64,000 nucleotides of DNA from the IMG/VR virus record IMGVR_UViG_3300035704_000387, positions 4,134 through 68,133 of that record. One strand, given 5' to 3'. Both the position numbers and the translations under genes were made by a program. The stretch is from a virus. Below the pieces are notes generated by a model, which was given only the letters and a program-made list of their open reading frames with translations, did not search any database and had not been told where the DNA came from. Shown here one piece after another: positions 1-64,000 of the stretch; positions within the stretch are counted from its first letter, which is position 1, and the number at the start of each line of letters is the position of its first letter.

Positions 1-91
1 CGAGGTCGCCGGCTGAGCCCAGATCGTTGCGGGTCAGCTCGTAGAGCCCGTCGCGCTGCTCGCGGGTGATCGTGATCGTCGTGGCGGGCAC
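1..91 (-). CDS. Hypothetical protein outside the prophage (only the 5' part; runs off the window edge)
   Basis: GAGGAGG RBS, then GTG at 91, reading MPATTITITREQRDGLYELTRNDLGSAGDL; open to the edge. Confidence 0.5.
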   Translation of the reverse strand, partial: MPATTITITREQRDGLYELTRNDLGSAGDL

Positions 92-400
92 TGGCGCCCC
101 CTCCTCTCGGTAGGGCACCGAAGCCGGTCTCGATGCCGCCCCCGTGAGAGCAACGGCGAGTACCGTTTCTGTTGCATCGAAGTCCAGCTTCGGTGCCGGC
201 CCCGGGGCGCTCCAACGCCGCCGGGGCACTTTTGCTTATGTCGGCGCGGCGACCGTAGCTCCGCTGCCGGGCTAAAGCGAGGCGGGACCGGCTGAAATCG
301 GCGCTAATCGCCGCGTATCGGCGTCATTTCAGGCACTAGTGCCTGAAATGGAGGCGATATGCGGGGGTGGTTTGATTTCCCGAATGCCCCGCCTGAACGA

Positions 401-428
401 CGAAAGCCCGCTCCAGAGCGGGCTTTCG
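401..428 (-). terminator. Hairpin downstream of the tRNA-Gly 3' fragment (probable original host tRNA terminator)
   Basis: CGAAAGCCCGCT-CCAG-AGCGGGCTTTCG, 12-bp perfect stem. Confidence 0.75.
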
Positions 429-433
429 CGTAA

Positions 434-480
434 AGCGGCTGATGGGATTCGAACCCACGACCTTCTGCATGGCAAGCAGA
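434..480 (-). tRNA. 3' half of tRNA-Gly(GCC) = prophage attachment-site core (not an intact tRNA)
   Basis: Minus strand TCTGC-TTGCCAT-GCAGA anticodon arm, GGGTTCGAATCCC T-arm and CAGCCGC-T acceptor 3' strand; no D-arm or 5' acceptor strand upstream; adjacent to the integrase 3' end. Confidence 0.85.
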
Positions 481-571
481 CGGCGTTGCCTCAGCCTGGT
501 CCCCGTAGATGGCTTGAGCAGTGAGGTTCCCGACCACGCACCGCAATCTTGGCAACTGGATCGGATGCCAA

Positions 572-593
572 TGGGCGATTCGGTGGGCGATTC
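572..593. repeat. Putative integrase arm-type binding sites
   Basis: TGGGCGATTC direct repeat at 572-581 and 584-593, between the att core and the int stop. Confidence 0.55.
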
Positions 594-1917
594 ACGTCGC
601 GACGTTCCTGACCTTCGCCGGGGCGCCGGGGGTGGGAACCGCAACCTGCTCGCCCTCGTCAGAAAAGCGCATCAGCCTCCACACGAGCTTGCGATCGACG
701 CGCTCCCGCTTCGTGGCATAGGCGTAGGCGTCCAGCGTCATCCGGCCGTCCTTGTGACCGATCTGGGCCTGCACGTAGGGCAGCTGGCGGCCGGCCCAGA
801 AGCACAGGCAGGCGTAGGTCCGGCGTAGGTCATGCGGCGTCAGGCCCTCGGGGATCAGCAGCTTGTTGCGCTCGGCCCGTTCATTGTTGGCCCGCTTGAC
901 AACCTCGGGAAGGAAGCGCTGGATCGGCCGGGCGCCGCGCTGCGTGCCGTTGCGCGTCGCGAAGAGGGGCGTCTTCGGCGTCGGGTCGGCACGGATGATC
1001 TTCGGCAGCTGGACGAGGTGCGGGCGGACTTCCCCAAGCAGATAGGCGGTCAGGTCGATGTCGCGTTCACCGGCCTCCGTCTTGGAGCGATCGACCCGCA
1101 GCACCTCGGTGTGTACGTCGAGATCCGCAAGGCGCGCTGCGCAGAGCTCCTCGACGCGAGGACCGGCGAGGATCAAGGTGGCCAGCAGGGCCCGTCGACC
1201 GAAGCACTGGTGGTGCTGGTTGCGATCGCGCAATTCTTCCTCCCACTCTCCAGCGGCGTCGAGGAGGTCGACGACCATGTCCGGCTCGAGGAAGCGCTTT
1301 CGCTTCTTCCGTTCGCGGACCCGCCGGCGGGGGCCGCGGGCGGGGTTCGCCGGCAATAGCCCGTATTCGACCGCGTCGTCGAGGATCATCGCGAGCGCCG
1401 CGAGCGCCATGTTGATCGTCCTCGGCGAGAAGGGCTTGCCTCGCTCGGAGATGCGCCGGGCCATGTACTCGCGGAAGTCGTCGACCCAGCGGACGTCGAT
1501 GTCTTCGGTGGCGACGTGGGGCTGAGCGCCGAGGATGTGATTGAGGCGCCCCTTGTAGTCGGTGGCCGTCTTCGGCTCGAGGCCTTCTGCCTGCCTGCGT
1601 TGCCACCACCGCGACGCCGTCACGTGGAGGGTCTCGGCCTCGTCGGAGTGCGCCGGCGCGGTCGTCGCGATCGGCGGCGACCAGGTGCCGCGCTCGACCT
1701 GGCCCATAACGCGCTCTAGCTCGACTTCGGCGCGCTCCGGCGTCCAGCCCTCGTGGTTGGTCCCGAGGTTGACTCGCGGGCGCCGGCCCTTGTAGGGAAT
1801 GCGGAGACGGAAGGACTCGGTTCGACCGTCCTTCCACCGGTGGACTTCGACTTCTCCCTTTGCTGGGCGCGGCAAGCGCCGCACGCTAGTTCCCGGCGGG
1901 CAGAGGGAGGAGCTCAA
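592..1917 (-). CDS. int: Tyrosine integrase
   Basis: Catalytic R (GPRVEE), K (SKT), HxxR (HDLRR), H (IGHKD) and Y (TLDAYA); next to the tRNA-derived att; start uncertain. Confidence 0.95.
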   Translation of the reverse strand: MSSSLCPPGTSVRRLPRPAKGEVEVHRWKDGRTESFRLRIPYKGRRPRVNLGTNHEGWTPERAEVELERVMGQVERGTWSPPIATTAPAHSDEAETLHVTASRWWQRRQAEGLEPKTATDYKGRLNHILGAQPHVATEDIDVRWVDDFREYMARRISERGKPFSPRTINMALAALAMILDDAVEYGLLPANPARGPRRRVRERKKRKRFLEPDMVVDLLDAAGEWEEELRDRNQHHQCFGRRALLATLILAGPRVEELCAARLADLDVHTEVLRVDRSKTEAGERDIDLTAYLLGEVRPHLVQLPKIIRADPTPKTPLFATRNGTQRGARPIQRFLPEVVKRANNERAERNKLLIPEGLTPHDLRRTYACLCFWAGRQLPYVQAQIGHKDGRMTLDAYAYATKRERVDRKLVWRLMRFSDEGEQVAVPTPGAPAKVRNVAT

Positions 1918-2149
1918 CCCCAGTCGGCGCGGCCCTGCGTCCCGGTCGCTGCGGCTTTTTTGCCTGGCTCACGAGGGCCTCGAGGGACTGCCGGCGCTTG
2001 TAGGCGGCGATGCGGTCGGGCTCAAAGCGCAGCTGCGCGCGGCACGAGCGACCCATGCGGATCCCGCCGAGCTCGACCGCGTTCTCGCGGACCCAGTCCT
2101 CGGACATGGCCAGCTCGGCCGCCACTTCTGCCGTCGTCAGGAGAGCCAT
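1886..2149 (-). CDS. xis: Excisionase / MerR-type HTH
   Basis: MALLTTAEVAAELAMSEDWVRE...LRFEPDRI pattern, overlapping the int start; start moved to ATG 2149. Confidence 0.7.
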   Translation of the reverse strand: MALLTTAEVAAELAMSEDWVRENAVELGGIRMGRSCRAQLRFEPDRIAAYKRRQSLEALVSQAKKPQRPGRRAAPTGVELLPLPAGN

Positions 2150-2378
2150 CGACGCTACGCCCCCGACCCCCGCTGCCTGCTCTTGGTCCGATAATGAACG
2201 GGGCTGGGTACGAGCCAGGGAGCGACGAGAAGGGCAAGCTTCTCCCGGAATCTCCATGCGCGACGACGGACCTTCTGGAAGTTCTCCGGGCAGGGCGTCT
2301 CGCTCGGGCGCATGGTGCCTTCTTCAACGGCCCACGTGTGCCAGAGGCAAGGATTTCCCGGTCGGCAAACGCAGTCGC

Positions 2379-2723
2379 TCACTGCCCCTCCCTCTCAGCC
2401 TTGGCCTGCTCCCAGACACCCTGAGCTTCGGCTAGCCGCTCGGCCTTCTCCTTGGTCATGAAGCCGGGGAAGTGATTGCTCAGCCCGGTCTCGGCCCAGT
2501 GGGTGGCGCGATAGATCGACCTGCCAGGCATCTCCACCTTGCTTTCGAAGCGGGGTAACTGCTCGATGGTCATCGTCCTCAGACGAGCGGTGAGCCACTG
2601 GCTGGTCGGTCGTCGGAAGCCGAGAGCGGCGACGGCGTCCCTGAGCTCGCTGGCGGTGCACCAGGCGCCGCCGCGTAGGAAAGCGACGAGGGCGATCGTG
2701 TCGTCGGTGGGCTTGCCGCTCAT
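2379..2723 (-). CDS. Hypothetical phage protein (possible winged helix)
   Basis: ATGA-coupled gene in the early operon. Confidence 0.5.
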   Translation of the reverse strand: MSGKPTDDTIALVAFLRGGAWCTASELRDAVAALGFRRPTSQWLTARLRTMTIEQLPRFESKVEMPGRSIYRATHWAETGLSNHFPGFMTKEKAERLAEAQGVWEQAKAEREGQ

Positions 2724-3160
2724 CGCTCCCTCCCTGCTTTTAGGGCGGCGAAAGAGTCGAGCCTGCCGACTACCTGTTTCAGAATTGCGGCACGGTCTCT
2801 CGGGTAGGCGTTCGTCAAGCGTGCCTCCTCGACCAGCCAGGCTCGAAGTCGCGTTAGCGGATCACGGTCATCGATCAGCGCCGGATACTCGCGAGCATCG
2901 AAGCGGCGGTCGAAGGCCGCCACGTAGTTGGGCAGCGGTTGGAATTCTTGGTAGGGCGTGTGGCGAAACCGGGGCGGGTCTGAGATGACTTCGGCGCGTT
3001 CGCCGAGCGCCACGGCGAGACTGCATTGCTGTGAATCGCCCGGGATGCCTCGGGGCAGTTTGCCAAGTGGTCTGTAGGGGCCTTCGCGGCCGACCTTCCC
3101 AGCCCGCTGGCGGTTGATCCAAGCGAGCAACCGCAGCTCCTGTTTCGGCGTCGGCCTCAT
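2720..3160 (-). CDS. Hypothetical phage protein
   Basis: 4-bp overlaps with both neighbours. Confidence 0.55.
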   Translation of the reverse strand: MRPTPKQELRLLAWINRQRAGKVGREGPYRPLGKLPRGIPGDSQQCSLAVALGERAEVISDPPRFRHTPYQEFQPLPNYVAAFDRRFDAREYPALIDDRDPLTRLRAWLVEEARLTNAYPRDRAAILKQVVGRLDSFAALKAGRER

Positions 3161-3411
3161 CGATCTTCCCCTGCTGCTTGTAGGGCGGAGCGGCCCTTGT
3201 CGGTCAGTCCGAATTCGCTGTCGTAGTAGCGCCCATCGCGAAGGGCGAGCTGCACGTAGCAGTGGCGTGAGGCGGCGAGACGGCGCAGGCGTTCGTGCGC
3301 AGAGCGATCCTCAACTCCGAGACACTGTGCGATCTCGTCGATGCGCGCGCGACCTTCCAACGCGTTCAGATGCCTCAGCGTCTCTATCTGAGAGGGACGT
3401 AGCTCAGGCAT
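3157..3411 (-). CDS. Small winged-HTH protein
   Basis: QIETLRHL...IDEIAQCLGV...HERLRRL...LTDKGR wHTH pattern. Confidence 0.6.
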   Translation of the reverse strand: MPELRPSQIETLRHLNALEGRARIDEIAQCLGVEDRSAHERLRRLAASRHCYVQLALRDGRYYDSEFGLTDKGRSALQAAGEDR

Positions 3412-3598
3412 CGTCGCCCTTTCCTGCTCGAATGGTGATGCGGATATTTAGGCGCCCGATGACGTAGCCGAGAAGAACGCCAGCGAGAGGTGCGGCGATG
3501 TAGGCGACTACGGGCTGGCCAGTTACGGCCCCGACTACCGCAAAGACAGCGAGGGACATCGCCGCCAGCGTGATCGCGACTGCGAAGTCCTCGGACAT
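3404..3598 (-). CDS. Small membrane protein
   Basis: Two hydrophobic segments; coupled to neighbours. Confidence 0.55.
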   Translation of the reverse strand: MSEDFAVAITLAAMSLAVFAVVGAVTGQPVVAYIAAPLAGVLLGYVIGRLNIRITIRAGKGDDA

Positions 3599-3909
3599 CA
3601 GCCCTCTCCTTTGTGTTGAGAGGCGGCCTTAAGCGCGGAGCGGTAGATCCGTCTCTTATCTATAGACCGTCCATTGACCGAAGGGAGGAGAATCGATGTC
3701 CCGACGAACTTGGCGCCGCTGTCCTTCCTGCGGCGGGGTACTCGGCCAAGCCACTCGTTACGAGTGAGAGCTGGGACGTTCTCCACGCCCTGCTCGAACA
3801 TGTCCGTTGGATAGCCCCAGTTGCCCTCGGCTGAAGGCAGGTAGAAATCGGCAGGAGGATTGGGCCGGCCGTGAAGGAGAGCGCGAAAGAAGTCGCGAAG
3901 GCGGGTCAC
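3598..3909 (-). CDS. Hypothetical phage protein
   Basis: Coupled gene chain. Confidence 0.5.
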   Translation of the reverse strand: MTRLRDFFRALLHGRPNPPADFYLPSAEGNWGYPTDMFEQGVENVPALTRNEWLGRVPRRRKDSGAKFVGTSILLPSVNGRSIDKRRIYRSALKAASQHKGEG

Positions 3910-4232
3910 GGGCTCTCCTCTCCCTGCTGTGGGGGGGCACCGGTTTTCAGAGGCTCGGGAGCATCCGGCCAGTCAACGCCGTGGCGCTCTGCCATCTCGA
4001 CGCACTTTGGGCAGCGGTACTCGGGTGCCCACTCGTCGCTGCCGCCAACGATCCTCTCCGGGTCGCGGGGCCACCAAGCGACGGCGCCGCAGAGGGACTG
4101 ATCGGGCTCGCGGATCAGTCGACCTGAACGCAAAGGCTCGGTCGGGTACAGGTGGACGTTGGCCCGGGTGCCACCGCGGCTGCCGGCGAAGCACTGGTTC
4201 CTGGGTACGTGGTAGCGGGCGCGACCGTTCAC
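3906..4232 (-). CDS. Hypothetical protein with CxxC motif
   Basis: GTGA-coupled start at 4232 (MNGRARYHVP...CPKC). Confidence 0.5.
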   Translation of the reverse strand: MNGRARYHVPRNQCFAGSRGGTRANVHLYPTEPLRSGRLIREPDQSLCGAVAWWPRDPERIVGGSDEWAPEYRCPKCVEMAERHGVDWPDAPEPLKTGAPPQQGEESP

Positions 4233-4486
4233 CGCTCCCCACCCCCGCTCGGCTCCGGGCGGCGGGCAAGGATCTCCTCGGCTTCGTCCAGGTATTCGCC
4301 AGCGAGGGTGAGGTCGCCGTACCCGAAATTCGAGATGGCGTCGGCGATCCGCGCCGATCCCTTGGTGGCGATGGGAAGGTTGTAGGTGATTGCCCCGATG
4401 TCCGCCGGGTTCTTCGGCGTGAGAGTGGACACCGTGTGCACGGCGCTGTAGATGCGGGCGAGGACATCGCGCTCCTTCTGGTTCAC
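4229..4486 (-). CDS. Hypothetical phage protein
   Basis: Coupled gene chain. Confidence 0.6.
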   Translation of the reverse strand: MNQKERDVLARIYSAVHTVSTLTPKNPADIGAITYNLPIATKGSARIADAISNFGYGDLTLAGEYLDEAEEILARRPEPSGGGER

Positions 4487-4665
4487 GACACGTCACCCCC
4501 GCTCGGCTCCTTCTCGGCGGCATTCAGCTCAGCGGCGTGCGCCCGAGCGTCCTCCTCTGAGTCGTAGGCAGAGGCCCTTACCTGCTTGACCGTGTCCACC
4601 ACGCACCAGGCGGGCAGCCAGTCGTAGCCGGGACCGGAGGCGCGGACCACGAAGCGATCAGCCAT
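4483..4665 (-). CDS. Hypothetical phage protein
   Basis: Coupled gene chain. Confidence 0.55.
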   Translation of the reverse strand: MADRFVVRASGPGYDWLPAWCVVDTVKQVRASAYDSEEDARAHAAELNAAEKEPSGGDVS

Positions 4666-5044
4666 TCTCCGGCTCCTTCTCCTGCTTTGGCTCCGTCAAC
4701 TCGTGCACGTCGAATGGACTGACCGGGAAGTCGCGGAAGGCGTTGGCACGAGCGAGCCCCCTGTCGGTGAGCAACCAGCTCAGCGTGTCGTCATGGTGCG
4801 GGCCGGCACTCGATACCAGGCCGCGTTGCTGTAGCCCTCGGAGACGCGCGGCCGCCGCGCTCACGGTCACGCCGAGGACACGAGCGATTTCCCGGGTGGA
4901 TGCCATGCCATCTACCTCTGCCACCGAGTGCGCCTCGAAGACCTCCCGGTCCCGATTGTTGAAGAGGACGTAGCCGCCCGAGTAGGCGAGAACGAGAGCG
5001 CGGAAGGTGCGAAAGACCTCAGCCACGGTCGGCCTCCGGCTCAT
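4658..5044 (-). CDS. MarR-like winged-HTH protein
   Basis: STREIARVLGVTVSAAAARLRGLQQRGLV...LTDRG. Confidence 0.65.
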   Translation of the reverse strand: MSRRPTVAEVFRTFRALVLAYSGGYVLFNNRDREVFEAHSVAEVDGMASTREIARVLGVTVSAAAARLRGLQQRGLVSSAGPHHDDTLSWLLTDRGLARANAFRDFPVSPFDVHELTEPKQEKEPENG

Positions 5045-5049
5045 CCCCC

Positions 5050-5545
5050 GTTACACGATCTACCGTGTGACGGTCTGGGGCACCCTCTTGCTCGGGGGAC
5101 GCGTAGAAGCTCATCGAGGGATGACCTCACGTAGGTCGCCGCCTGCCCGCTCGATGAGAATGCGGCTGCCCTGCCGGCGCTCTTCGTGGAACCAGCGCTC
5201 CAGGGCGATGGCGTCCCGCAGGATCTCCGCCTTCGTCTTGCCGCTCTCCTCGGCGAGGAGGGTGAGATCGGCGAACGCGCCCTCGGAGAAGTTGACGTTG
5301 ACGCGGTGGATGAGCTTACCCACGGTCCACCCCCGGCTCCCGGCCACCCTCCCCTACATCGGTGGGCTGGGTAAGGGCAACTTCCAGGTCGGCGCGGATC
5401 TGCAACGCCTCCGACACGTCGGTGTTCACCCGGACGCCGCTATGCCAGCCCCGCCGCGCTCGCATCACGTCGGCGACCATCGCGTCGGTCACCACGGCGG
5501 GATCACCCGCCCCCTCGGTTACACGATCTACCGTGTAATGGTCTG
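5050..5545. repeat. Pair of 28-bp direct repeats with internal palindrome (5050-5077 and 5518-5545)
   Basis: GTTACACG-ATCTAC-CGTGTRAYGGTCTG, 2 mismatches between copies. Confidence 0.85.
5111..5347 (-). CDS. Ribbon-helix-helix (CopG-like) protein
   Basis: HRVNVNFS beta strand, then LTLLAEESGKTKAEILRDAI helices. Confidence 0.75.
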   Translation of the reverse strand: MAGSRGWTVGKLIHRVNVNFSEGAFADLTLLAEESGKTKAEILRDAIALERWFHEERRQGSRILIERAGGDLREVIPR

Positions 5546-6554
5546 ACTGCGTCGCGTTGATGCGGTGGAGCCGGTCGCGCTCGGTGGCGAGGATGAGAGA
5601 AGCCAGCTCGGCAAGGAGTTGCAATGCCGTCGGAGGCAGGCCGAAGTCCTCGGCAATGGCATCTAGGTCGTCGCCTCCATGTGCGCGGTCGAAGACATCG
5701 CGCACCCGCAGGCCGCCGCTCAGCGCGAGCATAGGTTCGCCGTCGGCAATCCAGGGCAGCGAGTAGATCGGGAGGCTTTTGAGCCCGACGTAGATCGGCT
5801 CCGAGCCACCCTCTCCCCCATCAGTAGAGCCGCGACCTTGGCGGATGCGCTCGTAAACCTCGTACAGGCGGTCCACTTCCTCGGAGCCGCAGCCGACGCC
5901 GCCATCCACGGTAAAGGGCTCGACCGCCGCCATCAGCTCGGCTAGTGCTTCAGCAGAGCCACGGGTACCTTGGGTCTCGGGGACTGGCTGGGTGGCGGCG
6001 AATAGCTCGAAGCCCTTGGCGATGTAGCCGTCTAGCTCTTCGCGGACGAGGGCGAGGGTGTCGTCACGGCCTCGGAGCCACGCCGCGTTCTCAAGGTCGC
6101 GGCAGTTCGTGTGGAACTCGGTCGGTGCCGACTCCAGCCCAGCGCGTTCGAGCAGGCCGGTGACCTCAATCGCAATGTCACCTTGAAGCGCCTCTCGGTC
6201 CCCTTGGGTCTCGGGGTGCTGGTTGGCTGGTTCGTAGGTGGCGGCGAAAACCTCTGCTGCGACGGGCCAGAGATCGTCGGGTGCTGCGGTGACGATCCAC
6301 TCGGTAGGACCGGCGCAAACCCACTGGCCTTGCTTCGTTCTGACCTCAAGAAAGCCGCCGCTCTCCTTGTAGGCCCGCAGCCGTGACACCCCGCCGTGGC
6401 CCTCGTCCGTCTCGGGGTCAACCTTCAGCCCGTCAATAACCCACTGCGGCAGGAGGCACTCGTGCTCGGCCCCTACGCTGTCGATGATCTCTGAGGCCCG
6501 GACCGCCTCGACCTCAACAGCCTTCTTCCGGTACCGGTTACTCACTGCCATCAC
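5316..6554 (-). CDS. Mosaic hypothetical protein with an internal DUF433-like segment
   Basis: N-terminal RYRKKAVEVEAV domain; GEPMLALSGGLRVRDVFD...AIAEDFGL segment. Confidence 0.6.
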   Translation of the reverse strand: MMAVSNRYRKKAVEVEAVRASEIIDSVGAEHECLLPQWVIDGLKVDPETDEGHGGVSRLRAYKESGGFLEVRTKQGQWVCAGPTEWIVTAAPDDLWPVAAEVFAATYEPANQHPETQGDREALQGDIAIEVTGLLERAGLESAPTEFHTNCRDLENAAWLRGRDDTLALVREELDGYIAKGFELFAATQPVPETQGTRGSAEALAELMAAVEPFTVDGGVGCGSEEVDRLYEVYERIRQGRGSTDGGEGGSEPIYVGLKSLPIYSLPWIADGEPMLALSGGLRVRDVFDRAHGGDDLDAIAEDFGLPPTALQLLAELASLILATERDRLHRINATQSDHYTVDRVTEGAGDPAVVTDAMVADVMRARRGWHSGVRVNTDVSEALQIRADLEVALTQPTDVGEGGREPGVDRG

Positions 6555-7806
6555 CTCCAGGGGCCGGGGAATCCCCCAGGGTGCGATCTACCGTCTCGCG
6601 GATTTCGAGAATGGTCCCGTCTCGCGCCTCACCACGCCCGGTGTGAAATCGCACGTCGCGCAGCGCCCGTTCCAACTCTGCAATTCGTTCCTGCTTGACG
6701 CCTTCCTCGCCTCCATGGGATGGCGACTCGATCTGCTCAAGGGCGGCCTCCAGGCCGGGCAGGAGATCGGAGACCGCAAGCTGCCGCTCACCCGCGATTC
6801 GCAGTTCGAGGTCTGCGATCACGTCGGCTAGTGCTTCCTCACCTCCAGCCCCCTGTGGGTCTGAGGGGGTGGTTGGTTGCTGGGTGGAGTCGCCCGAGCG
6901 GGACTGGTCCGCGTAGTAGAGGATCTGCGCGACGATCTCGGGCCAGTTCGCCTCCTGAGTCGCACCCCCCGGCATGTCGAAGACCGCATGCGTGGGCTGG
7001 AATCGCTCCAGCACCTTCCTCGCAAGCTCGTCGTAGTCCGGCTCCCCCTGCTCTACCTGGGGGTCGGGGACGTTGGAGGCGAGGCGGCGGATCAGTCGCG
7101 CATCGTCTTCATGGAAGCGGGGATCGGCGTCGGGTGCGTGGACGGCGCCGATGATGTCCGCGATCTCGATGAGGCGCTTGCGGTCGGGATCGCCTAGCTC
7201 CAGCTCCGGCCGCCCTCCCTCTACTGGTTGGCAGCGGGGGCAAAGGAAACGGGCGACCTCGGAGACGAGCGAGTACGGGCGGGCCAGCGGGTCGAGGTCC
7301 TCCCACTCGCAGCCGCCGTAGACCCTCAAAAGCCAGGCGTGCGCTGCCTTCGTCGCCGCCTCAAACGCCTCGTCAGAGACGATCAGATGCGGACCACCGC
7401 TCCCGTCGCATTCAACGGCACCGGCTCTCCGCGAGCCTTCCTCGGCGCCGGCGGGCGCAGCGGTGACAGATGCCCGATGGGCCTCCGCCTCTCGCTCGGC
7501 TTCATTTCGGTTGCGCCTGACGATCCCTTTCCAGCCGCACGTGCAGGTGGCGACCGCGCCGGAAGCGTGCGGGTGAATCGTGCAGACGTGCCCCTCTCCT
7601 ACCTGCCCTTGGTCCTCATGGGAGTCCAGGGCGGCTCGGAGCTTGACGACAGCTTGGTCGGCCGAGGCGTTGAGGCGGCGGACTTCGGCCAGCTCGACCT
7701 CGTCCATGCTGGCCATCTCGGCAAGCCGGGAGTGCGCCCGCTTCGCTAGCTGCTGGGCCTCCTCAACCGTCAGCTCTACACATACGGTCCTCTCAGGCTG
7801 GGGCAT
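6538..7806 (-). CDS. Mosaic hypothetical phage protein
   Basis: Long coupled ORF; CTCGW Zn-knuckle; acidic linkers. Confidence 0.6.
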   Translation of the reverse strand: MPQPERTVCVELTVEEAQQLAKRAHSRLAEMASMDEVELAEVRRLNASADQAVVKLRAALDSHEDQGQVGEGHVCTIHPHASGAVATCTCGWKGIVRRNRNEAEREAEAHRASVTAAPAGAEEGSRRAGAVECDGSGGPHLIVSDEAFEAATKAAHAWLLRVYGGCEWEDLDPLARPYSLVSEVARFLCPRCQPVEGGRPELELGDPDRKRLIEIADIIGAVHAPDADPRFHEDDARLIRRLASNVPDPQVEQGEPDYDELARKVLERFQPTHAVFDMPGGATQEANWPEIVAQILYYADQSRSGDSTQQPTTPSDPQGAGGEEALADVIADLELRIAGERQLAVSDLLPGLEAALEQIESPSHGGEEGVKQERIAELERALRDVRFHTGRGEARDGTILEIRETVDRTLGDSPAPGGDGSE

Positions 7807-8023
7807 CGGCTGGCTCCTTGCATAGGGCGGCGATGGCTAGGTCGAGCCCCGGATCGCGGTGTTTGGGTCGGTGGCGCTTCGCGTCTCGGCGGTCGGCGCA
7901 TTGGTCGTGTTCGTCCGACGCGCAGCGCCAGTGCGAGTAGGGGCGTGAGCCGAGGCGGGCGGGCACTCGCTGCCGGTGACTCGTCATCTCGCCGCAGACG
8001 ATGCAGGCGCCGGTCTCGCTCAT
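7793..8023 (-). CDS. Small Cys-rich protein
   Basis: CIVCG...HWRC; coupled. Confidence 0.5.
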   Translation of the reverse strand: MSETGACIVCGEMTSHRQRVPARLGSRPYSHWRCASDEHDQCADRRDAKRHRPKHRDPGLDLAIAALCKEPADAPA

Positions 8024-8811
8024 CGGTCAGCCTCCTGGTCAGAGTCGGGGCGGCCACCGAATCGCGGATCAGTCTCGGGATCGACCGTCTCCAACTCGGT
8101 GTAGGTAGCTGCTCGGTCGGGCTGCTTCTTGCCGGTGCCGTGGCAGGAGCAAGTGCATGGTGCAACGCCGTCTTTGCCCTTGTTGTCGCAGCGGTCATGG
8201 CGATTGATCGCGCACTCGGCCGAAATCCGCGCCCAGATCGGCGAGGTTCGCTCCTCTCCCTCTACCGGGGAAGCGCCGGGAAGTTTGCCTTCGGCAACAA
8301 GCTCTTCTCCTCGGTCGACATCTCGTTGGGTTACCCGGTCCTCTACCGGGGAAGGTGAGAGGGCGGCGTCAATGACTTCTTCGACCGCTCCGAAGGGCAG
8401 ATTGTCGTAGTCGTTGCCCTCGGTGTCGAGCTTGTTGAGCCCGGCCATGATTTGATCGCGTGCTCGCTCCCGCTCAACGGCAAGAGCCGCCTTGGCGTTC
8501 TGGGCGCGCTCAGCTTCACGTTGGCTCTCGGCACGTAGAACGTCGGCGTCGGCGTCGTCCATCTTCAGGGCGACACGCGCACGCAGATCGTCTACCTGCT
8601 CTTCAACCTCTTTCCGCTTCTCCTGCTCGGCTTGTAGGCGGGAGATTGGGACGACCTCGAAACCGACTTGCGTTGCGGAGCCGAGGCCGCCGGGATTGCA
8701 GGCCCAGCACACGCCGCCAACCGTTGAGTCAGCGACGTGGCCTTTCGGGCAGATCCAAATCTTCACCGGCCTCTCCGGCCACTGGTTCTGCTCAGCAGTC
8801 ATCGGAGCCAC
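8020..8811 (-). CDS. Mosaic hypothetical protein (Zn motifs and coiled coil)
   Basis: CPKGH/CWAC motifs, coiled coil, CTCSCH. Confidence 0.55.
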   Translation of the reverse strand: MAPMTAEQNQWPERPVKIWICPKGHVADSTVGGVCWACNPGGLGSATQVGFEVVPISRLQAEQEKRKEVEEQVDDLRARVALKMDDADADVLRAESQREAERAQNAKAALAVERERARDQIMAGLNKLDTEGNDYDNLPFGAVEEVIDAALSPSPVEDRVTQRDVDRGEELVAEGKLPGASPVEGEERTSPIWARISAECAINRHDRCDNKGKDGVAPCTCSCHGTGKKQPDRAATYTELETVDPETDPRFGGRPDSDQEADR

Positions 8812-8970
8812 CCGTCCTCGGCTTCCAGTTCTTCGAGGCCTTCGTCCTCTAACCGGCGCTCATATTCCGCGAAGCCAGCGTCGAACTCAGCCTGCTTCTC
8901 TCGCCGCGCCTCGGCTTCGCGGTCCATCGCCTCGACCTCCTCGATGCTCGGGATCAACACCGGCCCCCGC

Positions 8971-9276
8971 TCAGCCATCGGAGCCGACCTCCTGCTGGGT
9001 GGGGAAGGCGTGGTCGAAGGTCGCAGCTACGAGGTCATGCCAATCGCCATCGGGCGTGTTAAGGCGTTCCAGCCCGGCCGAAACGGCGTCGTCCTCCAGC
9101 AGCTTCTCCCGTACCTCACCCAGCAGGTGCTCTCTTAGGGCGGGTAGGGCTGCCTCAAGGAGAACCTCAACCCGTTCCCGGTAGCGCCGCCTGCCGTCCT
9201 CGTCTCGGATGGGCCAGGTGGATGACGTGGCGATCGCCGCCTCTACTGCAGCCTCTGGGACTACAGGGGGGGTCAC
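8971..9276 (-). CDS. Hypothetical phage protein
   Basis: Coupled gene chain. Confidence 0.55.
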   Translation of the reverse strand: MTPPVVPEAAVEAAIATSSTWPIRDEDGRRRYRERVEVLLEAALPALREHLLGEVREKLLEDDAVSAGLERLNTPDGDWHDLVAATFDHAFPTQQEVGSDG

Positions 9277-9542
9277 TTGGACTCCGCCTGAGCCGGTAGA
9301 AGGATGAACGCGGCGTCGTCTTTGACGAGACCGAAAAAGCGATCGAAGTTGTCCGCGAATGCCTCGACATCCTCGGTCTTGGACACGCAGACGATTGCGG
9401 CGTTGAGTCGCGGGCCTGCATTGAAGCCCAATTCCAGGAGTGCGTCTGACAGGCTCTCCCCGATCGCCTCGACGTTTTGATCGGCCTCGACTTCTAGGTA
9501 AATGCGGAAGCTGGTTACGCCCGCCTTCTCGCTACTCGCCAT
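9273..9542 (-). CDS. Hypothetical phage protein
   Basis: GAAAGGAG RBS; coupled downstream. Confidence 0.6.
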   Translation of the reverse strand: MASSEKAGVTSFRIYLEVEADQNVEAIGESLSDALLELGFNAGPRLNAAIVCVSKTEDVEAFADNFDRFFGLVKDDAAFILLPAQAESK

Positions 9543-9569
9543 CTGGGGTGGCTCCTTTCGTGTGGGTGG

Positions 9570-11363
9570 TCACGCGATCACCTCGAGCAGGCGCCCGACG
9601 AGCAGCTCCATCGCCGGCGGCGTGACCGCGTTGCCGTACTGCGCCATCCGCTCGCGCTTGTTACCGAGAACGATGTAGTCGTCATCAAAGGCCATGGCTG
9701 CGGCGATCTCGTGGAGCTGGAACATGCGGAAGCGGCAGTCGTCGATGTCCTCCTCGCTAAGCACCATCGCAGGCGGCCCTTCGGCGGTGGCCGTGGGGGC
9801 GACGTCGCGATCGGCGTCACGTGGGCGGCCGTTGCGGGTGTAGGGGATGACCATCGCCAGGCGGTCGCGGGTGGTGAGGGTTTGCGTCGGCTCGTCCTCG
9901 GCGACGCGTGCCTGACCGGAGCTGTCGTAGGGGATCAGCAGCGACTGGTGGCAGCCGCGGGTGAGGGTTCTGATCGGCTCGTGGGTCGGCGTCGACATCT
10001 CGGCTCCGCCGGAGTTGTTCCGCATCACCACGCCGACGGTCTCCCCGGTGAGGATCGGGGGCGACGGCTGGGTCTCGGTGTCCTTCGGGACGTTGTTCGC
10101 CCGGTTCGCCATCACCATCCCGAAGCGATCTCCCGCGCAGACGGTGTGCATGGCCTCGGCCTCCGCGTCCTTCGTCGCGTTGCCGTTGGAGTTCCGCTGG
10201 TTGTCGCGCATCACCAGGGCCTTCGATTCCCGCGCCATCTGCGTCGCCAGCGGGTCGAGCGCGGCATCGGCGCCGTCGTCGGACCAGCTCCCCCCCGCCG
10301 TCGTGACCAGCGCCGGCCGAGTCGTGGTCGGCTGGGTCGGTGCTGGGGCAGCGTGCGCGTCCCTCGGCGCCACCGAACCCATCGGCGGCACGACCATCGC
10401 CATGTCGTGGCGCTGGGTGAGAGTGACGATCGGCAGCGTCAGCGGCTTGGGCGCACCGCCGTGGGTTAGGCGGATCGCGAAGTCGTCCCCGGCCAGCTTC
10501 TCCAGGCCGCGGCGGATTCGCTTACGAGTGTTGAGCGCCAGCGGCCGGGCGCGATCGCCGATGCGCTCGGCCGGCAGGCTCCAGTCGATCGCCGTCGCCG
10601 CTGGGTGGACGCCGGGCAGCACCGACCCGTTGCACTCCGGACAAGCGAAGAAGTACTGCGCGCCGTAGCGACCCCACGGCCGCTGGGGTTTCTTCCAGGT
10701 CTGGCGTCCGTCGACCAGTTGCTCGCAGCGCGGGCACCAGGCGATCGGCTCGACGCGGAGGTTCGGCCTGCGCATCCCCTTCAGCCACCACACCACGTAC
10801 ATCCGATCCCGCGACTGCGGCACCGCACCGGCGAACATGGAGTTCAGGTAGACGATCTCGAACTCGTAGCCGAGGGCCTTTCCGGTCGAGAGCCATGCGG
10901 CGAATAGCGCGCCGTCGTCGTCGGGTCCCCACTTGAAAGCGTCAACCACGTTCTCGACGACGATCGCCTTATACGGGTGGCCGGCGAGCTGCTTTTGCTC
11001 GGCGAAGCGCCAGACATCCCACATGGTCGCCCGCGAGCGGTCCTGCTCGGCGTCCCCAGCTGGGCCGTCCTCGAAAAGGGATGCTGCCTGCGGCTTCCGC
11101 CGGCGCGCGCCTTTCGCGAGTGAGTGATTGGTGCACTCAGGGGAGGCGAGCAGGATGTCCGTGTGCGGGTACCGCCGAATCTGCGCCGTCGTCAGGGCGG
11201 CGACGTCGTTACAGTCGTGATCCGCTTGCTGGAAGTTCGACGCGTGGGTTTCGATCGCGCGCTCCCAGTGATTGAGAGCGAGACGGATCTCGGCGCCCGC
11301 ATCCTCGGCTCCCTCGCTTGAGCCGCCCGCACCACAGAAGAGGTCGGTGATCGTCGCGCTCAC
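9570..11363 (-). CDS. C5-cytosine DNA methyltransferase (orphan)
   Basis: Motif I DLFCGAGG, IV SPEC, VI ENV, VIII QSRDR, X YGNAVT. Confidence 0.93.
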   Translation of the reverse strand: MSATITDLFCGAGGSSEGAEDAGAEIRLALNHWERAIETHASNFQQADHDCNDVAALTTAQIRRYPHTDILLASPECTNHSLAKGARRRKPQAASLFEDGPAGDAEQDRSRATMWDVWRFAEQKQLAGHPYKAIVVENVVDAFKWGPDDDGALFAAWLSTGKALGYEFEIVYLNSMFAGAVPQSRDRMYVVWWLKGMRRPNLRVEPIAWCPRCEQLVDGRQTWKKPQRPWGRYGAQYFFACPECNGSVLPGVHPAATAIDWSLPAERIGDRARPLALNTRKRIRRGLEKLAGDDFAIRLTHGGAPKPLTLPIVTLTQRHDMAMVVPPMGSVAPRDAHAAPAPTQPTTTRPALVTTAGGSWSDDGADAALDPLATQMARESKALVMRDNQRNSNGNATKDAEAEAMHTVCAGDRFGMVMANRANNVPKDTETQPSPPILTGETVGVVMRNNSGGAEMSTPTHEPIRTLTRGCHQSLLIPYDSSGQARVAEDEPTQTLTTRDRLAMVIPYTRNGRPRDADRDVAPTATAEGPPAMVLSEEDIDDCRFRMFQLHEIAAAMAFDDDYIVLGNKRERMAQYGNAVTPPAMELLVGRLLEVIA

Positions 11364-11539
11364 GACACGTCCTCCGGCCCCGGCGTCTCCTCAAGAACCC
11401 GCCTGACCTTCTCGGGTAGATCGGGGTCATCGAACTCGTACTGCCTCAACGTCTCGACGACGTCCTTTGGTCCCTCTGCTCCCTCATGGGCGTAGGCGAG
11501 GAAGGCTTCTGCGAGTTGGGTGAAGGTGAGGTCTTTCAC
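11360..11539 (-). CDS. Hypothetical protein
   Basis: GTGA-coupled start at 11539 (MKDLTFTQLAEAF). Confidence 0.5.
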   Translation of the reverse strand: MKDLTFTQLAEAFLAYAHEGAEGPKDVVETLRQYEFDDPDLPEKVRRVLEETPGPEDVS

Positions 11540-12042
11540 CGGGCAGCCATCCCGTCGCCGAAGATCACGAGGCAGCAGCCGAAGGGCGGCCGTTCGTTCG
11601 GTTTGATCTCGGTCTGCCCGGGCTTCAGGAAACGAAGGCGGCCGGGGAGGAACTCGACCGTGAGCGTGCCGTCCAGCCGGTAGGGCTCGACCTGCCGCTG
11701 CCACCATCCCTGCTCGGTGCGGTTCGCCGGAAGCAAGAGGACCACGAGTTCAGCGCCCCCCCCGTGGGCCTTTTCGACCCACGGCTCGATCGAGGAGTAC
11801 GGCGGGTTGCACCAGACGCGCTCACCGGTCCAGTCCTGAACGAGCCCGTCGTCCTCGAGCGTGTAGAAGCGCGGGAGCTTGGCGTTGGCCTCTGAGGCGG
11901 CCACGTCGATCGTGAAGTCGAACCGCTCGTGCAGGGGCGCGAACACCTCTGGCGTCGTGGCGCGATCGTCAACGTCTGGCCGTGGGCCGCGTTTCCCTAC
12001 CTGCTGGCGGTGGTTGCGCGCGTGGAATCCGACGAGGCTCAC
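11536..12042 (-). CDS. Phage N6-adenine DNA methyltransferase (Dam-like)
   Basis: TPEVF..L...FDFTIDVAAS, WCNPPYS, LLPANRT and GRLRF motifs. Confidence 0.88.
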   Translation of the reverse strand: MSLVGFHARNHRQQVGKRGPRPDVDDRATTPEVFAPLHERFDFTIDVAASEANAKLPRFYTLEDDGLVQDWTGERVWCNPPYSSIEPWVEKAHGGGAELVVLLLPANRTEQGWWQRQVEPYRLDGTLTVEFLPGRLRFLKPGQTEIKPNERPPFGCCLVIFGDGMAAR

Positions 12043-12581
12043 CTGACGCTCACCGCCTCCCCGCACTCCAGCCTCAGCCGCTCATACATCGACGGGTGGT
12101 TGGACCCGTAGCGCTCGTCGATCTCCCGGCAGAACAGCTTGCACTCGTCGCTCAACTCGTGCCAGTGGATGCGGAGTCGCTTGACCCCATCGTGGCCTGC
12201 TCGGCAGAGCGGGGCGCCGATCTGAGGCGCGTAGAGGATCGCCAGCAGCTCGTCTTCTGGGAGGTCGCCGAATTCACGGCGGATCCACTGCTTCTCGACG
12301 AGATGGTGGGCGTCTAGCGGGTAGGTGCAGACGTGTCCTGGGCGTCGGGTCTCCCCGGCGATGACCTCGCTGTAGAAGCACGGGTGGTCTCGGACCTCGG
12401 CGTTGAAGCGGTGGCGGGCCCGGGTCTCGGCGGCGGAGCGATCGGCGCCGAGTTGGCGGCCAGCCGGCTTCGGCATCGGCTTCAGGTCGCACCGGTGCTC
12501 GGGGCAGCGACGTTCGCCTGCCCGCGGCTGCATAGCCACCTTGACCTTGTGCTCGCCCTCGGGGCACCACTTCCAGGCCAT
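12039..12581 (-). CDS. HNH-like Zn-binding protein
   Basis: DAHHLV...PLCRAGHD; several Cys/His pairs. Confidence 0.5.
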   Translation of the reverse strand: MAWKWCPEGEHKVKVAMQPRAGERRCPEHRCDLKPMPKPAGRQLGADRSAAETRARHRFNAEVRDHPCFYSEVIAGETRRPGHVCTYPLDAHHLVEKQWIRREFGDLPEDELLAILYAPQIGAPLCRAGHDGVKRLRIHWHELSDECKLFCREIDERYGSNHPSMYERLRLECGEAVSVR

Positions 12582-12784
12582 CAGCCCATCCGCCCCAAGG
12601 TCGGTTGGCGAGCAACTGTGTCCATGCGGTCGATCGCGTCGCTTGCCTGGTCCCAGGTACGGCAGACCGGCATCTCAACGTCGGCGATGCGGGCGAGGCG
12701 GCCCAGCTTCCTTGTCTGGGCCGCGTTCACCGGCTTGTTGCGGCGGCGTATTGCCTCCGCCCTCTGGAAAGCCCTTCGGTTCAC
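12581..12784 (-). CDS. Hypothetical protein
   Basis: Coupled gene chain. Confidence 0.5.
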   Translation of the reverse strand: MNRRAFQRAEAIRRRNKPVNAAQTRKLGRLARIADVEMPVCRTWDQASDAIDRMDTVARQPTLGRMG

Positions 12785-13566
12785 GCGGTGACCGCCGGAG
12801 CCGGGAGGGCTTCCAACTCAGCAATGAGGCGGTCAGCTTCACGTTCGTACGCCGCCGACTCCGCCGACCACGCCGACCGCGCCGACCGCGCCGACCACGC
12901 CGACCGCGCCGCCGACCACGCCGACTCCGCCGACCACGCCGACTCCGCCGACCACGCCGCCGACCACGCCGACCGCGCCGACCACGCCGACCGCGCCGCC
13001 GACTCCGCCGACCGCGCCGCCGACTCCGCCGACCGCGCCGCCGACCACGCCGACCACGCCGACCCCGCCGCCGACCGCGCCGACCGCGCCGCCGCTTCGC
13101 GGTCGCCCTTACCTTCAAGAGCCGCGATGGTCTGCTCGATGGAGGTGACCACCTGCGCTTTGACTGACTCGGGCCAGCTCCCGCTCAGCGGCAGGCACTC
13201 TTCCTTCAGGCGGCGGATCGCCAGACGGTCGGCCAGACCATCGAAGTCAGCGCCGACCGGGATCGCGCTAAGAAAGCGCTCCGGCCAGAAGGCCATCTTC
13301 TCGTCGGGGAGGCCCTTGAAGATCTTCTCCTCCAGATACGCGAGCCACTCTGGGATGCCCCAGCGAGACGGATACTGTTCGTGGCCGCCGCTCGGATCTT
13401 CGGTCAGGCAGCCGACGGCGCATACCCTCGTCTTACCGTTCTTGGAGAAGTAGGCGTCCTTGACGAACTCGCCGCCCTCTCGGTGCAAGCGGGCCTTTGC
13501 GACGGTCTCCTCCTTTAACTGCTCCTGGCCGTGGTAGGCGCGCAGGGACTCAGTGGCGTTGGTCAT
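12781..13566 (-). CDS. Phage protein with (W/R/E)SA(A) low-complexity repeat
   Basis: Globular N-terminus (CAVGC), then about 80 aa of repeats. Confidence 0.75.
   Translation of the reverse strand: MTNATESLRAYHGQEQLKEETVAKARLHREGGEFVKDAYFSKNGKTRVCAVGCLTEDPSGGHEQYPSRWGIPEWLAYLEEKIFKGLPDEKMAFWPERFLSAIPVGADFDGLADRLAIRRLKEECLPLSGSWPESVKAQVVTSIEQTIAALEGKGDREAAARSARSAAGSAWSAWSAARSAESAARSAESAARSAWSARSAWSAAWSAESAWSAESAWSAARSAWSARSARSAWSAESAAYEREADRLIAELEALPAPAVTA
12851..13095. repeat. 9/12-bp coding tandem repeat
   Basis: GCCGACCAC / GCCGACCGC / GCCGACTCC units with extra GCC. Confidence 0.95.
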
Positions 13567-13970
13567 GCGGTGGTGCTCCTTTCAGTCGGGACGGTGTGAG
13601 CCGCCGCGCCCCTGACGCATCGGGCGACGGTCTTCTCACCGCGGCCGACGATTCGGGCCACGGCTCGGAAGCTCTGGTGCTCGCGGTAAAGGCGGACGAT
13701 GCGGCGCTCGGTCGCGGTGTCTACCCGCCCGTGGATGGTGCGATCCGGTGCCGAGCGAAAGAAGCTCTCCGGGAGCTCGCCGATGCAAACGCCGAGCTTG
13801 CACAGGATCCGATCGGCGACGTAGTAGTCGGCGGCACCTCCCCCTCGCCAGGCTCGGATCCGGCACTCGTCATCGCGGCCGACCTGGATCGATACTGCGG
13901 TGAGGATGTCGCTCTCTTCCAGCCAGGCCACGAGCTTGGGCCCGTCGATCCAGTCGGTCTGCGGGGGCAT
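13563..13970 (-). CDS. HTH DNA-binding protein
   Basis: C-terminal IVRLYREHQSFRAVARIVGRGEKTVARCV. Confidence 0.6.
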   Translation of the reverse strand: MPPQTDWIDGPKLVAWLEESDILTAVSIQVGRDDECRIRAWRGGGAADYYVADRILCKLGVCIGELPESFFRSAPDRTIHGRVDTATERRIVRLYREHQSFRAVARIVGRGEKTVARCVRGAAAHTVPTERSTTA

Positions 13971-14440
13971 CAGCCAGCGCTCCCGATGAACTCGACTCGG
14001 TCGAAGCGGGTTCCCTCAAGACACTCGGCGATCAGGGTGAAATAGCGGCGTTCAATCCAGGCACAGACGCCTACCGGGGCAATGAGGAAAAGGGTCGATC
14101 CCTCGGCGGCGGTCGGGCGCAGTGGGCGCAGCCAGAGGCGATAGGTCGACGGAGGGACTGCGCGGCGGAGTCGGCGGCGGGCTGCGATCCACGAGCGGAG
14201 AAGTTCGCGGCAGTCGACAGCCTGAGCCGATGCGAGCCGTTCGAGTTGCGCCAACTCCTCGGCCATCGCGACAGCGGCGAGGTCGCGCTTGCGGCGGGAG
14301 CCGTGGGCGACTCGGAAGCGACGGACCTCCAGGGGAACCGGATCGCAATCGAGAGCCACCCGCTGCGGGGGGACCTCAGGGGGGTCCGTAAAGGGACGGG
14401 ACGGGACGGGGTTCGATTTCGCGCGAAGCAAATGGTTCAC
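13970..14440 (-). CDS. Replication protein C-terminal part with DnaA N-terminal-like domain
   Basis: NPVPSRP linker, then W..ARRRLRRAVPPSTYRLWLRPL...WIERRY; GTG at 14440 overlaps the upstream TGA. Confidence 0.6.
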   Translation of the reverse strand: MNHLLRAKSNPVPSRPFTDPPEVPPQRVALDCDPVPLEVRRFRVAHGSRRKRDLAAVAMAEELAQLERLASAQAVDCRELLRSWIAARRRLRRAVPPSTYRLWLRPLRPTAAEGSTLFLIAPVGVCAWIERRYFTLIAECLEGTRFDRVEFIGSAG

Positions 14441-14778
14441 TTTTTGCCTCGCGCTATGCCGGAAGCAACGCCACCGCGTTTGCCAGCCTCGGCGCGAACC
14501 TTTCGCTTCGACTCGACTTCCTCGCGGCTCGGGTTGAACTCCAGGTAGTCGGGGATCAGCAAGTCCGATCCGTCCCGCTCGACGAAGTTGTGCTGCTCCA
14601 GGAGCTTCTGCACTCGGGCGGGCGCGATGAACTTCGCCGTCTCCGAATTCACCACCCCGTCGGTCAGCTGGTTGCCGCAGAAGCTGAGCATCCGGCAGTA
14701 CGCACCGGTCGCCTCGTTGCCTGCCGCGACCACCTTCGGTTTCGACCAGAGAAGGTCGTCGAGCTTGATCCAGGGCAT
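14437..14778 (-). CDS. Phage replication initiator N-terminal domain
   Basis: MPWIKLDD...PKVVAAGNEATGAY...LTDG...IPDYLEFNPS...AGKRGG. Confidence 0.7.
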   Translation of the reverse strand: MPWIKLDDLLWSKPKVVAAGNEATGAYCRMLSFCGNQLTDGVVNSETAKFIAPARVQKLLEQHNFVERDGSDLLIPDYLEFNPSREEVESKRKVRAEAGKRGGVASGIARGKK

Positions 14779-14781
14779 CGC

Positions 14782-15708
14782 TCAACCCCGTCCCACCGAG
14801 GAGCAGATGTCTACGCGGGGCCACGGCACCTGCGCCGCCTCTCCCCAATCGGCATCCTTGAAAGCAGACCGTGGCCGCTCTCGTCCGACCTCGTCCCCTA
14901 AAAAGGTCAAGGGCTCAGAGGAGGCCACGCCGGAGGTCGCATCGGCTGGGTGCGGCTTGAGGGTCGCACCCTGGCCCCGGCCTCCGGCGCCGCCCTCGTC
15001 CTCAGCACTGATCGGTTGATCCCCGGCACCGTGTTTCGTGGCGGTCGCAATCTCGTTCCCGCCCGGCCTGTCGAGGGTGCCGGTGACGCTATGTGGACCG
15101 GCGGTCCCTTCCGGGTTGATCGTGCCGTTGTTGGGCTTCTCACCCGAGTGGGTGCTGGCGGCTCCTACGCCATACGAACGCGGAGGTGAATCCGAGCCGT
15201 TGCCAACACCCACTCCGACGAGCTTCGCCCGTCCCTTCGCGGTGATCCGATACGTCGGCGCTTTCCTTCCGTTCGCCGCAGGGTGAGAGACCTTGCGATA
15301 GACGCCGGTGGACTCCATGAAGCCTTTGTTTCGGAACCAGGCGGAGCGGGAGCCTTTGAGGTTGCAGTGCTCCGGTGGGACCCCGAGTGGATCGAGATCG
15401 TCGGCGTGGAAGTAGCCGGTCTCTATAAGGGTGCGGCGGATCTGCTCGTCGATCGCCCCGGCCCAGTCTCGCTTGTCCCGCTGTTCGGACTGGAGGTCGC
15501 GTGCCTCTTGAACCGATCTGACGTTGCCGCCTCGGCTACCTGCTCCAGCGCCCTGAGCGCTTCTGAGCGCTTTGTCGCCATCGCTCGACCTACCGAGCAG
15601 TTCCTGACGTAGACGGGTCGCGTCGGCCCGACAGGATGAGTCGCAGTAGCGGGCGTGGGCACGCTTGCCGCCAAGGGGGTTGCCGCAGTACTCGCAGACG
15701 CGAATCAC
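14782..15708 (-). CDS. Zn-finger hypothetical protein
   Basis: CEYCG...ARYCDSSCR. Confidence 0.55.
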   Translation of the reverse strand: MIRVCEYCGNPLGGKRAHARYCDSSCRADATRLRQELLGRSSDGDKALRSAQGAGAGSRGGNVRSVQEARDLQSEQRDKRDWAGAIDEQIRRTLIETGYFHADDLDPLGVPPEHCNLKGSRSAWFRNKGFMESTGVYRKVSHPAANGRKAPTYRITAKGRAKLVGVGVGNGSDSPPRSYGVGAASTHSGEKPNNGTINPEGTAGPHSVTGTLDRPGGNEIATATKHGAGDQPISAEDEGGAGGRGQGATLKPHPADATSGVASSEPLTFLGDEVGRERPRSAFKDADWGEAAQVPWPRVDICSSVGRG

Positions 15709-15920
15709 GCCCGCACCTCCAGCCGCTCTTGCCCCTCGACCTTCCCGACGATCTGCCGAGCAGTGACCTCGCGGTAGGTGACGGACTTCGGGTCGGGGTC
15801 ATCGATCCTGTGGCCTCCCAACCGCGTGAGCGAGTAGCCGAGGTATCGCGCCGTGAAGATTTGCCCCCGCACGTTGCAGCGGATGCGGTCGCCGACCTTG
15901 AGGGAGCGGGTGTCCATCAG
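15705..15920 (-). CDS. Small SH3-like hypothetical protein
   Basis: LKVGDRIRCNVRG; coupled. Confidence 0.5.
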   Translation of the reverse strand: MMDTRSLKVGDRIRCNVRGQIFTARYLGYSLTRLGGHRIDDPDPKSVTYREVTARQIVGKVEGQERLEVRA

Positions 15921-16357
15921 GCCGCCACGCTCCACGTCTGGTTACGACCCTCGCGGCCAGCTGACCATGCTTTGCGGGTCTGCTTCGCGGCGATGAATGC
16001 CGATCGGGTCGCTTCCTCGGAAACCGTCGCGATCTGAACCTTGCCCTTGGCCCGGGTGATGTGGCAGGCAAGGACTTCGAGAAGCTCGTCGGCTTGGCCC
16101 GTCGCTGGCTCGACCTCTCCGCGTAAGCAGTGCGAGATGGCTGCCGCGTCCGTGCAGATCAGGGCCGGTAGGGCGCCGGGCTTCACGGTGATCGCGACTT
16201 GGCGCAGGACCGCAAGCAAGTCGGCAGAGAGAGGGTCACCAGCGGCGACGACATCGCAGGCGATGACCCTGCCTCCCCGGAACGTCGCCGCGATCCCTGC
16301 CACTCCGCGAGAGGCATCGAAATCGGCGGCCACATAGATGTCCTTGCGGGGCCTCAC
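15917..16357 (-). CDS. RNase H-fold-like protein (degenerate)
   Basis: IYVAADFDAS...ADLLAV...LICTDA spacing recalls RNase H; GTGA start at 16357. Confidence 0.4.
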   Translation of the reverse strand: MRPRKDIYVAADFDASRGVAGIAATFRGGRVIACDVVAAGDPLSADLLAVLRQVAITVKPGALPALICTDAAAISHCLRGEVEPATGQADELLEVLACHITRAKGKVQIATVSEEATRSAFIAAKQTRKAWSAGREGRNQTWSVAA

Positions 16358-16578
16358 GCCGCGACCGCCCCAACCTCGACACGCCCCTGCAGCACCGCCG
16401 CGACCTCGTCGGCCGGCACGCCGACGCCGTCGGGAAGTTCCATGACCTGTTCGGTCGTACGCATGGCCCCATAGCCGTCGTCCCATCCCCGTCGCCGGCC
16501 AAGGGAGAAAGAGCCGACGATGAGGACGGAGACGATCGCGGCGATAACCGCAAGTTCGACGGGGAGAGCGCGGAGCAT
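16354..16578 (-). CDS. Small membrane protein
   Basis: One TM helix; coupled. Confidence 0.55.
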   Translation of the reverse strand: MLRALPVELAVIAAIVSVLIVGSFSLGRRRGWDDGYGAMRTTEQVMELPDGVGVPADEVAAVLQGRVEVGAVAA

Positions 16579-17420
16579 CAGGCAGGCGTGCCCCTGTAGA
16601 CGCGGGTGAACTTGTCGCTAACCCGGTCGGCGACACGCTGCAGCGCTTCTTCGACAGCACGTTCGGGCCGTTCGAGCTTGTAGCCGATTTCGAGCCGACC
16701 GCTGCGCGTGCTGTGGCGCAGGTTGGCGGCAATCGCTACCGGTTCCTCGCCCATGAAGGGAGCCAAATGGAGGATGAACTGACGCGGAACCTCGATCTCA
16801 CCGTCGGCGGCCGTGGTCGCCGTCGCCTTGCTTTCCTCGTCGTACTTGAACTTCTTGGCCCCTGAGTTGAAGTCCACCTTAGAGCGGAAGTGGACGTCGG
16901 TGGTCGCCTCGAAGTTCTCGGCGATTTCGATCAGAGTGGCGGCGTCCGGGGTTTTGATGTCAGGCATCCCTTCCCGCAGGTGCTCAGCGAACGCCTCCTG
17001 GGACATGAGCGAGCCGTCCCGCGCGCCGGCCCACAGTTCCCACTCGGGGGAGTGCAGAAGGCTGAGCACGGCGCGGTGGTCGCCCCAGGCGCTGTCATCG
17101 GCTGAGTTGTCGTTGATGACAGCGACGACCTCGCCTTTGGTCGGGTGGACCCAAACAGTCGTCATCGCCTCGACCTTGTGGTTGTCGACGTAGTCGATGA
17201 AGCTGGCGACGTCGGAGGGGCGGTAGGTGCCGCGGGCGCGAGTCGGCGCGTCCAAGTACTTCTCCAGGTCGACGATCTGATGCGAGGCACCGCCGAAGGG
17301 CGTGGTGACGCTGTAGAGGCCACCGGGCTCCACGGCTGACGGCTCGGCTGATGCGATTGCGGTCTCGACGACCACGGCGGCGTCTCCGCGCTCGATGAGG
17401 TTCGGGTCGGATTCGGGCAT
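16578..17420 (-). CDS. DUF2303 (YfdQ-like) family protein
   Basis: SFIDYV...WGDHRA.L....SPEW..W...MSQEAFAEHL. Confidence 0.8.
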   Translation of the reverse strand: MPESDPNLIERGDAAVVVETAIASAEPSAVEPGGLYSVTTPFGGASHQIVDLEKYLDAPTRARGTYRPSDVASFIDYVDNHKVEAMTTVWVHPTKGEVVAVINDNSADDSAWGDHRAVLSLLHSPEWELWAGARDGSLMSQEAFAEHLREGMPDIKTPDAATLIEIAENFEATTDVHFRSKVDFNSGAKKFKYDEESKATATTAADGEIEVPRQFILHLAPFMGEEPVAIAANLRHSTRSGRLEIGYKLERPERAVEEALQRVADRVSDKFTRVYRGTPA

Positions 17421-17457
17421 AGGTGTGATTCCTTTCGTTCGGCTGGTCGGGTCGGTG

Positions 17458-17823
17458 CTAGCTCGCACTCGCGTCGCGCAAGCCGGAAAACTGGGTTTGC
17501 TTCGGATCCGTCCGCGAGACGTTTCCGTGGTCGTCGGTGAACCAGCGTGAGGGCTTCGTGGTGGGGCGCGGGATGCCCGGCTTCAGCGTGTCGCTGAGGA
17601 CGACCGAGTTCTCGTCGTCCTTGGCTGGCTCGACCGTGATCTGGATCGTCAGCGAGCCCTTCTTTTGGGTCTCCTTCACGGCCTTGACGACGGACTGGAG
17701 TTCCTCGCTGGCTTCGTTGTGAAGTCCGCCACCCCGGTGCTCCATCAGGATCGATGAGACGGTCTTGACGGGCGGCGGGGCTTTGTCGTCGCCTGCGGCC
17801 ACCGTTTTCGCTGGCTCAGCCAT
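17458..17823 (-). CDS. YfdP-like partner of the DUF2303 protein
   Basis: L..VVKAVKETQKKGSLTIQITVEP...FTDDHGNVSRTDP; AAGGAGG RBS. Confidence 0.75.
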   Translation of the reverse strand: MAEPAKTVAAGDDKAPPPVKTVSSILMEHRGGGLHNEASEELQSVVKAVKETQKKGSLTIQITVEPAKDDENSVVLSDTLKPGIPRPTTKPSRWFTDDHGNVSRTDPKQTQFSGLRDASAS

Positions 17824-17920
17824 ATAGGTCCTCCTTGGGTTGGAGGGCTCAAGAAGGCGCTCCTTTCAGAGTGCTTCCCCCCACCACCGGCGACCTCGCT
17901 GAGCATCGGAACCGTGCCCT

Positions 17921-18757
17921 TCACGCCCGCACCGCCAACCGACTCGTCTTCTTGAACTCGACGCCGGGCATCTCCGGCGGCTTCCCGGTCGCCTTGATCG
18001 TGTCGTGCATGTACTGGCGCAGAGCGGCGGTGAGGACTGCCTTGAGCGGCGTGCCGTCGGGGAGGTGATCTGGGAGCAAGCCGATATCGGTGACCTCGAA
18101 CTCCCAGTGCTCGGAGGTGCCGGCGCCCTCGGGCTTCACGGGCGCGGCGACCTCGGCTCGAGGGAGGGTCGGATCGGGCAGCGAGGAAATCGCCTCAGCG
18201 GCAGTCGTGGCTTCCGCGGCTTCTGCCGCGGTCTCCTCGGCCAGCAGGGCGAGCTCGGGATCCTCGGCCGCGAGCTCGCGAGCTTCCTGGGCTTCGCGCT
18301 CCTTGTCGGCCTGGGCTTTGCGCGCCGCAGCTTCCTCGGCCTCTCGCTTCTCGCGCTCCAGCCGCTCCCGCTCTTCGCGCTCGCGATCGAGACGCGCCTG
18401 CTCCTCCTGGCGCTTGCGCTCTACGTCGTCCAGATAGGTCTTGACGGTCCCGCGCAGAACATCCTCGACCTCCTTGAAGGGCGCGATGACCTCGTCGAAT
18501 CGGCCTTTGATCAGTTCCGCCGCGTCCTTGCGGGGTTTGGTCAACGAGACCCGCTTCTTCTCGATCGCTTTACGTTCGGCGATGACGGTGCGAAGGAGCG
18601 CGGTCGCCGCCTCCGCTGATTCCTCGTCGTCAACCTGGATCGACTCGGCGAGTGCTCGGGCGCGGGCGACTGCCTCCTCCCCGCCCCCGACCAGCTGGTC
18701 GAGATCGGTGGGCAGGAACTCTTGGACCTCGGCTGGAGCCACCTCGGTGCCCGTCAT
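17921..18757 (-). CDS. Coiled-coil protein of the recombination module
   Basis: Long coiled coil; C-terminal WEFEVTD...PGVEF. Confidence 0.7.
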   Translation of the reverse strand: MTGTEVAPAEVQEFLPTDLDQLVGGGEEAVARARALAESIQVDDEESAEAATALLRTVIAERKAIEKKRVSLTKPRKDAAELIKGRFDEVIAPFKEVEDVLRGTVKTYLDDVERKRQEEQARLDREREERERLEREKREAEEAAARKAQADKEREAQEARELAAEDPELALLAEETAAEAAEATTAAEAISSLPDPTLPRAEVAAPVKPEGAGTSEHWEFEVTDIGLLPDHLPDGTPLKAVLTAALRQYMHDTIKATGKPPEMPGVEFKKTSRLAVRA

Positions 18758-19704
18758 GCCGGCACCGCCTCTCGGGCCTTATTGGCCTCTCGCTCAGCCG
18801 CACGCATGCGCTGATCGAGTTGCTTCCCCGACTGCGAGGCGAGCAGGGCCGAGTTGAAATCAGCGTCGGTCGCGCAGCTCCAGAACTCCTGGTAGGTCCC
18901 GTCTGGGAGAAGGACGACGACCAGCTCTAGGTCCGACTCGCCGATCCCGCACTCGCGGTTGGACATCTTGTAGCCACGAAGCTGGACGTGGTCGGATTTG
19001 TAGGTGCGGGGCTTCTCGCGGGTCTTGTCGTCGATCAGGACGATCGCCGAGCCGTGACCGGGGTGCTCGCAGTCCTTCGGGAGCGGCGGCAGGCCCGGGG
19101 AGTCGAGATCCAGCAGGGCCAGCAGGTCGAAGGTGCCGGCGAACTTTCGCGTGTGGTGGACGGTCGCGCACTCGGCCGCGAAGGGCTCGGGCTGGCGGTC
19201 GCGCCACCACTTCAGTTTCGCCTGCCCGTAGCCTCGGGCCTCGTCGCTTAGACCGGCGAGACTCGGGGCCGAGCGACCCATGGCCAGCTCGAAGGTGATC
19301 TCTTTGTGGACCTCCTTGCCCTCGTCGGCTCGCTGGTTGCGACGGTCAGACCAGCGGAGCTTTCCCGCCTCCAGTGCTTCCGCGATCGCCTTCGGATCGG
19401 CGAGCCAGGTCAGGTCCCCCTCGGCGGCAAGCGCTGCGTCCGCGAGGGCGGCGATCCCTTCCCGCTCCAACCTCGCCGCCCAATACATGAGCGGGTCGGC
19501 GTCTGGATCGAGGTACTTGGAGATCCCCGAGGCGCCGGGAAGGCCAGAGCCCTGGATGTAGGAGAATCCGCCGGACGCCGCCGGGTTGGCTTTGATCTCC
19601 GCCCAGTAATAGTGGTTCTCGCCCCGGACTTCCTTGTAGATCGGGTCGCCCTTGGGGAACGAGAATTTCTCGAAGCGGCCGACCTGCTCGCTAGGCGGAA
19701 GCAT
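18754..19704 (-). CDS. PD-(D/E)XK exonuclease (RecE/Cas4-like fold)
   Basis: FAGTFDLL...LIDDKT...HVQLRGY. Confidence 0.8.
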   Translation of the reverse strand: MLPPSEQVGRFEKFSFPKGDPIYKEVRGENHYYWAEIKANPAASGGFSYIQGSGLPGASGISKYLDPDADPLMYWAARLEREGIAALADAALAAEGDLTWLADPKAIAEALEAGKLRWSDRRNQRADEGKEVHKEITFELAMGRSAPSLAGLSDEARGYGQAKLKWWRDRQPEPFAAECATVHHTRKFAGTFDLLALLDLDSPGLPPLPKDCEHPGHGSAIVLIDDKTREKPRTYKSDHVQLRGYKMSNRECGIGESDLELVVVLLPDGTYQEFWSCATDADFNSALLASQSGKQLDQRMRAAEREANKAREAVPA

Positions 19705-20815
19705 TCGCGGCCTCCGTCGTCTCGGCGTTCAGCTCCAGCTTCTCCAGCTCTTCTTCGATTGCCTGGCGCTGCTCGGGCGTGAAGGCAGCAAGAGCCTGAG
19801 CGAAGTCCGCAGACGGCGGGATCGCATCGAGCCCGATCGAGCCGAGCAGGACGTTGAAGCCGTCGTGCCAGTTGCCCTCGGCGCCGCCCTTGCCCAGGTG
19901 CTGGGAGCGGTCCTGGATCGCGGCGTTGAACTCCTCGACCTGGTGAATGATGCAGGCCTGGAGTTCCTTGGCGAGGTCCTTGGCCTCGTCCTCGGTCAGA
20001 GCGCCCAGCCCCTCGTCCAGCTTCCCGAGGTCGATCATCTTTGACCCGAGGTCGAGCGAACTTAGGATGGCGTTCACCCCGTCGAGGGTGTTGATCCCCA
20101 ACTCCTGTAGTGAGGGAGAGGCGAGGTTGATCAGCCACTTCAGCGGGGCGACGTGCGGGGGCTGGTCGGCGGGCGGCGTCTCCTCGACGACCTGGGCGTC
20201 GGTGACGACCTCCACCTCTGGGTAAACGACTTCGCCTTCGTCATCGACTTCCGCGCCTAGCTCCTCGGGCGTGTAGGCCGGGGTGCCTGCGGTGACGTCA
20301 GGAGCAAACTTTCGATGCCCGCGGGAGATGCAGCGAGCGAACAGCATGTCCTCCGGCGAGTTCTGCCAGCGGCGCGTCTCGGCAAGAGCCTTCCACTGGC
20401 CGTACTCCTTCACCTGCATCTTCTGGGCGCGCTCGTAGGTGAACTTGGAGATCCCCGCCGGCTCGTCGTTCTCGAAGAATTCGAGTTCGCAGACCTCGTT
20501 GTCGCTGCGCTTGACTTTGTAGTCGTACTTCTCGGATCGCTTGATCAGCGTGGCCAGCACGTTCGCGCTGTGGCTCGGCTTGCCGTCGATGATGCGGATG
20601 CCCTGCATCGAGGCCATCGGGCCGAGGCCGACTTCTTCCCCAGCGACGATCTTCACGATCGCCTGGCTCATCTCGGTCGCATCCTTGAAGTAGCCGGACG
20701 CGGCGAAGTGCCTGGCAAGTCCTTCTGGGTCGCGACGCATCAGCGGCGTCGTGTCGCGCCGACGGGTCACGGTTTGCGTCTGGGCGGTCGGTGCCTCCCC
20801 CACTCCCCCGCTCAC
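19691..20815 (-). CDS. RecT-like single-strand annealing protein
   Basis: KIVAGEEVGLGPMASMQGIRIIDGKP...WQNSPEDMLFARC...YTPEEL; next to the exonuclease. Confidence 0.75.
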   Translation of the reverse strand: MSGGVGEAPTAQTQTVTRRRDTTPLMRRDPEGLARHFAASGYFKDATEMSQAIVKIVAGEEVGLGPMASMQGIRIIDGKPSHSANVLATLIKRSEKYDYKVKRSDNEVCELEFFENDEPAGISKFTYERAQKMQVKEYGQWKALAETRRWQNSPEDMLFARCISRGHRKFAPDVTAGTPAYTPEELGAEVDDEGEVVYPEVEVVTDAQVVEETPPADQPPHVAPLKWLINLASPSLQELGINTLDGVNAILSSLDLGSKMIDLGKLDEGLGALTEDEAKDLAKELQACIIHQVEEFNAAIQDRSQHLGKGGAEGNWHDGFNVLLGSIGLDAIPPSADFAQALAAFTPEQRQAIEEELEKLELNAETTEAANASA

Positions 20816-21141
20816 GACTCCCGCTCCATGGCCCGGACTGCCTGCCGCAGGGCCGGGATCTCCTCACGGGCTTCCCCGATCTTGATCCCTGCCCGACCCA
20901 CGGGGACCGTTCCTGCCGAGCCGTCGCCAATGAAGCCGCTGATCGTCGCCAGCGCCGCCTCTGCCTCGGCGAGCTTTTGGGCGAAGTCTGAGATCCAGCC
21001 TTCGGCTCGCTCACGAGCGACGGTGTCTATCGGCGGGTTGTCGTGATCCAGCGGAGGAGCGCACTCGATCGGCGCCAACCGCCGGCCGTTGTCCACCCGC
21101 TCGACGATGTCGCCCGGGTGTATTAGGTTCTCTTCGTTCAC
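20812..21141 (-). CDS. Hypothetical protein
   Basis: GGAGG RBS; coupled. Confidence 0.55.
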   Translation of the reverse strand: MNEENLIHPGDIVERVDNGRRLAPIECAPPLDHDNPPIDTVARERAEGWISDFAQKLAEAEAALATISGFIGDGSAGTVPVGRAGIKIGEAREEIPALRQAVRAMERES

Positions 21142-21323
21142 GGGTTACCTCCGTGGATTGGGGCGTCGGGGACTTCAGATCCCACGGCGCCTCGTTTCGT
21201 TTGGGCGGGGAAAAGGTGGATGCCGGATCGCTGGCAGGTGCGGCGAGCGTCTCGAAGAGCCAGCGCGAAGCCGAGCACCAGGACCGCGATCAGGGCGAGG
21301 AGGCCGGGAGTTGTCGCCGTCAT
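21138..21323 (-). CDS. Small membrane protein
   Basis: N-terminal TM helix. Confidence 0.5.
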   Translation of the reverse strand: MTATTPGLLALIAVLVLGFALALRDARRTCQRSGIHLFPAQTKRGAVGSEVPDAPIHGGNP

Positions 21324-21589
21324 GCCGTCCTCCCGAGTTCGCGTGCTTCTTCGTTGCGGTGGCAGGTGGCGAGGTGCTCACGACGGGCGGCGTCGAGGTC
21401 GACGGGCCTCTCGGGCTCAGGGCGCTGACGCTGAAGGGCGGGGTAGCGCTTACACGCTCGCGTCGTTCGCTTGTAGGTGACGATGGCGGCGAGGGCCATC
21501 GCGATGAGCGAGCCCCCGATCCCCGCCACCGCAATCAGGAAGGCGATCAGGTACCGGTGCGCTTCAGCGGTGGTGAGGGTGGCGAGCAT
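21320..21589 (-). CDS. Small membrane protein
   Basis: TM segment; coupled. Confidence 0.5.
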   Translation of the reverse strand: MLATLTTAEAHRYLIAFLIAVAGIGGSLIAMALAAIVTYKRTTRACKRYPALQRQRPEPERPVDLDAARREHLATCHRNEEARELGRTA

Positions 21590-22071
21590 CAGCCGGTCTC
21601 CCCCGCCGCCGGCAGCTCGGCTAGAGGTCGCTCAAGCTGGACCGTGCCGGTGTCGGCAAGCTGCTCGAAGATCGTCCGGTTGGTCCGCACGTCGATCAGG
21701 TGGGCAAGGAACGCCTCCTCGAAGGTCTCGACGTTCTCCTGCACCGCCACCATGCGGGCCTTGAGGTTCCAGGCGATGACCCGCCAGATGCCCCGCTCCT
21801 CCTGCTCGTAGAGGTCGTCGCGGATCTGATCGATCGTCTTCGTCCGGGCCCGGCGGAGTTTGGCGTGGACTTCGCGCTCGTCCACCGGCTTCAGCGGCAC
21901 CCGGATTCGGACGGCGTTGAAACCGACGACGAACTGCAGGGCCGCCCAGCGGCGCCCTTCGTCGTCACGGTCCTCGGCGAAGGCCAGACGGCTCGCCCCC
22001 GCTTCGCTGAGCAGCTTGCGGACCGTGCCCTGCGAGCGCTCAACCGGAACGCTGGTCGACTCGTAGGCCAT
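21589..22071 (-). CDS. Conserved-looking phage hypothetical protein
   Basis: MAYESTSVPVERSQ...WRVIAWNLKA...FEEAFLAH. Confidence 0.7.
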   Translation of the reverse strand: MAYESTSVPVERSQGTVRKLLSEAGASRLAFAEDRDDEGRRWAALQFVVGFNAVRIRVPLKPVDEREVHAKLRRARTKTIDQIRDDLYEQEERGIWRVIAWNLKARMVAVQENVETFEEAFLAHLIDVRTNRTIFEQLADTGTVQLERPLAELPAAGETG

Positions 22072-22298
22072 CAGCCCCCCACCCCCGCCTCAGTCCGCTG
22101 GTCGACCAGATCGCACAATCCGTCGGCGACGCCATCGACCTGCTCCTCGATCTCGTCGATCTGAGACCGCAGCTGACCCGACCCTTTCACCCGGTTGCCG
22201 AGTACGCCGAGCCGGTGACGGATCACCCGCACGTCCTCCTCGATTCGGACCATTACCTGGTCGGCTTCGCTGGGGGAGTAGAAGCCTGCTCGGGGCAT
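22071..22298 (-). CDS. Hypothetical protein
   Basis: Coupled gene chain. Confidence 0.55.
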   Translation of the reverse strand: MPRAGFYSPSEADQVMVRIEEDVRVIRHRLGVLGNRVKGSGQLRSQIDEIEEQVDGVADGLCDLVDQRTEAGVGG

Positions 22299-22465
22299 CA
22301 GCGAGATTCCTCGGCGAGCATCAGCAAATTGAGGACGGCAACGGCAAGGTCAGCAGCGACAAGAGCGATCGAAAACTTGTCCCCGGTCAGCGCAGACGGA
22401 ACGTTGAGCGCGGCCGCGACGCAGAGTCCGATGAATACAAGTCGCCTTGCGTCGACCCGCTCCAC

Positions 22466-22705
22466 CTAGACCACCGCCCCACTCGCCTCGACCCGCCACG
22501 CTTCGACGGTCAGGTGCGTTTCAGGATCCTCATGCACATACCGGTGGCCACCCAGGACGGAGAGAGCCGCCATCCGGGCCTCCATGGGGAGGATGCCGGT
22601 CTCCGATTCGATCCGGGGCGCCAGTTGCTCGACGGGGACCTCGAAGCGGTCGATCAACTCCTCGGTCGAGTAGGGGTTGGAGACCTCGACGATGTAGACG
22701 CTCAT
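22466..22705 (-). CDS. Hypothetical protein
   Basis: ATGA-coupled to the RHH gene. Confidence 0.6.
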   Translation of the reverse strand: MSVYIVEVSNPYSTEELIDRFEVPVEQLAPRIESETGILPMEARMAALSVLGGHRYVHEDPETHLTVEAWRVEASGAVV

Positions 22706-22875
22706 GCTGCGGCCCGATCGGTTGCGGCCGCCTCGCCATTACTGCCCAGCCAGGCACGGAGGGCCATGCGGATCTCGGCTGCTCGCGACCGTTCCGACTC
22801 GGCGCGTTTCTCGTCAAGCCGGCGGAGCGTCTCCTTGTCCAGCTCGGTGGCTACGGGCGTGAGCTTCTTTGCCAT
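22702..22875 (-). CDS. 57-aa ribbon-helix-helix protein in the Cro position (not in the ORF track)
   Basis: MAKKLTPVATELDKETLRRLDEKRAESERSRAAEIRMALRAWL; first gene of the early operon, divergent from the repressor. Confidence 0.75.
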   Translation of the reverse strand: MAKKLTPVATELDKETLRRLDEKRAESERSRAAEIRMALRAWLGSNGEAAATDRAAA

Positions 22876-22920
22876 GCCGACAAGATAGCAGATTATCTTC
22901 GGTTGTCAAAGATTATCTGC
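22876..22920 (-). promoter_or_regulatory. Early promoter with two operators
   Basis: TTGACA (22909-22904), 16-bp spacer, TGcTATCTT (22887-22882), ATG 6 nt later (leaderless); AGATTATCT at 22890-22898 and 22910-22918. Confidence 0.75.
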
Positions 22921-22988
22921 GATTTCTTGTTTCGCTCACCGGACAAGCCGCGCGCAGCGGTCGAAATCTCCGTACAGTCCTGCGACGA

Positions 22989-23333
22989 ATGGCGGCGGAG
23001 AAGGAACCGGTCCGAGAGCTGGGCCGGCGGGTGGCGATGGCTCGGGCCTACCGGGGCCTCCACCAGACGGCGGTAGCCGAGAGATTCGGGATCGAACCGC
23101 AGACGCTGGGGCGCTACGAAAAGGGCGACATCCCCGAACATCGAATGCCGTGGCTCACCGACCGCTCGATCGAAGTGTTTGAACTCCCGGAGGAGTTCTT
23201 CGACCCGGAGGTCGACTTCAGCCGGCTAGCGCTGATGGTCGAGACGTGGCGACAGGCGAAGCGACTGCCCGATCCTGCTGAGCTGCCCCATCTGATCGAC
23301 CAAGTTCTGAATGAAATGCCGCGAGGCGGATAA
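22989..23333 (+). CDS. XRE-family immunity repressor (CI-like)
   Basis: LGRRVAMARAYRGLHQTAVAERFGIEPQTLGRYEKG HTH; divergent from the early operon; TACAGT at 22973. Confidence 0.8.
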   Translation: MAAEKEPVRELGRRVAMARAYRGLHQTAVAERFGIEPQTLGRYEKGDIPEHRMPWLTDRSIEVFELPEEFFDPEVDFSRLALMVETWRQAKRLPDPAELPHLIDQVLNEMPRGG

Positions 23334-23573
23334 GCCCGGGTCGAAGTTTCGACCGGCTCGGGAGCCGGTTCACGTGCCGGAGGGCGACAGCTTCAATCTC
23401 GGCGATCGCTTCAGCCTCCAGCCGGCGTAAGTCCGCCGCGTGATCCATACCTTCATGCGCTGCCGACCCGTCAGACACCTTCGTTGCAGCTCCCTTTAAC
23501 GGTCAATGGTTTGGCCCCGGGGTTATCCCGGATCGCCAAACCGCTTGTCAAGCCTTGGGCGCTGCAGATTTGT

Positions 23574-24170
23574 CTAGCGGGGTGGCGGCGTCTTGAGGAT
23601 CGCAAGGCACACGGACATATGGACGGTGTCGCCGTTCCCTCGAGCCCGTCGCTCTGCTGAGCGCTTCAGGATCTCGACAACCTCGTTCTGCTCAATCCGA
23701 TCGAAAAGCTCGATGAGTTCGTCGCAACCCTGGCTGTCGACCTTTACCGGCGTCCGATCGATAAGGAATTGGTTGTCCGTTCCAACCGTGCCGGCCTTCA
23801 CCGAGCGCGTGATGTCGTCGAAGAGTGCCTGGGTGTTCTGAGCGAAGAGGTACTCAGCCAAGCGCGGGTTCTCGTCAACCAGCGCGGTCCAGTCACTGTC
23901 ATCAATCAGGACAGGGCGGGTCGAACGGTAGAAGTGCTCGACCGTCCCGCGAACCGGCCGAGTTTCGACCAACTCGGCGCAGCCGAGCCTCACCAGCTCC
24001 TTGGTGTGGTGCGACACATTGGAGAGATTGGCGTCAAGCGTCTCGGCGAGTTCTTTTGGACTCGCCACCCGCTCGTAGAGGAGCAGCCAGATTTCGTGCC
24101 GCAGCTCGTGGACCATCGCTTTTAGGTGGTTCTGCCGGGCCGTCTGCCCCGAAAACGACTTGGTCGCCAT
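23574..24170 (-). CDS. ArsR-like winged-HTH regulator with about 110-aa C-terminal domain
   Basis: KAMVHELRHEIW...SPKELAETL..NLSNVSHH...VRGTVEHFYRS; AAGGAG RBS. Confidence 0.85.
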   Translation of the reverse strand: MATKSFSGQTARQNHLKAMVHELRHEIWLLLYERVASPKELAETLDANLSNVSHHTKELVRLGCAELVETRPVRGTVEHFYRSTRPVLIDDSDWTALVDENPRLAEYLFAQNTQALFDDITRSVKAGTVGTDNQFLIDRTPVKVDSQGCDELIELFDRIEQNEVVEILKRSAERRARGNGDTVHMSVCLAILKTPPPR

Positions 24171-24320
24171 TTCCTCTCCTTATCCAGAAGTGTTGAGCAG
24201 TAGAGGGTAGCCCTTCGCCGCAAACTCGTTTTTTGATCGCTACAGAACGATGTAGCGCCGGAACGACCTGCACCATCTTTACGGTCGCCTCCTCAGCTAT
24301 TTGCGGAGGGAGGTGAAGCC

Positions 24321-24380
24321 ATGCTGGCGATCAAGCTGGAGCGTCCGATGCCCGTCGCGCTCAAATCGAAGGGGGCATAG
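24321..24380 (+). CDS. 19-aa micropeptide MLAIKLERPMPVALKSKGA (not in the ORF track)
   Basis: Very strong RBS GGAGGGAGGTGA 4 nt upstream of the ATG; followed by a stem-loop. Confidence 0.6.
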   Translation: MLAIKLERPMPVALKSKGA

Positions 24381-24393
24381 CCCGCGCCTAATC

Positions 24394-24444
24394 GCGGTGC
24401 CCCTGGCTAGTCAGTTTTACCTGGGAGCCCGTCAGGGGCACCGC
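24394..24444 (+). terminator. Stem-loop after the micropeptide
   Basis: GCGGTGCCCCTG (24394-24405) pairs with CAGGGGCACCGC (24433-24444). Confidence 0.55.
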
Positions 24445-24504
24445 TCGAAGCCGCACCCCCTTGGCTGTAGACGCCCCAGGCACCCTCGGCGAGACACTGC
24501 CTAC

Positions 24505-24690
24505 ATGCTCGGGGCAAGGGAACCCCGGCGGCTCAGCATCGACCCGGCAAGCGTGAGCGTCTGTCGCGGCCTGCTGATGCTCGGATCTCGCCACCACTTC
24601 ATCCCGGAGACGGAGCGGGAGGTCGAAGCGCTCTCCGGCTGGGAGGTCGTGCGGCGGGTCGAGGTGATCGTCCTGCGCCGGCGACGCTGA
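24505..24690 (+). CDS. Possible small hypothetical protein
   Basis: 61-aa ORF from ATG 24505; weak support. Confidence 0.3.
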   Translation: MLGAREPRRLSIDPASVSVCRGLLMLGSRHHFIPETEREVEALSGWEVVRRVEVIVLRRRR

Positions 24691-24843
24691 GCCCTTCGGA
24701 GATTTGCGTCGACCGAACCCGGGAGGGAAAATCGCCATGGCGGCGGCCCGGCTGAACCCCCGGCGCTGTAGCGAATGCCGGGTCGTCCCACCCCCCCGGA
24801 CGACGAGCAGGAATCCTGTCGTTCCTATAGCTTGCGGCCCAGC

Positions 24844-25107
24844 GTGGCGAAGGCAGAAGCGCCAGAACAGCACGACAAACGGGCTGAAAAGCCAGAGGCA
24901 AAGTGCCCCCGTCACCCCGACAAGGACTACCGGAAGCTGGTCGACAAGGCGTGGAAGGCCGGCTGGTGGTGCGAGGAACGTCGCAAGTACATCTACTGCC
25001 GGCCACCAGATAAGAAGCTGGACATCGTGAAGATCCCGATGACGCCGAATCAACGAACGATCCACAACGTCAAACGAAACCTGCGAGCGTCTGGTTTAGA
25101 CGTGTAA
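24844..25107 (+). CDS. HicA-like small basic protein (putative toxin)
   Basis: KDYRKLVDKAWKAGW...IPMTP..RTIHNVKRNLRASG pattern; canonical His not evident. Confidence 0.5.
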   Translation: MAKAEAPEQHDKRAEKPEAKCPRHPDKDYRKLVDKAWKAGWWCEERRKYIYCRPPDKKLDIVKIPMTPNQRTIHNVKRNLRASGLDV

Positions 25108-25123
25108 TCTTGAGGAGGGCGAG

Positions 25124-25492
25124 ATGGCAGCAGAATCGAAAATCGGGAAGGAACGTTGCTCTGAGGCCAACGTCCTGATCGAGTTCCAAATGCTCGAGCC
25201 CATGTCGGAGGAGGTGCTCGACGCGAACTCCGATGACGTGCTCGAGGCCGTCGAATCCGGCGCTTCCGATGTCGCACTCGGGGCCTGCATCGCCCTCAAC
25301 CCGCACGAGAATTCGATCAAGCTGCGGTTCGATGTCCTCGCCAAGAACGACGCCGAGGTCCACAAAAAGATCGCGAAAGTCATCACGGTGATCTTGCGCG
25401 ACACGGACTTCGAGTTGCACGTCAACCGCTCGAGCGTCCAGGCTCAGCAAGACGGCGAGCGGGCACAGACCGGCGAATTCGCCGCAGCGTAG
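25124..25492 (+). CDS. Acidic partner protein (putative antitoxin)
   Basis: GAGGAGG RBS; directly after the HicA-like gene. Confidence 0.5.
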   Translation: MAAESKIGKERCSEANVLIEFQMLEPMSEEVLDANSDDVLEAVESGASDVALGACIALNPHENSIKLRFDVLAKNDAEVHKKIAKVITVILRDTDFELHVNRSSVQAQQDGERAQTGEFAAA

Positions 25493-25513
25493 TCCCTGCC
25501 TCGGAAACTCGGA

Positions 25514-25756
25514 TCAGTCCTTCTCGCCGATCTCCTCGGCCAGGGCGAAGACGTCCACCAGGCTGGTCTCGAGCGCCGCGGCGATCTTGGCGACCGAGAT
25601 AATCGTCGGGTTCCGATAGCCCCGCTCCATCTGCGTGACCCAGGTGATGTGGACGCCGGCTTTCTCTGCGACTGCTTCCTGGGTCAGTCCCTTCTGTTCC
25701 CGCATCTGCTTCAAGGCAGCGCCTACAGCTTTGGGGAGATCGTCGGGCGAGAGCAT
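25514..25756 (-). CDS. XRE HTH regulator (controller-protein-like)
   Basis: LKQMREQKGLTQEAVAEKAGVHITWVTQMERGYRNPTI. Confidence 0.85.
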   Translation of the reverse strand: MLSPDDLPKAVGAALKQMREQKGLTQEAVAEKAGVHITWVTQMERGYRNPTIISVAKIAAALETSLVDVFALAEEIGEKD

Positions 25757-25789
25757 GGGTGGCCGAGCAAATCCGTCTCCCTAGGCCGG

Positions 25790-25801
25790 CGTCTATAGAC
25801 G
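25790..25801. promoter_or_regulatory. Palindromic operator candidate
   Basis: CGTCTATAGACG, perfect 12-bp palindrome between divergent regulators. Confidence 0.5.
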
Positions 25802-25834
25802 ATGTATCAGGTAGCGTTACCTCCTTGAATCGAG

Positions 25835-26170
25835 TTGAGCGCCGAGACGATGCCTGACCGAGACGACGCCGACGGTTCGGCGGCAGTAGCCGCCATCTGC
25901 AAGGCCCTCTCTCATCCTCTGCGAGTCGAGTTCATCGAGGCGCTCCAGCGCGACGACGGCACCCTCTCGGCATCGAAATTCGCCAACGCCAAGGACGCCG
26001 ACCTTTCCCGGGTCGCGTATCACGCCGTTCGCCTGAAGGAGGCCGGTGTGCTCGAGGTCGCTAGCGAGCGGAAGGTCCGAGGGGCGACAGAACGGTCTTA
26101 CTCGCTCACCGGGACCAATGCCGAGCTCGCCGTTAAGCTGATCGCGATGGCTCGGAACGGATGCGGCTGA
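25835..26170 (+). CDS. ArsR-like winged-HTH regulator (DNA-binding domain only)
   Basis: KALSHPLRVEFIEAL...LSRVAYHAVRLKEAGVL...VRGATERSY. Confidence 0.85.
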   Translation: MSAETMPDRDDADGSAAVAAICKALSHPLRVEFIEALQRDDGTLSASKFANAKDADLSRVAYHAVRLKEAGVLEVASERKVRGATERSYSLTGTNAELAVKLIAMARNGCG

Positions 26171-26194
26171 GCTCAGGGCTGAGGCTCAGAACGC

Positions 26195-26229
26195 AAAAAG
26201 GCCCGCCGCCTCGGAAGAGACGACGGGCC
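26195..26229 (-). terminator. Intrinsic terminator after the Rpf-like gene
   Basis: Minus strand GGCCCGTCGTCTC-TTCC-GAGGCGGCGGGCC-TTTTT. Confidence 0.75.
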
Positions 26230-26278
26230 AGTTACCCAATCCCCGGATGGTCGGGGTATATGTAATGCGGGGGCGAGA

Positions 26279-26881
26279 CTATCCCAGCCCAAGAAGGTCA
26301 GCGCATTCCCAGGGCTGCAACCCGTAGGCCATGTAGAGACGGTGGGCGACGATGTCTTGTTCTCGCTTGCTCGCCTGACCTGGAGACGGTGCGAATCCGG
26401 GATCGCTGAAGCTCTGCCAGGTCGGCACCGAGCCGCTGAAGAGGATCCCGTAGTAGCCGCTCGGCACGTAGGCGCGGACGCCGGACTCGCAACGCACGAT
26501 CGGGAACGGGATAGCCCAGCGCCGGCCGCCACCGTGAAACGGGGTGACGCGCGAGCGCCAGAGCTCGGCTCGCCGATGCTTGTAGAAGGCGTGCTGCAGG
26601 AGCGCCCAGCTTCGCTTCATCTCCCGCCGTTCGCCGGCGCCGGCACACGCGAGTCGATGACGCGCCGCGGCGATCGTCAATGCCTTGGGCTTCTCCCTCT
26701 CCCAGCGAGAGGTCTTCCAGATCTTCTTGGCGAAGGTCTCGAAGGCTGGGGCCGTGAAGGATTGGCCGTGGCAGGGATCGGGGTGGAGCGGGATGTTTGG
26801 TCGCAGGGCCTCGGTCGGACTCGCCAGCACAAGCGCGAGCAGGACGGCGACCCCTGATATGGGTAGAGCGACGCGGCGGAT
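26279..26881 (-). CDS. Secreted resuscitation-promoting factor (Rpf)-like lytic transglycosylase; proposed ATC start
   Basis: C-terminal IVRCESG...YYGILF...TWQ...ASKREQDIVAHRLY...GLQPWEC; signal peptide IRRVALPISGVAVLLALVLASPTEA begins upstream of the track's GTG at 26830. Confidence 0.8.
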   Translation of the reverse strand: MRRVALPISGVAVLLALVLASPTEALRPNIPLHPDPCHGQSFTAPAFETFAKKIWKTSRWEREKPKALTIAAARHRLACAGAGERREMKRSWALLQHAFYKHRRAELWRSRVTPFHGGGRRWAIPFPIVRCESGVRAYVPSGYYGILFSGSVPTWQSFSDPGFAPSPGQASKREQDIVAHRLYMAYGLQPWECADLLGLG

Positions 26882-26989
26882 AGATCCTCCGTTGTCGGGG
26901 ACAGGATGCGCCGCTCAGAGCCAGGGAGACCGGGGCGCTTCTGAGGTGAAAAGGAGGGATTGCGCCACTGCCGGCGCTACAGTGGGTGC

Positions 26990-27217
26990 GTGGATGCAGT
27001 GATCAAGCCGGACGGCAACTGCCCGAACTGCGGCACGTTCGTTGACCTGCCGGGCGGCTTTCACGGCACGCCCTCGATGACTCCGCATTCCCACCGTGAC
27101 TGCCCCGACTGCGCGCGGCCCCTCATCTGGTTCAAGGACGCGCAGGCGTTACCCGAAGGTTGGATGGTTGACGAGGTGGAGGAGCGACGGCGCGCCGCGC
27201 AGGCGGAAGACCTCTGA
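26990..27217 (+). CDS. Zn-ribbon protein (moron)
   Basis: CPNCG...CPDC; TACAGT 6 nt before GTG (leaderless). Confidence 0.6.
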   Translation: MDAVIKPDGNCPNCGTFVDLPGGFHGTPSMTPHSHRDCPDCARPLIWFKDAQALPEGWMVDEVEERRRAAQAEDL

Positions 27218-27420
27218 TGGCTCGCGGCCCCATCCCAGACCAGCCGGAAGCTGCGCACATCGCGGCCAATTTCGCCGCCATCGCCAACACTGGCTACACG
27301 CTCAAGGATTTCGTCAGGGCGGAGCGCCGCTACTTGGAATCGCTACCGACCGCCGCCGAGTTCCTCGCCGCATTCTCCAACCAGCCCCTCAGCTCCTCCG
27401 CGCACCCAGCACACAAGTAG
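27217..27420 (+). CDS. Hypothetical protein
   Basis: TGATG-coupled to the previous gene. Confidence 0.5.
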   Translation: MARGPIPDQPEAAHIAANFAAIANTGYTLKDFVRAERRYLESLPTAAEFLAAFSNQPLSSSAHPAHK

Positions 27421-27498
27421 ACCCACTCCACCCGCGGTCTTGATGAGGGTCGATGCGGTTGGGGCACCGAGAGCAGGAGAGGCTCTTGCCGTCCTCGC

Positions 27499-27921
27499 TC
27501 ACTTCTCGTAGTCGAGCGTGATGACGGTCAGCGGCTCAGGCGAGGGAGCGACGAGCTCGACAGCGCCGAGGCAGTAGTACTCCGGCGTGTCGTCGGGCAA
27601 GCCCCAGCCTGACTGCAGCACGTCGCCCAGTGCCTTGTCGATCAGCGGGCGAAAGTTCGCTTCATCCCTGCGTCGCCGCTGGGTGAAGTGGATCGCAGCC
27701 GTAGCCGTAACCCAATCGAGCCTGCGGGGCACCTTCGCAACCATCAAGGCAGTGGCAATGTCCTGTTCCCATCGCTGCTTCTCCCGTCGACCGACCGCCC
27801 AGTGAGAGCGGTAGCCGACCGCGTTGAGCGAGGAGGGCGTTCCGGGGATCTCAAGCGTGGCCCGGATCGGTGCATCGGCTGAAGCCACGCCGCCGTGTAG
27901 TTGATCCCGTAGCGCTCCCAT
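27499..27921 (-). CDS. RusA-like Holliday junction resolvase
   Basis: PSSLN...RRDEANF....KALGDVL...LPDD. Confidence 0.7.
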   Translation of the reverse strand: MGALRDQLHGGVASADAPIRATLEIPGTPSSLNAVGYRSHWAVGRREKQRWEQDIATALMVAKVPRRLDWVTATAAIHFTQRRRRDEANFRPLIDKALGDVLQSGWGLPDDTPEYYCLGAVELVAPSPEPLTVITLDYEK

Positions 27922-27932
27922 CGGGTCACCAG

Positions 27933-28274
27933 TCAGTACGAGCTGATGATCTGACTCGGGGGCTCGACTAGCGAGGCCAAGGTCTCTGGCGTCCGGTGCT
28001 CATCGCAGAGCGGGTAGCCGTTGCCATGTGGCGGCCGGGTGGTCAGGCCCTTCTTGGTCGGCTCGCCGCAGATCTCGCAACCCGTCCAGTCGCCATAGCT
28101 CTCCTCTTTCTGGCCGGCGAGCAGGTAGGAGTGGAAGCACTCCTCTGCCTCCTTGCAGGTAGCGTGAGGCTCGTGGTTCCGGCAGTCGCCCTCCCGCCAG
28201 ATCTGGCCATTGTGCATGCCGGTGAAGTGCCAGCCGGAGCCGTCCTTGAGCTTGCGGGCTTCGTAGTAGTTCAC
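27933..28274 (-). CDS. Cys/His-rich hypothetical protein
   Basis: CEICG...LCDEH. Confidence 0.6.
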   Translation of the reverse strand: MNYYEARKLKDGSGWHFTGMHNGQIWREGDCRNHEPHATCKEAEECFHSYLLAGQKEESYGDWTGCEICGEPTKKGLTTRPPHGNGYPLCDEHRTPETLASLVEPPSQIISSY

Positions 28275-28517
28275 GGCCGATACCCCGCTTCAAACGCCAG
28301 CCCGACCGGCTTGAAGCTGACCGTGTCCACCCAGCTTGGTTTCCAGTCCCGCACCGAGTGAGCACCGCCGGCCGAGGAGGAGAGCGGCGAGGAGTTACAG
28401 CGCGCCAGCCGCCTCATTTGTTGAGGTCCAGGTCAGCGTCGGTCAGCGTATATTCGCCGTCCAGCATCGCGTTCTTGCCGTGTTCGGTGTAGGGCATCGT
28501 GCTCTCCCCCTATCTGC

Positions 28518-28880
28518 CTACGGCCGATGCTGGGTCCGGTGGGCAGCCGCGATTCTGACGCGTGCTTCCTGGGCGTAGACGATCTGCCCGCTGGCGGCAT
28601 GCAGGATGCTGGTGAGCGCAGCGACGATCGGCACGGCCTCCGGCACTCCGGACGCCAGCGCTGCCAGGAAGACGCCGGCGAGGGTGAGGATGGTGTTGAC
28701 GACGGCTGGCACCTTGAGCTTGGAATAGCTGAGGTAGCCGGCGGCCGTGCTGAGGATGGTGACCACTGCGGCGGTGATCGGAGCGATGGCCGGAACGACC
28801 CCGCCGACCGCGGCAGCGATCGCGAGTGCGACGACGAGTGCGAGGCCGACGTACGCCGGCACCTTCACCTTGGGATGCAT
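28518..28880 (-). CDS. Holin-like membrane protein (internal duplication)
   Basis: Four hydrophobic segments; KVKVPA/KLKVPA repeated; GAAAGGA RBS. Confidence 0.6.
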   Translation of the reverse strand: MHPKVKVPAYVGLALVVALAIAAAVGGVVPAIAPITAAVVTILSTAAGYLSYSKLKVPAVVNTILTLAGVFLAALASGVPEAVPIVAALTSILHAASGQIVYAQEARVRIAAAHRTQHRP

Positions 28881-28960
28881 GGATGGGTCCTTTCTGTAGC
28901 TCGCGGGATGCGAGCGGAATGGAGCGCTCAGGGGCGAGCGCGGCGGAGAACCGGCAGCCG

Positions 28961-29716
28961 CTACTCGGCTACCGGGAACGTCGAGACCTGGAGCAGGCCG
29001 AAACTGGCCTTGATGCGGCGGTGGCGGCGGGAGCCGGGCAGGATGTCGACGGGACGCTGGCCGGCGGCGCGGCCGTTGGTCGGATCGCCCTCGGCAGTCA
29101 CCTGCTGCCAGCCCGCCTTCAGGTTCCCCAGGTCGAGGAAGGAGAGGTATCCGCCCTTGGCCAGTGAGAACGGCTCGGTGACGTGGCCCTTGAAGGAGAG
29201 CAGCTTGCCCTTACCCGCGAACTGCGGTGAGAAGTAGTCGGGCAGCACGAAGTCGGAGACCAGCACGCCGTCGATCTCATAGCCGAGCGCGTCGGCCTCG
29301 ACCGCGTCGGAGAGCTCCTTCGCGTAGAGCCGCCCCGTCTTCGGATCCAGAGCGCTTTCGTTGATGTCCGCGTCACCCAGCATCTCCAGCAGCTCGTGGG
29401 AGGCGGTGACCGAGACCTCAGCGCCGTAGCGCTTGTCGGTCGCCGCGAAGACCTTCCCGACCGGCTGAAGACCGTTGGGGGTCAGGTCGTGGTAGCCGAG
29501 CGCGCCGGCTTGGTCGGAGTCGTCGAGGATCGCCAGCACCCAGGCGTTCGCCGGCGGCTTCCCGCCCTTCGGGACCGGGACGAGGTGCGCGGCGTAGCCC
29601 CAGGTCGAGCGAACGTCGTCGTCCACCTGCTTCTGAAGTGCAGCGGTGATGCTCGCGACCTCCTCGTCCGTGCAGGCCGTGGACTGGTTGACGATCGCGA
29701 CGTTGATCCGGCTCAT
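28961..29716 (-). CDS. Putative Zn metallopeptidase (HExxE)
   Basis: GALGYHD...SVTASHELLEMLGD...ELSDAVE...VSDFVLP. Confidence 0.7.
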   Translation of the reverse strand: MSRINVAIVNQSTACTDEEVASITAALQKQVDDDVRSTWGYAAHLVPVPKGGKPPANAWVLAILDDSDQAGALGYHDLTPNGLQPVGKVFAATDKRYGAEVSVTASHELLEMLGDADINESALDPKTGRLYAKELSDAVEADALGYEIDGVLVSDFVLPDYFSPQFAGKGKLLSFKGHVTEPFSLAKGGYLSFLDLGNLKAGWQQVTAEGDPTNGRAAGQRPVDILPGSRRHRRIKASFGLLQVSTFPVAE

Positions 29717-30642
29717 GCGGATTCCTTTCAATTCGGGATTCGGTCAGGTGGACGAGACCGAGAGAAAAGGGACTACGGCAGCGGCCAGACAGTCGGAGCC
29801 CATCGGCGACCGGCCCAGCGCAGCGGCCGGTTGCAGCGGCGGCAGATGCGGCAGATGCCTCCGCAGAAGTCGATCGTTTCGCCACGTTCGATCTTCCCGC
29901 GTCGGTGAGGGCACCTCGGCTTGTGGCCGAAGAGGCGACACAGGATCGGCATCTGCCCTCCCCTGCTCAGCGGGTCCAGTCGTCCCGTTCGCCGTCTTCG
30001 TTCCAGTCGCCCGTGACGAAGGCACGACCGAGCGCATAGATGGCGCGGGGCAGTTCGACGAAGAGGAGCCGCAGAAACTTCACTGCTCTTCCTTCGAGCT
30101 GAGGACGAGGACGTCGCCAACCTTCAGCGGCGTCTCGCCGGCGGCGTAGGAGCCGGACTCCGAGATGCGTACGAGGCGACCTGGGCCCTCGTCTTCGGGC
30201 AGGACCTCCTCGACCGTGTACTGGGCGGGTTGGGTGCTCATCGGTGCTTCCTTCCTGCTCGGTGGAGTTCCTGGGGAAGCCGCCGCCAGAAGGCGAGCGT
30301 CAGCTTCGACTCGTCGAGCGAGCGGTTGTTCGAGCGGTCGGTCCACAGCACGTACTCGTTCGGGCCGCAGACGTGCCGCTTGCCCATGGGCGACGCTCAG
30401 GGCTTGCGGCGCCGTTTCTGCCACCCGCTTTCTTCGTATTCGTGCTGGTCGCTGTATTCGGAGAGACTCTTCCAGAGGTCGTGGATGCCCTTCACGATCA
30501 GCCAGGGCAGCAGCACGACGGTCTTGACGACCTTGAGGATCTTCATCACTGCCTCCTTTCGATTAAGCCGGTGAGGCTCATTTCTTGCCCTCCCAGATCA
30601 GGCAGACATAAAGGCCGTCGCCGAAGAGGGCGGGTTGGTTGC

Positions 30643-31284
30643 TCATCGGTGCGCCTTCGGGGCCGGGATCTCATCCACGCCGTAGTGCTTGCGCTGGCGG
30701 TTCAGCTTGTGCCGGAGCGTTTCGGCGTGCTTGGAAGTCGGGTGCAGGCGGTGAGCGATGAAGTACTGGGCGAGCTCGATCACGTAGCCCTCGGGGTAGC
30801 CGGGGCCGCAGTCGACATGGCCGCTGCCCATGATCCCGAAGTCCTTGTGCTGGAAGACACCGGGACGGGTGATCGCTGCACCCGAGCACTCGCCCTTCTC
30901 CAGTGGCACGCCATAGTGCATGTGGCCGTAGGCGAGGAACTCGGCGGCGCCGTGAAGCTGAGCGTGCCGGTGGGCCATCCACTCGTCACGGGAGAAGTGG
31001 GCGAAGGCGATCTGCTCCAGATTCAAGGTCACGGAGTTGAGTTCGCAGACGGCCCACGCCTTCATCCCGTCCTCGACATAGCGACCGAACTTGCCATCGA
31101 CGTTGACGCCCAGGTGGGCAGAGGCTTCCTCGCCGTCGAAGATGCTACCCAGCGTGACCAGATCGGACGGCGGATCCCCGTGAGGGGCGTCGCCGCCCTC
31201 CGTCGTATGGAGGACGAGGCCGTGGATTCGGGCTCCCTCTCGAGAAGAGGCGTGCGAGGTCAGGTGCGTGTAGTCGACCTTCAT
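30643..31284 (-). CDS. Endolysin, N-acetylmuramoyl-L-alanine amidase
   Basis: GLVLHTTEG...ASAH...AWAV...LEQ...QHKD...GHVDCG; AAAGGA RBS before ATG 31284. Confidence 0.85.
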   Translation of the reverse strand: MKVDYTHLTSHASSREGARIHGLVLHTTEGGDAPHGDPPSDLVTLGSIFDGEEASAHLGVNVDGKFGRYVEDGMKAWAVCELNSVTLNLEQIAFAHFSRDEWMAHRHAQLHGAAEFLAYGHMHYGVPLEKGECSGAAITRPGVFQHKDFGIMGSGHVDCGPGYPEGYVIELAQYFIAHRLHPTSKHAETLRHKLNRQRKHYGVDEIPAPKAHR

Positions 31285-31394
31285 CGAGGCGATTCCTTTC
31301 GGTGGTTCTGGAGCCGCGCTGTACTGGGCGGCGAGGTCTTGGTGGGGCGCTACAGTGGGGTCACTGCAAATCGATCTGAGAGGGGAAGCCTCAG

Positions 31395-31946
31395 ATGCAA
31401 CGGACGACCTATCCGGTCCTCCATTACCACGAATACCTCGGCGGCCGCGATTCGCAAACCGTCCACGGAACCCGCCAATACTGTGGCCACTGTCGGCGCG
31501 ATATCGGCGGAATCCATGGCGGGGCCTGTTACGGCTGGCCTGGAACGCCCGACGACTTGGAAGCCAAGAACGAGCGCGACAGCCTGCTCGGATCCTGGGA
31601 ACCCAACCGTGACCCCCTGGAGCACTATGCCTTCTGTCCATGGTGCGGCGTGCAGTTCGAGGACGAGTGGTGGAACCACAGGGTTATCCAGAACGAGCGC
31701 GTAATCGATCACTTCCGATGCCCGGGCACGCACAAGGGCGATACGCACGAGTTCCGAGGAAGCTTTGAGGGGCACTATCTGGCAACGACGGATCCGATGG
31801 TTTGCTGGTGCGAGCCCCAAATCACGCCGGGTCTGATGGGATGTGTGATCCGCCATCAGGACCGGAGCTATGCCGACTATCTGGCATCGCGGCCCGATCC
31901 TGAACCGGAGGAGTACTTCGACAACGATGAAGACTTCGAGACTTAG
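31395..31946 (+). CDS. Cys/His-rich moron protein
   Basis: CGHC, CPWC and CWC motifs; own promoter-like TACAGT at 31351 and downstream hairpins. Confidence 0.65.
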   Translation: MQRTTYPVLHYHEYLGGRDSQTVHGTRQYCGHCRRDIGGIHGGACYGWPGTPDDLEAKNERDSLLGSWEPNRDPLEHYAFCPWCGVQFEDEWWNHRVIQNERVIDHFRCPGTHKGDTHEFRGSFEGHYLATTDPMVCWCEPQITPGLMGCVIRHQDRSYADYLASRPDPEPEEYFDNDEDFET

Positions 31947-31978
31947 CGGGCCAGCTTCCCGCTACGCCCGCTTTGCGC

Positions 31979-32002
31979 GACGGCCCGCTCCGGCGGGCCG
32001 TC
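31979..32002 (+). terminator. Terminator hairpin
   Basis: GACGGCCCGC-TCCG-GCGGGCCGTC followed by TGCGTTTT. Confidence 0.65.
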
Positions 32003-32029
32003 TGCGTTTTGACGGTTTAAGGTGAGCAG

Positions 32030-32224
32030 ATGGCCCAAATCACCGCCGAGGAGTTCGAGCGGCGCTACGCCGAGCGCTCCGGTCTTACCGTCGAGGAACT
32101 GCGCGCCCTCGGTCGGGTCGTGCGCCCGTGCGATTGCGAATACGAGGAGTGCGAGGGCTGGCAGTCCGTCAGCGCCGAGATCGCCGCCGAAATCGACGAT
32201 CCCGCGCTCCCCTTCGTGCGTTAA
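32030..32224 (+). CDS. Small moron protein
   Basis: FERRYAERSG...PCDCEYEECEGW; TAAGGT 6 nt before ATG. Confidence 0.65.
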   Translation: MAQITAEEFERRYAERSGLTVEELRALGRVVRPCDCEYEECEGWQSVSAEIAAEIDDPALPFVR

Positions 32225-32238
32225 GGGGCAGTCCGTCG

Positions 32239-32850
32239 CTACGGCGGGCAGGGACCTACCAGCGCTCCCCTCACCCCGCACTGCACCTGACCCACCGTTT
32301 CGCCCACGTCTTCTGCGGCTTCCCGGACGCTTTCGATCGCTTCGGGGATCAGGGCCGGTGCAGCGGGAGTCGGCAGGATCGGTGGGACCGTCGGCGTTTC
32401 GATGACGGGTGGCGGGGGCGGTTCTAAAGTCTGCGTCGGCTGCGTGACGGTCGGGGCGGCGGTCGAAGGCGAGGAAGCCGGCGCCGGCGAGGGTTCACTG
32501 CCGCCTGAGGACGGCGCTGGCGGCGAGTGGTGCCGGGGCGGCGTGTGCTTGACGGGCGCCTGAAGCTGATGGGCAACTGATGGAGCGTTCGCCTGTGACG
32601 GCGCATCAGTTGCGCCAACCTCCAAGCTTGGGACCGACTTGGAGCTGCCTTGGACTTCGCGCGCCTCATGAACAGCGAGCTTGTGCAGTTGCCGATGGTC
32701 GTGCTGGCGTTGGATGACAACCGTGTCGATCCGGCCTTCGATCCTCTGGCCCCAAAAGTAGGCGCCGGCGAGAAGGAGTAGGAAGCCAATGCCGACTCCC
32801 AGCGATCGCCACCCCGCCGCTTGGACCTCACGCTGAAGGGCAGTCTTCAT
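32239..32850 (-). CDS. Membrane-anchored Pro-rich protein (lysis region)
   Basis: N-terminal TM helix, Pro/Ser/Thr-rich tail. Confidence 0.6.
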   Translation of the reverse strand: MKTALQREVQAAGWRSLGVGIGFLLLLAGAYFWGQRIEGRIDTVVIQRQHDHRQLHKLAVHEAREVQGSSKSVPSLEVGATDAPSQANAPSVAHQLQAPVKHTPPRHHSPPAPSSGGSEPSPAPASSPSTAAPTVTQPTQTLEPPPPPVIETPTVPPILPTPAAPALIPEAIESVREAAEDVGETVGQVQCGVRGALVGPCPP

Positions 32851-32851
32851 C

Positions 32852-33169
32852 TCAGATTCCTCCCTTGGCAACGATGATTCCCAGGGCGGCAATCAGGAAG
32901 AGGCCAACGCCTTGAGCCACCTTGACGGCGAACGCGGCGCCCTTGCCTTCATCGCGGGTGGACTCAAGCGAGTCGATCCGCCCCTCGTGGTCCTTCACCC
33001 ATTCCTCGGAAGCCTTGCCGCCGACTTCCTGGCGGAGCTCCTCGAGCCGGCGGACCACCTCTCCATGCTCGACGGTGTTCTCGGCACGCATCTCCGCTAC
33101 CTGCTTGCCCAAGGCACGGACCTCCCCGATGAGTTCGCCCAGCTCCTTTTCGCTTGCAGGTGGGTTCAA
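32852..33169 (-). CDS. Coiled-coil protein with C-terminal TM (holin/XhlA-like)
   Basis: Coiled coil, then GVGLFLIAALGIIV. Confidence 0.65.
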   Translation of the reverse strand: MNPPASEKELGELIGEVRALGKQVAEMRAENTVEHGEVVRRLEELRQEVGGKASEEWVKDHEGRIDSLESTRDEGKGAAFAVKVAQGVGLFLIAALGIIVAKGGI

Positions 33170-33256
33170 CCGGGCCTCGCTTGGGGTCGATGTTTGCGCT
33201 ACTTAGGGGGCCTTGCGGCTAACCTCTACTCCCCCTACGAAAAGGTGCCCTCCGCG

Positions 33257-33285
33257 ACAGGCCCGCTCTTTCGACGCGGGCCTGT
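33257..33285. terminator. Hairpin
   Basis: ACAGGCCCGC...GCGGGCCTGT, 10-bp stem. Confidence 0.5.
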
Positions 33286-33360
33286 TGTGCGTCTGGAGGG
33301 ACTAAATTCGGATGCTGAACTGGGCTGTAGCGCTCGGGATCGGTTACGGTGCTCGGCGCG

Positions 33361-33948
33361 ATGGGCGTGCGGAACCTTCGAGCGATCTGCCCGAACTGCG
33401 GCGGCAAGATCCACACCCAGCCGAAGGGCCTTGGCCACTTCACCTGGGCCAATAGCTGGATGCTCGTCCAGACCGGGAGCGAGTGCCAACACTGCGGGGC
33501 GGCACTGAGCGGGAAGGTCGCGGCTGGCAACAAGGCGATCCTCGCTGAGGATGCAGATAAGACCTGGCGCGAGCGCGAAACCGGCAAGCCTGCCAAGGCT
33601 GCTTCCGTGCCGCGCTTTCGGCTGCCCGCCGAATACCAACGCTCCCTCGTTGTGGAATTCACGTTTGAGGACGATGCCGACGCCATATTCGCCGCCCTGC
33701 ACCGGGCGACCCTTGGTCTCGGTCACCGACTCATTGAATCCGACAAGACAAGCCGAAGGCTCGTATTCAAGACGCCGTTTTCTATGGCATCTGGACGCCT
33801 CCGAATTGAAGGGCGGGTATTTGTGGGCGAGGATGACGAGCCGGGCTGCTTCCTTCGCATCTATCGCCCCGCGGTTCCCCTCCTCGCGTGGGGGGAGAAA
33901 AACGCCGTAACCGAACAACTCATGGGTTTGATGCTGGAGCCGATGTGA
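33361..33948 (+). CDS. Zn-ribbon moron protein
   Basis: CPNCG...CQHCG, then an alpha/beta domain; antisense to the late operon. Confidence 0.65.
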   Translation: MGVRNLRAICPNCGGKIHTQPKGLGHFTWANSWMLVQTGSECQHCGAALSGKVAAGNKAILAEDADKTWRERETGKPAKAASVPRFRLPAEYQRSLVVEFTFEDDADAIFAALHRATLGLGHRLIESDKTSRRLVFKTPFSMASGRLRIEGRVFVGEDDEPGCFLRIYRPAVPLLAWGEKNAVTEQLMGLMLEPM

Positions 33949-34060
33949 GTCAGTTGCGGTTGCGCCACTCAGCGACGCTCCCTACACTGGGCGCGTGCAT
34001 ACCACAGCGCCCCCGCGACGCAGCAACGTCCGGGGGCATGACACCAGGAGGCTAGTCCTG

Positions 34061-34441
34061 ATGCGATTCCGAACGGTAGCAATGCTCGCAGTGGCGGCGC
34101 TTGCCCTATCCCTCCCGTCCTCCGCCATGGCGGTCTCCGCTAGGCCGACAATTCTCCAGGCAGCCGAAGCCCTGCATGACCAAGAAGGCCTGCAGGATGG
34201 CTCGACCACCGTTGCCGAATGCCACACTGGCGCCCAGCCCGGAACGGTCGTATGCGTTGCCACCATGAGGGGGATCGTTGAACTCTCGGTAGGCCCCGTT
34301 GAAGCCGAGTGCGTGGCTGCGGTGGCGGCGGTATGGCTACCGCTCCGCGTATCCGGCTTCAAGGTGGTGGGCGCGCCGGGGATGTGGAGCCCGCGAGCAG
34401 TGTCTGACACGCGCTGCGAAGGTGTGCCCCTAAACGGCTAA
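34061..34441 (+). CDS. Secreted Cys-containing moron protein
   Basis: AGGAGG RBS; signal peptide MRFRTVAMLAVAALALSLPSSAMA; TTGCGC-17-TACACT promoter at 33960-33988. Confidence 0.65.
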   Translation: MRFRTVAMLAVAALALSLPSSAMAVSARPTILQAAEALHDQEGLQDGSTTVAECHTGAQPGTVVCVATMRGIVELSVGPVEAECVAAVAAVWLPLRVSGFKVVGAPGMWSPRAVSDTRCEGVPLNG

Positions 34442-35334
34442 TAGCCGAAGACGACGACCCAGAGCTGTCGTTCCTTCACCGTGAGAGGAGCGCCGCCGCC
34501 GCCGGCCTTAAACCTGACAGAGAGGTTGTAGGTGCCGGCAGCAGCGAAGACCTGACAGAGACCGCCGTAGGCACCGCTAGCCAGCATGCCGCCACCCAAT
34601 TCTGCTTCGGCTGACTGAGGCATCCCAACCACGGCGCCAGTCGTTGGCCAAGCCAACGCCCCCGGCGTCACCGTCTGGCTGCCGACTAGCCCCAGCGGGC
34701 ATGAGGTCAAGGAGCCCCATTGATTTTCGGTGAGGGTTGACGAGCGAGCTGCTTGCTTGCCTTCACCGCCTGCCGGGTCCGGTACACGAAGTTGGTTTTC
34801 GCCCAGAAATATCGCTGCTGCGCCGCGGCCGACTCCTTTCGTCCCGGACTTCCAGATTGCTTTGTAACCCACCAGCATGAATCCTCCGGCTGGGACTACG
34901 ATGTTCTGAATTTCATCGGCCGTCGTCAGGGCAGTGAATGATTCCGAGGTCTTCGTCTCTTCGGTCGAAATGATCTTCGGTGCGTACCAGGAGACCGGCT
35001 TGGCAGAGGTCGCGAGCTTTGAAGTGCCCACTGCTCCGTTTTTGATCTTCCCTTCGGTGACTTTTTCGCTACCGATCGTGAAGACGCCCGATTCATCATT
35101 CGTCACGTCTCCACTGCCCGTCACGTACTGAGGCACGCCAGAGGCGTTGCAGACGACTAGCTGTTTGGCCGAGCCTTTCTGGAGCCATTTCAGCGACTGC
35201 TCGTTTTCGGCCGCGAGGATCGCGTGGACCCGTTCGGCAATCGCTTTTGAGACCGCCGCCATGTCCGGCGGTTTGTCGGTGCCGAGGTAGTAGGGGACTT
35301 CCCAGGGCGCAGCGGTTTTGCCAGAGACGGCCAT
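34438..35334 (-). CDS. Tail fibre / receptor-binding protein
   Basis: Last gene of the baseplate operon; SGDVT and VTEGKIKNGAVGTSKLA fibre motifs. Confidence 0.7.
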   Translation of the reverse strand: MAVSGKTAAPWEVPYYLGTDKPPDMAAVSKAIAERVHAILAAENEQSLKWLQKGSAKQLVVCNASGVPQYVTGSGDVTNDESGVFTIGSEKVTEGKIKNGAVGTSKLATSAKPVSWYAPKIISTEETKTSESFTALTTADEIQNIVVPAGGFMLVGYKAIWKSGTKGVGRGAAAIFLGENQLRVPDPAGGEGKQAARSSTLTENQWGSLTSCPLGLVGSQTVTPGALAWPTTGAVVGMPQSAEAELGGGMLASGAYGGLCQVFAAAGTYNLSVRFKAGGGGAPLTVKERQLWVVVFGY

Positions 35335-35347
35335 GCGGGACTCCTGA

Positions 35348-35986
35348 CTACAGTTCGGAGGGCAGGATTTCGGCGAGGACCTGGACGGAGGGGAAGTCGG
35401 CTGCGAGATCGGCAACCGTCGTCCATTTGGTCGAGGCCGCCACGTCGGCGACGGTGACGCCGCTGATCGCTTCGTATTCGAGCGCCTCCCAAGCTGGGAG
35501 TTCTTCGCGCAGGATCGCCTGCGTCCGGCTCGGATTCGGCGTCTGCGCGAGCAGCGTGCGAATGTAGTGATGCCAGACTTCCGGCGTCCGCGGGTGGATG
35601 ATCACAAAGAGTTCTTCGCCTTCAACCACTGGCTTGAGGGTCCGCTTGGTCGCGAGCCGAATCGCCTCAGGCTGCCCCCGCTTCCAGCCAGTCGGCTGCT
35701 TGATCTCGGCCCGCAACTGTTCCTCGGACATCTCGGGAGTCGGGATCACCCCGACCCATTGCGCCAGGTGCGGCAGCCATTTTGCCGGGCAACGATCAGG
35801 GTCCAGCAGCACCGCGAAGGGCGCCGGCTCGTCATCGCGTTCCCGGACGAGATCGTAGATCGGCTGATAGGGCAAGCTCAGCGCGTCACAAAGCTGGAGG
35901 AGCTGCCCGTTGCCTGCTTCGTCCTGTTCGCGGAACCAGCCCAGCGGTTCGTAGATCAGTTCCCAAAGCTGGGAGTTGTCGCTCAC
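35348..35986 (-). CDS. Baseplate wedge protein (P2 gpI-like)
   Basis: LDPDRCPAKWLPHLAQWVGV motif after gpJ. Confidence 0.8.
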   Translation of the reverse strand: MSDNSQLWELIYEPLGWFREQDEAGNGQLLQLCDALSLPYQPIYDLVRERDDEPAPFAVLLDPDRCPAKWLPHLAQWVGVIPTPEMSEEQLRAEIKQPTGWKRGQPEAIRLATKRTLKPVVEGEELFVIIHPRTPEVWHHYIRTLLAQTPNPSRTQAILREELPAWEALEYEAISGVTVADVAASTKWTTVADLAADFPSVQVLAEILPSEL

Positions 35987-37140
35987 AACGATGTCACCGT
36001 GATGGCGCCGGCTTGGGTCAACGGCGCCACGCCTTCCAGGGTGATTTCTTCAGCCGTGCCGAGCCCTTCTGCGTTCTTGGCCCATTTGAAGGTCGAGACC
36101 CGAGCCACCCCGCCGAGCCGCTCGATCTGGCCGATCACCTTGAAGCGGTAGGCCTTCGTACGGTTGATCCAACCCGAGCCCGAATCGCCCTGGGTCGGCA
36201 GCCCCCATTTCGCCGGCGAGAAGTTTTCAGCCCAGAACGCAGAGACCGCAGCGCGCACCGTAGCCGGGTCGAACCCCGCTTCCACTTCGATCTGCACTTC
36301 CCCTTTGAACGTCGTGTAGGCAGGGGCGCCGACGTAGTAGTTGATGCCGCTGAGAAGCTTGGCCTTCTGCCTGACTTCGAGCGCTTCCTTCGTCGGGGCG
36401 CTCGACCCTTCGCCAGCAGAGTCGATTGGGATGACACTGACCGCGCCAGCTTCAGCTTTGCCTTCTTTGATGTTGTAGGCCTCGATGCACTTCGCTCGAG
36501 CGATGGCGGCGATGGCACGGGCGTCGATCTCGAAGTCGCGGCTGAGGATCAGTGAGAGGGAGAGCGTCTGGAGCTCTTCGACCAGGCGATTGAGGTAGGC
36601 GTCCTCTTCCTCTTCATCCACGCCGTCTGCGGTTTCGCCAACGAGTTCGATCGCCTGCACGAAGGAAAGCGAGTCGATCAGCAGCGGATCTGCGGTGAGG
36701 CCATTCGCGGCCACCCCGGCTTCGACGGACTGCAGTAGCACGGTCGCGTTTTCTGCCCCTGGAGCGACGGTGACCGCGCCAACCGTCGTGAACCCGACCA
36801 CGGAGTCGCCGGAGGCTTCGATGCCAACCTGCGTTCCTGCCGGGATCGTGTAGCCGGCTTTGTCGATCATCGTCCAGGTGCTTTCCGCAGTGGCAGGAGC
36901 AGCCTGGATCGGTGGCACCGAGACGATCGATTCGCCAAAGCGCTTGAAGGCCGCCTTCGACATGGCGCTTGCTTGGTCGACGAGCTGGTTGCCGACTCGC
37001 GCCCATGCTTTGACCAGCCAGGTGAGGGGGGCGCCTTCGACCGGCTGCCACCCTGCAAAGGCAGCTTCGAAGGCTTCGAACATTTCGGCTTCGGCGGTAC
37101 CGACGTTTGCTTCAGCCTCAATGGCGACGAAAGTGCTCAC
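35983..37140 (-). CDS. Baseplate J/gp47-family protein
   Basis: TIPAGTQV...AGVAANG...DGVDEEEEDAYLNR. Confidence 0.9.
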   Translation of the reverse strand: MSTFVAIEAEANVGTAEAEMFEAFEAAFAGWQPVEGAPLTWLVKAWARVGNQLVDQASAMSKAAFKRFGESIVSVPPIQAAPATAESTWTMIDKAGYTIPAGTQVGIEASGDSVVGFTTVGAVTVAPGAENATVLLQSVEAGVAANGLTADPLLIDSLSFVQAIELVGETADGVDEEEEDAYLNRLVEELQTLSLSLILSRDFEIDARAIAAIARAKCIEAYNIKEGKAEAGAVSVIPIDSAGEGSSAPTKEALEVRQKAKLLSGINYYVGAPAYTTFKGEVQIEVEAGFDPATVRAAVSAFWAENFSPAKWGLPTQGDSGSGWINRTKAYRFKVIGQIERLGGVARVSTFKWAKNAEGLGTAEEITLEGVAPLTQAGAITVTSL

Positions 37141-37454
37141 GCAGCATTCCTTTCCGTTTCAAGCTGGACCCGCTGGATCAGCCCTTCCACTTCTGAGGTG
37201 GCGAGGAGCCTGACCCTGGGCTCGACTGCTGCGACGGCACGGACGAACGCCTCCGCGCTCGGGTTGCGGCGCTGGCGCTTGAAGGTCTGGTCGGCCACGC
37301 CGTAGTCAGGCGCCTCCATGCGGGAGCCGAGCCGGGTGGCGACGCAAGCGAGGACGCACTGCCGGATCTCCTCTTTGCTGCCCTGCTCGACGACTGCGAC
37401 GGTGCCATCTTCAACGCGAAACGGCACGGCAAACTGGGGGACCTGTACAGCCAC
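37137..37454 (-). CDS. gpW/gp25-family baseplate protein
   Basis: FAVPFR...IRQ....TRLGSRMEAPDYG...EPRV. Confidence 0.85.
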   Translation of the reverse strand: MAVQVPQFAVPFRVEDGTVAVVEQGSKEEIRQCVLACVATRLGSRMEAPDYGVADQTFKRQRRNPSAEAFVRAVAAVEPRVRLLATSEVEGLIQRVQLETERNAA

Positions 37455-37468
37455 GGTGGTTGCCTCCC

Positions 37469-38647
37469 TCAGTCGGTGTAGAAGCTGATCTCGGACAGCG
37501 AGAGGTAGTCGACGTTGCTAGCGACGGCACCCACGACGATGACTTCGCCGTTTGCTTTGACATCGATGCGCACTGGCCCGACATAAGCGGCGGAGTTCAA
37601 GGCACCTTGGCCCTCGAAGACTTCCTGAAGGGCAGGCCGAAAGCCGGTGGGCAGTTGGAAGATCGCTTTCTGCGCTTCGAGACCTCCGGTGTGCTGAACC
37701 AGTCCGCGGATGTGGACCCTGCCGTCCCGACTCCTGCGGTAGCTGGCTTTGCTGAAGACACCAGGAGATGGCGTGTAGTTGGCGTAGGAGTTGAGCAGCG
37801 TCGGTTCCACCCAGGCACCCGCATAACCGAAGGTCAGCGCCGTCGTGTTGAGCGTGATCGTCCCGGTGGTCAGCAGGGCGAACTCGACCCCGCCATTCTG
37901 CGTCCCCTCGGCGACCAGGATCAGCGTCCCCGACCGAGCCTCTTCGCTGGAGTCGAATTCGGCGATCCGTTCCAGGGTCCATTTCGACCCGGCCCCGCCG
38001 GCAGCAGTGACTTTGTAGGGGCCGTTGTTTGCGCCCGTCGCCTCGTTCTTGACCAGCAGCACTTCACCGACGCCGAGGGTCACCCCGTCCTTGGCTCCGA
38101 GCGAGCCGTTTGCGGAGGCGGTAAGGACATTGCCAGACCGCGAGTTGGAGGCGAGCGCTTCCGTGGTGGCGGCTCGGACGAAGATCACGCCCTTGCCGAC
38201 CGGGCCTTCCGGTCCAATGGAACCCGTTGCCCCAGTTGCCCCCATGGATCCTTTGGGACCTTCAGGCCCCGTGGCCCCGGTGGCGCCTTTAGGCCCTTCT
38301 GGGCCGGTAGCACCCGTCGCGCCTTTGGGGCCTTCCGGTCCAGGTTCGCCGACTACGAAGGCATCCGGCGTCGCGCCCTCCTTCGGCTCCCAGGTGATGA
38401 GTCGCGGCGGACCATCAGGCGGCGTAGAGACCTGAGCCTTGCAGCCCCTCTTCGGATAGAAGATCCCCGCAGCCGTGCTGACCGGTGACCACCCAAGGGG
38501 GTCGGTGGCGAGCGGTGCTTCCTCGGCTGGGATTTCGCACCGCACCAGCTGTCCGATCGCCGTGGCGTCGTCGAGGACTTCGGCGGTGTGGACTTCCTGG
38601 CGCGGGGACGGGACAGCACGCGGGTCGAGTTGTGAGGGGTTTGGCAT
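37469..38647 (-). CDS. Spike-position protein with collagen repeats and fibre-like C-terminus
   Basis: Between hub and gp25; [12 protein letters not shown] repeats; VRAATT domain; [13 protein letters not shown] module. Confidence 0.7.
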
Positions 38648-38651
38648 CGAC

Positions 38652-40610
38652 TCAGAAGCCCTTGGGGTGGCGCTTGATCTCGAACTGCTTCAGGAAGTCC
38701 TTCACGCCACTCGTTACCTTTCCCAAGCCACCGTTTGGGTTGCTGTTCTCGCTTCCGCCACCCGACTCGAACACAACACCGGCAATTTCGATGGCCGTGT
38801 GTTCGGTGTGGGGATCTCCAGTGTTGGCGTGGTCATAGATCGTGATCCACTGACCGGGACCTGACTCTCCGAAGGAGGCGAGGGTGACGGTGGTAAGGCG
38901 TTCTTCAAGGAAGCCGCCGATTTTGAGCGCGTAGGAGACAGCGCCGGAGCAATCGAAGCCCGTGTCCGGGTCAAATCCGCCCCAGACGTAGGGCTTTTCC
39001 TTATCCGCCGCCTGTTCCATGGCCTCAAGCATCCGTTCGACGGTCCTGTTGCCTTCCGCTCCAGGCGTGACGCCGCTGATGCTTCGGGTCTTGTTGGCAG
39101 GCTCGGGAAGTTTCGGCGTAGCCCGATGCGCCTTGATCGTCGCCATCCGCTGCGCCGGGTCATCAGCCAGCGGGACTTCGATCGAGGAGAGGATGTAGCG
39201 GCCCCGCCCTTCGAGGGTGGCCGTGTTCAGATTGGTTTGGCTGATGCCCTCTTTCACCGGGGCTTCGCCGAAGCCGATGCTCGCCGGCCCATGATCAGCG
39301 AGCGTGACAACGCAGCCCGGCGGCGGCTTCCACTGCGAGACCAGCGCTTCGATTTCGATTTCGGTGACGGGGTGGTTGCCGTCATATTCGAAGTCGACCT
39401 TTTCGATACCGGAGTCGTCGCCTTCGACCGACTCGTTATCGATCGCCAGTCGGACCATGCCCTTGCTCAATTCGGGTTCCGGCATGAAGTAGAAGACATT
39501 GCCGACGACGAAAGCCCGCCAGTTGACGTCCTTCGCCAGTTTCTTGATCGCCGACCAGTAGTCCTGCTTCTTTTTGACGACGAATTCGTAAGGCTCGGTG
39601 ACATCGATCGATTCGCCGCCTTCGCCCCCGAACGCTTCAACCCACTTGCGGGCCTCGCTGTCAAACTTCCCATAGTTTGAGGCACCGTCTGAGCTTTCGC
39701 CGGCGCCGGACTTCTGCACCGCCTGAGCGATTTCGTGCGGAGCGGCGTTCGAATGGGTCTTGTAATAGTCGATCGCCGTGGTTCCGGTCCACATCGGCTT
39801 GCCCGCCACAAAGCCGCTGATCTCTTCCTCTGCCGGTCGGACCTTCGTATACGGTTCGAGCGCCTGCAGGACATTGCCTGGAGAAGCGGAGCCCATCGAC
39901 GACTCGGCCATTAGAGCCTCTATCAAGGAGACCTGGACCGCGAAGGGGGCATCGTAGGATTCGGCGATGATCAGAGCGGTGTGTCCGAGTTCACGCTGAG
40001 CAGCGGTGGCCTCGGCGCCATCGATGGTCAGGTGCTTGACATCGCCAAGACCCTTCCCGCGATTGGCCTTGGCTTCTTCCTTGGCCTTCTTCGCCTTTTC
40101 CTTGTTGTCGATCGGCTGCTGGACGTGCAGCTGCGGGCAGAAGAAGCGGAGGCCCTTGCCGCAGGCTTCTTCCACCAGCATCTTGATGAACTCGGCGCGG
40201 GTCATCTGGTGCGCGCCCTGGCCTCGCACCACTCGCTTGGGTCCTTCCTTTTCCCGAAGCAACGCGATCCAGCGGTCTTCGAGAGTGAGCGTCAGGATGT
40301 CGCCGCTCTTGGTGAGCCCACCTGGGTAGCGGAAGTGCAATCCATCCATCTCCGCATCCCATTTCTCGGAGACGAGCGAGTGCCGGAGCAGGCGCCGTTC
40401 GGGATCTAGGACTTCGAGTTCAACCGAGCTTGCCCCGTATATCGTCCGGGTCAGCTTCGGGTTGCTGATGACCGAGACCCCGACCTCCAACTCCAGGTGA
40501 TCCTTCACGCTACGGCCCGCGGCACGAATCGTCAGGTCATCGACCTTTGAGTCAATTCCCTGTACGCGGTCAGCAGTGGGCCGCGCCGGGCTATCGGCGA
40601 CCTTCGGCAC
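38652..40610 (-). CDS. Baseplate hub with lysozyme-like insert and C-terminal NlpC/P60 peptidase
   Basis: ALMAESS...AQAVQKSG insert; KPYVWGG...FDCSG...H. Confidence 0.75.
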
Positions 40611-40628
40611 GGGCTACCCCCACCGGGT

Positions 40629-41255
40629 TTAGAGGATCAGCGTCTTACCGGCCGGGAGAACCTTGTGTGGATCGTGGATCCCGTTCTTGCGGCCGATTTC
40701 TTTCCAACGGGTCCAGTCGTGGTAGAGCTTGTGTGCCACCTTTGCGAGCGTGTCGCCCTGGACCGTTACGTATTCGAGCGGCACGGCGTCGGAGAGGCCC
40801 ATCTTGCCTTCCTTCTTCCGGCCTGCCTCGTTCGCCGGGACGAACTCCTCGAGCTTCAGCACCAACCGCTGTTTGAGTAGCGTCCCGTCTTCGGCGCGGA
40901 TGACATCGACACTCGGAATGGTCCCAAATTCTGGCTCGTCTCCGAAGACGTAGACATCACCTTCATGGTGGATAGGTCCGTATGCCCGGAACTTCGTTGC
41001 TCCACCGAATTCGAGCAGCCGTTCGAGCTGGGGTTCGATGCTCCGGTTTTCCCGGAAGCCATCGAGCAGCACCGGCACGTCCTGCGCAAACGGCTGCACG
41101 CCGATAAAGCTCGTCATGCCCTTGCGCCGGATCCGGCTGATCGTTTCGTGACCGGAGAAACCAGCGGTAGGGGTGGCGGGACCGTCCCCCATGTTGAGCT
41201 TGAGGTCGAGCTTGTGATCGACGGAGACGAGATGCAACTGCGGCCGTTCGCTCAT
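40629..41255 (-). CDS. LysM-domain tail tube initiator
   Basis: YVTVQGDTLAKVAHKLY...IGRKNGIHDP...GKTLIL. Confidence 0.85.
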   Translation of the reverse strand: MSERPQLHLVSVDHKLDLKLNMGDGPATPTAGFSGHETISRIRRKGMTSFIGVQPFAQDVPVLLDGFRENRSIEPQLERLLEFGGATKFRAYGPIHHEGDVYVFGDEPEFGTIPSVDVIRAEDGTLLKQRLVLKLEEFVPANEAGRKKEGKMGLSDAVPLEYVTVQGDTLAKVAHKLYHDWTRWKEIGRKNGIHDPHKVLPAGKTLIL

Positions 41256-43899
41256 TCGCGGTTTGCCGCCTTCTGGCTTTGACGCGTGGTGCTCTCGGCG
41301 ACCGCCTTGCCGTCCAGCTCCAGGGTGCTGTGCGAGTGGACCTCGATCTTCAGGACGTTGGCTAGGCCATCAGTTCGATGAGTGAGCCTCTTCGGCTCGG
41401 GTCCGCGGAAGCCGGCATTGGCGCGCCTATGGGTCTTCGCCTGAGACTTCTGACCACCGAAGGAACGGTGGTGCATCCCTTCTGCACCTTTGGATTCCCT
41501 CCTCGCCGGCTGGAGTCCTTCCGTATGTTCGACGAAGTCCTTCTGGGCGCTGTTGTATTTGAGCAGTTCGTTTCGGGCTTTGTTCCACATTCCGGACTGC
41601 TTGAGTCCGGCCCGAGTAAGTTCCTGCATCTTGCTGCGAGCTTTTTGCTGCGCCTGGACGAGGGTGTTGCCTTTGGCCCCATATTTGGCCTGCAGGGTAG
41701 TAAGCGATTGAAGACGTTTTGCCCACGGCTTCCCAGCCTTCGCTTCAGCTTCGGCGTAGATACCCGTGAGCTTCTTTTTCTCCTTGCCTACCCGCTTTTC
41801 GAGGCCTTCCAGCTCATCGAGAAATTTGATACCGGTCCTGCCGTGGTTGACTTCTGCGCGCATCGCACCTATGCGCTTCCGCTGCACGGGAACCAGTTGC
41901 TTGATGGATGCTGCGGCATGCAGTGATTGAAGCCTGAACTCCTTCAGTCGGAATCCAGACAGTCGCTGTAGGTGTTCCTCCGCTTTGCCGGTCCTCGTAA
42001 CCTGACGCTGAGCCTCGCTAAGCCGCCGTTGCGCCCGGGTCGCTCGGGTTGAATTGACGCCATAGTGAGCGAGTACTTGCACAAGCGCATGGCTTGCGCT
42101 TCGCTCCGCATGCAACGCCCGAAGGTGTCGGCTGCGCGCATTGTCTGCCCGCTGTTCGATGTGCCTCAGACCTGAGATCGATTCGCCATAACTCGTCATC
42201 GCTGAGGTGAGATGTTCAGTCTCTCCTCGCATCAATGAGATTTTGGGGCCGGTCGAGAACATCTTCGACAGGAGTTCTCCGCCTAGTGAACCGAGCCCGA
42301 CGCCAAGCATGGCCCCCATCGGCCCTCCGAGCATGAAGCCAGCGACGCCGCCTGCCAGCGCGCCGCCAGCCTCATACCCAGCATCTTTCCAGTCGCCACT
42401 GGTCGCCGAGGTGATGATATTGCCGATGCCGTATGCGGCGACTGCAGGGCCAAGGCTGTAGGCAAATCCCTTCGCGGTCTGGATGGCACCTGACTTGCCG
42501 AAGCCTTCGAAGGCCATTCCAGCCGATCCCTTGAGGCCCTGTCCCGACTGGAGGGCGGTCGAGAAGATCCCTACGTTCTTCGCGACCGCGGCGAGTTTGG
42601 TGGTAAGGATTAGCGCGCGCCCAATACCAGACGCGAAGTAACCAAGGCCGCTGGCCACAGGCCCCGTTAGGAGCAGGAACCCAACCACCGAGGCTTTAAC
42701 GGGTCCTGGGAGCGCCGTGAAAATGGATGCCAGCTTCTCGCCGTCTTTCGCGAGCATTTCCAACCCAGGGCCGGCGATCGGCAGCAACCCGTCGCCGATT
42801 TCGACCAGCGAAGCTTGGATACCCGACCAGGCTTTCTTCAGTTTGACGAGCGGCTGTTCTTCGGCCTCTTGGACGTGTTTGTTGTAGAGCTGCACATCGC
42901 CATCTACTTCATGCCATTTCTTCTTGGCTTCACCGATGTGCTGTAGGACGACGAGGAGGCCCTTCGACATTCGGCCGCCGCCGAACATTTCGTCGATTTT
43001 CTGGATCTGCCGCCCTTTGGGAAGGTTCGCCAGTTTCTGCTTCAGGAGATCTAAAGCCCAAGGGAGCCCTTTTTTCTGGGCTAGCTTGATGAGCTGTTCC
43101 TGTCCGATCCCGAGCTCCTTGAAGACGTCCTGCGCCTTTTCGGTCGAGGGAACGAGTTTCTGCAACGTGAAGTTCAGGGCATAGGCTGACTTCTGGGCAG
43201 GTATCCCGCGCGCGGTCATGATGTCCAGCGCCGACCCCACGTCAGCGACGTTGAGACCAAGCGCTTTCGCGGTCGGAAGGAGACCCGTCGACATCGCGGC
43301 CGTGAGTTCTTCAAGCCGAATGTCACCGTGGGCGACGATCTCGTTCAGCTGGGCCGCCGTCTTCGTGATCCCTTTGAGCGAATCCCCTTCGTTCAGCGCT
43401 TTGTTGGCCGAGACGAGCGCGTAGGTGGTCTGCTCAAGTTCGGAGTTGCCCGACGTAGCCAGGCGTGAGGATTCCCGCAGGACTTTCATCGCTTTGGCAC
43501 CGCGGTAGCCGGCGGACTCGACGTGGAACAGGGATTCGGCGAGCTGCTGAGGGCTGTACTGCGATTCGCGCGCGAGGCCGAGGACCGAGCCTTCAAGGGC
43601 TTCCACTTCTTTCATGGTGCCGCCGGCATCCGTGGCGACGAGGCCCATCTGGCGTTTGAAGTTCATCGCCATCCCGCCGGCAACCACACCGAGTGCGGCG
43701 ACGGGGAGGCTCACATGCCGGGTCCAGGATTTCCCGAACTTCTTCAGGCTGTCGGCCTTGGCGGCAAAAGCCGACATGGCTTTCGCCCCTTTAAGTCCCA
43801 TCGCCTCCAACTCAGCACCAGAGGCCGCTACTTCTTTGCTGAACTTCCGCTGCCCGTGAAGTCTAAAAAAACGTCGATCGAACTAGACCGTCCAGTCAT
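41252..43899 (-). CDS. Tape measure protein (N-terminus offset by -1 at T7, 43865-43871; main frame 41252-43810)
   Basis: TP901-type core (SPQQLAESLFHVESAG, ATSGNSELEQTT); RBS and ATG at 43899 lie in a different frame. Confidence 0.85.
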
Positions 43900-43941
43900 C
43901 TTCCCCCCTCTCGCGACTCACGTAGCCCCGCAAGGGGCTGC

Positions 43942-44346
43942 TCAATGGACGGAAGCCCAGTTCCGTCGAGCGACGATCTCCCGGACATACTTCGGCTTGA
44001 TCCCGTACAGGGCAGCAATGGACTCGCGGCTGTCCCCAGCAGCAAACCGACTACGTATTGCCCGGACTCGCTCTGGGTTCAGACGCCCTGGACGCGTCTC
44101 CCACCTGAGGCCAAGATGCTTCCATGACCGGCCGTTGACCATGGCGCAGATCGTGGCCTTGTTGACTCCGAACTCTCCGGCCAGCCGGGGGACCGACACA
44201 CCGGACGAATAGCGACGGTGGATCTCGCGAACGTCTCCCTCCGAGAGTCGACACGGAGCGGAGAGCTCACCCTTTGCCTGCCGCCCCTTCCTATCCCGGT
44301 CGGCCGCATTGTCCGCGCGCGTACCGAGGAACTGATGCCCCGGATT
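43942..44346 (-). pseudogene. 5'-truncated HNH homing endonuclease with two HTH modules
   Basis: NPGHQFLGTRADNAADRDRKGR...LSEGDVREI; no start codon after the in-frame TGA; N-terminal catalytic part missing. Confidence 0.7.
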
Positions 44347-44347
44347 C

Positions 44348-45132
44348 TCAGTTCTTGTCGAGTGCTTCTCCGATGGTGTTCACGATTTCAACGGAGAAGT
44401 TGTGACGTTCAACCTCACGGTGTTCTTCAACCACTGCGGCTCGCGCCTGCAGGGCAACCCGCTCGGCCGGGTCCGAACTGGTCAGGTAGTGGCCTCCGTC
44501 GAGGCCGAGTGCATCGAGACGGCCGGCTTCCCGGATCGCGGCCGAGTCGACTATTCCCCCAGGAGGGTCCTGTCGATCTTGTCGCGCTCGCCTCGGTGCC
44601 ATTGAAGGATCGCGGTGACGTGCTTATCCATCGCGTTCGGCATCAGGCGGGGGCTCGATGGATCGTCTGGGCGGCTTCGCGGGCAGAAGAAGTCGATAGT
44701 CGTCTCCACTGCTCGGTCTGGGCGCAACTTGATCCCCTTGGTCGCAAGAATCGCCGCTAGGCGCCCTTCGAACCGCACTGGACCGTGTTGGTCTTCCAAC
44801 ACGACGTACTTGCTTGATTCTGGGGGCCGAACCTCAACCGCCGCGCAGAGGTCGACGAGAAACTGGGCCTCTACCTCCCATTCGGCGGCGATGCCCTCCG
44901 TCTTGCTGTCCCGTCGACGTTTCGCCAGCCGATCCATCTGCACCTCTGGCAGGAGCTGGTACCGAGCCCGGATCTTGCCCTCCCAACCGGGGACGAAGAG
45001 CGAGAGCGTCTTCTGCTCCAGAATCTCCTGAAAGCGCTCCTCGATTCCATCGAGGGCGTTTCCGATTCCGTCGAACTGCTCTTTCTCGATCTCAGCTTTC
45101 GGGCTCATGGGGTCGCGGTTCTCCTCGCTCAT
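44348..45132 (-). CDS. Tail assembly chaperone G (44551-45132) with -1 frameshift extension GT (to 44348)
   Basis: Between tube and TMP; GGGGGAA at 44560-44554 just before TAG; -1 frame continues GIVDSAAIREAG. Confidence 0.8.
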
Positions 45133-45554
45133 CCGGGATTGCCGTCCTGTTCGATCTCAACGGTGCCCATGCGCGGGTCGCTCGACGTGGCGTCGTAGGT
45201 GCCGGTGTCGAGCGCCGAAAACATGCCGGCGAAGTTGCCCAGCGTGCCGATGAAGTTCCCATCGGTATCCAAAATCTGCTCGGTCCCGTTGGCGCGCTTC
45301 TTGCCAACCCGAGGCTTAAGCCACTGAATGGTTTCATTGTCGCGAGACGGCACGAACTCGAATTCGAAGGTGCCATCTTCGATGTCGATGATCCCCCCAT
45401 GGGCGACCTTCGGTTGCATCGCTCCGGGGGGGGTCTTGGACCCTTCCGTCGTGATCTTTCCGCCTGATTTCTTCTGGAACAGGAACGGCAGAGGTCGACC
45501 GTCGATCGTGATCGTGACGTTCGCCTGATCCTGCCGGTTGGTTTCGAGAGGCAT
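45129..45554 (-). CDS. Tail tube protein
   Basis: 141 aa, beta-rich, directly after the sheath. Confidence 0.75.
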   Translation of the reverse strand: MPLETNRQDQANVTITIDGRPLPFLFQKKSGGKITTEGSKTPPGAMQPKVAHGGIIDIEDGTFEFEFVPSRDNETIQWLKPRVGKKRANGTEQILDTDGNFIGTLGNFAGMFSALDTGTYDATSSDPRMGTVEIEQDGNPG

Positions 45555-45568
45555 TGGTCTTTCCTTCC

Positions 45569-46999
45569 TTAGTTGGTCTCGACGACCGTCAGCGGGATCT
45601 GCTCGGCGAAATCGACGGGTGCCGCCCCGATCTGCGCTTCGAGCTTCGCGATGGAGCCATCGGTGGGGTTCGTTTCCTGGGTGACTGACACCGAGTAGGC
45701 ATCGGCTTCGGTTTCGCCGAAGAGCGCTTCGCCCTCAAAGAGCGGTTTGAGCACCTCATTGCGAACGGCACCCTCTGCTGCAGCCCTCGTCTTGCCGGCA
45801 GCGTCGGTGCGCTTGAACAGGTAGCGCCGGAGCACTTCCTTGGCTCCGTAGGCGATCGAGGTCATCACGCGGGCGGCGTTGAGGGCGAGCCATCCTGCCT
45901 GGGAGACTGGATCAGCCAACGTCCGCCAGCCGTAGGTAGTGGGCAGCCCGTCCTCCATGATCGAGACGTTCACCCCCACGTTGTTCAGCGCTTCGCGTTC
46001 CTGTGGAGAGCGGGTGCGGGCAAGGCCGATGACGAGGCCACCTTCGCGCGCCTTGCCATTTCTGCCGGCCGCCGGTTCGCTAGCGGTGCCGGTCTGCGCA
46101 TCGACAGCCGCGACGGCACCCAACTGCCGACCGCAGGGAGGGACCGTGCGAGTCGTGCCGGAGGCAACTCCCTTGGCGATGTCCCAGGGGTCGAAGATGG
46201 CACCCTGACGAGCCCCTGCCGCAGTCCTCAGTGCGAGGGCCGCAGCCACAATGTTCGAGTAGGTGCCGGTGTCTTCGGCGTCGAGGAACGGCGTCCGCTG
46301 CATTTCATTGCAGTGGGCGATGACTGCGAGCTGCACCGCTTCGGCAGTGTTGCCCGGGACAGCCACCTGGCCAGGGCCGAGGTCCGCCGTGAAAAGGGCG
46401 AGGCCGGCGGTGATGACTTCGGCGGTGACGTTGTTGCGGTCATCCGCCCCGGAGGCCAGCGTCACTTTCTGGGCTTTCGGGTCTTCGGTGCCGAGGGCTT
46501 TGATCGTGACCAGCGTCGAGTAGCTGGCTGCCCAGGCAACAGCAGCGTTGACATCGGCCAAATCCGAGGAGGACTCCTTCAGTTCGCTGCCGATGTAGAC
46601 GCGAAGCTTGAAAGCGCCTTCGGCGCCACCGGCGAGAGCTTCCACGGATACCGAGTTGCCCCATTCGCCCGGTGAGGTGGCGATGGCTTCCAGCGTGTTC
46701 GCCGATCCGGAGTCGACCAGTTTTTTGCTCGCGGTCACAGCCGATGGGCCGACCCGACGCACGAAGTAGGCCTGATTGAGCCCACGATCGAAAGCTACGT
46801 CGAGCGTGTCGAAGATTGGGCTGTAGGAGACCCGGCCGCCACATGCGCTCGCATACTGCGCCATCGACTGCAGGGGGATGGGGATGTCGACCGGACCGCG
46901 TTCTGCGGTGCCGACGATGAACGCCGTCCCCGTGCTGCTCGGCAGCGAAGTGCGGGTAAGGCTTTCGCCGATTTTCGGGAATACGCCAGGCAGCGTCAC
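45569..46999 (-). CDS. Contractile tail sheath protein
   Basis: LPGV...TAFIVGTAERGP...PGEWGN...VPPCG...PAAG...LNNVGVNV...YGWRTL. Confidence 0.92.
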   Translation of the reverse strand: MTLPGVFPKIGESLTRTSLPSSTGTAFIVGTAERGPVDIPIPLQSMAQYASACGGRVSYSPIFDTLDVAFDRGLNQAYFVRRVGPSAVTASKKLVDSGSANTLEAIATSPGEWGNSVSVEALAGGAEGAFKLRVYIGSELKESSSDLADVNAAVAWAASYSTLVTIKALGTEDPKAQKVTLASGADDRNNVTAEVITAGLALFTADLGPGQVAVPGNTAEAVQLAVIAHCNEMQRTPFLDAEDTGTYSNIVAAALALRTAAGARQGAIFDPWDIAKGVASGTTRTVPPCGRQLGAVAAVDAQTGTASEPAAGRNGKAREGGLVIGLARTRSPQEREALNNVGVNVSIMEDGLPTTYGWRTLADPVSQAGWLALNAARVMTSIAYGAKEVLRRYLFKRTDAAGKTRAAAEGAVRNEVLKPLFEGEALFGETEADAYSVSVTQETNPTDGSIAKLEAQIGAAPVDFAEQIPLTVVETN

Positions 47000-47208
47000 T
47001 TGGACTCCTCCTTCTCGGGCTTGCCCTCCGGCTCAGCCTCGGTCTGTGCCCGCTGCTTGCGCTGATCGGGCTCCTTCTCCAGCACGCCTCGCTCGACCAG
47101 CCGAGGGTTCTTCTTGGCGTCGGCGTCGGAGATGGTGTCCCCGGCGACGATCATTCGGCCGTCGTGAAGGGACTCCACATGGCCTGCGTTGGTAGCGCGG
47201 TAGCTCAT
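46996..47208 (-). CDS. Small pre-sheath protein
   Basis: Position and coupling. Confidence 0.6.
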   Translation of the reverse strand: MSYRATNAGHVESLHDGRMIVAGDTISDADAKKNPRLVERGVLEKEPDQRKQRAQTEAEPEGKPEKEESK

Positions 47209-47798
47209 TCGACCTCCACGTCGACATTGACTTCGGTGATTTCGGGATCGAGTCCCGGTGGTGAGTCGGTTGGATCGGCCGTCTTCGGCCCTAGCTGCCA
47301 GTTGACGACCTCATCCTGGGTGACGAGGAAGAAGTTTTCGGAGGCCGCCCGCGTGGCTTTGGCGGCCTTCTCGAAGGGGTTCAGTTCGCCAGTCCAGCGC
47401 GCCACCCGACCGCTCCCGCCAAGAGAGCGTTTCTGCAGCAGCGCCCCACGGACGACGGCCCCGTAGACCTGGGCGATCCGGCGCGCCTCGACCACGCTTG
47501 AGTGCTCGACGACGACGACGATCGCGAGGCTCCAGCCTGCGCGATACCAGCCGCCGGCGTACTCCTCAGGGTCCCCGCCCTTTGCGGTGCCGCCGGCGAC
47601 CACGATCAGTGCCGGCAGTTTCTGCTCGGGCCAGCGCTCGGCCTGCTCATCGACCAGGCCCCACGACTGGATCTCCGGCAGTTTCACCCCATGCTGCGTA
47701 AGAGCCTCGTCGGCATAGGAAGGAATCCGGCGCTGAAGCGCCGACAGGACTCCTTCCTCAATCTGGTGAGGACTGAAAAGAGAGCCGTATTCGCTCAT
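47205..47798 (-). CDS. Tail terminator (putative)
   Basis: Neck synteny; LPALIVV motif. Confidence 0.6.
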   Translation of the reverse strand: MSEYGSLFSPHQIEEGVLSALQRRIPSYADEALTQHGVKLPEIQSWGLVDEQAERWPEQKLPALIVVAGGTAKGGDPEEYAGGWYRAGWSLAIVVVVEHSSVVEARRIAQVYGAVVRGALLQKRSLGGSGRVARWTGELNPFEKAAKATRAASENFFLVTQDEVVNWQLGPKTADPTDSPPGLDPEITEVNVDVEVE

Positions 47799-48304
47799 CG
47801 GCCGAGCAGGTAGTCGGTGAGGATCCGCAGAGCCGTGTTCTTCTCAAGGTCGTTGATGCCCAGAACCGGTCGCTTCGGCTCGACGCCGCGCCGCCCCCCT
47901 GAAGCGCCGCCCTGCGCGAATAGCGCCCGGAAGAGGCTGCGGTCGACCCCGACGCTCACGCTCCCCTTCGAGACCCTGGTTCGACTCCCGGCACCGCCCG
48001 ACAGTGCCTCCTCGAGGCCGCCCCCTTCAACCAGCACCCGGCCGAGCGATGGGATGGTGGAGCGTGACTTTCGAGCGATGGTTTCGGGACTTTCCCGCGC
48101 CCATGGCGTGCCGAGAAAGGCTCCCCTTGAGGTGAACTGCGAGCGGTGACCGGCGATGAACAGCTCCCGGATCTCGCCCATCGCCGGCCGCATGTCCTCG
48201 CCACGCGCTGCGGCGTCACGCAACATCGCCGTGGTTCCAGCCAACCCCTCGACGTTGATGCTCGCAGCCGGCCCGTTCACCAGACCCACCACCACAGGAG
48301 GCAC
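47795..48304 (-). CDS. Neck / tail completion protein (virion morphogenesis family)
   Basis: DMRPAM...F...G..W......TI..K...PKRPVLG. Confidence 0.7.
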   Translation of the reverse strand: MPPVVVGLVNGPAASINVEGLAGTTAMLRDAAARGEDMRPAMGEIRELFIAGHRSQFTSRGAFLGTPWARESPETIARKSRSTIPSLGRVLVEGGGLEEALSGGAGSRTRVSKGSVSVGVDRSLFRALFAQGGASGGRRGVEPKRPVLGINDLEKNTALRILTDYLLGR

Positions 48305-49296
48305 CGCGCTTTCTGGACGGTGGGCCTATTGGCGAGGACCCACCACTGGACATCGGAGGCAAGCTGTCCTAGCTCTTCGTCGCCGCTCATCCTGAGCGTC
48401 TGAAAGATTGAGCGGGCATCTTCAGCCTGGGTGGGGATATAGCTTCGCTCCACCTCTGCAGCTGCCTTGACAGCCGCTACCCCTCGCGCCTTCTCAAGCA
48501 GCTCGCCCGGCACTCGGCCCGTTCTCCGGGCGACGTCCGTGCAGGCTTTCGTGATCTCGCGTTCGACCTGGGCTGCCGTGGGCTGGGTGTCCTCGGTGAA
48601 CTCGCCGAGCAGGTCCCCACCGGATAGAGCAGCCATTGGTTCGTCGGGGTCGACATGGCCCTTCGAGTAGGTACGTGCCCGCAGGCTGGAGGCAATTTCG
48701 GCCACCGATGGGCGGAATTGCTCTCCGTCGCCACAGACCCGCGCAGTAGGAGCGCTCGCATTGCTTTCCGAGTCCCGGAAGGTGATCCGCACCCAGCGAA
48801 AGGCGGTGAGCACGCTGAATCCGCGCAGCATCGGCTGGCGCGGATCCGTATCGAGAGGTTCGAGATCAACGCTTTTGACTTCCACCCATCCGCTGTCCCC
48901 ACCGGCAGCGTTGGTTCCCTCGATTCGGGCTTTCGTCCAAGCGCTGCCGTCCTCACGGGCGGGCGGGCGGAAGGCGGAGAGGGTGACTAGCCGGGGACTC
49001 GGAGATCCGACTTCAAAAGAATCAGGCCCGACGACCAGCGTCCCTTTGCTAGCCGTTTCGACCGCACCACTCGCCTGCCAGCGGTATTCCCACTCACCGG
49101 CCTGGTCAAGGGCTATAACAGCCGAGAAGATCCCGGTGCTCGGGTGAGCAATGCCTTCCCCCGGCCATTCACGAACTTCCGTCTCACCATCCGGGGGAAG
49201 TACCTGCAGGGTGAGGGAAGTCGGGTCCGCGAGTTTCTCGTTGCCGTCGCGCAGCGTCAGGTCAATCTCGGCGCTGGCGCCACGCTCGTAGTTCAT
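48277..49296 (-). CDS. Head-tail adaptor with N-terminal Ig-like domains
   Basis: DPTSLTLQV.PPDG...STGIF...AGEWEYRWQASG, then an adaptor-like helical C-terminus. Confidence 0.6.
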   Translation of the reverse strand: MNYERGASAEIDLTLRDGNEKLADPTSLTLQVLPPDGETEVREWPGEGIAHPSTGIFSAVIALDQAGEWEYRWQASGAVETASKGTLVVGPDSFEVGSPSPRLVTLSAFRPPAREDGSAWTKARIEGTNAAGGDSGWVEVKSVDLEPLDTDPRQPMLRGFSVLTAFRWVRITFRDSESNASAPTARVCGDGEQFRPSVAEIASSLRARTYSKGHVDPDEPMAALSGGDLLGEFTEDTQPTAAQVEREITKACTDVARRTGRVPGELLEKARGVAAVKAAAEVERSYIPTQAEDARSIFQTLRMSGDEELGQLASDVQWWVLANRPTVQKARCLLWWWVW

Positions 49297-49306
49297 TGAG
49301 GCTCCT

Positions 49307-50986
49307 TCAGGACATAGAGACGCGGGAAAGCGGTCGGTCCGACGACGCAGCAGCACCGATCGCGCGAACCGTCGTAGAACCTGAGCCGAACAGCCGATCG
49401 GCGACGATGGCGGAGCCCAACGAATTGCTGAGAAGCAGGGCGAGGGCAAGATCTATCTCATGCCCAGGCGTAAAGGTGATCGGCTGGGCACGAAGGACGA
49501 TGGCCATCGCTGCCTCAATCTCCAGCGCGGGCAGCAGGGTCGCCCTGATCGGCTTCAGATGGTGAGGCCCAAGAGCCGCATCCGTCTCCCCTGCCGGCAA
49601 GAGCCCCAGGTAGATCGGCTTGTGGAAGGCCAGCACTGCGGCATGATCGATCTCACCGGCGGGGATGAAGCTGATGGGTCCGAAGAGGTTGCGGTGGGAG
49701 AGTTCCTGCGCCTGGCCACCCTCTTCCGCCGGGAGGAAGAGGGCGAAGTGAGTCCAAGCGAGCGAGCGAGCGGCATCCGTCTCCGCAGCTGCACCCAGTG
49801 CGATCTGTCGCAGGGCCGCCACACCTTTTGCCGCATCGACCTCAGTGGCCGGGAGCAAGCCAACGCGGTGGCGGATGGCAAATGCAACCCCGACATCCGC
49901 CTCGATGGCGAAGCTCAGAGCCAGTCGCTTCGACAGGCGGGCAGACACGGCATCGCCTGCCTCGGTCGCTGGAGAGAAAGCGACATGGATCGTCTTCAGC
50001 ACCATGATGCCGACTGCCGAATCGACCTCTCCAGCAGGAGCCAGGGCCACATGCCTGGTGACCCTGATCAACAGGACCGAATCAGCCTCGGCCGCAGAGA
50101 GCAGCCCTACTTGCTTCGCCCGGGCCAGCCCTACGGCTGCATCGGACCCGGCCGCGATGCCCGGACTAATCCTTTTCAGCGCTGGACGGGCCACGGCGGA
50201 TCCCGACTCGCCCGCCGGGACAAAGGCAACCCGCTTCGCGCGAGCGAGTACCCGCGCACCATCAACCTCTGCTGCGGTGCCCAGGGTGACGCGCTTCGAG
50301 CGCGAGAGAGTTTGAGCGCTGCCCGTCTCCGCCGCCGGCGTCAGGGTCTTGCGGATCGTCTTGACAACACCGAGGGGGCGGGGGGAGTCAGTCTCGGTGC
50401 TCTGACCGAGGGTGACTTTCGTACCGGCTTCTTCGATCGCCCCGCCGTAGAAGTCATCCCAAGCAATCCCGGTGCCGCTTCCGGCATGACCAATGAATCC
50501 TTCGCCGGCAACCGTCGAATTCGTTTTTTCGATGACGGTGGTTTTGACCCCGCCCGAGGTTTCATGGATGCACTTGATCGCCGTGCCGTTGCATTCCAGC
50601 CAGAGCTTGTCGCCCACCGCGATCGTCTTCGTGCCGGTGCCGACCGTCGCTTCGACGCCCGCTTTGACGCTCCCGAGTTCCCAGCCGCCTGCCGTGGTGA
50701 CGGCGAGGTAGTAGCAGTTGAGCGTTGAGAGGCCGGGGTTCTGGATGCGTGCCGTCAACTCGAAGGTGCGGCTGGCGACGGAGGCGGCGACCGTGATCCG
50801 CACGACCTGATTGGCAGGGAATTTCGTGGCCCAGTATGAGTTCGACCAGGCGTTTTCGGAGTTGGCGAATCGTTCGCTAGCGAGGGCTACCTGTTTGTCG
50901 CCGTTGAAGACCGGACCTTTCCACGCACCACCGTTGTTGAGGGGCGTTTCGTTGGTGCGGTTGCCGTTGTCGAGAAGGGTGGCCAC
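49307..50986 (-). CDS. Virion accessory protein: beta-sandwich N-terminus plus about 20-aa repeats
   Basis: Repeated LxPAxExDxA units over about 350 aa. Confidence 0.6.
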   Translation of the reverse strand: MATLLDNGNRTNETPLNNGGAWKGPVFNGDKQVALASERFANSENAWSNSYWATKFPANQVVRITVAASVASRTFELTARIQNPGLSTLNCYYLAVTTAGGWELGSVKAGVEATVGTGTKTIAVGDKLWLECNGTAIKCIHETSGGVKTTVIEKTNSTVAGEGFIGHAGSGTGIAWDDFYGGAIEEAGTKVTLGQSTETDSPRPLGVVKTIRKTLTPAAETGSAQTLSRSKRVTLGTAAEVDGARVLARAKRVAFVPAGESGSAVARPALKRISPGIAAGSDAAVGLARAKQVGLLSAAEADSVLLIRVTRHVALAPAGEVDSAVGIMVLKTIHVAFSPATEAGDAVSARLSKRLALSFAIEADVGVAFAIRHRVGLLPATEVDAAKGVAALRQIALGAAAETDAARSLAWTHFALFLPAEEGGQAQELSHRNLFGPISFIPAGEIDHAAVLAFHKPIYLGLLPAGETDAALGPHHLKPIRATLLPALEIEAAMAIVLRAQPITFTPGHEIDLALALLLSNSLGSAIVADRLFGSGSTTVRAIGAAASSDRPLSRVSMS

Positions 50987-51006
50987 CTCTCGCTACGGGC
51001 TCTTCG

Positions 51007-51471
51007 TCAGGTGGCCCGGAAGACTTCTCCGGCGTTGACGACCACATCGTTGCCATCCGCCGTCACGGCCATGTCGAGATGCAGCAACGGGATCAGGTTC
51101 GCATCGGTGCCACCGGTGGTATCTGAGTCGTAGGCGAGTAGGCACCCAGTGGTGTTTTTGCCTGAGCTGGGCGCCGTCCATTTGACTTCGGGGATCGACG
51201 CCTGCCCGCGGTTGTTGACGTTATCGGCCGCTTGACTAACGGCTGACAACTCCGAGTCCGTCAACACCTTCCGCGACCAGCCTTCGGTCTGCTCGTCTGG
51301 CGTCGCCGCAAGGAACGCTTCGACTGAGGCATCGTCCTGCCGATTGGCCTCCGTGTCGGAGACTTTCAGGGGAATCATCAGAATCGCCGAGTTCGCCGGT
51401 TCGTTGGCCTTGACCCGGTTAAAGAGCTCGATGACACGGCCCTTGCCGATGTTCTCTACGTAGTTAGCCAC
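51007..51471 (-). CDS. Virion structural protein
   Basis: Late operon; MANYVENIGKG...YDSDTTGGTDANLIPL. Confidence 0.65.
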   Translation of the reverse strand: MANYVENIGKGRVIELFNRVKANEPANSAILMIPLKVSDTEANRQDDASVEAFLAATPDEQTEGWSRKVLTDSELSAVSQAADNVNNRGQASIPEVKWTAPSSGKNTTGCLLAYDSDTTGGTDANLIPLLHLDMAVTADGNDVVVNAGEVFRAT

Positions 51472-51811
51472 GGGTCTCGTCCTCCAGGTCAACTGCCGCC
51501 ATGTCTTCGCTGGCTGGCATCAGGGTGATGGTCTGACCGACTCCGCCACTGCCCGGCGCCGCATCTAGCTCTCCGTATTCAGAGCTATCCACCCGCAGTA
51601 GGACGACGCGGCAAGTGGGAGGCGTCGACTGGATCTCCTCAGCGCCCGAAGCACGGATGATCTTGATCTCTTCCGCGCCACCCTCCCCACGGCCGGCGGC
51701 GATGCAGGCGGTTCGATCATCGAAGCCGGGACCAGTGGTCACCTCACCATCGACGACGTGCTCCCAGTTCCACTTGCCATCCTCAGACGGGACAATGCGG
51801 ATCTCCTCCAT
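51464..51811 (-). CDS. Hypothetical late protein
   Basis: Coupled in the late operon. Confidence 0.55.
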   Translation of the reverse strand: MEEIRIVPSEDGKWNWEHVVDGEVTTGPGFDDRTACIAAGRGEGGAEEIKIIRASGAEEIQSTPPTCRVVLLRVDSSEYGELDAAPGSGGVGQTITLMPASEDMAAVDLEDETRG

Positions 51812-51814
51812 GAT

Positions 51815-52144
51815 CTAGCTTTTGTCCTTGGAGGCGCCGGTCTGGTCTGAATCGGTCGTGCTGGCAGGCTTGCCCTCGCCAGGTGCAGCAGTCGCCTGCT
51901 TCTCCTCGCCGGCCTCACTCTTCTCCGGCTCAGTCTTCTTCTGACGACGCTGACGACGCTTCTCGCCAGGTGCAGCAGTCGCCTGCTCAAGCTCGTTATC
52001 GACCTTGAAGGGCTCGAACATCTCCTCTCGGCCCTCGATCACCGAATGACCCTCTCGGAAGGTTTCGCCCTTCGTCACGACACGCGGCGTGCCGTTGATC
52101 TCGGTGCTGAAAGACTCCTTCGCGACCAGAATCTCGTCGCTCAT
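51815..52144 (-). CDS. Small post-capsid protein with duplicated QATAAPGE motif
   Basis: 26-bp exact repeat at 51875-51900 and 51962-51987. Confidence 0.65.
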   Translation of the reverse strand: MSDEILVAKESFSTEINGTPRVVTKGETFREGHSVIEGREEMFEPFKVDNELEQATAAPGEKRRQRRQKKTEPEKSEAGEEKQATAAPGEGKPASTTDSDQTGASKDKS

Positions 52145-52177
52145 GCTTCGCCCCTTTCTGGAAGCGGTGAGAATGCG

Positions 52178-52206
52178 GGGGCTGGCCGCATCTAGCGGCC
52201 AGCCCC
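52178..52206 (-). terminator. Hairpin after the capsid gene
   Basis: GGGGCTGGCCGC-ATCTA-GCGGCCAGCCCC, 12-bp stem. Confidence 0.65.
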
Positions 52207-52217
52207 AACGTCGCGGT

Positions 52218-53663
52218 CTATTCCTTGACTTTGAGGCCCCGGAAGGCTGCTTTCGAGAGCACCTTGGAACCGGTGCGCCAGAAGAAGTACAGCCCCGACT
52301 GACCCGATGGCTTGCCTTCCGGCCCGGGAACGTCCGGGATCGGTTTGGCGACCATCCCGATGCGGTCGGCAATCAGGAAGTAGCGGAAGTCACCGAAATA
52401 CAGAATCGTTTTCAGTTTCGCCACCGCCGATTCCATCGTCGACAGCTCGTTGGTCGGGTAGTCCAGCAGTCGCTGGTTCAGGTTCCCGTTGGGCACGTTG
52501 GAGAGCCCTTCCGGGAGCCGGACCCACAGCGAAGCGCCGCCGGCCGTGTCGAACTGGCGGATCTTGTTGTAGATCGCCCGGTTGCCGACCCAGGCACCAC
52601 GGGTACGGAACCGGGGCGGGAGAGCCTGTTCGAGGCCATAGACATCGCCCACCGCGAAGGTGACCGAAGCTGCGGTTTCGACCAATTCGGTAGCGCCAGT
52701 GGCGAGACCGAACGGCTCTTTTTCGCCGGAGCCGGACAGGTATTTCGTCGCCTCGAGTTCGTCCTTGGCATCCGTGACCAGGTTCGCGATTTCGGGAGCG
52801 ATCGAGCCGTAGTCCTGCCCGAACTCGTAGCTCCACTCAGCGAATGCATCCGCTGCGTGGCAGGTGACTTCCGGCTGAGCGAATTTCGGAGAGTCGTCGG
52901 TGGTTTCTTCACCTTCCGCTTCCCTGAATTTCGCAACCATGCCGCCAGAGGTCGCCCCTTTCCAGGTGTTCGTGGTGGTCTGCTCCACGCGAGAAATCGC
53001 GCGCAGCGGGTTCACCACGCCACTGGACGTCGGGATGATGGTCGGGTCGAGCGTGTAGGGCAGCAGGAAGCCACCCGTCGCACCTTCGCCAAGATTCAGG
53101 GAACGAGTCGCCTGCATCTCGGCATCGGTCATCTGCTGGCCCGTGATCCCCCGCAGGAAACCCTGCTGGTACCTACGGTTACCGGTCAGCAGCATGTGGC
53201 GCGAGAATGCGCCGTCGGCCCCGTCCAGTTTCTCCTGGAGCTGCTCCAGGTGGGCCTGTACGTCCTCGCGATTGGCATCACCGTGAGCTGGCACCATCCG
53301 CTCGATCTCCCGCTTGCCGCGATCACGCAGCTCGCGGACCATCTCGTGCGGATTCGCCATGCTGCCGCGAATCGTGGAGAGGTCGTAGATGTCTTCGCCG
53401 GTCACGGCACCTGGGCGCCGGGTCTGGAACGAACGTTCCTCCTCGCGGTTCTCCTCTTTGCCGGAGAGCGCCTCGACACGTTCTTTCCGGAAGTGAAGCT
53501 CTTTGAGCAGTTTTTCGTTCTCTTTGCGCTCCTCCTCGAGGTGATCCCACCTGTTCTGGGCCTCCTCGGGGAGAGCTTGGTTGCGATACTCCTCATCCAG
53601 GCCGGTGATCTCCGAGCGGAGCTCCTCGACGCGGGCTTCGAGTTCCTCGATGTTCATAGGCAT
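52218..53663 (-). CDS. Major capsid protein, HK97 fold with delta domain
   Basis: N-terminal coiled coil; GGFLLP, GSGEKEPFG and FGDF motifs. Confidence 0.93.
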   Translation of the reverse strand: MPMNIEELEARVEELRSEITGLDEEYRNQALPEEAQNRWDHLEEERKENEKLLKELHFRKERVEALSGKEENREEERSFQTRRPGAVTGEDIYDLSTIRGSMANPHEMVRELRDRGKREIERMVPAHGDANREDVQAHLEQLQEKLDGADGAFSRHMLLTGNRRYQQGFLRGITGQQMTDAEMQATRSLNLGEGATGGFLLPYTLDPTIIPTSSGVVNPLRAISRVEQTTTNTWKGATSGGMVAKFREAEGEETTDDSPKFAQPEVTCHAADAFAEWSYEFGQDYGSIAPEIANLVTDAKDELEATKYLSGSGEKEPFGLATGATELVETAASVTFAVGDVYGLEQALPPRFRTRGAWVGNRAIYNKIRQFDTAGGASLWVRLPEGLSNVPNGNLNQRLLDYPTNELSTMESAVAKLKTILYFGDFRYFLIADRIGMVAKPIPDVPGPEGKPSGQSGLYFFWRTGSKVLSKAAFRGLKVKE

Positions 53664-53679
53664 GTTGGGCCTTTTCCTT

Positions 53680-55065
53680 TCAACCGGCCGATCGCCACGG
53701 GGGCGTCGGCTCGCCGGACTGACGCCACGGGGGCGTCTGCTTTTCATTGCTCGCGTCGTCGCGGCTCCGGCCGGAGTGAGGAACCTCGGCTCCAGGGAGT
53801 GCTTCTTCCGCTTCTCGATCTCCTGCCTCGGTGGCAGGCTCTGGAGTGCCCTCTGCGGGCGGCTCCGAAGACTCTTTGCGCAGGGCGTTCACGTCGAGTG
53901 CCTCTGCGACTGATTCGGGGCTGAATCCGGCCTCGACGAGGGCGCTGATGGCCTCCTCGCCTCCGCCGCGCGCCTCAGCCTCGATGGGCTCGGCGCTTCG
54001 GTCCTTCAGTTCAGCCGGTTCCTTACCCGCATCCCGCAAGTGGTGGGCCAGGTGGTCGTAAACGCCTTGGCGATCCTCGTCGGGGATCGTGGTCCCCTGC
54101 ATCTCGCCATTGAGGACACCGATGCCGGTGCTGCAAGCCTGCGTGTCGGCGTCGCCGACCGTGCCGTCCTCGGCTACGAGGTGATGCACGAACCGGCAGG
54201 CGTCCTTGGGGATGTTCCCTTCGTCGATCCTGGTCTCGTCGATCCAGGCGAACGCTTCGCGGGCGGTCTCGGCTGAGAGCGGCGAAGGAAGGTTCGCCCG
54301 GTTCGCCGGCCCGTCCCATGCCGCTTCGCTGGTCGGCGTCTCCTTGTAGGTGACAACGGAGCGTTTCTGCTGCGTTTCGGAGACCAGCGATCGAAAGCGC
54401 TTTGGGTCGCGGCGCATCCAGTCCTGACGCTCCTCGTCGCTTACCTGGTCTCCCTTCAGGGCGACGAGGTCGGTCAACGAGACACAAGGGGCTGAAACGG
54501 GCTGAATCGAGCGCACGCCAGCACTTGCTCCCGAGTAGGCAGGGAAGGTCACCGGGCCGAACTCGCTGACCGCAGCCTCAGTCACGGTCCGTTCTGGTAG
54601 TCCCTTCGGATTCGCTGCCGAGACCCCAGGGTCTTCCTTGAACAGTTCCTGCACTGAGCGGAAGCAGAAGGATGCGCCGTAGAGCTTCTCCCTCAGCCCG
54701 GGAAGGATCTCTTGCACATAGAGAGCTTCGACAAGGAGCGGCACCTCGTAGTACACCCCTTCCTCGTCTTCGCGAAGCTCCTGAATCGGCCCGAGCGGCT
54801 TGTCGCCTGCCAGGTAGTCAAAGCCGTGCTGGAAGAGGACTTTCATTGATTCGCGGCCCTCTCCGATCGTCTTCTTGAAGGCGCCCGGCGCGAACCGCTC
54901 TATGAAGTTGCCCTCCATGAATGACTGGATCACGGTGGGCTGGTTGAACACCGCGAAGTGGCCAAACAACACCGGAGGCTCACCATCGCCTTCGGACCGA
55001 AAGCCCTGAACCCGGGCAGTGACCGCCCGATAGCACGGGCCTTCGAACTCGCGTAGAGACGGCAT
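53680..55065 (-). CDS. HK97-type prohead protease with C-terminal extension
   Basis: GHFAVFN...ERFAPGAF...LFQH...SFCF...EFGPVTFPAY; AGGAGG RBS. Confidence 0.9.
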   Translation of the reverse strand: MPSLREFEGPCYRAVTARVQGFRSEGDGEPPVLFGHFAVFNQPTVIQSFMEGNFIERFAPGAFKKTIGEGRESMKVLFQHGFDYLAGDKPLGPIQELREDEEGVYYEVPLLVEALYVQEILPGLREKLYGASFCFRSVQELFKEDPGVSAANPKGLPERTVTEAAVSEFGPVTFPAYSGASAGVRSIQPVSAPCVSLTDLVALKGDQVSDEERQDWMRRDPKRFRSLVSETQQKRSVVTYKETPTSEAAWDGPANRANLPSPLSAETAREAFAWIDETRIDEGNIPKDACRFVHHLVAEDGTVGDADTQACSTGIGVLNGEMQGTTIPDEDRQGVYDHLAHHLRDAGKEPAELKDRSAEPIEAEARGGGEEAISALVEAGFSPESVAEALDVNALRKESSEPPAEGTPEPATEAGDREAEEALPGAEVPHSGRSRDDASNEKQTPPWRQSGEPTPPWRSAG

Positions 55066-55125
55066 TGATCCTCCTGTAGAGGTAGGTGAGAACGGCACCG
55101 GCCCAGACGCCGGGGACCGCAGGGC

Positions 55126-56487
55126 TTACTCGCTGCTTGAGGGAGCCGGCGGCGTGTTGCCTTCGGCCGAGCCGGGTTTGCTCCCCGGCGGTTGAAGCTG
55201 AATCGAAACGAGACCGGAGTGCTGGAGGCGGCTCAGATCGTTGGAGTCAATGGCCAACATCGCGCTCTCAGGGGTATAGCCGGCTTCAACCAGTCGTTTC
55301 AGCGCTTCGGCCTGTTTGAACTGGATTTCCGCAGCGTCTTTCTCGTCCTCTTGGAGGTAGGAGATGTCAGAGGCGTCGTACCAGAGCCTGCAGGCGGTCG
55401 GGACTTCGATGATCGTTTCGAGCGATGCACAAGCCTCCCGCCACAGACGGCGGATCGTCGCGTCGCCGAAGTGGCGTCGAGCGTTCCCGTAGTTCGCCAG
55501 CGTGGCTGCTTTCAACCCTTCGGAGAGACTGGCGATGATGGGCGGTACTCCAGCTGCCGCAGAGATCCGCGTCTCTCCCTGACCCTGAACGGCCTGGAAT
55601 TCGATCGCCTTTAGGTCCGCACCGACGACTTCGGCTTCCCCCCCCGCCGCCAGGTAGAGGGTTTTGAAGGCGTTGATGCTGCCCTGGTGACCTTCCTCGA
55701 ATTTGTCAATCCAGTCGTTGAAGACCTCGGGGTTCACGTTCGCGCCCATATTCACGACCATGCCCGGAACCGCTCCGTTCTCGAAGAACTGGAGCTTGTG
55801 GGTGGTCATCGCCTGGTCGCCCATGATCTCCCGGATCAACGGAGTGATCCATGACATGCCCCGGAATTCAGCAGTCGGGTCGGGGATGGGCTTGAAGTGG
55901 GCGACTTCGTGGGTGAGGAAGGTCATCGGGCGCCCGCTGCCGCCTTTGCCTCCCGGCTCGTAGATGTAGCCGAGCACCTCCGCATCGACATCGCCGAAGC
56001 CAATGTCCGGATCCTTGTAGCTGCCAAGGACCATCGTCACCCAGTCAGGTCGCAGCCGCTTGATCTTCCCGCCGGGTCGCAGCGCACCAAACCAGTTCCC
56101 GGCCAGATCGGCATCCTGGGCCATGCGGGAGAGCAGATTGCCGGTGGTCGCACCGGGCCAAGGGTTCTGCAGAGGCGCCAAGGCTCCCGTCGTGAACGGC
56201 TGCCCCGGCCGACCGTTCGGCATCCGCTGCAAGCAGAAGACCCCTTCGGAGAACACCGATCGCCTCGCCTCCATGCAGGCGAAGACGATCGGGTTCGCCT
56301 TCATCGCCTGATAGGCGTAGCCCTCGAAGTTGCCCCTGATTTCCTCCTGCTTCGCCCCAAGGGTCGTCCTGGGGCCACTGAGGAACGGGTTCATCCCGTC
56401 CCATTTGAGGAACTGGTTCAGGTATTCCTGGAGCGAGAGGCTGACGCCTTCGGAGGAGCGCCGGGAGAGTGCTTGGCCGAACTTCAC
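55126..56487 (-). CDS. Portal protein (HK97 family)
   Basis: LAGN...LRPDWV...EVAHF...FRGMS...FFENGAVPG...AAGVPP. Confidence 0.93.
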   Translation of the reverse strand: MKFGQALSRRSSEGVSLSLQEYLNQFLKWDGMNPFLSGPRTTLGAKQEEIRGNFEGYAYQAMKANPIVFACMEARRSVFSEGVFCLQRMPNGRPGQPFTTGALAPLQNPWPGATTGNLLSRMAQDADLAGNWFGALRPGGKIKRLRPDWVTMVLGSYKDPDIGFGDVDAEVLGYIYEPGGKGGSGRPMTFLTHEVAHFKPIPDPTAEFRGMSWITPLIREIMGDQAMTTHKLQFFENGAVPGMVVNMGANVNPEVFNDWIDKFEEGHQGSINAFKTLYLAAGGEAEVVGADLKAIEFQAVQGQGETRISAAAGVPPIIASLSEGLKAATLANYGNARRHFGDATIRRLWREACASLETIIEVPTACRLWYDASDISYLQEDEKDAAEIQFKQAEALKRLVEAGYTPESAMLAIDSNDLSRLQHSGLVSIQLQPPGSKPGSAEGNTPPAPSSSE

Positions 56488-57035
56488 GGCTTGCCGCCGA
56501 GGAGGATCTTGAAAGGCGGTGCCACGGCGGCGTTAAACAGGCTCGCAGCTTCGAGTGCCAGTTTCACGCGGACGCGCGGCTCGCCTTTGGACGCGAAGAG
56601 GGCACCGCGGGCGATCTCGCCACCGGACCCCACGGCCACCTCACCGCGAGCCGACCTGCCGACCTGAAAGTCGGAGCAGATCCGGTACAGCGAGCCGCGC
56701 CAGCCGACCAGGAACTCGCCGCCTTCCTCAACGCCGTTTTCGACCTTCGCGTAGCCCCCACTCTTGAGCGTCGTCCGAACGGCGTCGATGAACTCCGTAG
56801 TCATCCACTTGTCGCGAGCATCCTGGCCGATGCTCTTTTCAGGTCGGCGCGGGAGGTTGAGGTTGTAGCGCAGCAATTGCCCCATCCGAAAGGAAGACGT
56901 GAAGCCGTAGACGAACTCACCTGCCCGCCAAACCTTCTCGTCTGCCCGAATCGTCTGCGACCAGCCGCCCGTTCCGGCCGAGTCGCCGCCGATGAGCACG
57001 CCCTTCTCAGTCTCGACGCCGACGATGCAGGTCAC
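56484..57035 (-). CDS. Proteasome-beta/HslV-like Ntn threonine protease
   Basis: After Met removal: Thr1, Asp17, Lys33; AVGSGG motif. Confidence 0.8.
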   Translation of the reverse strand: MTCIVGVETEKGVLIGGDSAGTGGWSQTIRADEKVWRAGEFVYGFTSSFRMGQLLRYNLNLPRRPEKSIGQDARDKWMTTEFIDAVRTTLKSGGYAKVENGVEEGGEFLVGWRGSLYRICSDFQVGRSARGEVAVGSGGEIARGALFASKGEPRVRVKLALEAASLFNAAVAPPFKILLGGKP

Positions 57036-57361
57036 GCACCAACCTCGCCCCGGCCAAGATTCGGCGTCGAGGGAGGCGACGATGGCGGCTCGATCACGAA
57101 CCCCAGCGCGCTCTCCCGTGGACCCGATCGCTCGGCCATCAGTCGAGCAACATGCTCCGCTTTTTCGCGATTAACCTCGCCGGCGTAATAGATGCCCTCA
57201 GGGTCATCGCGGTAGTCCCACACGCCGCCGAGTCGCTCGGTCCCGTCATCTTCGACGACGACCTCTAATGCAAGGCCGAGCGGGTGTAGGAAGAGGCGGT
57301 TCAACTCCTGGAGATAGCCCTCGCTGCGGAACTCGGCGATATCAATGCGCTTGATCTCCAT
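57032..57361 (-). CDS. Hypothetical phage protein
   Basis: GYLQELNRLFLHPLGLALEV; GGAGG RBS. Confidence 0.65.
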   Translation of the reverse strand: MEIKRIDIAEFRSEGYLQELNRLFLHPLGLALEVVVEDDGTERLGGVWDYRDDPEGIYYAGEVNREKAEHVARLMAERSGPRESALGFVIEPPSSPPSTPNLGRGEVGA

Positions 57362-57510
57362 TAGACCTCCACCCCTCTCCACACGGCTGCAGCCAAACCG
57401 CCACCGCCGACCACCATCGCCGCCGGCACAGAGAGCATCACGAGCCCTACCAGGGCAGTAGAGACTCCGACCACAAGCAGAAGGAGGGCAGCGGGAAACG
57501 GAAGCTTCAT
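57361..57510 (-). CDS. Small membrane protein between terminase and portal
   Basis: Two hydrophobic segments. Confidence 0.6.
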   Translation of the reverse strand: MKLPFPAALLLLVVGVSTALVGLVMLSVPAAMVVGGGGLAAAVWRGVEV

Positions 57511-57544
57511 CGGGATACGGCTCCCTTCGAGAAAGTTCGGAGGT

Positions 57545-59032
57545 TCAGCGGAAGGCGAAGAGCGGTTCGGAGGGCGGCTCCTCTTCCAAGTGCTCGCCGA
57601 CCGCCGAGGAGTGGACCATCGAGGCGGCGTCCAGCGCATCCCAGACCCGCTGCTCCTGCTGGCTTTTGTTCCGCGAGCTGGAGGAGCGATCGAATCGGAT
57701 GCGGCCGTCCGGCAACGTCCTCGCGATCGCGTTCATCGCGTGCCGGGTGAACTCGGGGTCGCCCGGCTGTTTCAGGAAACCCTCGCGGAGCCCCTCGAGG
57801 AACCGCTCTGCGGCCAGCGCCTTCATCGGGTTGCCCTGTGGATAGCTGACAACGCGAACCCCAGGGAACTCGTCCCGAATCCAGCCGAAGATGTCCTCGG
57901 CGCGGGTTTCGTCTCCGACCACGACCTCGACGGGATTGCGTTCGTTTAGATCCCTGAACGCCTGTTTGACCAGCTTCGGTTCGAGGCTCGTCCCATCACG
58001 AGGCGGGGTGAGGATGGTCGGTATGCCGAGCTGGCGATGTTCGCGGTCCCGCCACCAGAAGGGCGCCCAAACGGTCGTATCCCATTTCCAGCCGGCATCG
58101 AAGCCGACCCACACGGCCTGGCCCTCTGGAATGTCTTCGCCAACGTCAGCCTCGGTCCATTCGGACTCGTCGATCGCCGTTGAGATCCCGCGCACGGCTT
58201 GGTTGCACTTGAACCGACGCCAGTGAGTGCCCGACATCGTTGGCGAGCCGCGGTCCTCAGCGAGCATCTCGACCGTGATCGTCGACAACGGATTCGCTGC
58301 CTTGACCTGCTCCATGTCCTCGACATCGCCATCTGCTGGCACCGAGTAGTCGTGGAGCACCATCCCGGCGCCCGCTGCTCGCGTATGGGCGCCCGTCACC
58401 CTGAGATCGGGCGCCTCGGTTCGCACCTGGGCGCGGATCTGCTCGAACTCGCTGTCCGGCTCACCGGCAGTCGAGATGGCAGCGACCTGACCGCCACGCT
58501 TTCGCGTCTTCCCCCGCCAAGTCCGGTAGAGGCGAAGGTCGCGATGCCGATGGAGCTCGTCGAGCAGGGCGAGAGTAAAGATCACGCCATCGCCCGTGCG
58601 CTCGTCAGCGGCGAAGACCTGGATGCGCCCACCGGTCCTCAGCGCCTTGATGCGCCGGTAGCCGTCGAAGACTCGGAAGCGCCTTTTCAGGCCATCGGTT
58701 CGTTCGACGAAGCCAGCGGCTTGGCGGTGAAGCCACTCGCACTGGTCTCGGGATGAGGCACCGAGCACCACCTCGGCGCCGGGCGTGTAATCGGCGTGGT
58801 AGAGGGCGACGCCGCCGAGCAGCGTCGTCTTGGCATTTCCCTCGGGTACGACCATCCAGACCTCGGGCTCACCGGCGAGGATGTCGGCGACGACTTCGAG
58901 TTGGAAGTCCTCCGGCACCCAGAGCGAACCCGTGTCGAGAACGAGGTTGCTCGCGTAGGCCCGGAAGTGGTCGACGGTGAGCGGTTTAGGACGCCTTGCG
59001 CTTTGCTCGCGCTTTGGCGAGCTCGTCGTCAC
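57545..59032 (-). CDS. terL: Terminase large subunit
   Basis: Walker A PEGNAKTT, Walker B LLDELH, ISTAG coupling motif, nuclease GFDAG...D and DALDA. Confidence 0.93.
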   Translation of the reverse strand: MTTSSPKREQSARRPKPLTVDHFRAYASNLVLDTGSLWVPEDFQLEVVADILAGEPEVWMVVPEGNAKTTLLGGVALYHADYTPGAEVVLGASSRDQCEWLHRQAAGFVERTDGLKRRFRVFDGYRRIKALRTGGRIQVFAADERTGDGVIFTLALLDELHRHRDLRLYRTWRGKTRKRGGQVAAISTAGEPDSEFEQIRAQVRTEAPDLRVTGAHTRAAGAGMVLHDYSVPADGDVEDMEQVKAANPLSTITVEMLAEDRGSPTMSGTHWRRFKCNQAVRGISTAIDESEWTEADVGEDIPEGQAVWVGFDAGWKWDTTVWAPFWWRDREHRQLGIPTILTPPRDGTSLEPKLVKQAFRDLNERNPVEVVVGDETRAEDIFGWIRDEFPGVRVVSYPQGNPMKALAAERFLEGLREGFLKQPGDPEFTRHAMNAIARTLPDGRIRFDRSSSSRNKSQQEQRVWDALDAASMVHSSAVGEHLEEEPPSEPLFAFR

Positions 59033-59396
59033 CGTCTAGCTCCTCGAAAGGATCTGCCGGCTTCTCGCCGCCGGGGTCCTTCTTCGATCGGAGCATTTCC
59101 CAGTAGAGCTTTTGCGCAGCAACGGAACCTTTCTTCGCGGCCCGCGAGACGACGATCCGCAGCTCGTCCTCGTCCATCGGCTGCTCTCGCTCGGCGGACT
59201 CTTCGCGCGCCCGCTCGATCGCATCGGCGAAGTCCGAGTAGGGTCCATCGCCCTCGCGCCGGCCGCGCGTCAACCAGTTCTTGACGGTCTTGACGTTGAC
59301 GCCCGCAGCGCGAGCGGCATCCGAAGTCGAGAGGCCATCGAAGACGAGTTCGACGATCGCTTCACACGTGTCGGGATTGAACTTCGGAGCAGCCAT
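58986..59396 (-). CDS. terS: Terminase small subunit (HTH)
   Basis: HTH AARAAGVNVKTVKNWL; acidic/basic tail; overlaps the terL start. Confidence 0.7.
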   Translation of the reverse strand: MAAPKFNPDTCEAIVELVFDGLSTSDAARAAGVNVKTVKNWLTRGRREGDGPYSDFADAIERAREESAEREQPMDEDELRIVVSRAAKKGSVAAQKLYWEMLRSKKDPGGEKPADPFEELDGDDELAKARAKRKAS

Positions 59397-59423
59397 CGGG
59401 ACCACCCCCAGGATGTGCTTCGC

Positions 59424-59495
59424 TTTTTTTCGCCACGACGGGGGAGCCGGTGTCGGCGTATTTCGACCTCCCAGATCGACCCCCTACCCCCCCTC
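59424..59495. other. Possible cos / packaging-initiation region
   Basis: Non-coding G-run/A-run segment (minus strand GGGGGGGTAGGGGGTC...AAAAAAA) just upstream of terS. Confidence 0.35.
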
Positions 59496-59568
59496 TGGAG
59501 GGTGCTGAGAGGCGCCGTCAGAGCGGCCCGGGGTGGCTTCCGCTTTGCGATCACTGCAAGCGGCTGAG

Positions 59569-59895
59569 CTAGCCCTTGTGGCGGCGAGCCGGTCCGCGCC
59601 GTAAATAGAAGGGATCGACTTCGGCATCCGCCGGGATACGGTCGCGCCACCACCATTCACCGTGGCTGGCGTGACCGCCCCGGCCGCCGTTGCAACTCAT
59701 CGGCTCGGTGACCAACACGGCCAACTCGGCAGCGAGCCGGTCGTGCAGGCCGTCCGGTAGGTAGGTATCGCCCGGCTCTGCCGGGTGCATGGCAGCGCAA
59801 ACGATCCGGCCGCTCGCGCGAATGCGGACAGCCACGAGCGGCCCCTCTCTAGGAGGGATTGGCGACTCACGTAGCGAGTTTCGCCAATCCCTCAT
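59569..59895 (-). CDS. Hypothetical protein
   Basis: ORF with protein-like composition. Confidence 0.5.
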   Translation of the reverse strand: MRDWRNSLRESPIPPREGPLVAVRIRASGRIVCAAMHPAEPGDTYLPDGLHDRLAAELAVLVTEPMSCNGGRGGHASHGEWWWRDRIPADAEVDPFYLRRGPARRHKG

Positions 59896-60031
59896 ATGGC
59901 TTCCGTGCCCCGCTACAGCGCCAAGTTTTCAGGCGATCAGAGGCGTTTTAAGCCCTGTCTATCGCCTCAGAACTTCCGATTCGGCTGCGCTTCCAGTTCA
60001 TGCAGGCAGCGTGGCTGCCGTCGCCTCTCAG

Positions 60032-60319
60032 CTATGCCGAGAGCGCATGTTCCAGCGCCACCCTTAGATCAGGTGGCAGCACATCGCGGAACTCCTCCTC
60101 GAAGCGGGCGAAGATGCCGACGCTCAGTTCGTCGGTGGCGGCGCGCTGGCTTTCGTGGAGGTGGAACAGGCGGAGAAGTAGACCTTCAGCTCGCTCGCCG
60201 TTCGCCTGGCCCTCTCGCGGCGGTGCCGGCGTGAGTCCGAAACCAGCGGCGTAGCTTTCGAGGTCGCGGTGTTGCCTCCAGTGAAGACGCCCGCGCCAGT
60301 TGCGGTATCGCGCGACCAT
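60032..60319 (-). CDS. Hypothetical protein
   Basis: TGATG-coupled. Confidence 0.45.
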   Translation of the reverse strand: MVARYRNWRGRLHWRQHRDLESYAAGFGLTPAPPREGQANGERAEGLLLRLFHLHESQRAATDELSVGIFARFEEEFRDVLPPDLRVALEHALSA

Positions 60320-60657
60320 CAGGGTGCCTTCCGGCTGTAGCTCGCGACCTGGACCCGGCCCGCCTTGATGTCATCGAGAGTGAGTTCCCGAACGCCCGGC
60401 CCTTGAAGGTCGAAGCCGAAGACGCGGGACCTGTCGTAGTTGTCGCTCACCCAGAAGCCATCCGGGAAGTCCTCGGCGCTCATCATTTCCCAGTTGAGGT
60501 GCGGACGCTCGGCCATCGCTGCCTCGGCCGTCGTGAAGACCCCGGCCACCTCCTGCTCGTACCTGCCATCGGTGAGGACGTAGACCTTCACGAAGCGCTC
60601 GCGACGATCAGGCCAGCGAGGACGCCAGTGAAGACTCCGAGCGAGTCGAACATCCAT
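60319..60657 (-). CDS. Hypothetical protein
   Basis: KVYVLTDGRYE..VAGVFTT motif. Confidence 0.55.
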   Translation of the reverse strand: MDVRLARSLHWRPRWPDRRERFVKVYVLTDGRYEQEVAGVFTTAEAAMAERPHLNWEMMSAEDFPDGFWVSDNYDRSRVFGFDLQGPGVRELTLDDIKAGRVQVASYSRKAP

Positions 60658-60757
60658 CGCCCGAACCGATCCGAAGAGTCGATACCGAAGGTCCGGTCCC
60701 AGGCCCAGCCTCCTGCGAAGAGCGTGGCGAAGATGCCTGCGCCCCAGGCGATTGCGC

Positions 60758-60964
60758 TCACGCCGCCTCCTTCACGATCGTGAACTCGACGGTCTCGGAG
60801 TGCATCTGGGATGGCACGGCGTTGATGGTGACCTTCTTCAACGGATCGGCTGGGTCAAACGAGACGTCGTATCTGCGGCAGAGTTGGCGCATCCGGTCCT
60901 CGTCTCCCCAGAGCCATGCGTCGGCTACCTGCCTCGCGAAACGTTCCTGGGCTTCAGCGTCCAT
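60758..60964 (-). CDS. Hypothetical protein
   Basis: Coupled gene chain. Confidence 0.5.
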   Translation of the reverse strand: MDAEAQERFARQVADAWLWGDEDRMRQLCRRYDVSFDPADPLKKVTINAVPSQMHSETVEFTIVKEAA

Positions 60965-61231
60965 CGATCATCACGGTAGGTGGTCTGCGGTGCGGCGGAG
61001 AGGCCGTAACCGTGATGGGAACGATCCCCGGATCGGGGTCGGCCCGAACGTAAATAACCATCGTGGACAGGGAGTCCCTCTCAACCATGCGAGCCTCACA
61101 GGGGATGCCAAGTTCAGCCGTCGCTTCGTTGGCAACCATCGCGAGCATCATGTCGCTGATCGGCTGCCGGTAATCGAAGCGGGCGGCAATGCGATCTGCC
61201 ACATCCTGAAGCTCGGCAGCATTCGGGGAAG

Positions 61232-61456
61232 TCACGCGATCTCGCAATCCTCAATGGCTACGTTGTGCGTGACTTCTTCCGCGTTCGGCCCGTACTCTTC
61301 GCCGAACTGCGGCGACGCGAGGACCAGAACGCTGCTGGGTTCGATCCCGGTCGTGATGTCTATGCTCCTTGCCACCCCGACCGCGCCCGTTGGACGGTGG
61401 CGGATTTTCGTCTCGCCGATGATGACCTCGCCGAGTCCGGGGATCTGAGCAGTCAT
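61232..61456 (-). CDS. Hypothetical protein
   Basis: Coupled gene chain. Confidence 0.55.
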   Translation of the reverse strand: MTAQIPGLGEVIIGETKIRHRPTGAVGVARSIDITTGIEPSSVLVLASPQFGEEYGPNAEEVTHNVAIEDCEIA

Positions 61457-61459
61457 TAG

Positions 61460-61705
61460 TTAGCTCAAAGCGCCGGCCGAGTAGAGCAGGTAGGCGGCTT
61501 CGTCGCGGGTCTCTCGTGGAGAGAGAAACAGGATGCGCTGCGCTCGAAGTAGTCCCAAGCCAAAACGCAGATAGGCGGCCCACTCGCGAGCGCGCTGCTC
61601 CTCTCGCTTTCGGTCTTCCTCGCTGCCGAATTGAACATGGCGGATGCTGCCCCAGAGGACGGGTGGCTTCCGGCCGAAGAGCCAGTGTCCATCGCGGTCA
61701 CTCAC
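61460..61705 (-). CDS. Hypothetical protein
   Basis: AAGGTGA RBS. Confidence 0.45.
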   Translation of the reverse strand: MSDRDGHWLFGRKPPVLWGSIRHVQFGSEEDRKREEQRAREWAAYLRFGLGLLRAQRILFLSPRETRDEAAYLLYSAGALS

Positions 61706-61962
61706 TATCGTTCACCTTAGCCCTCGGTGTGTAGCTCTGAGGGGCCATGCTCAACCCACCCCTACACGGCGAGCAGTGTCCGCTTCATGGAACAGTCGCT
61801 GGCGAGTCTCAGATGCCCCGAACCGATATGCGAGGCAAGCAGACAGGGCACGCATGGCAGTGAGCCCGCTCCAGCGAAAGTACCGATAGTCGCCGGTTCG
61901 GAAGCCGAGCGCCCGGACTCGCAGGTGCGTGATGACAAGGGGCTGCTCCATGCCCCTCCATT

Positions 61963-62337
61963 CTACACCGCATCCCGGCGCGCAGCAGCGACTTCCTCGC
62001 ATCGCCTCGCCAGCCAATCCGACTGCATAAAGTCGTTCGGTGTCCGGTCGCTCTTCTGCGAGTTGCAGGGTTGGCAGGCGGCGACCATGTTCTCCTCGCT
62101 GTCCGGTCCACCTTTGGCTAGCGGGATGTAGTGGTCTGCGATGTCGGCTGGTGCGGAGCAGTAGAAGCAGCGGTGGCCGGCGCGCTCGAGGACTCGGTAG
62201 CGACGGAGGCGAGAGGCGTGGGTGGAGCCGCGTTCGCCGGTCTGACCTTCAGCCTTGCGCTGCCGCTGTCGATCGCTCTCACAGGCCGGGCAGCGGCTCT
62301 TGTCGCTGGGGCAACCGCAGCCGAGGCAGGCACGCAT
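61963..62337 (-). CDS. HNH endonuclease (HK97 gp74-like packaging nuclease)
   Basis: CFYC...ADHYIPLAKGG....NMVAACQPCNSQK. Confidence 0.9.
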   Translation of the reverse strand: MRACLGCGCPSDKSRCPACESDRQRQRKAEGQTGERGSTHASRLRRYRVLERAGHRCFYCSAPADIADHYIPLAKGGPDSEENMVAACQPCNSQKSDRTPNDFMQSDWLARRCEEVAAARRDAV

Positions 62338-62519
62338 CAGCTGCGGTTGCTGTCGGCGCGCATGGCGACGAGATCATCCCGGCACTCCTGCGCGAGCGCC
62401 TGGATCTCCTCGTCACCGTTGACCCTTCCGAGACTGTCCATGTCCTCAAGGAAGCGGACCAAGCGGCGGAACTGCGGGAGCTCGGTGGCGGTGACCTCAA
62501 TGTGGGCGGTAGCGGGCAT
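62337..62519 (-). CDS. Hypothetical protein
   Basis: TGATG-coupled to the HNH gene. Confidence 0.55.
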   Translation of the reverse strand: MPATAHIEVTATELPQFRRLVRFLEDMDSLGRVNGDEEIQALAQECRDDLVAMRADSNRS

Positions 62520-62855
62520 TCAGAAATCCCGGCCGATGTAGATCCCGACAGGACCAAGCTCGATGGCTCGGCGTTTACTGCCGAGCGTTCTGAGCCGATG
62601 CCGCACATGGCCCCATGCAATCGTCGTCCCACCCGACGACGGAAAGCCGCAGATCGAAACCCCGCCGTTGCGATGCAAGGTGAGGCCGTAGCCACCGGGC
62701 AGCGCGAGGAAGATTTGGTGGCGGTTCCTTCGAATGGCAGTAACGACCGGCCACTCGCGGCGCGGCGTGCTGAGGTAGAGCGTTGCGCCAGCCGCATCAG
62801 TTTCCAACGTCGCTCGGAAGTCCTGGCGGGTTCTTGTCTTCACGCCAGCCACCAC
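62520..62855 (-). CDS. Hypothetical protein
   Basis: Abuts the next gene. Confidence 0.45.
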   Translation of the reverse strand: MVAGVKTRTRQDFRATLETDAAGATLYLSTPRREWPVVTAIRRNRHQIFLALPGGYGLTLHRNGGVSICGFPSSGGTTIAWGHVRHRLRTLGSKRRAIELGPVGIYIGRDF

Positions 62856-63256
62856 CTTCCTTGGTCCCAGGCTTCATGGCTTCCACTGCAACTCGCAGGT
62901 GCAAGGCTGGTTCGGTCGCCACCGAGCGAAGCCGGGATGCGCTGCGCAGACGGCCGGCGCCTCCAGGAACAGCCCGAAGGCCCTCAGCGGCAGCAGCCAC
63001 TTGTAGCGACGGGAGTGCTTGCGCTTGTGGGTCACGCTGCCATCTCCCTCTCCTCAGCAGGCAGGGATTGGAGCCAGCAGCTATGGCACTCAGGGCCTCG
63101 GTTGTAGACGGAGAGGGGCTGGGTGCAGCTGCGACGGGAGCAGATCCTGCCCTTCGGATACGTGCGTGGCAGGTCTTCCTTGCGGGGTGAGGGCTGGATT
63201 GCCTTGGCTCCGTGAAGGTTCATGGTGCCGGTGGTCCTGGTCACGAGATGCATTGA

Positions 63257-63445
63257 TCAGTCCTCGGTGCCGCAGACCTTGCACGCGAAGTCCGGGCAGA
63301 AGTTCTCCGGCTCTGAAGGGCCGGGGTGGTCTGGGTGCTCGCAGCGACCGGCATCCACGTATGCGCCGCTCTCGTCGCCGTTGAAGGCGTAGTGCTCACA
63401 GTGGTTGCACACCGGCGTGCAGGGATTGGCGGCCATGAAGAACAT
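63257..63445 (-). CDS. Small Cys-rich protein
   Basis: CNHCEH...CEH...CPDFACKVC. Confidence 0.5.
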   Translation of the reverse strand: MFFMAANPCTPVCNHCEHYAFNGDESGAYVDAGRCEHPDHPGPSEPENFCPDFACKVCGTED

Positions 63446-63534
63446 TGCTCAGCCGACTTCTTCCTCAGCCCTACGTTCCAGTGGCCCGGGCGCTGACTCG
63501 CTACGGGGGCGCCAGGTGTTGACGGTCTCGTCGT

Positions 63535-63744
63535 TCATGCGCCGACCAGCGATTGCTCGCCGCTGATCCGCTTGCAGGTAGAGACGAAGGCGGCGGGGTC
63601 CGTATCCGCATTGCCGTTCAGGATCTCCCAGACGATCCGCTTGTAGCCCTGGGCCTGAGCGATGATCGCGTCTGCCTCCTGGCCGCTGTAGACCTTGGCG
63701 ACGACCTTGACCTGCGCGGTTCCTGCAACAGCCATCGCTGCCAT
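63535..63744 (-). CDS. Hypothetical protein
   Basis: GAAAGGA RBS. Confidence 0.55.
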   Translation of the reverse strand: MAAMAVAGTAQVKVVAKVYSGQEADAIIAQAQGYKRIVWEILNGNADTDPAAFVSTCKRISGEQSLVGA

Positions 63745-63769
63745 CCTTTCGTAGAGAAGCGGCCGAGCC

Positions 63770-64000
63770 TCAGCAGATCGTGCTGGGAGAGACCGAGATC
63801 GTTGACACGCTGCCGCCGCTCCAAACTTTCGGTTCGCCGTACCAGTAGGGGCCTCGATAGGGCTGCCACGGGCGAGCCGGAACAGGCACCGGATACGGCG
63901 CGGGGATCACCGGAGGGCGCGTGCTCTGTCCGCAGTGAGGGCAGTAGCCGCAGTTCGGGCAGCGGTCCTCGGTCTTTTCGTCGGGTTTCTTGCTGGCCAT
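63770..64000 (-). CDS. Small Cys/Pro-rich protein
   Basis: CPNCGYCPHCG; ATG at the window edge. Confidence 0.55.
   Translation of the reverse strand: MASKKPDEKTEDRCPNCGYCPHCGQSTRPPVIPAPYPVPVPARPWQPYRGPYWYGEPKVWSGGSVSTISVSPSTIC

Follow-up and report, generated by a model that had tools for sequence, protein, structure and literature searches.

Does the short open reading frame (ORF) that diverges from a winged-helix regulator gene in this viral DNA encode a peptide that belongs with the regulator, and on what would such a peptide act? The window, i.e. the whole stretch of 64,000 nucleotides that was analysed, had been taken in the first-pass annotation to contain a candidate peptide-signalling module, in which an ArsR-like regulator is divergent from a tiny ORF with a very strong ribosome-binding site. 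Everything observed there was confirmed, and both the ORF and the site are among the features of the locus:

23574..24170, (-) strand: 198-aa regulator with an ArsR-type winged helix (~residues 1-83), a C-terminal helical domain and a tail
24171..24320, no strand: shared intergenic region of 150 bp, which should hold both divergent promoters
24238..24257, no strand: perfect inverted repeat CGCTACA-N6-TGTAGCG, candidate operator
24260..24286, (+) strand: GGAAC-N17-CGGTC, putative ECF-sigma-like -35/-10 pair upstream of the micro-ORF
24305..24316, (+) strand: Shine-Dalgarno site GGAGGGAGGTGA, read directly, 4 nt upstream of the ATG
24321..24380, (+) strand: micro-ORF MLAIKLERPMPVALKSKGA followed by TAG, 19 codons, read directly, member of a family of 92 peptides
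24394..24444, (+) strand: GC-rich hairpin, starting 14 nt past the stop codon of the micro-ORF

An ArsR-type regulator with an additional helical domain

In Pfam the 198-aa regulator is matched weakly by HTH_20 and HTH_5 (E 2.7e-4, 21.3 bits vs a cut-off of 27). PF12840 is present in 27 of 41 homologues, and any existing names among these 41 are ArsR-family or Solirubrobacterales. The closest homologues have 72% and 61% identity; the DNA comparison described below was carried out without the loci of these two. A search of the regulator-family profile against PDB sequences matched ArsR-family chains (best 2jsc, E 2.1e-7) and covered 4g6q across both domains (profile positions 8-155). By profile, the regulator family belongs to the ArsR/SmtB-type winged-helix proteins.

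The AlphaFold2 model (pLDDT 87.5) consists of a winged helix at residues 1-83 and helices at 91-125 and 146-176, followed by a tail. The extra domain of ~110 aa that had been ascribed to the protein is therefore real. The top five rows of a Foldseek search with this model are 4g6q, 2cwe, 1uly and 2p4w (E 2.7e-5 to 5e-4, probability 1.00, identity 15-21%, TM-scores 0.34-0.46), and SmtB, CzrA, NolR and HlyU are also among the matches. Since the TM-scores are low, these matches indicate a likeness of build and do not prove a common function. The build itself, a winged helix followed by long C-terminal helices within ~180-200 aa, is that of Kfla_6221 (4G6Q), PH1932 (1ULY/2CWE) and the Phr heat-shock regulator (2P4W). 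We know of no function for Kfla_6221 and PH1932, and of no partner peptide described for any of the three.

A TPR-type receptor had been reported as absent, and all searches agree with this: Pfam detected no TPR family in the regulator (E up to 0.1), in the model the winged helix is succeeded by a pair of long helices and a tail, without trace of a TPR domain, and no TPR proteins are among the Foldseek matches listed. NCBIfam metalloregulator models remained far under their cut-off (26.4 vs 55 bits), and PHROG families gave no match to the regulator. Fused double-length forms of ~420 aa exist in the family, which suggests that the regulator is dimeric.

Recurrence of the regulator and micro-ORF pair

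The micro-ORF has a GC content of 0.60/0.40/0.85 at the three codon positions, which is the pattern of real genes in the window. Only nine ORFs of 17-22 codons with such a Shine-Dalgarno site are found in the 64-kb window on both strands; three of these nine have a hairpin at or below -30 kcal/mol, and the micro-ORF at 24321-24380 is the only one of these that is intergenic with a coding-like composition. Such a feature greatly exceeds what chance would produce. The 19-residue peptide has no evident signal peptide. Rfam gave no meaningful match over 23300-24800 (two chance-level matches, far under gathering scores), and NCBIfam holds no family for five peptides of the family with 20-22 aa.

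Loci of the regulator family were gathered with alignments of closer homologues. They were scanned without a peptide pattern for a Shine-Dalgarno site, an ORF of 17-22 codons, a hairpin with a dG of at most -28 kcal/mol and a GC3 of at least 0.6, limited to the divergent strand within 450 bp of the regulator. Pair counts were taken from these scans and not from a regex search, because the latter presupposed the Pro...Lys pattern. For genomic and viral-contig loci, 49 of 85 distinct regulator genes were matched, of which 47 were kept (L068 and L038 were dropped as unlike the rest). A profile search added four divergent cases, giving 51/85, and found seven further regulators downstream of a peptide gene. 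Metagenome loci were counted only with at least 400 bp upstream; here 50 of 61 independent loci matched and 48 were kept, L144 and L145 being dropped. In the reverse test, 26 of the 29 peptide-profile matches in five whole genomes (E up to 0.13) adjoin a regulator. The check suggested in the first-pass annotation, namely a micro-ORF beside homologous regulators, had a positive outcome, and the coupling of peptide gene and regulator holds in both directions of the test.

Nearly all micro-ORFs of the family have GG(A/G)GGTGA 4-7 nt before the start codon. Approximately 95 independent ones share length, Shine-Dalgarno site, hairpin, the Lys described below and synonymous variation at conserved residues. 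The genes downstream vary between loci and are often convergent, such that the micro-ORF is a stand-alone gene and not the leader of an operon. A divergent peptide gene is absent at ~40% of the regulators in the examined loci. In other Actinomycetota it was found at none of 20 loci, five strong homologues included; the regulator is therefore able to function in the absence of a peptide. No conserved exporter, transporter or peptidase lies near the module across the loci compared.

Five Solirubrobacterales genomes (1.9-2.9 Mb) contain 7-15 full-length regulators each. Their regulator matches amount to 13-24 per genome, with 56 near full length over the five genomes, and the whole regulator family comprises 1113 clusters at E up to 1e-30. 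The module family is large and clade-restricted to Solirubrobacterales, and about half of the regulators have a peptide gene. That a coupled pair of regulator and micro-ORF genes exists we regard as close to certain. With ~100 recurrences in soil Solirubrobacterales the pair looks like an undescribed regulator-and-peptide module, the working of which is unproven; nothing on such a module was found in the full-text literature outside subscription journals.

Selection on the peptide and divergence of its regulator

All 92 distinct peptides carry a Lys at position -3, and a central Pro is kept in more than 90% of them. The conserved features are a hydrophobic residue and the Pro in the middle, Ser/Ala followed by Ile/Val, Lys(-3) and a small last residue. 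A core IKL.RPMPVAL, which had been expected from the single peptide of the window, is not the conserved part. The peptides are mostly without Cys and His, and the one from the related phage contig L046 is without the Pro that is conserved elsewhere. In 64 distinct 19-codon ORFs, Pro is encoded by four codons (35/10/8/8) and Ser by at least five (TCN and AGC), and the pooled dN/dS from 83 non-independent pairs is 0.44. As judged from these codon comparisons, the peptide gene is under selection at the amino-acid level.

Paralogous peptides of one genome are different at the majority of positions, in contrast to the similar orthologues from different samples. In close paralogues the DNA-binding half of the regulator is conserved, whereas the C-terminal half and the peptide diverge (identities of 0.99, 0.62 and 0.74, respectively, in one example). 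The partial Mantel correlation of the peptide was r = 0.31 with the C-terminal half and 0.19 with the N-terminal half, both significant but with the shared descent of neighbouring genes ignored.

D145 and R174 are invariant in the C-terminal domain of the regulator. They are equally invariant in homologues without a detected peptide gene (6/6 and 37/38), and are therefore not peptide-specific contacts. A pairing of Lys(-3) and the C-terminal carboxylate with these two residues was rejected for this reason. The possibility that the peptide imitates the C-terminal tail of the regulator itself was also abandoned, the resemblance by eye being loose and the spacing different.

Control region and hairpin

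As first described, the 150 bp between the two genes are richer in AT than their surroundings (GC 0.54 vs 0.646 for the window). Blocks of the intergenic sequence are conserved between the window, L046 and L058. The repeat CGCTACA-N6-TGTAGCG is the sole inverted repeat detected in 24150-24330 and lies mid-way in the intergenic region; GTGGA-N6-TCCAC-like repeats occur at other loci of the family. About 12 other loci among 47 share the words and the spacing of GGAAC-N17-CGGTC, and both are conserved in L046. By its likeness to the ECF consensus, this element may be an ECF promoter. A promoter scan of the 150 bp found no match to the sigma-70 consensus. Among sequencing runs, none of RNA was found to contain this DNA, and one DNA run, possibly that of the source sample, does.

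The stem-loop that had been noted downstream of the tiny ORF corresponds to the hairpin at 24394-24444. It has 14 paired positions, a dG of -38.2 kcal/mol and a z of -3.66, and none of 200 shuffles folds as well. It is probably a terminator without a U-tract. Of 94 distinct tails of micro-ORFs, 85 contain a comparable hairpin with at least 9 paired positions, and the stem sequence is conserved between the window, L046 and L058.

Phage context

An HTH_31 repressor-like gene ends at 23333. Its distance of 240 bp from the stop codon of the regulator agrees with the approximate value given before. L046 has the same gene order, with the module beside the immunity switch, such that the location first noticed in the window is found a second time. 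A small gene 3' of the hairpin on the same strand is conserved in the window and in L046 (61% identity), and this shared downstream gene is limited to the two phage contigs. The temperate phage has a single copy of the module, and its location next to the immunity switch is conserved. Copies are found in prophages as well. Most members of the family as a whole are chromosomal, and each genome has many of them; the phage copy is therefore a captured member of a host family and not an invention of the phage.

Possible action of the peptide and comparison with known systems

The module is self-contained and consists of two genes, one for the ArsR-type regulator and a divergent monocistronic one for a peptide of 18-19 residues, which has a very strong ribosome-binding site and presumably its own terminator hairpin. 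We propose that a dimer of the regulator would bind the intergenic palindrome and control both promoters. The peptide in turn would influence its cognate regulator, either as a ligand or as an antagonist, by way of the rapidly evolving C-terminal domain, and each pair would thereby get a private feedback loop. Such a cognate feedback pair, with a peptide that acts on its regulator, is a plausible reading to which we give slightly less than an even chance.

To our knowledge, almost all known pairs of peptide and regulator come from Bacillota, and all of them have receptors of the TPR type. In the streptococcal Rgg/SHP and ComR/ComS systems a peptide gene of ~20 codons, usually missed by annotation, lies beside the regulator gene and is often divergent from it. 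Several paralogous pairs occur per genome, the peptides lack a classical signal peptide and their C-terminal end is active. The module described here likewise has a short peptide gene adjoining the regulator gene, as is typical of RRNPP systems, no classical signal peptide and several paralogous pairs. The RRNPP receptors of Rgg/ComR contain an XRE-type HTH and a TPR-like domain; here, in contrast, the TPR-type peptide-binding domain is absent and an ArsR-type winged helix precedes a pair of long helices with a tail. The SHP peptides have a strongly hydrophobic character and are exported through PptAB, whereas no transporter is linked to the present module and the host phylum differs. With the arbitrium system AimR/AimP of Bacillus phages the module has in common a phage-borne regulator with a short peptide gene near lysogeny control. 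AimR is a TPR protein and AimP a signal-peptide-bearing precursor that is cut to 6 residues. Unlike arbitrium, the family here is mainly chromosomal and present in many copies.

In the SmtB/SmtA pair of Synechococcus an ArsR-family repressor is divergent from a small protein gene under its control. SmtA is a 56-aa Cys-rich metallothionein, in contrast to the peptides of 18-19 aa, mostly without Cys and His, found here. In SinI/SinR and PatS/HetR a small antagonist encoded near the regulator could bind it and block DNA binding. By analogy, such an action would fit an intracellular peptide without export, although sequence and fold are unrelated to those of the present pair.

Use of the peptide for cell-to-cell signalling appears unlikely to us, and a role of the module in the lysis-lysogeny choice of the phage still less likely. 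A TPR-less receptor family, in which ArsR-type receptors would read cognate peptides as private channels of the host and phages would have captured them for the choice between lysogeny and lysis, is a similarly speculative proposal that we would not expect to hold. If it were true, there would be at least 10 private channels per Solirubrobacterales genome, with the peptide or its C-terminal half as the signal, and a phage could listen to, or speak in, the peptide language of its host.

Instead of acting on its regulator, the peptide may be a regulated effector with another target (an enzyme, a membrane component or the ribosome), while the regulator senses a different signal. This is possible, though we consider it rather doubtful. 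Divergent genes around a shared control region are the classic layout of a repressor and its target, and a Shine-Dalgarno site of such strength points to abundant output after derepression. The invariant C-terminal residues are moreover kept in peptide-less homologues, which are also found in other Actinomycetota, such that the C-terminal domain has a peptide-independent function. A common target, however, predicts similar paralogous peptides, while in fact paralogues differ and orthologues are alike. The divergence of the peptide also tracks the C-terminal half slightly better than the DNA-binding half, and the rationale for at least 10 separately regulated effectors in a 2.5-Mb genome is not obvious. 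The peptide could have no function at all if the micro-ORF had arisen by chance within a promoter region and the regulator alone were functional. While 19 codons by themselves carry little statistical weight, ~95 independent occurrences with common features stand against a background of 3 comparable ORFs in 128 kb (the window, both strands). The recurrence scans, this background, the synonymous variation and the reverse test refute the chance-ORF reading, to which we assign practically no probability.

Two further explanations draw on the neighbouring genes, and both are very improbable in our view. As a leader peptide, the micro-ORF would together with the hairpin set the read-through into a 61-aa gene and a HicA/HicB-like pair. 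This would suit the mere 14 nt between stop codon and hairpin, the conserved hairpin sequence and the small same-strand gene past the hairpin that the window and L046 share (61% identity). The chromosomal loci differ from an attenuator in that their downstream genes share no relation and frequently lie on the opposite strand; no runs of regulatory codons were seen, and the pattern of Pro, Ser and Lys(-3) is kept whatever gene lies downstream. The module could alternatively be selfish or defensive, of the toxin-antitoxin type, with a harmful peptide that is neutralised or repressed by the DNA-binding protein. Each genome has numerous paralogous copies, prophages carry copies, and in the window and several other loci the copies adjoin HicAB-, VapBC- or MazF-like genes. 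The only PADLOC matches, however, are to Csa3 at the level of the winged helix of the regulator (E 1.7e-5). The peptide is not strongly hydrophobic, as a type I toxin would be, and is too short for the known type II toxins, and a divergent rather than co-transcribed layout is atypical of such modules.

For the reading preferred here, in which the peptide acts on its own regulator, the module has a receptor of another fold, and its hosts belong to an order of soil actinobacteria that is little studied and for the most part uncultured. The ~100 documented pairs and up to 15 regulators per 2-3 Mb genome represent a large regulatory share. The module family has no name in Pfam, NCBIfam, PHROGs or Rfam, and its peptide genes are overlooked by standard annotation. 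Since the module amounts to a single regulator, a control region of 150 bp and a synthesisable peptide, the key questions are tractable in vitro and heterologously. The conserved place beside the immunity switch in two related temperate phages provides a handle on a peptide-coupled life-cycle decision outside Bacillota.

In three loci the stem sequence of the hairpin is better conserved than the peptide. This hints at a role at the RNA or DNA level, which is not explained by a feedback pair of peptide and regulator.

The regulator-peptide gene pair in the window

The 198-aa ArsR-like winged-helix regulator and the divergent 19-codon micro-ORF form a real and conserved gene pair, here situated 240 bp to the right of a repressor-like gene in a prophage. 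The elements described in the first-pass annotation (the 198-aa ORF, the intergenic region, the Shine-Dalgarno site, the micro-ORF and the hairpin) were all recovered at their positions. The relevant features are:

592-1917: integrase (PHROG match)
22702-22875 (-): ribbon-helix-helix gene (RHH_1, E 9.6e-6), first gene of the leftward early operon
22869-23333 (+): ORF of the HTH_31 repressor-like gene, probable ATG read at 22989, facing the ribbon-helix-helix gene
23574-24170 (-): regulator ORF, 198 aa
24260-24286: GGAAC-N17-CGGTC pair, upstream of the micro-ORF
24305-24316 (+): Shine-Dalgarno site GGAGGGAGGTGA
24321-24380 (+): 19-codon micro-ORF
24394-24444: hairpin 3' of the micro-ORF
24505-24690 (+): 61-aa ORF just 3' of the hairpin, very high GC3
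24775-25107 (+): 110-aa ORF, PADLOC HicA-like model (E 4e-5, residues 49-104), weakly phrog_2089
25124-25492 (+): 122-aa ORF, weak DUF7355 match only
25514-25756 (-): 80-aa XRE-type gene (HTH_3, E 1.7e-15)
25835-26170 (+): 111-aa winged-helix-only ArsR-like gene, resembling the N-terminal half of the regulator (E 6.9e-6)

The 150-bp intergenic region shared by the two genes is AT-richer than its surroundings, as had been claimed (GC 0.54 vs 0.646 for the window). The micro-ORF has a codon-position GC of 0.60/0.40/0.85, which is the pattern of real genes in this DNA. The hairpin behind it has a folding energy of -38.2 kcal/mol (z -3.66), and none of 200 shuffled sequences folded as well. As a control for chance we collected from both strands of the whole window all ORFs of 17-22 codons preceded by a similar Shine-Dalgarno site. 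Nine such ORFs were found, three of them followed by a strong hairpin; only the micro-ORF at 24321-24380 was both intergenic and coding-like in composition.

Within the provirus record containing the window (68 kb, GC 65%), PHROG matches place RecT-like, exonuclease and methyltransferase genes in a leftward early operon and group the genes for terminase, portal, sheath, tape measure and baseplate in a block of their own; tRNA genes were not present in the window. The region 22702-23333 is a probable immunity switch: the 113-bp gap between the ribbon-helix-helix and HTH_31 genes contains AGATTATCT twice (22890-22898 and 22910-22918). The 110-aa and 122-aa ORFs are likely a prophage-borne toxin-antitoxin pair, in which the latter may be the HicB-like partner of the former. 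At another regulator locus, L007, a HicB/HicA-looking pair (judged by eye) also lies 3' of the micro-ORF.

A viral contig related to the prophage, L046, has the same gene order: early operon, Cro-like, CI-like, regulator, micro-ORF with hairpin, small gene, XRE-type and winged-helix-only ArsR-like gene. The two last genes adjoin in the window and both are kept in L046. The regulators of the two phages are 42% identical. The 61-aa ORF belongs to no Pfam, NCBIfam or PADLOC family; its counterpart in L046 (1677-1922, (-)) occupies the corresponding position, has 81 aa and is 61% identical (E 8e-22). In the window, L046 and a chromosomal locus, L058, the control region and the hairpin stem can be aligned well, while the peptides differ greatly.

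Recurrence of the pairing

The first-pass annotation had predicted that homologous regulators would be accompanied by a similar micro-ORF upstream on the opposite strand. Loci were taken from species-representative genomes and viral contigs (45), from five whole genomes (30) and from metagenome contigs (80). The scan was blind to the peptide sequence: it demanded a Shine-Dalgarno site, 17-22 codons on the divergent strand at most 450 bp from the regulator, a hairpin of -28 kcal/mol or lower within 80 nt and a GC3 of at least 0.6. It was positive at 49 of 85 distinct full-length regulator genes and at 50 of the 61 metagenome loci with at least 400 bp upstream (19 loci with too short upstream sequence were skipped), which bears out the prediction. 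In each set two loci were set aside: L068 and L038, with peptides unlike all others, among the former and L144 and L145 among the latter. This left 38 regulators without a family-type match (36 misses, and L068 and L038); a profile search on these yielded four further divergent pairs as well as seven regulators downstream of a peptide gene, with the peptide between two regulators. These additional pairs are weaker evidence, since part of the training set for the profile came from neighbouring loci. At the seven loci (L023, L030, L032, L071, L076, L018 and L066) the second paralogue is on the same strand, 3' of the hairpin.

In the reverse test a 19-position peptide profile was searched against the six frames of the five whole genomes, with 38 matches at E ≤10 and 29 at E ≤0.13. 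Of the latter, 26 had a regulator match no more than about 450 bp away, divergent where strands were compared; one non-paired match lay at a contig end, and several pairs were absent from the training set. The peptide gene thus hardly occurs without the regulator.

Peptide family and downstream hairpin

The 95 micro-ORFs encode 92 distinct peptides of 17-20, mostly 18 or 19, residues. Lysine is third from the C-terminal end in all 92, and more than 90% have a central proline, preceded by a hydrophobic residue and followed by Ser/Ala at position +3 and Ile/Val at +4. The C-terminal residue is small: of the first 47 peptides, 45 end in G, S, A or N. Among the 64 distinct 19-codon ORFs all four proline codons are used for the conserved prolines (35/10/8/8), and the conserved serines are encoded by both TCN and AGC. 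Such mixed synonymous codons show that it is the amino acid, and not the RNA, that is under selection. The pooled dN/dS was 0.44 (83 pairs of at least 75% nucleotide identity), a rough value from non-independent pairs. Peptides diverge more rapidly than their regulators: for regulators 84% identical, peptide identity fell to as low as 50%. The group closest to the window peptide is chromosomal ('ML(I)S.ER.MP.SAKGKGS').

The micro-ORF is a stand-alone gene, not an operon leader. The genes 3' of it vary by locus and are often convergent; among them are methyltransferases, membrane proteins, two-component systems, toxin-antitoxin pairs and a uracil-DNA-glycosylase-like gene. In 85 of 94 distinct tails a hairpin with 9 or more paired positions and no U-tract was found 0-60 nt downstream. 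In the window, L046 and L058 it is kept in sequence and not only in shape, with the stem CGCGGTGCCC and the loop word CCTGGG identical despite differing peptides. CTGG occurs in or at the loop of 27 of the 85 hairpins, many of them orthologues; shuffling gave an expectation of 8.4, and the count for the reverse-complement word was 7. The conservation of stem and CTGG may hint at a role beyond termination.

The regulator

The regulator is one of the ArsR-like winged-helix proteins that carry a C-terminal helical domain, a class not known to have a partner peptide. Pfam gave sub-threshold matches to HTH_20 and HTH_5. A search of 5.8 billion proteins returned 41 homologues of 176-240 aa; those with a source name are ArsR-family regulators of Solirubrobacterales. 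The AlphaFold2 model (39 aligned sequences, pLDDT 87.5) has a winged helix (1-83), helices at 91-125 and 146-176 and an extended tail. Foldseek against the PDB ranked highest Kfla_6221 of Kribbella (4G6Q, function unknown), PH1932 (1ULY/2CWE) and Phr (2P4W), the Pyrococcus heat-shock regulator, and the sequence-profile search agreed. Classical ArsR/SmtB proteins ranked lower and covered the N-terminal half only.

At E ≤1e-30 the family comprises 1113 clusters (50% identity); in the ESM Atlas its clusters are named only 'hypothetical' or 'ArsR family'. Many of the 1113 clusters consist of proteins of about 420 aa in which two full regulator copies follow each other in tandem (e.g. P0042-P0050), and open frames of this build occur in the genomes (G004:C1:379327-380505 and G005:C1:1740863-1742077); this would make a covalent dimer.

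Possible mechanism and relation to known systems

In the proposed mechanism the regulator would bind an inverted repeat in the intergenic region and control both genes. The sole perfect inverted repeat in the 150 bp is CGCTACA-N6-TGTAGCG. It is abutted by the GGAAC-N17-CGGTC pair, which recurs in about 12 other loci and resembles ECF-sigma promoters. GTGGA-N6-TCCAC-like repeats occupy the same place in other loci; in one group GGAAC lies inside a GTGGAAC...TCCAC inverted repeat.

Each peptide would further be recognised by the C-terminal domain of its own regulator. Close paralogues are much more alike in the DNA-binding half than in the C-terminal half (e.g. 0.99 vs 0.62). Paralogues of the same genome have very different peptides, and orthologues across samples nearly the same one. 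Peptide distance had a partial correlation of 0.31 with the C-terminal and 0.19 with the N-terminal half, both significant and uncorrected for shared descent. This divergence pattern, from which shared descent was not removed, fits cognate recognition. However, two invariant residues of the C-terminal domain, D145 and R174, are equally invariant in homologues without a peptide gene, which counts against a simple contact model. No transporter was linked to the module among the neighbour genes of its loci, and none of the listed RNA data sets contained this DNA.

The module is similar to Rgg/SHP in layout and to arbitrium in its phage setting. It differs from RRNPP systems, of which the TPR receptor is the defining feature: as already noted in the first pass, a TPR domain is absent from the regulator (Pfam, AlphaFold2 model and Foldseek matches). 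Neither the peptide nor the pair has an entry in Pfam, NCBIfam, PHROGs, PADLOC or Rfam. Full-text searches, in the literature that they covered, yielded no description of this module; the pair is, as far as seen, undescribed. Peptide signalling by the module is plausible but unproven, and a link to lysis-lysogeny is speculative.

Distribution across genomes

The five genomes (1.9-2.9 Mb) have 13-24 regulator-profile matches each. Of these, 56 were counted as near full length (7-15 in each genome); the remainder consists of winged-helix-only genes, which are common in these genomes. In an even sample of the phylum (301 genomes) 44 had a match at E ≤1e-10 and only six one better than 1e-40. At 20 loci of this sample (5 strong and 15 weak matches) no family-type micro-ORF was found, such that the pairing is a trait of one clade within a wider regulator family. 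Near weak ArsR-like matches of other Actinomycetota, the loci L174 (~1948, (+)) and L176 (~1429, (-)) have short ORFs with the common motif YLTDLPELP, which may be parts of longer genes.
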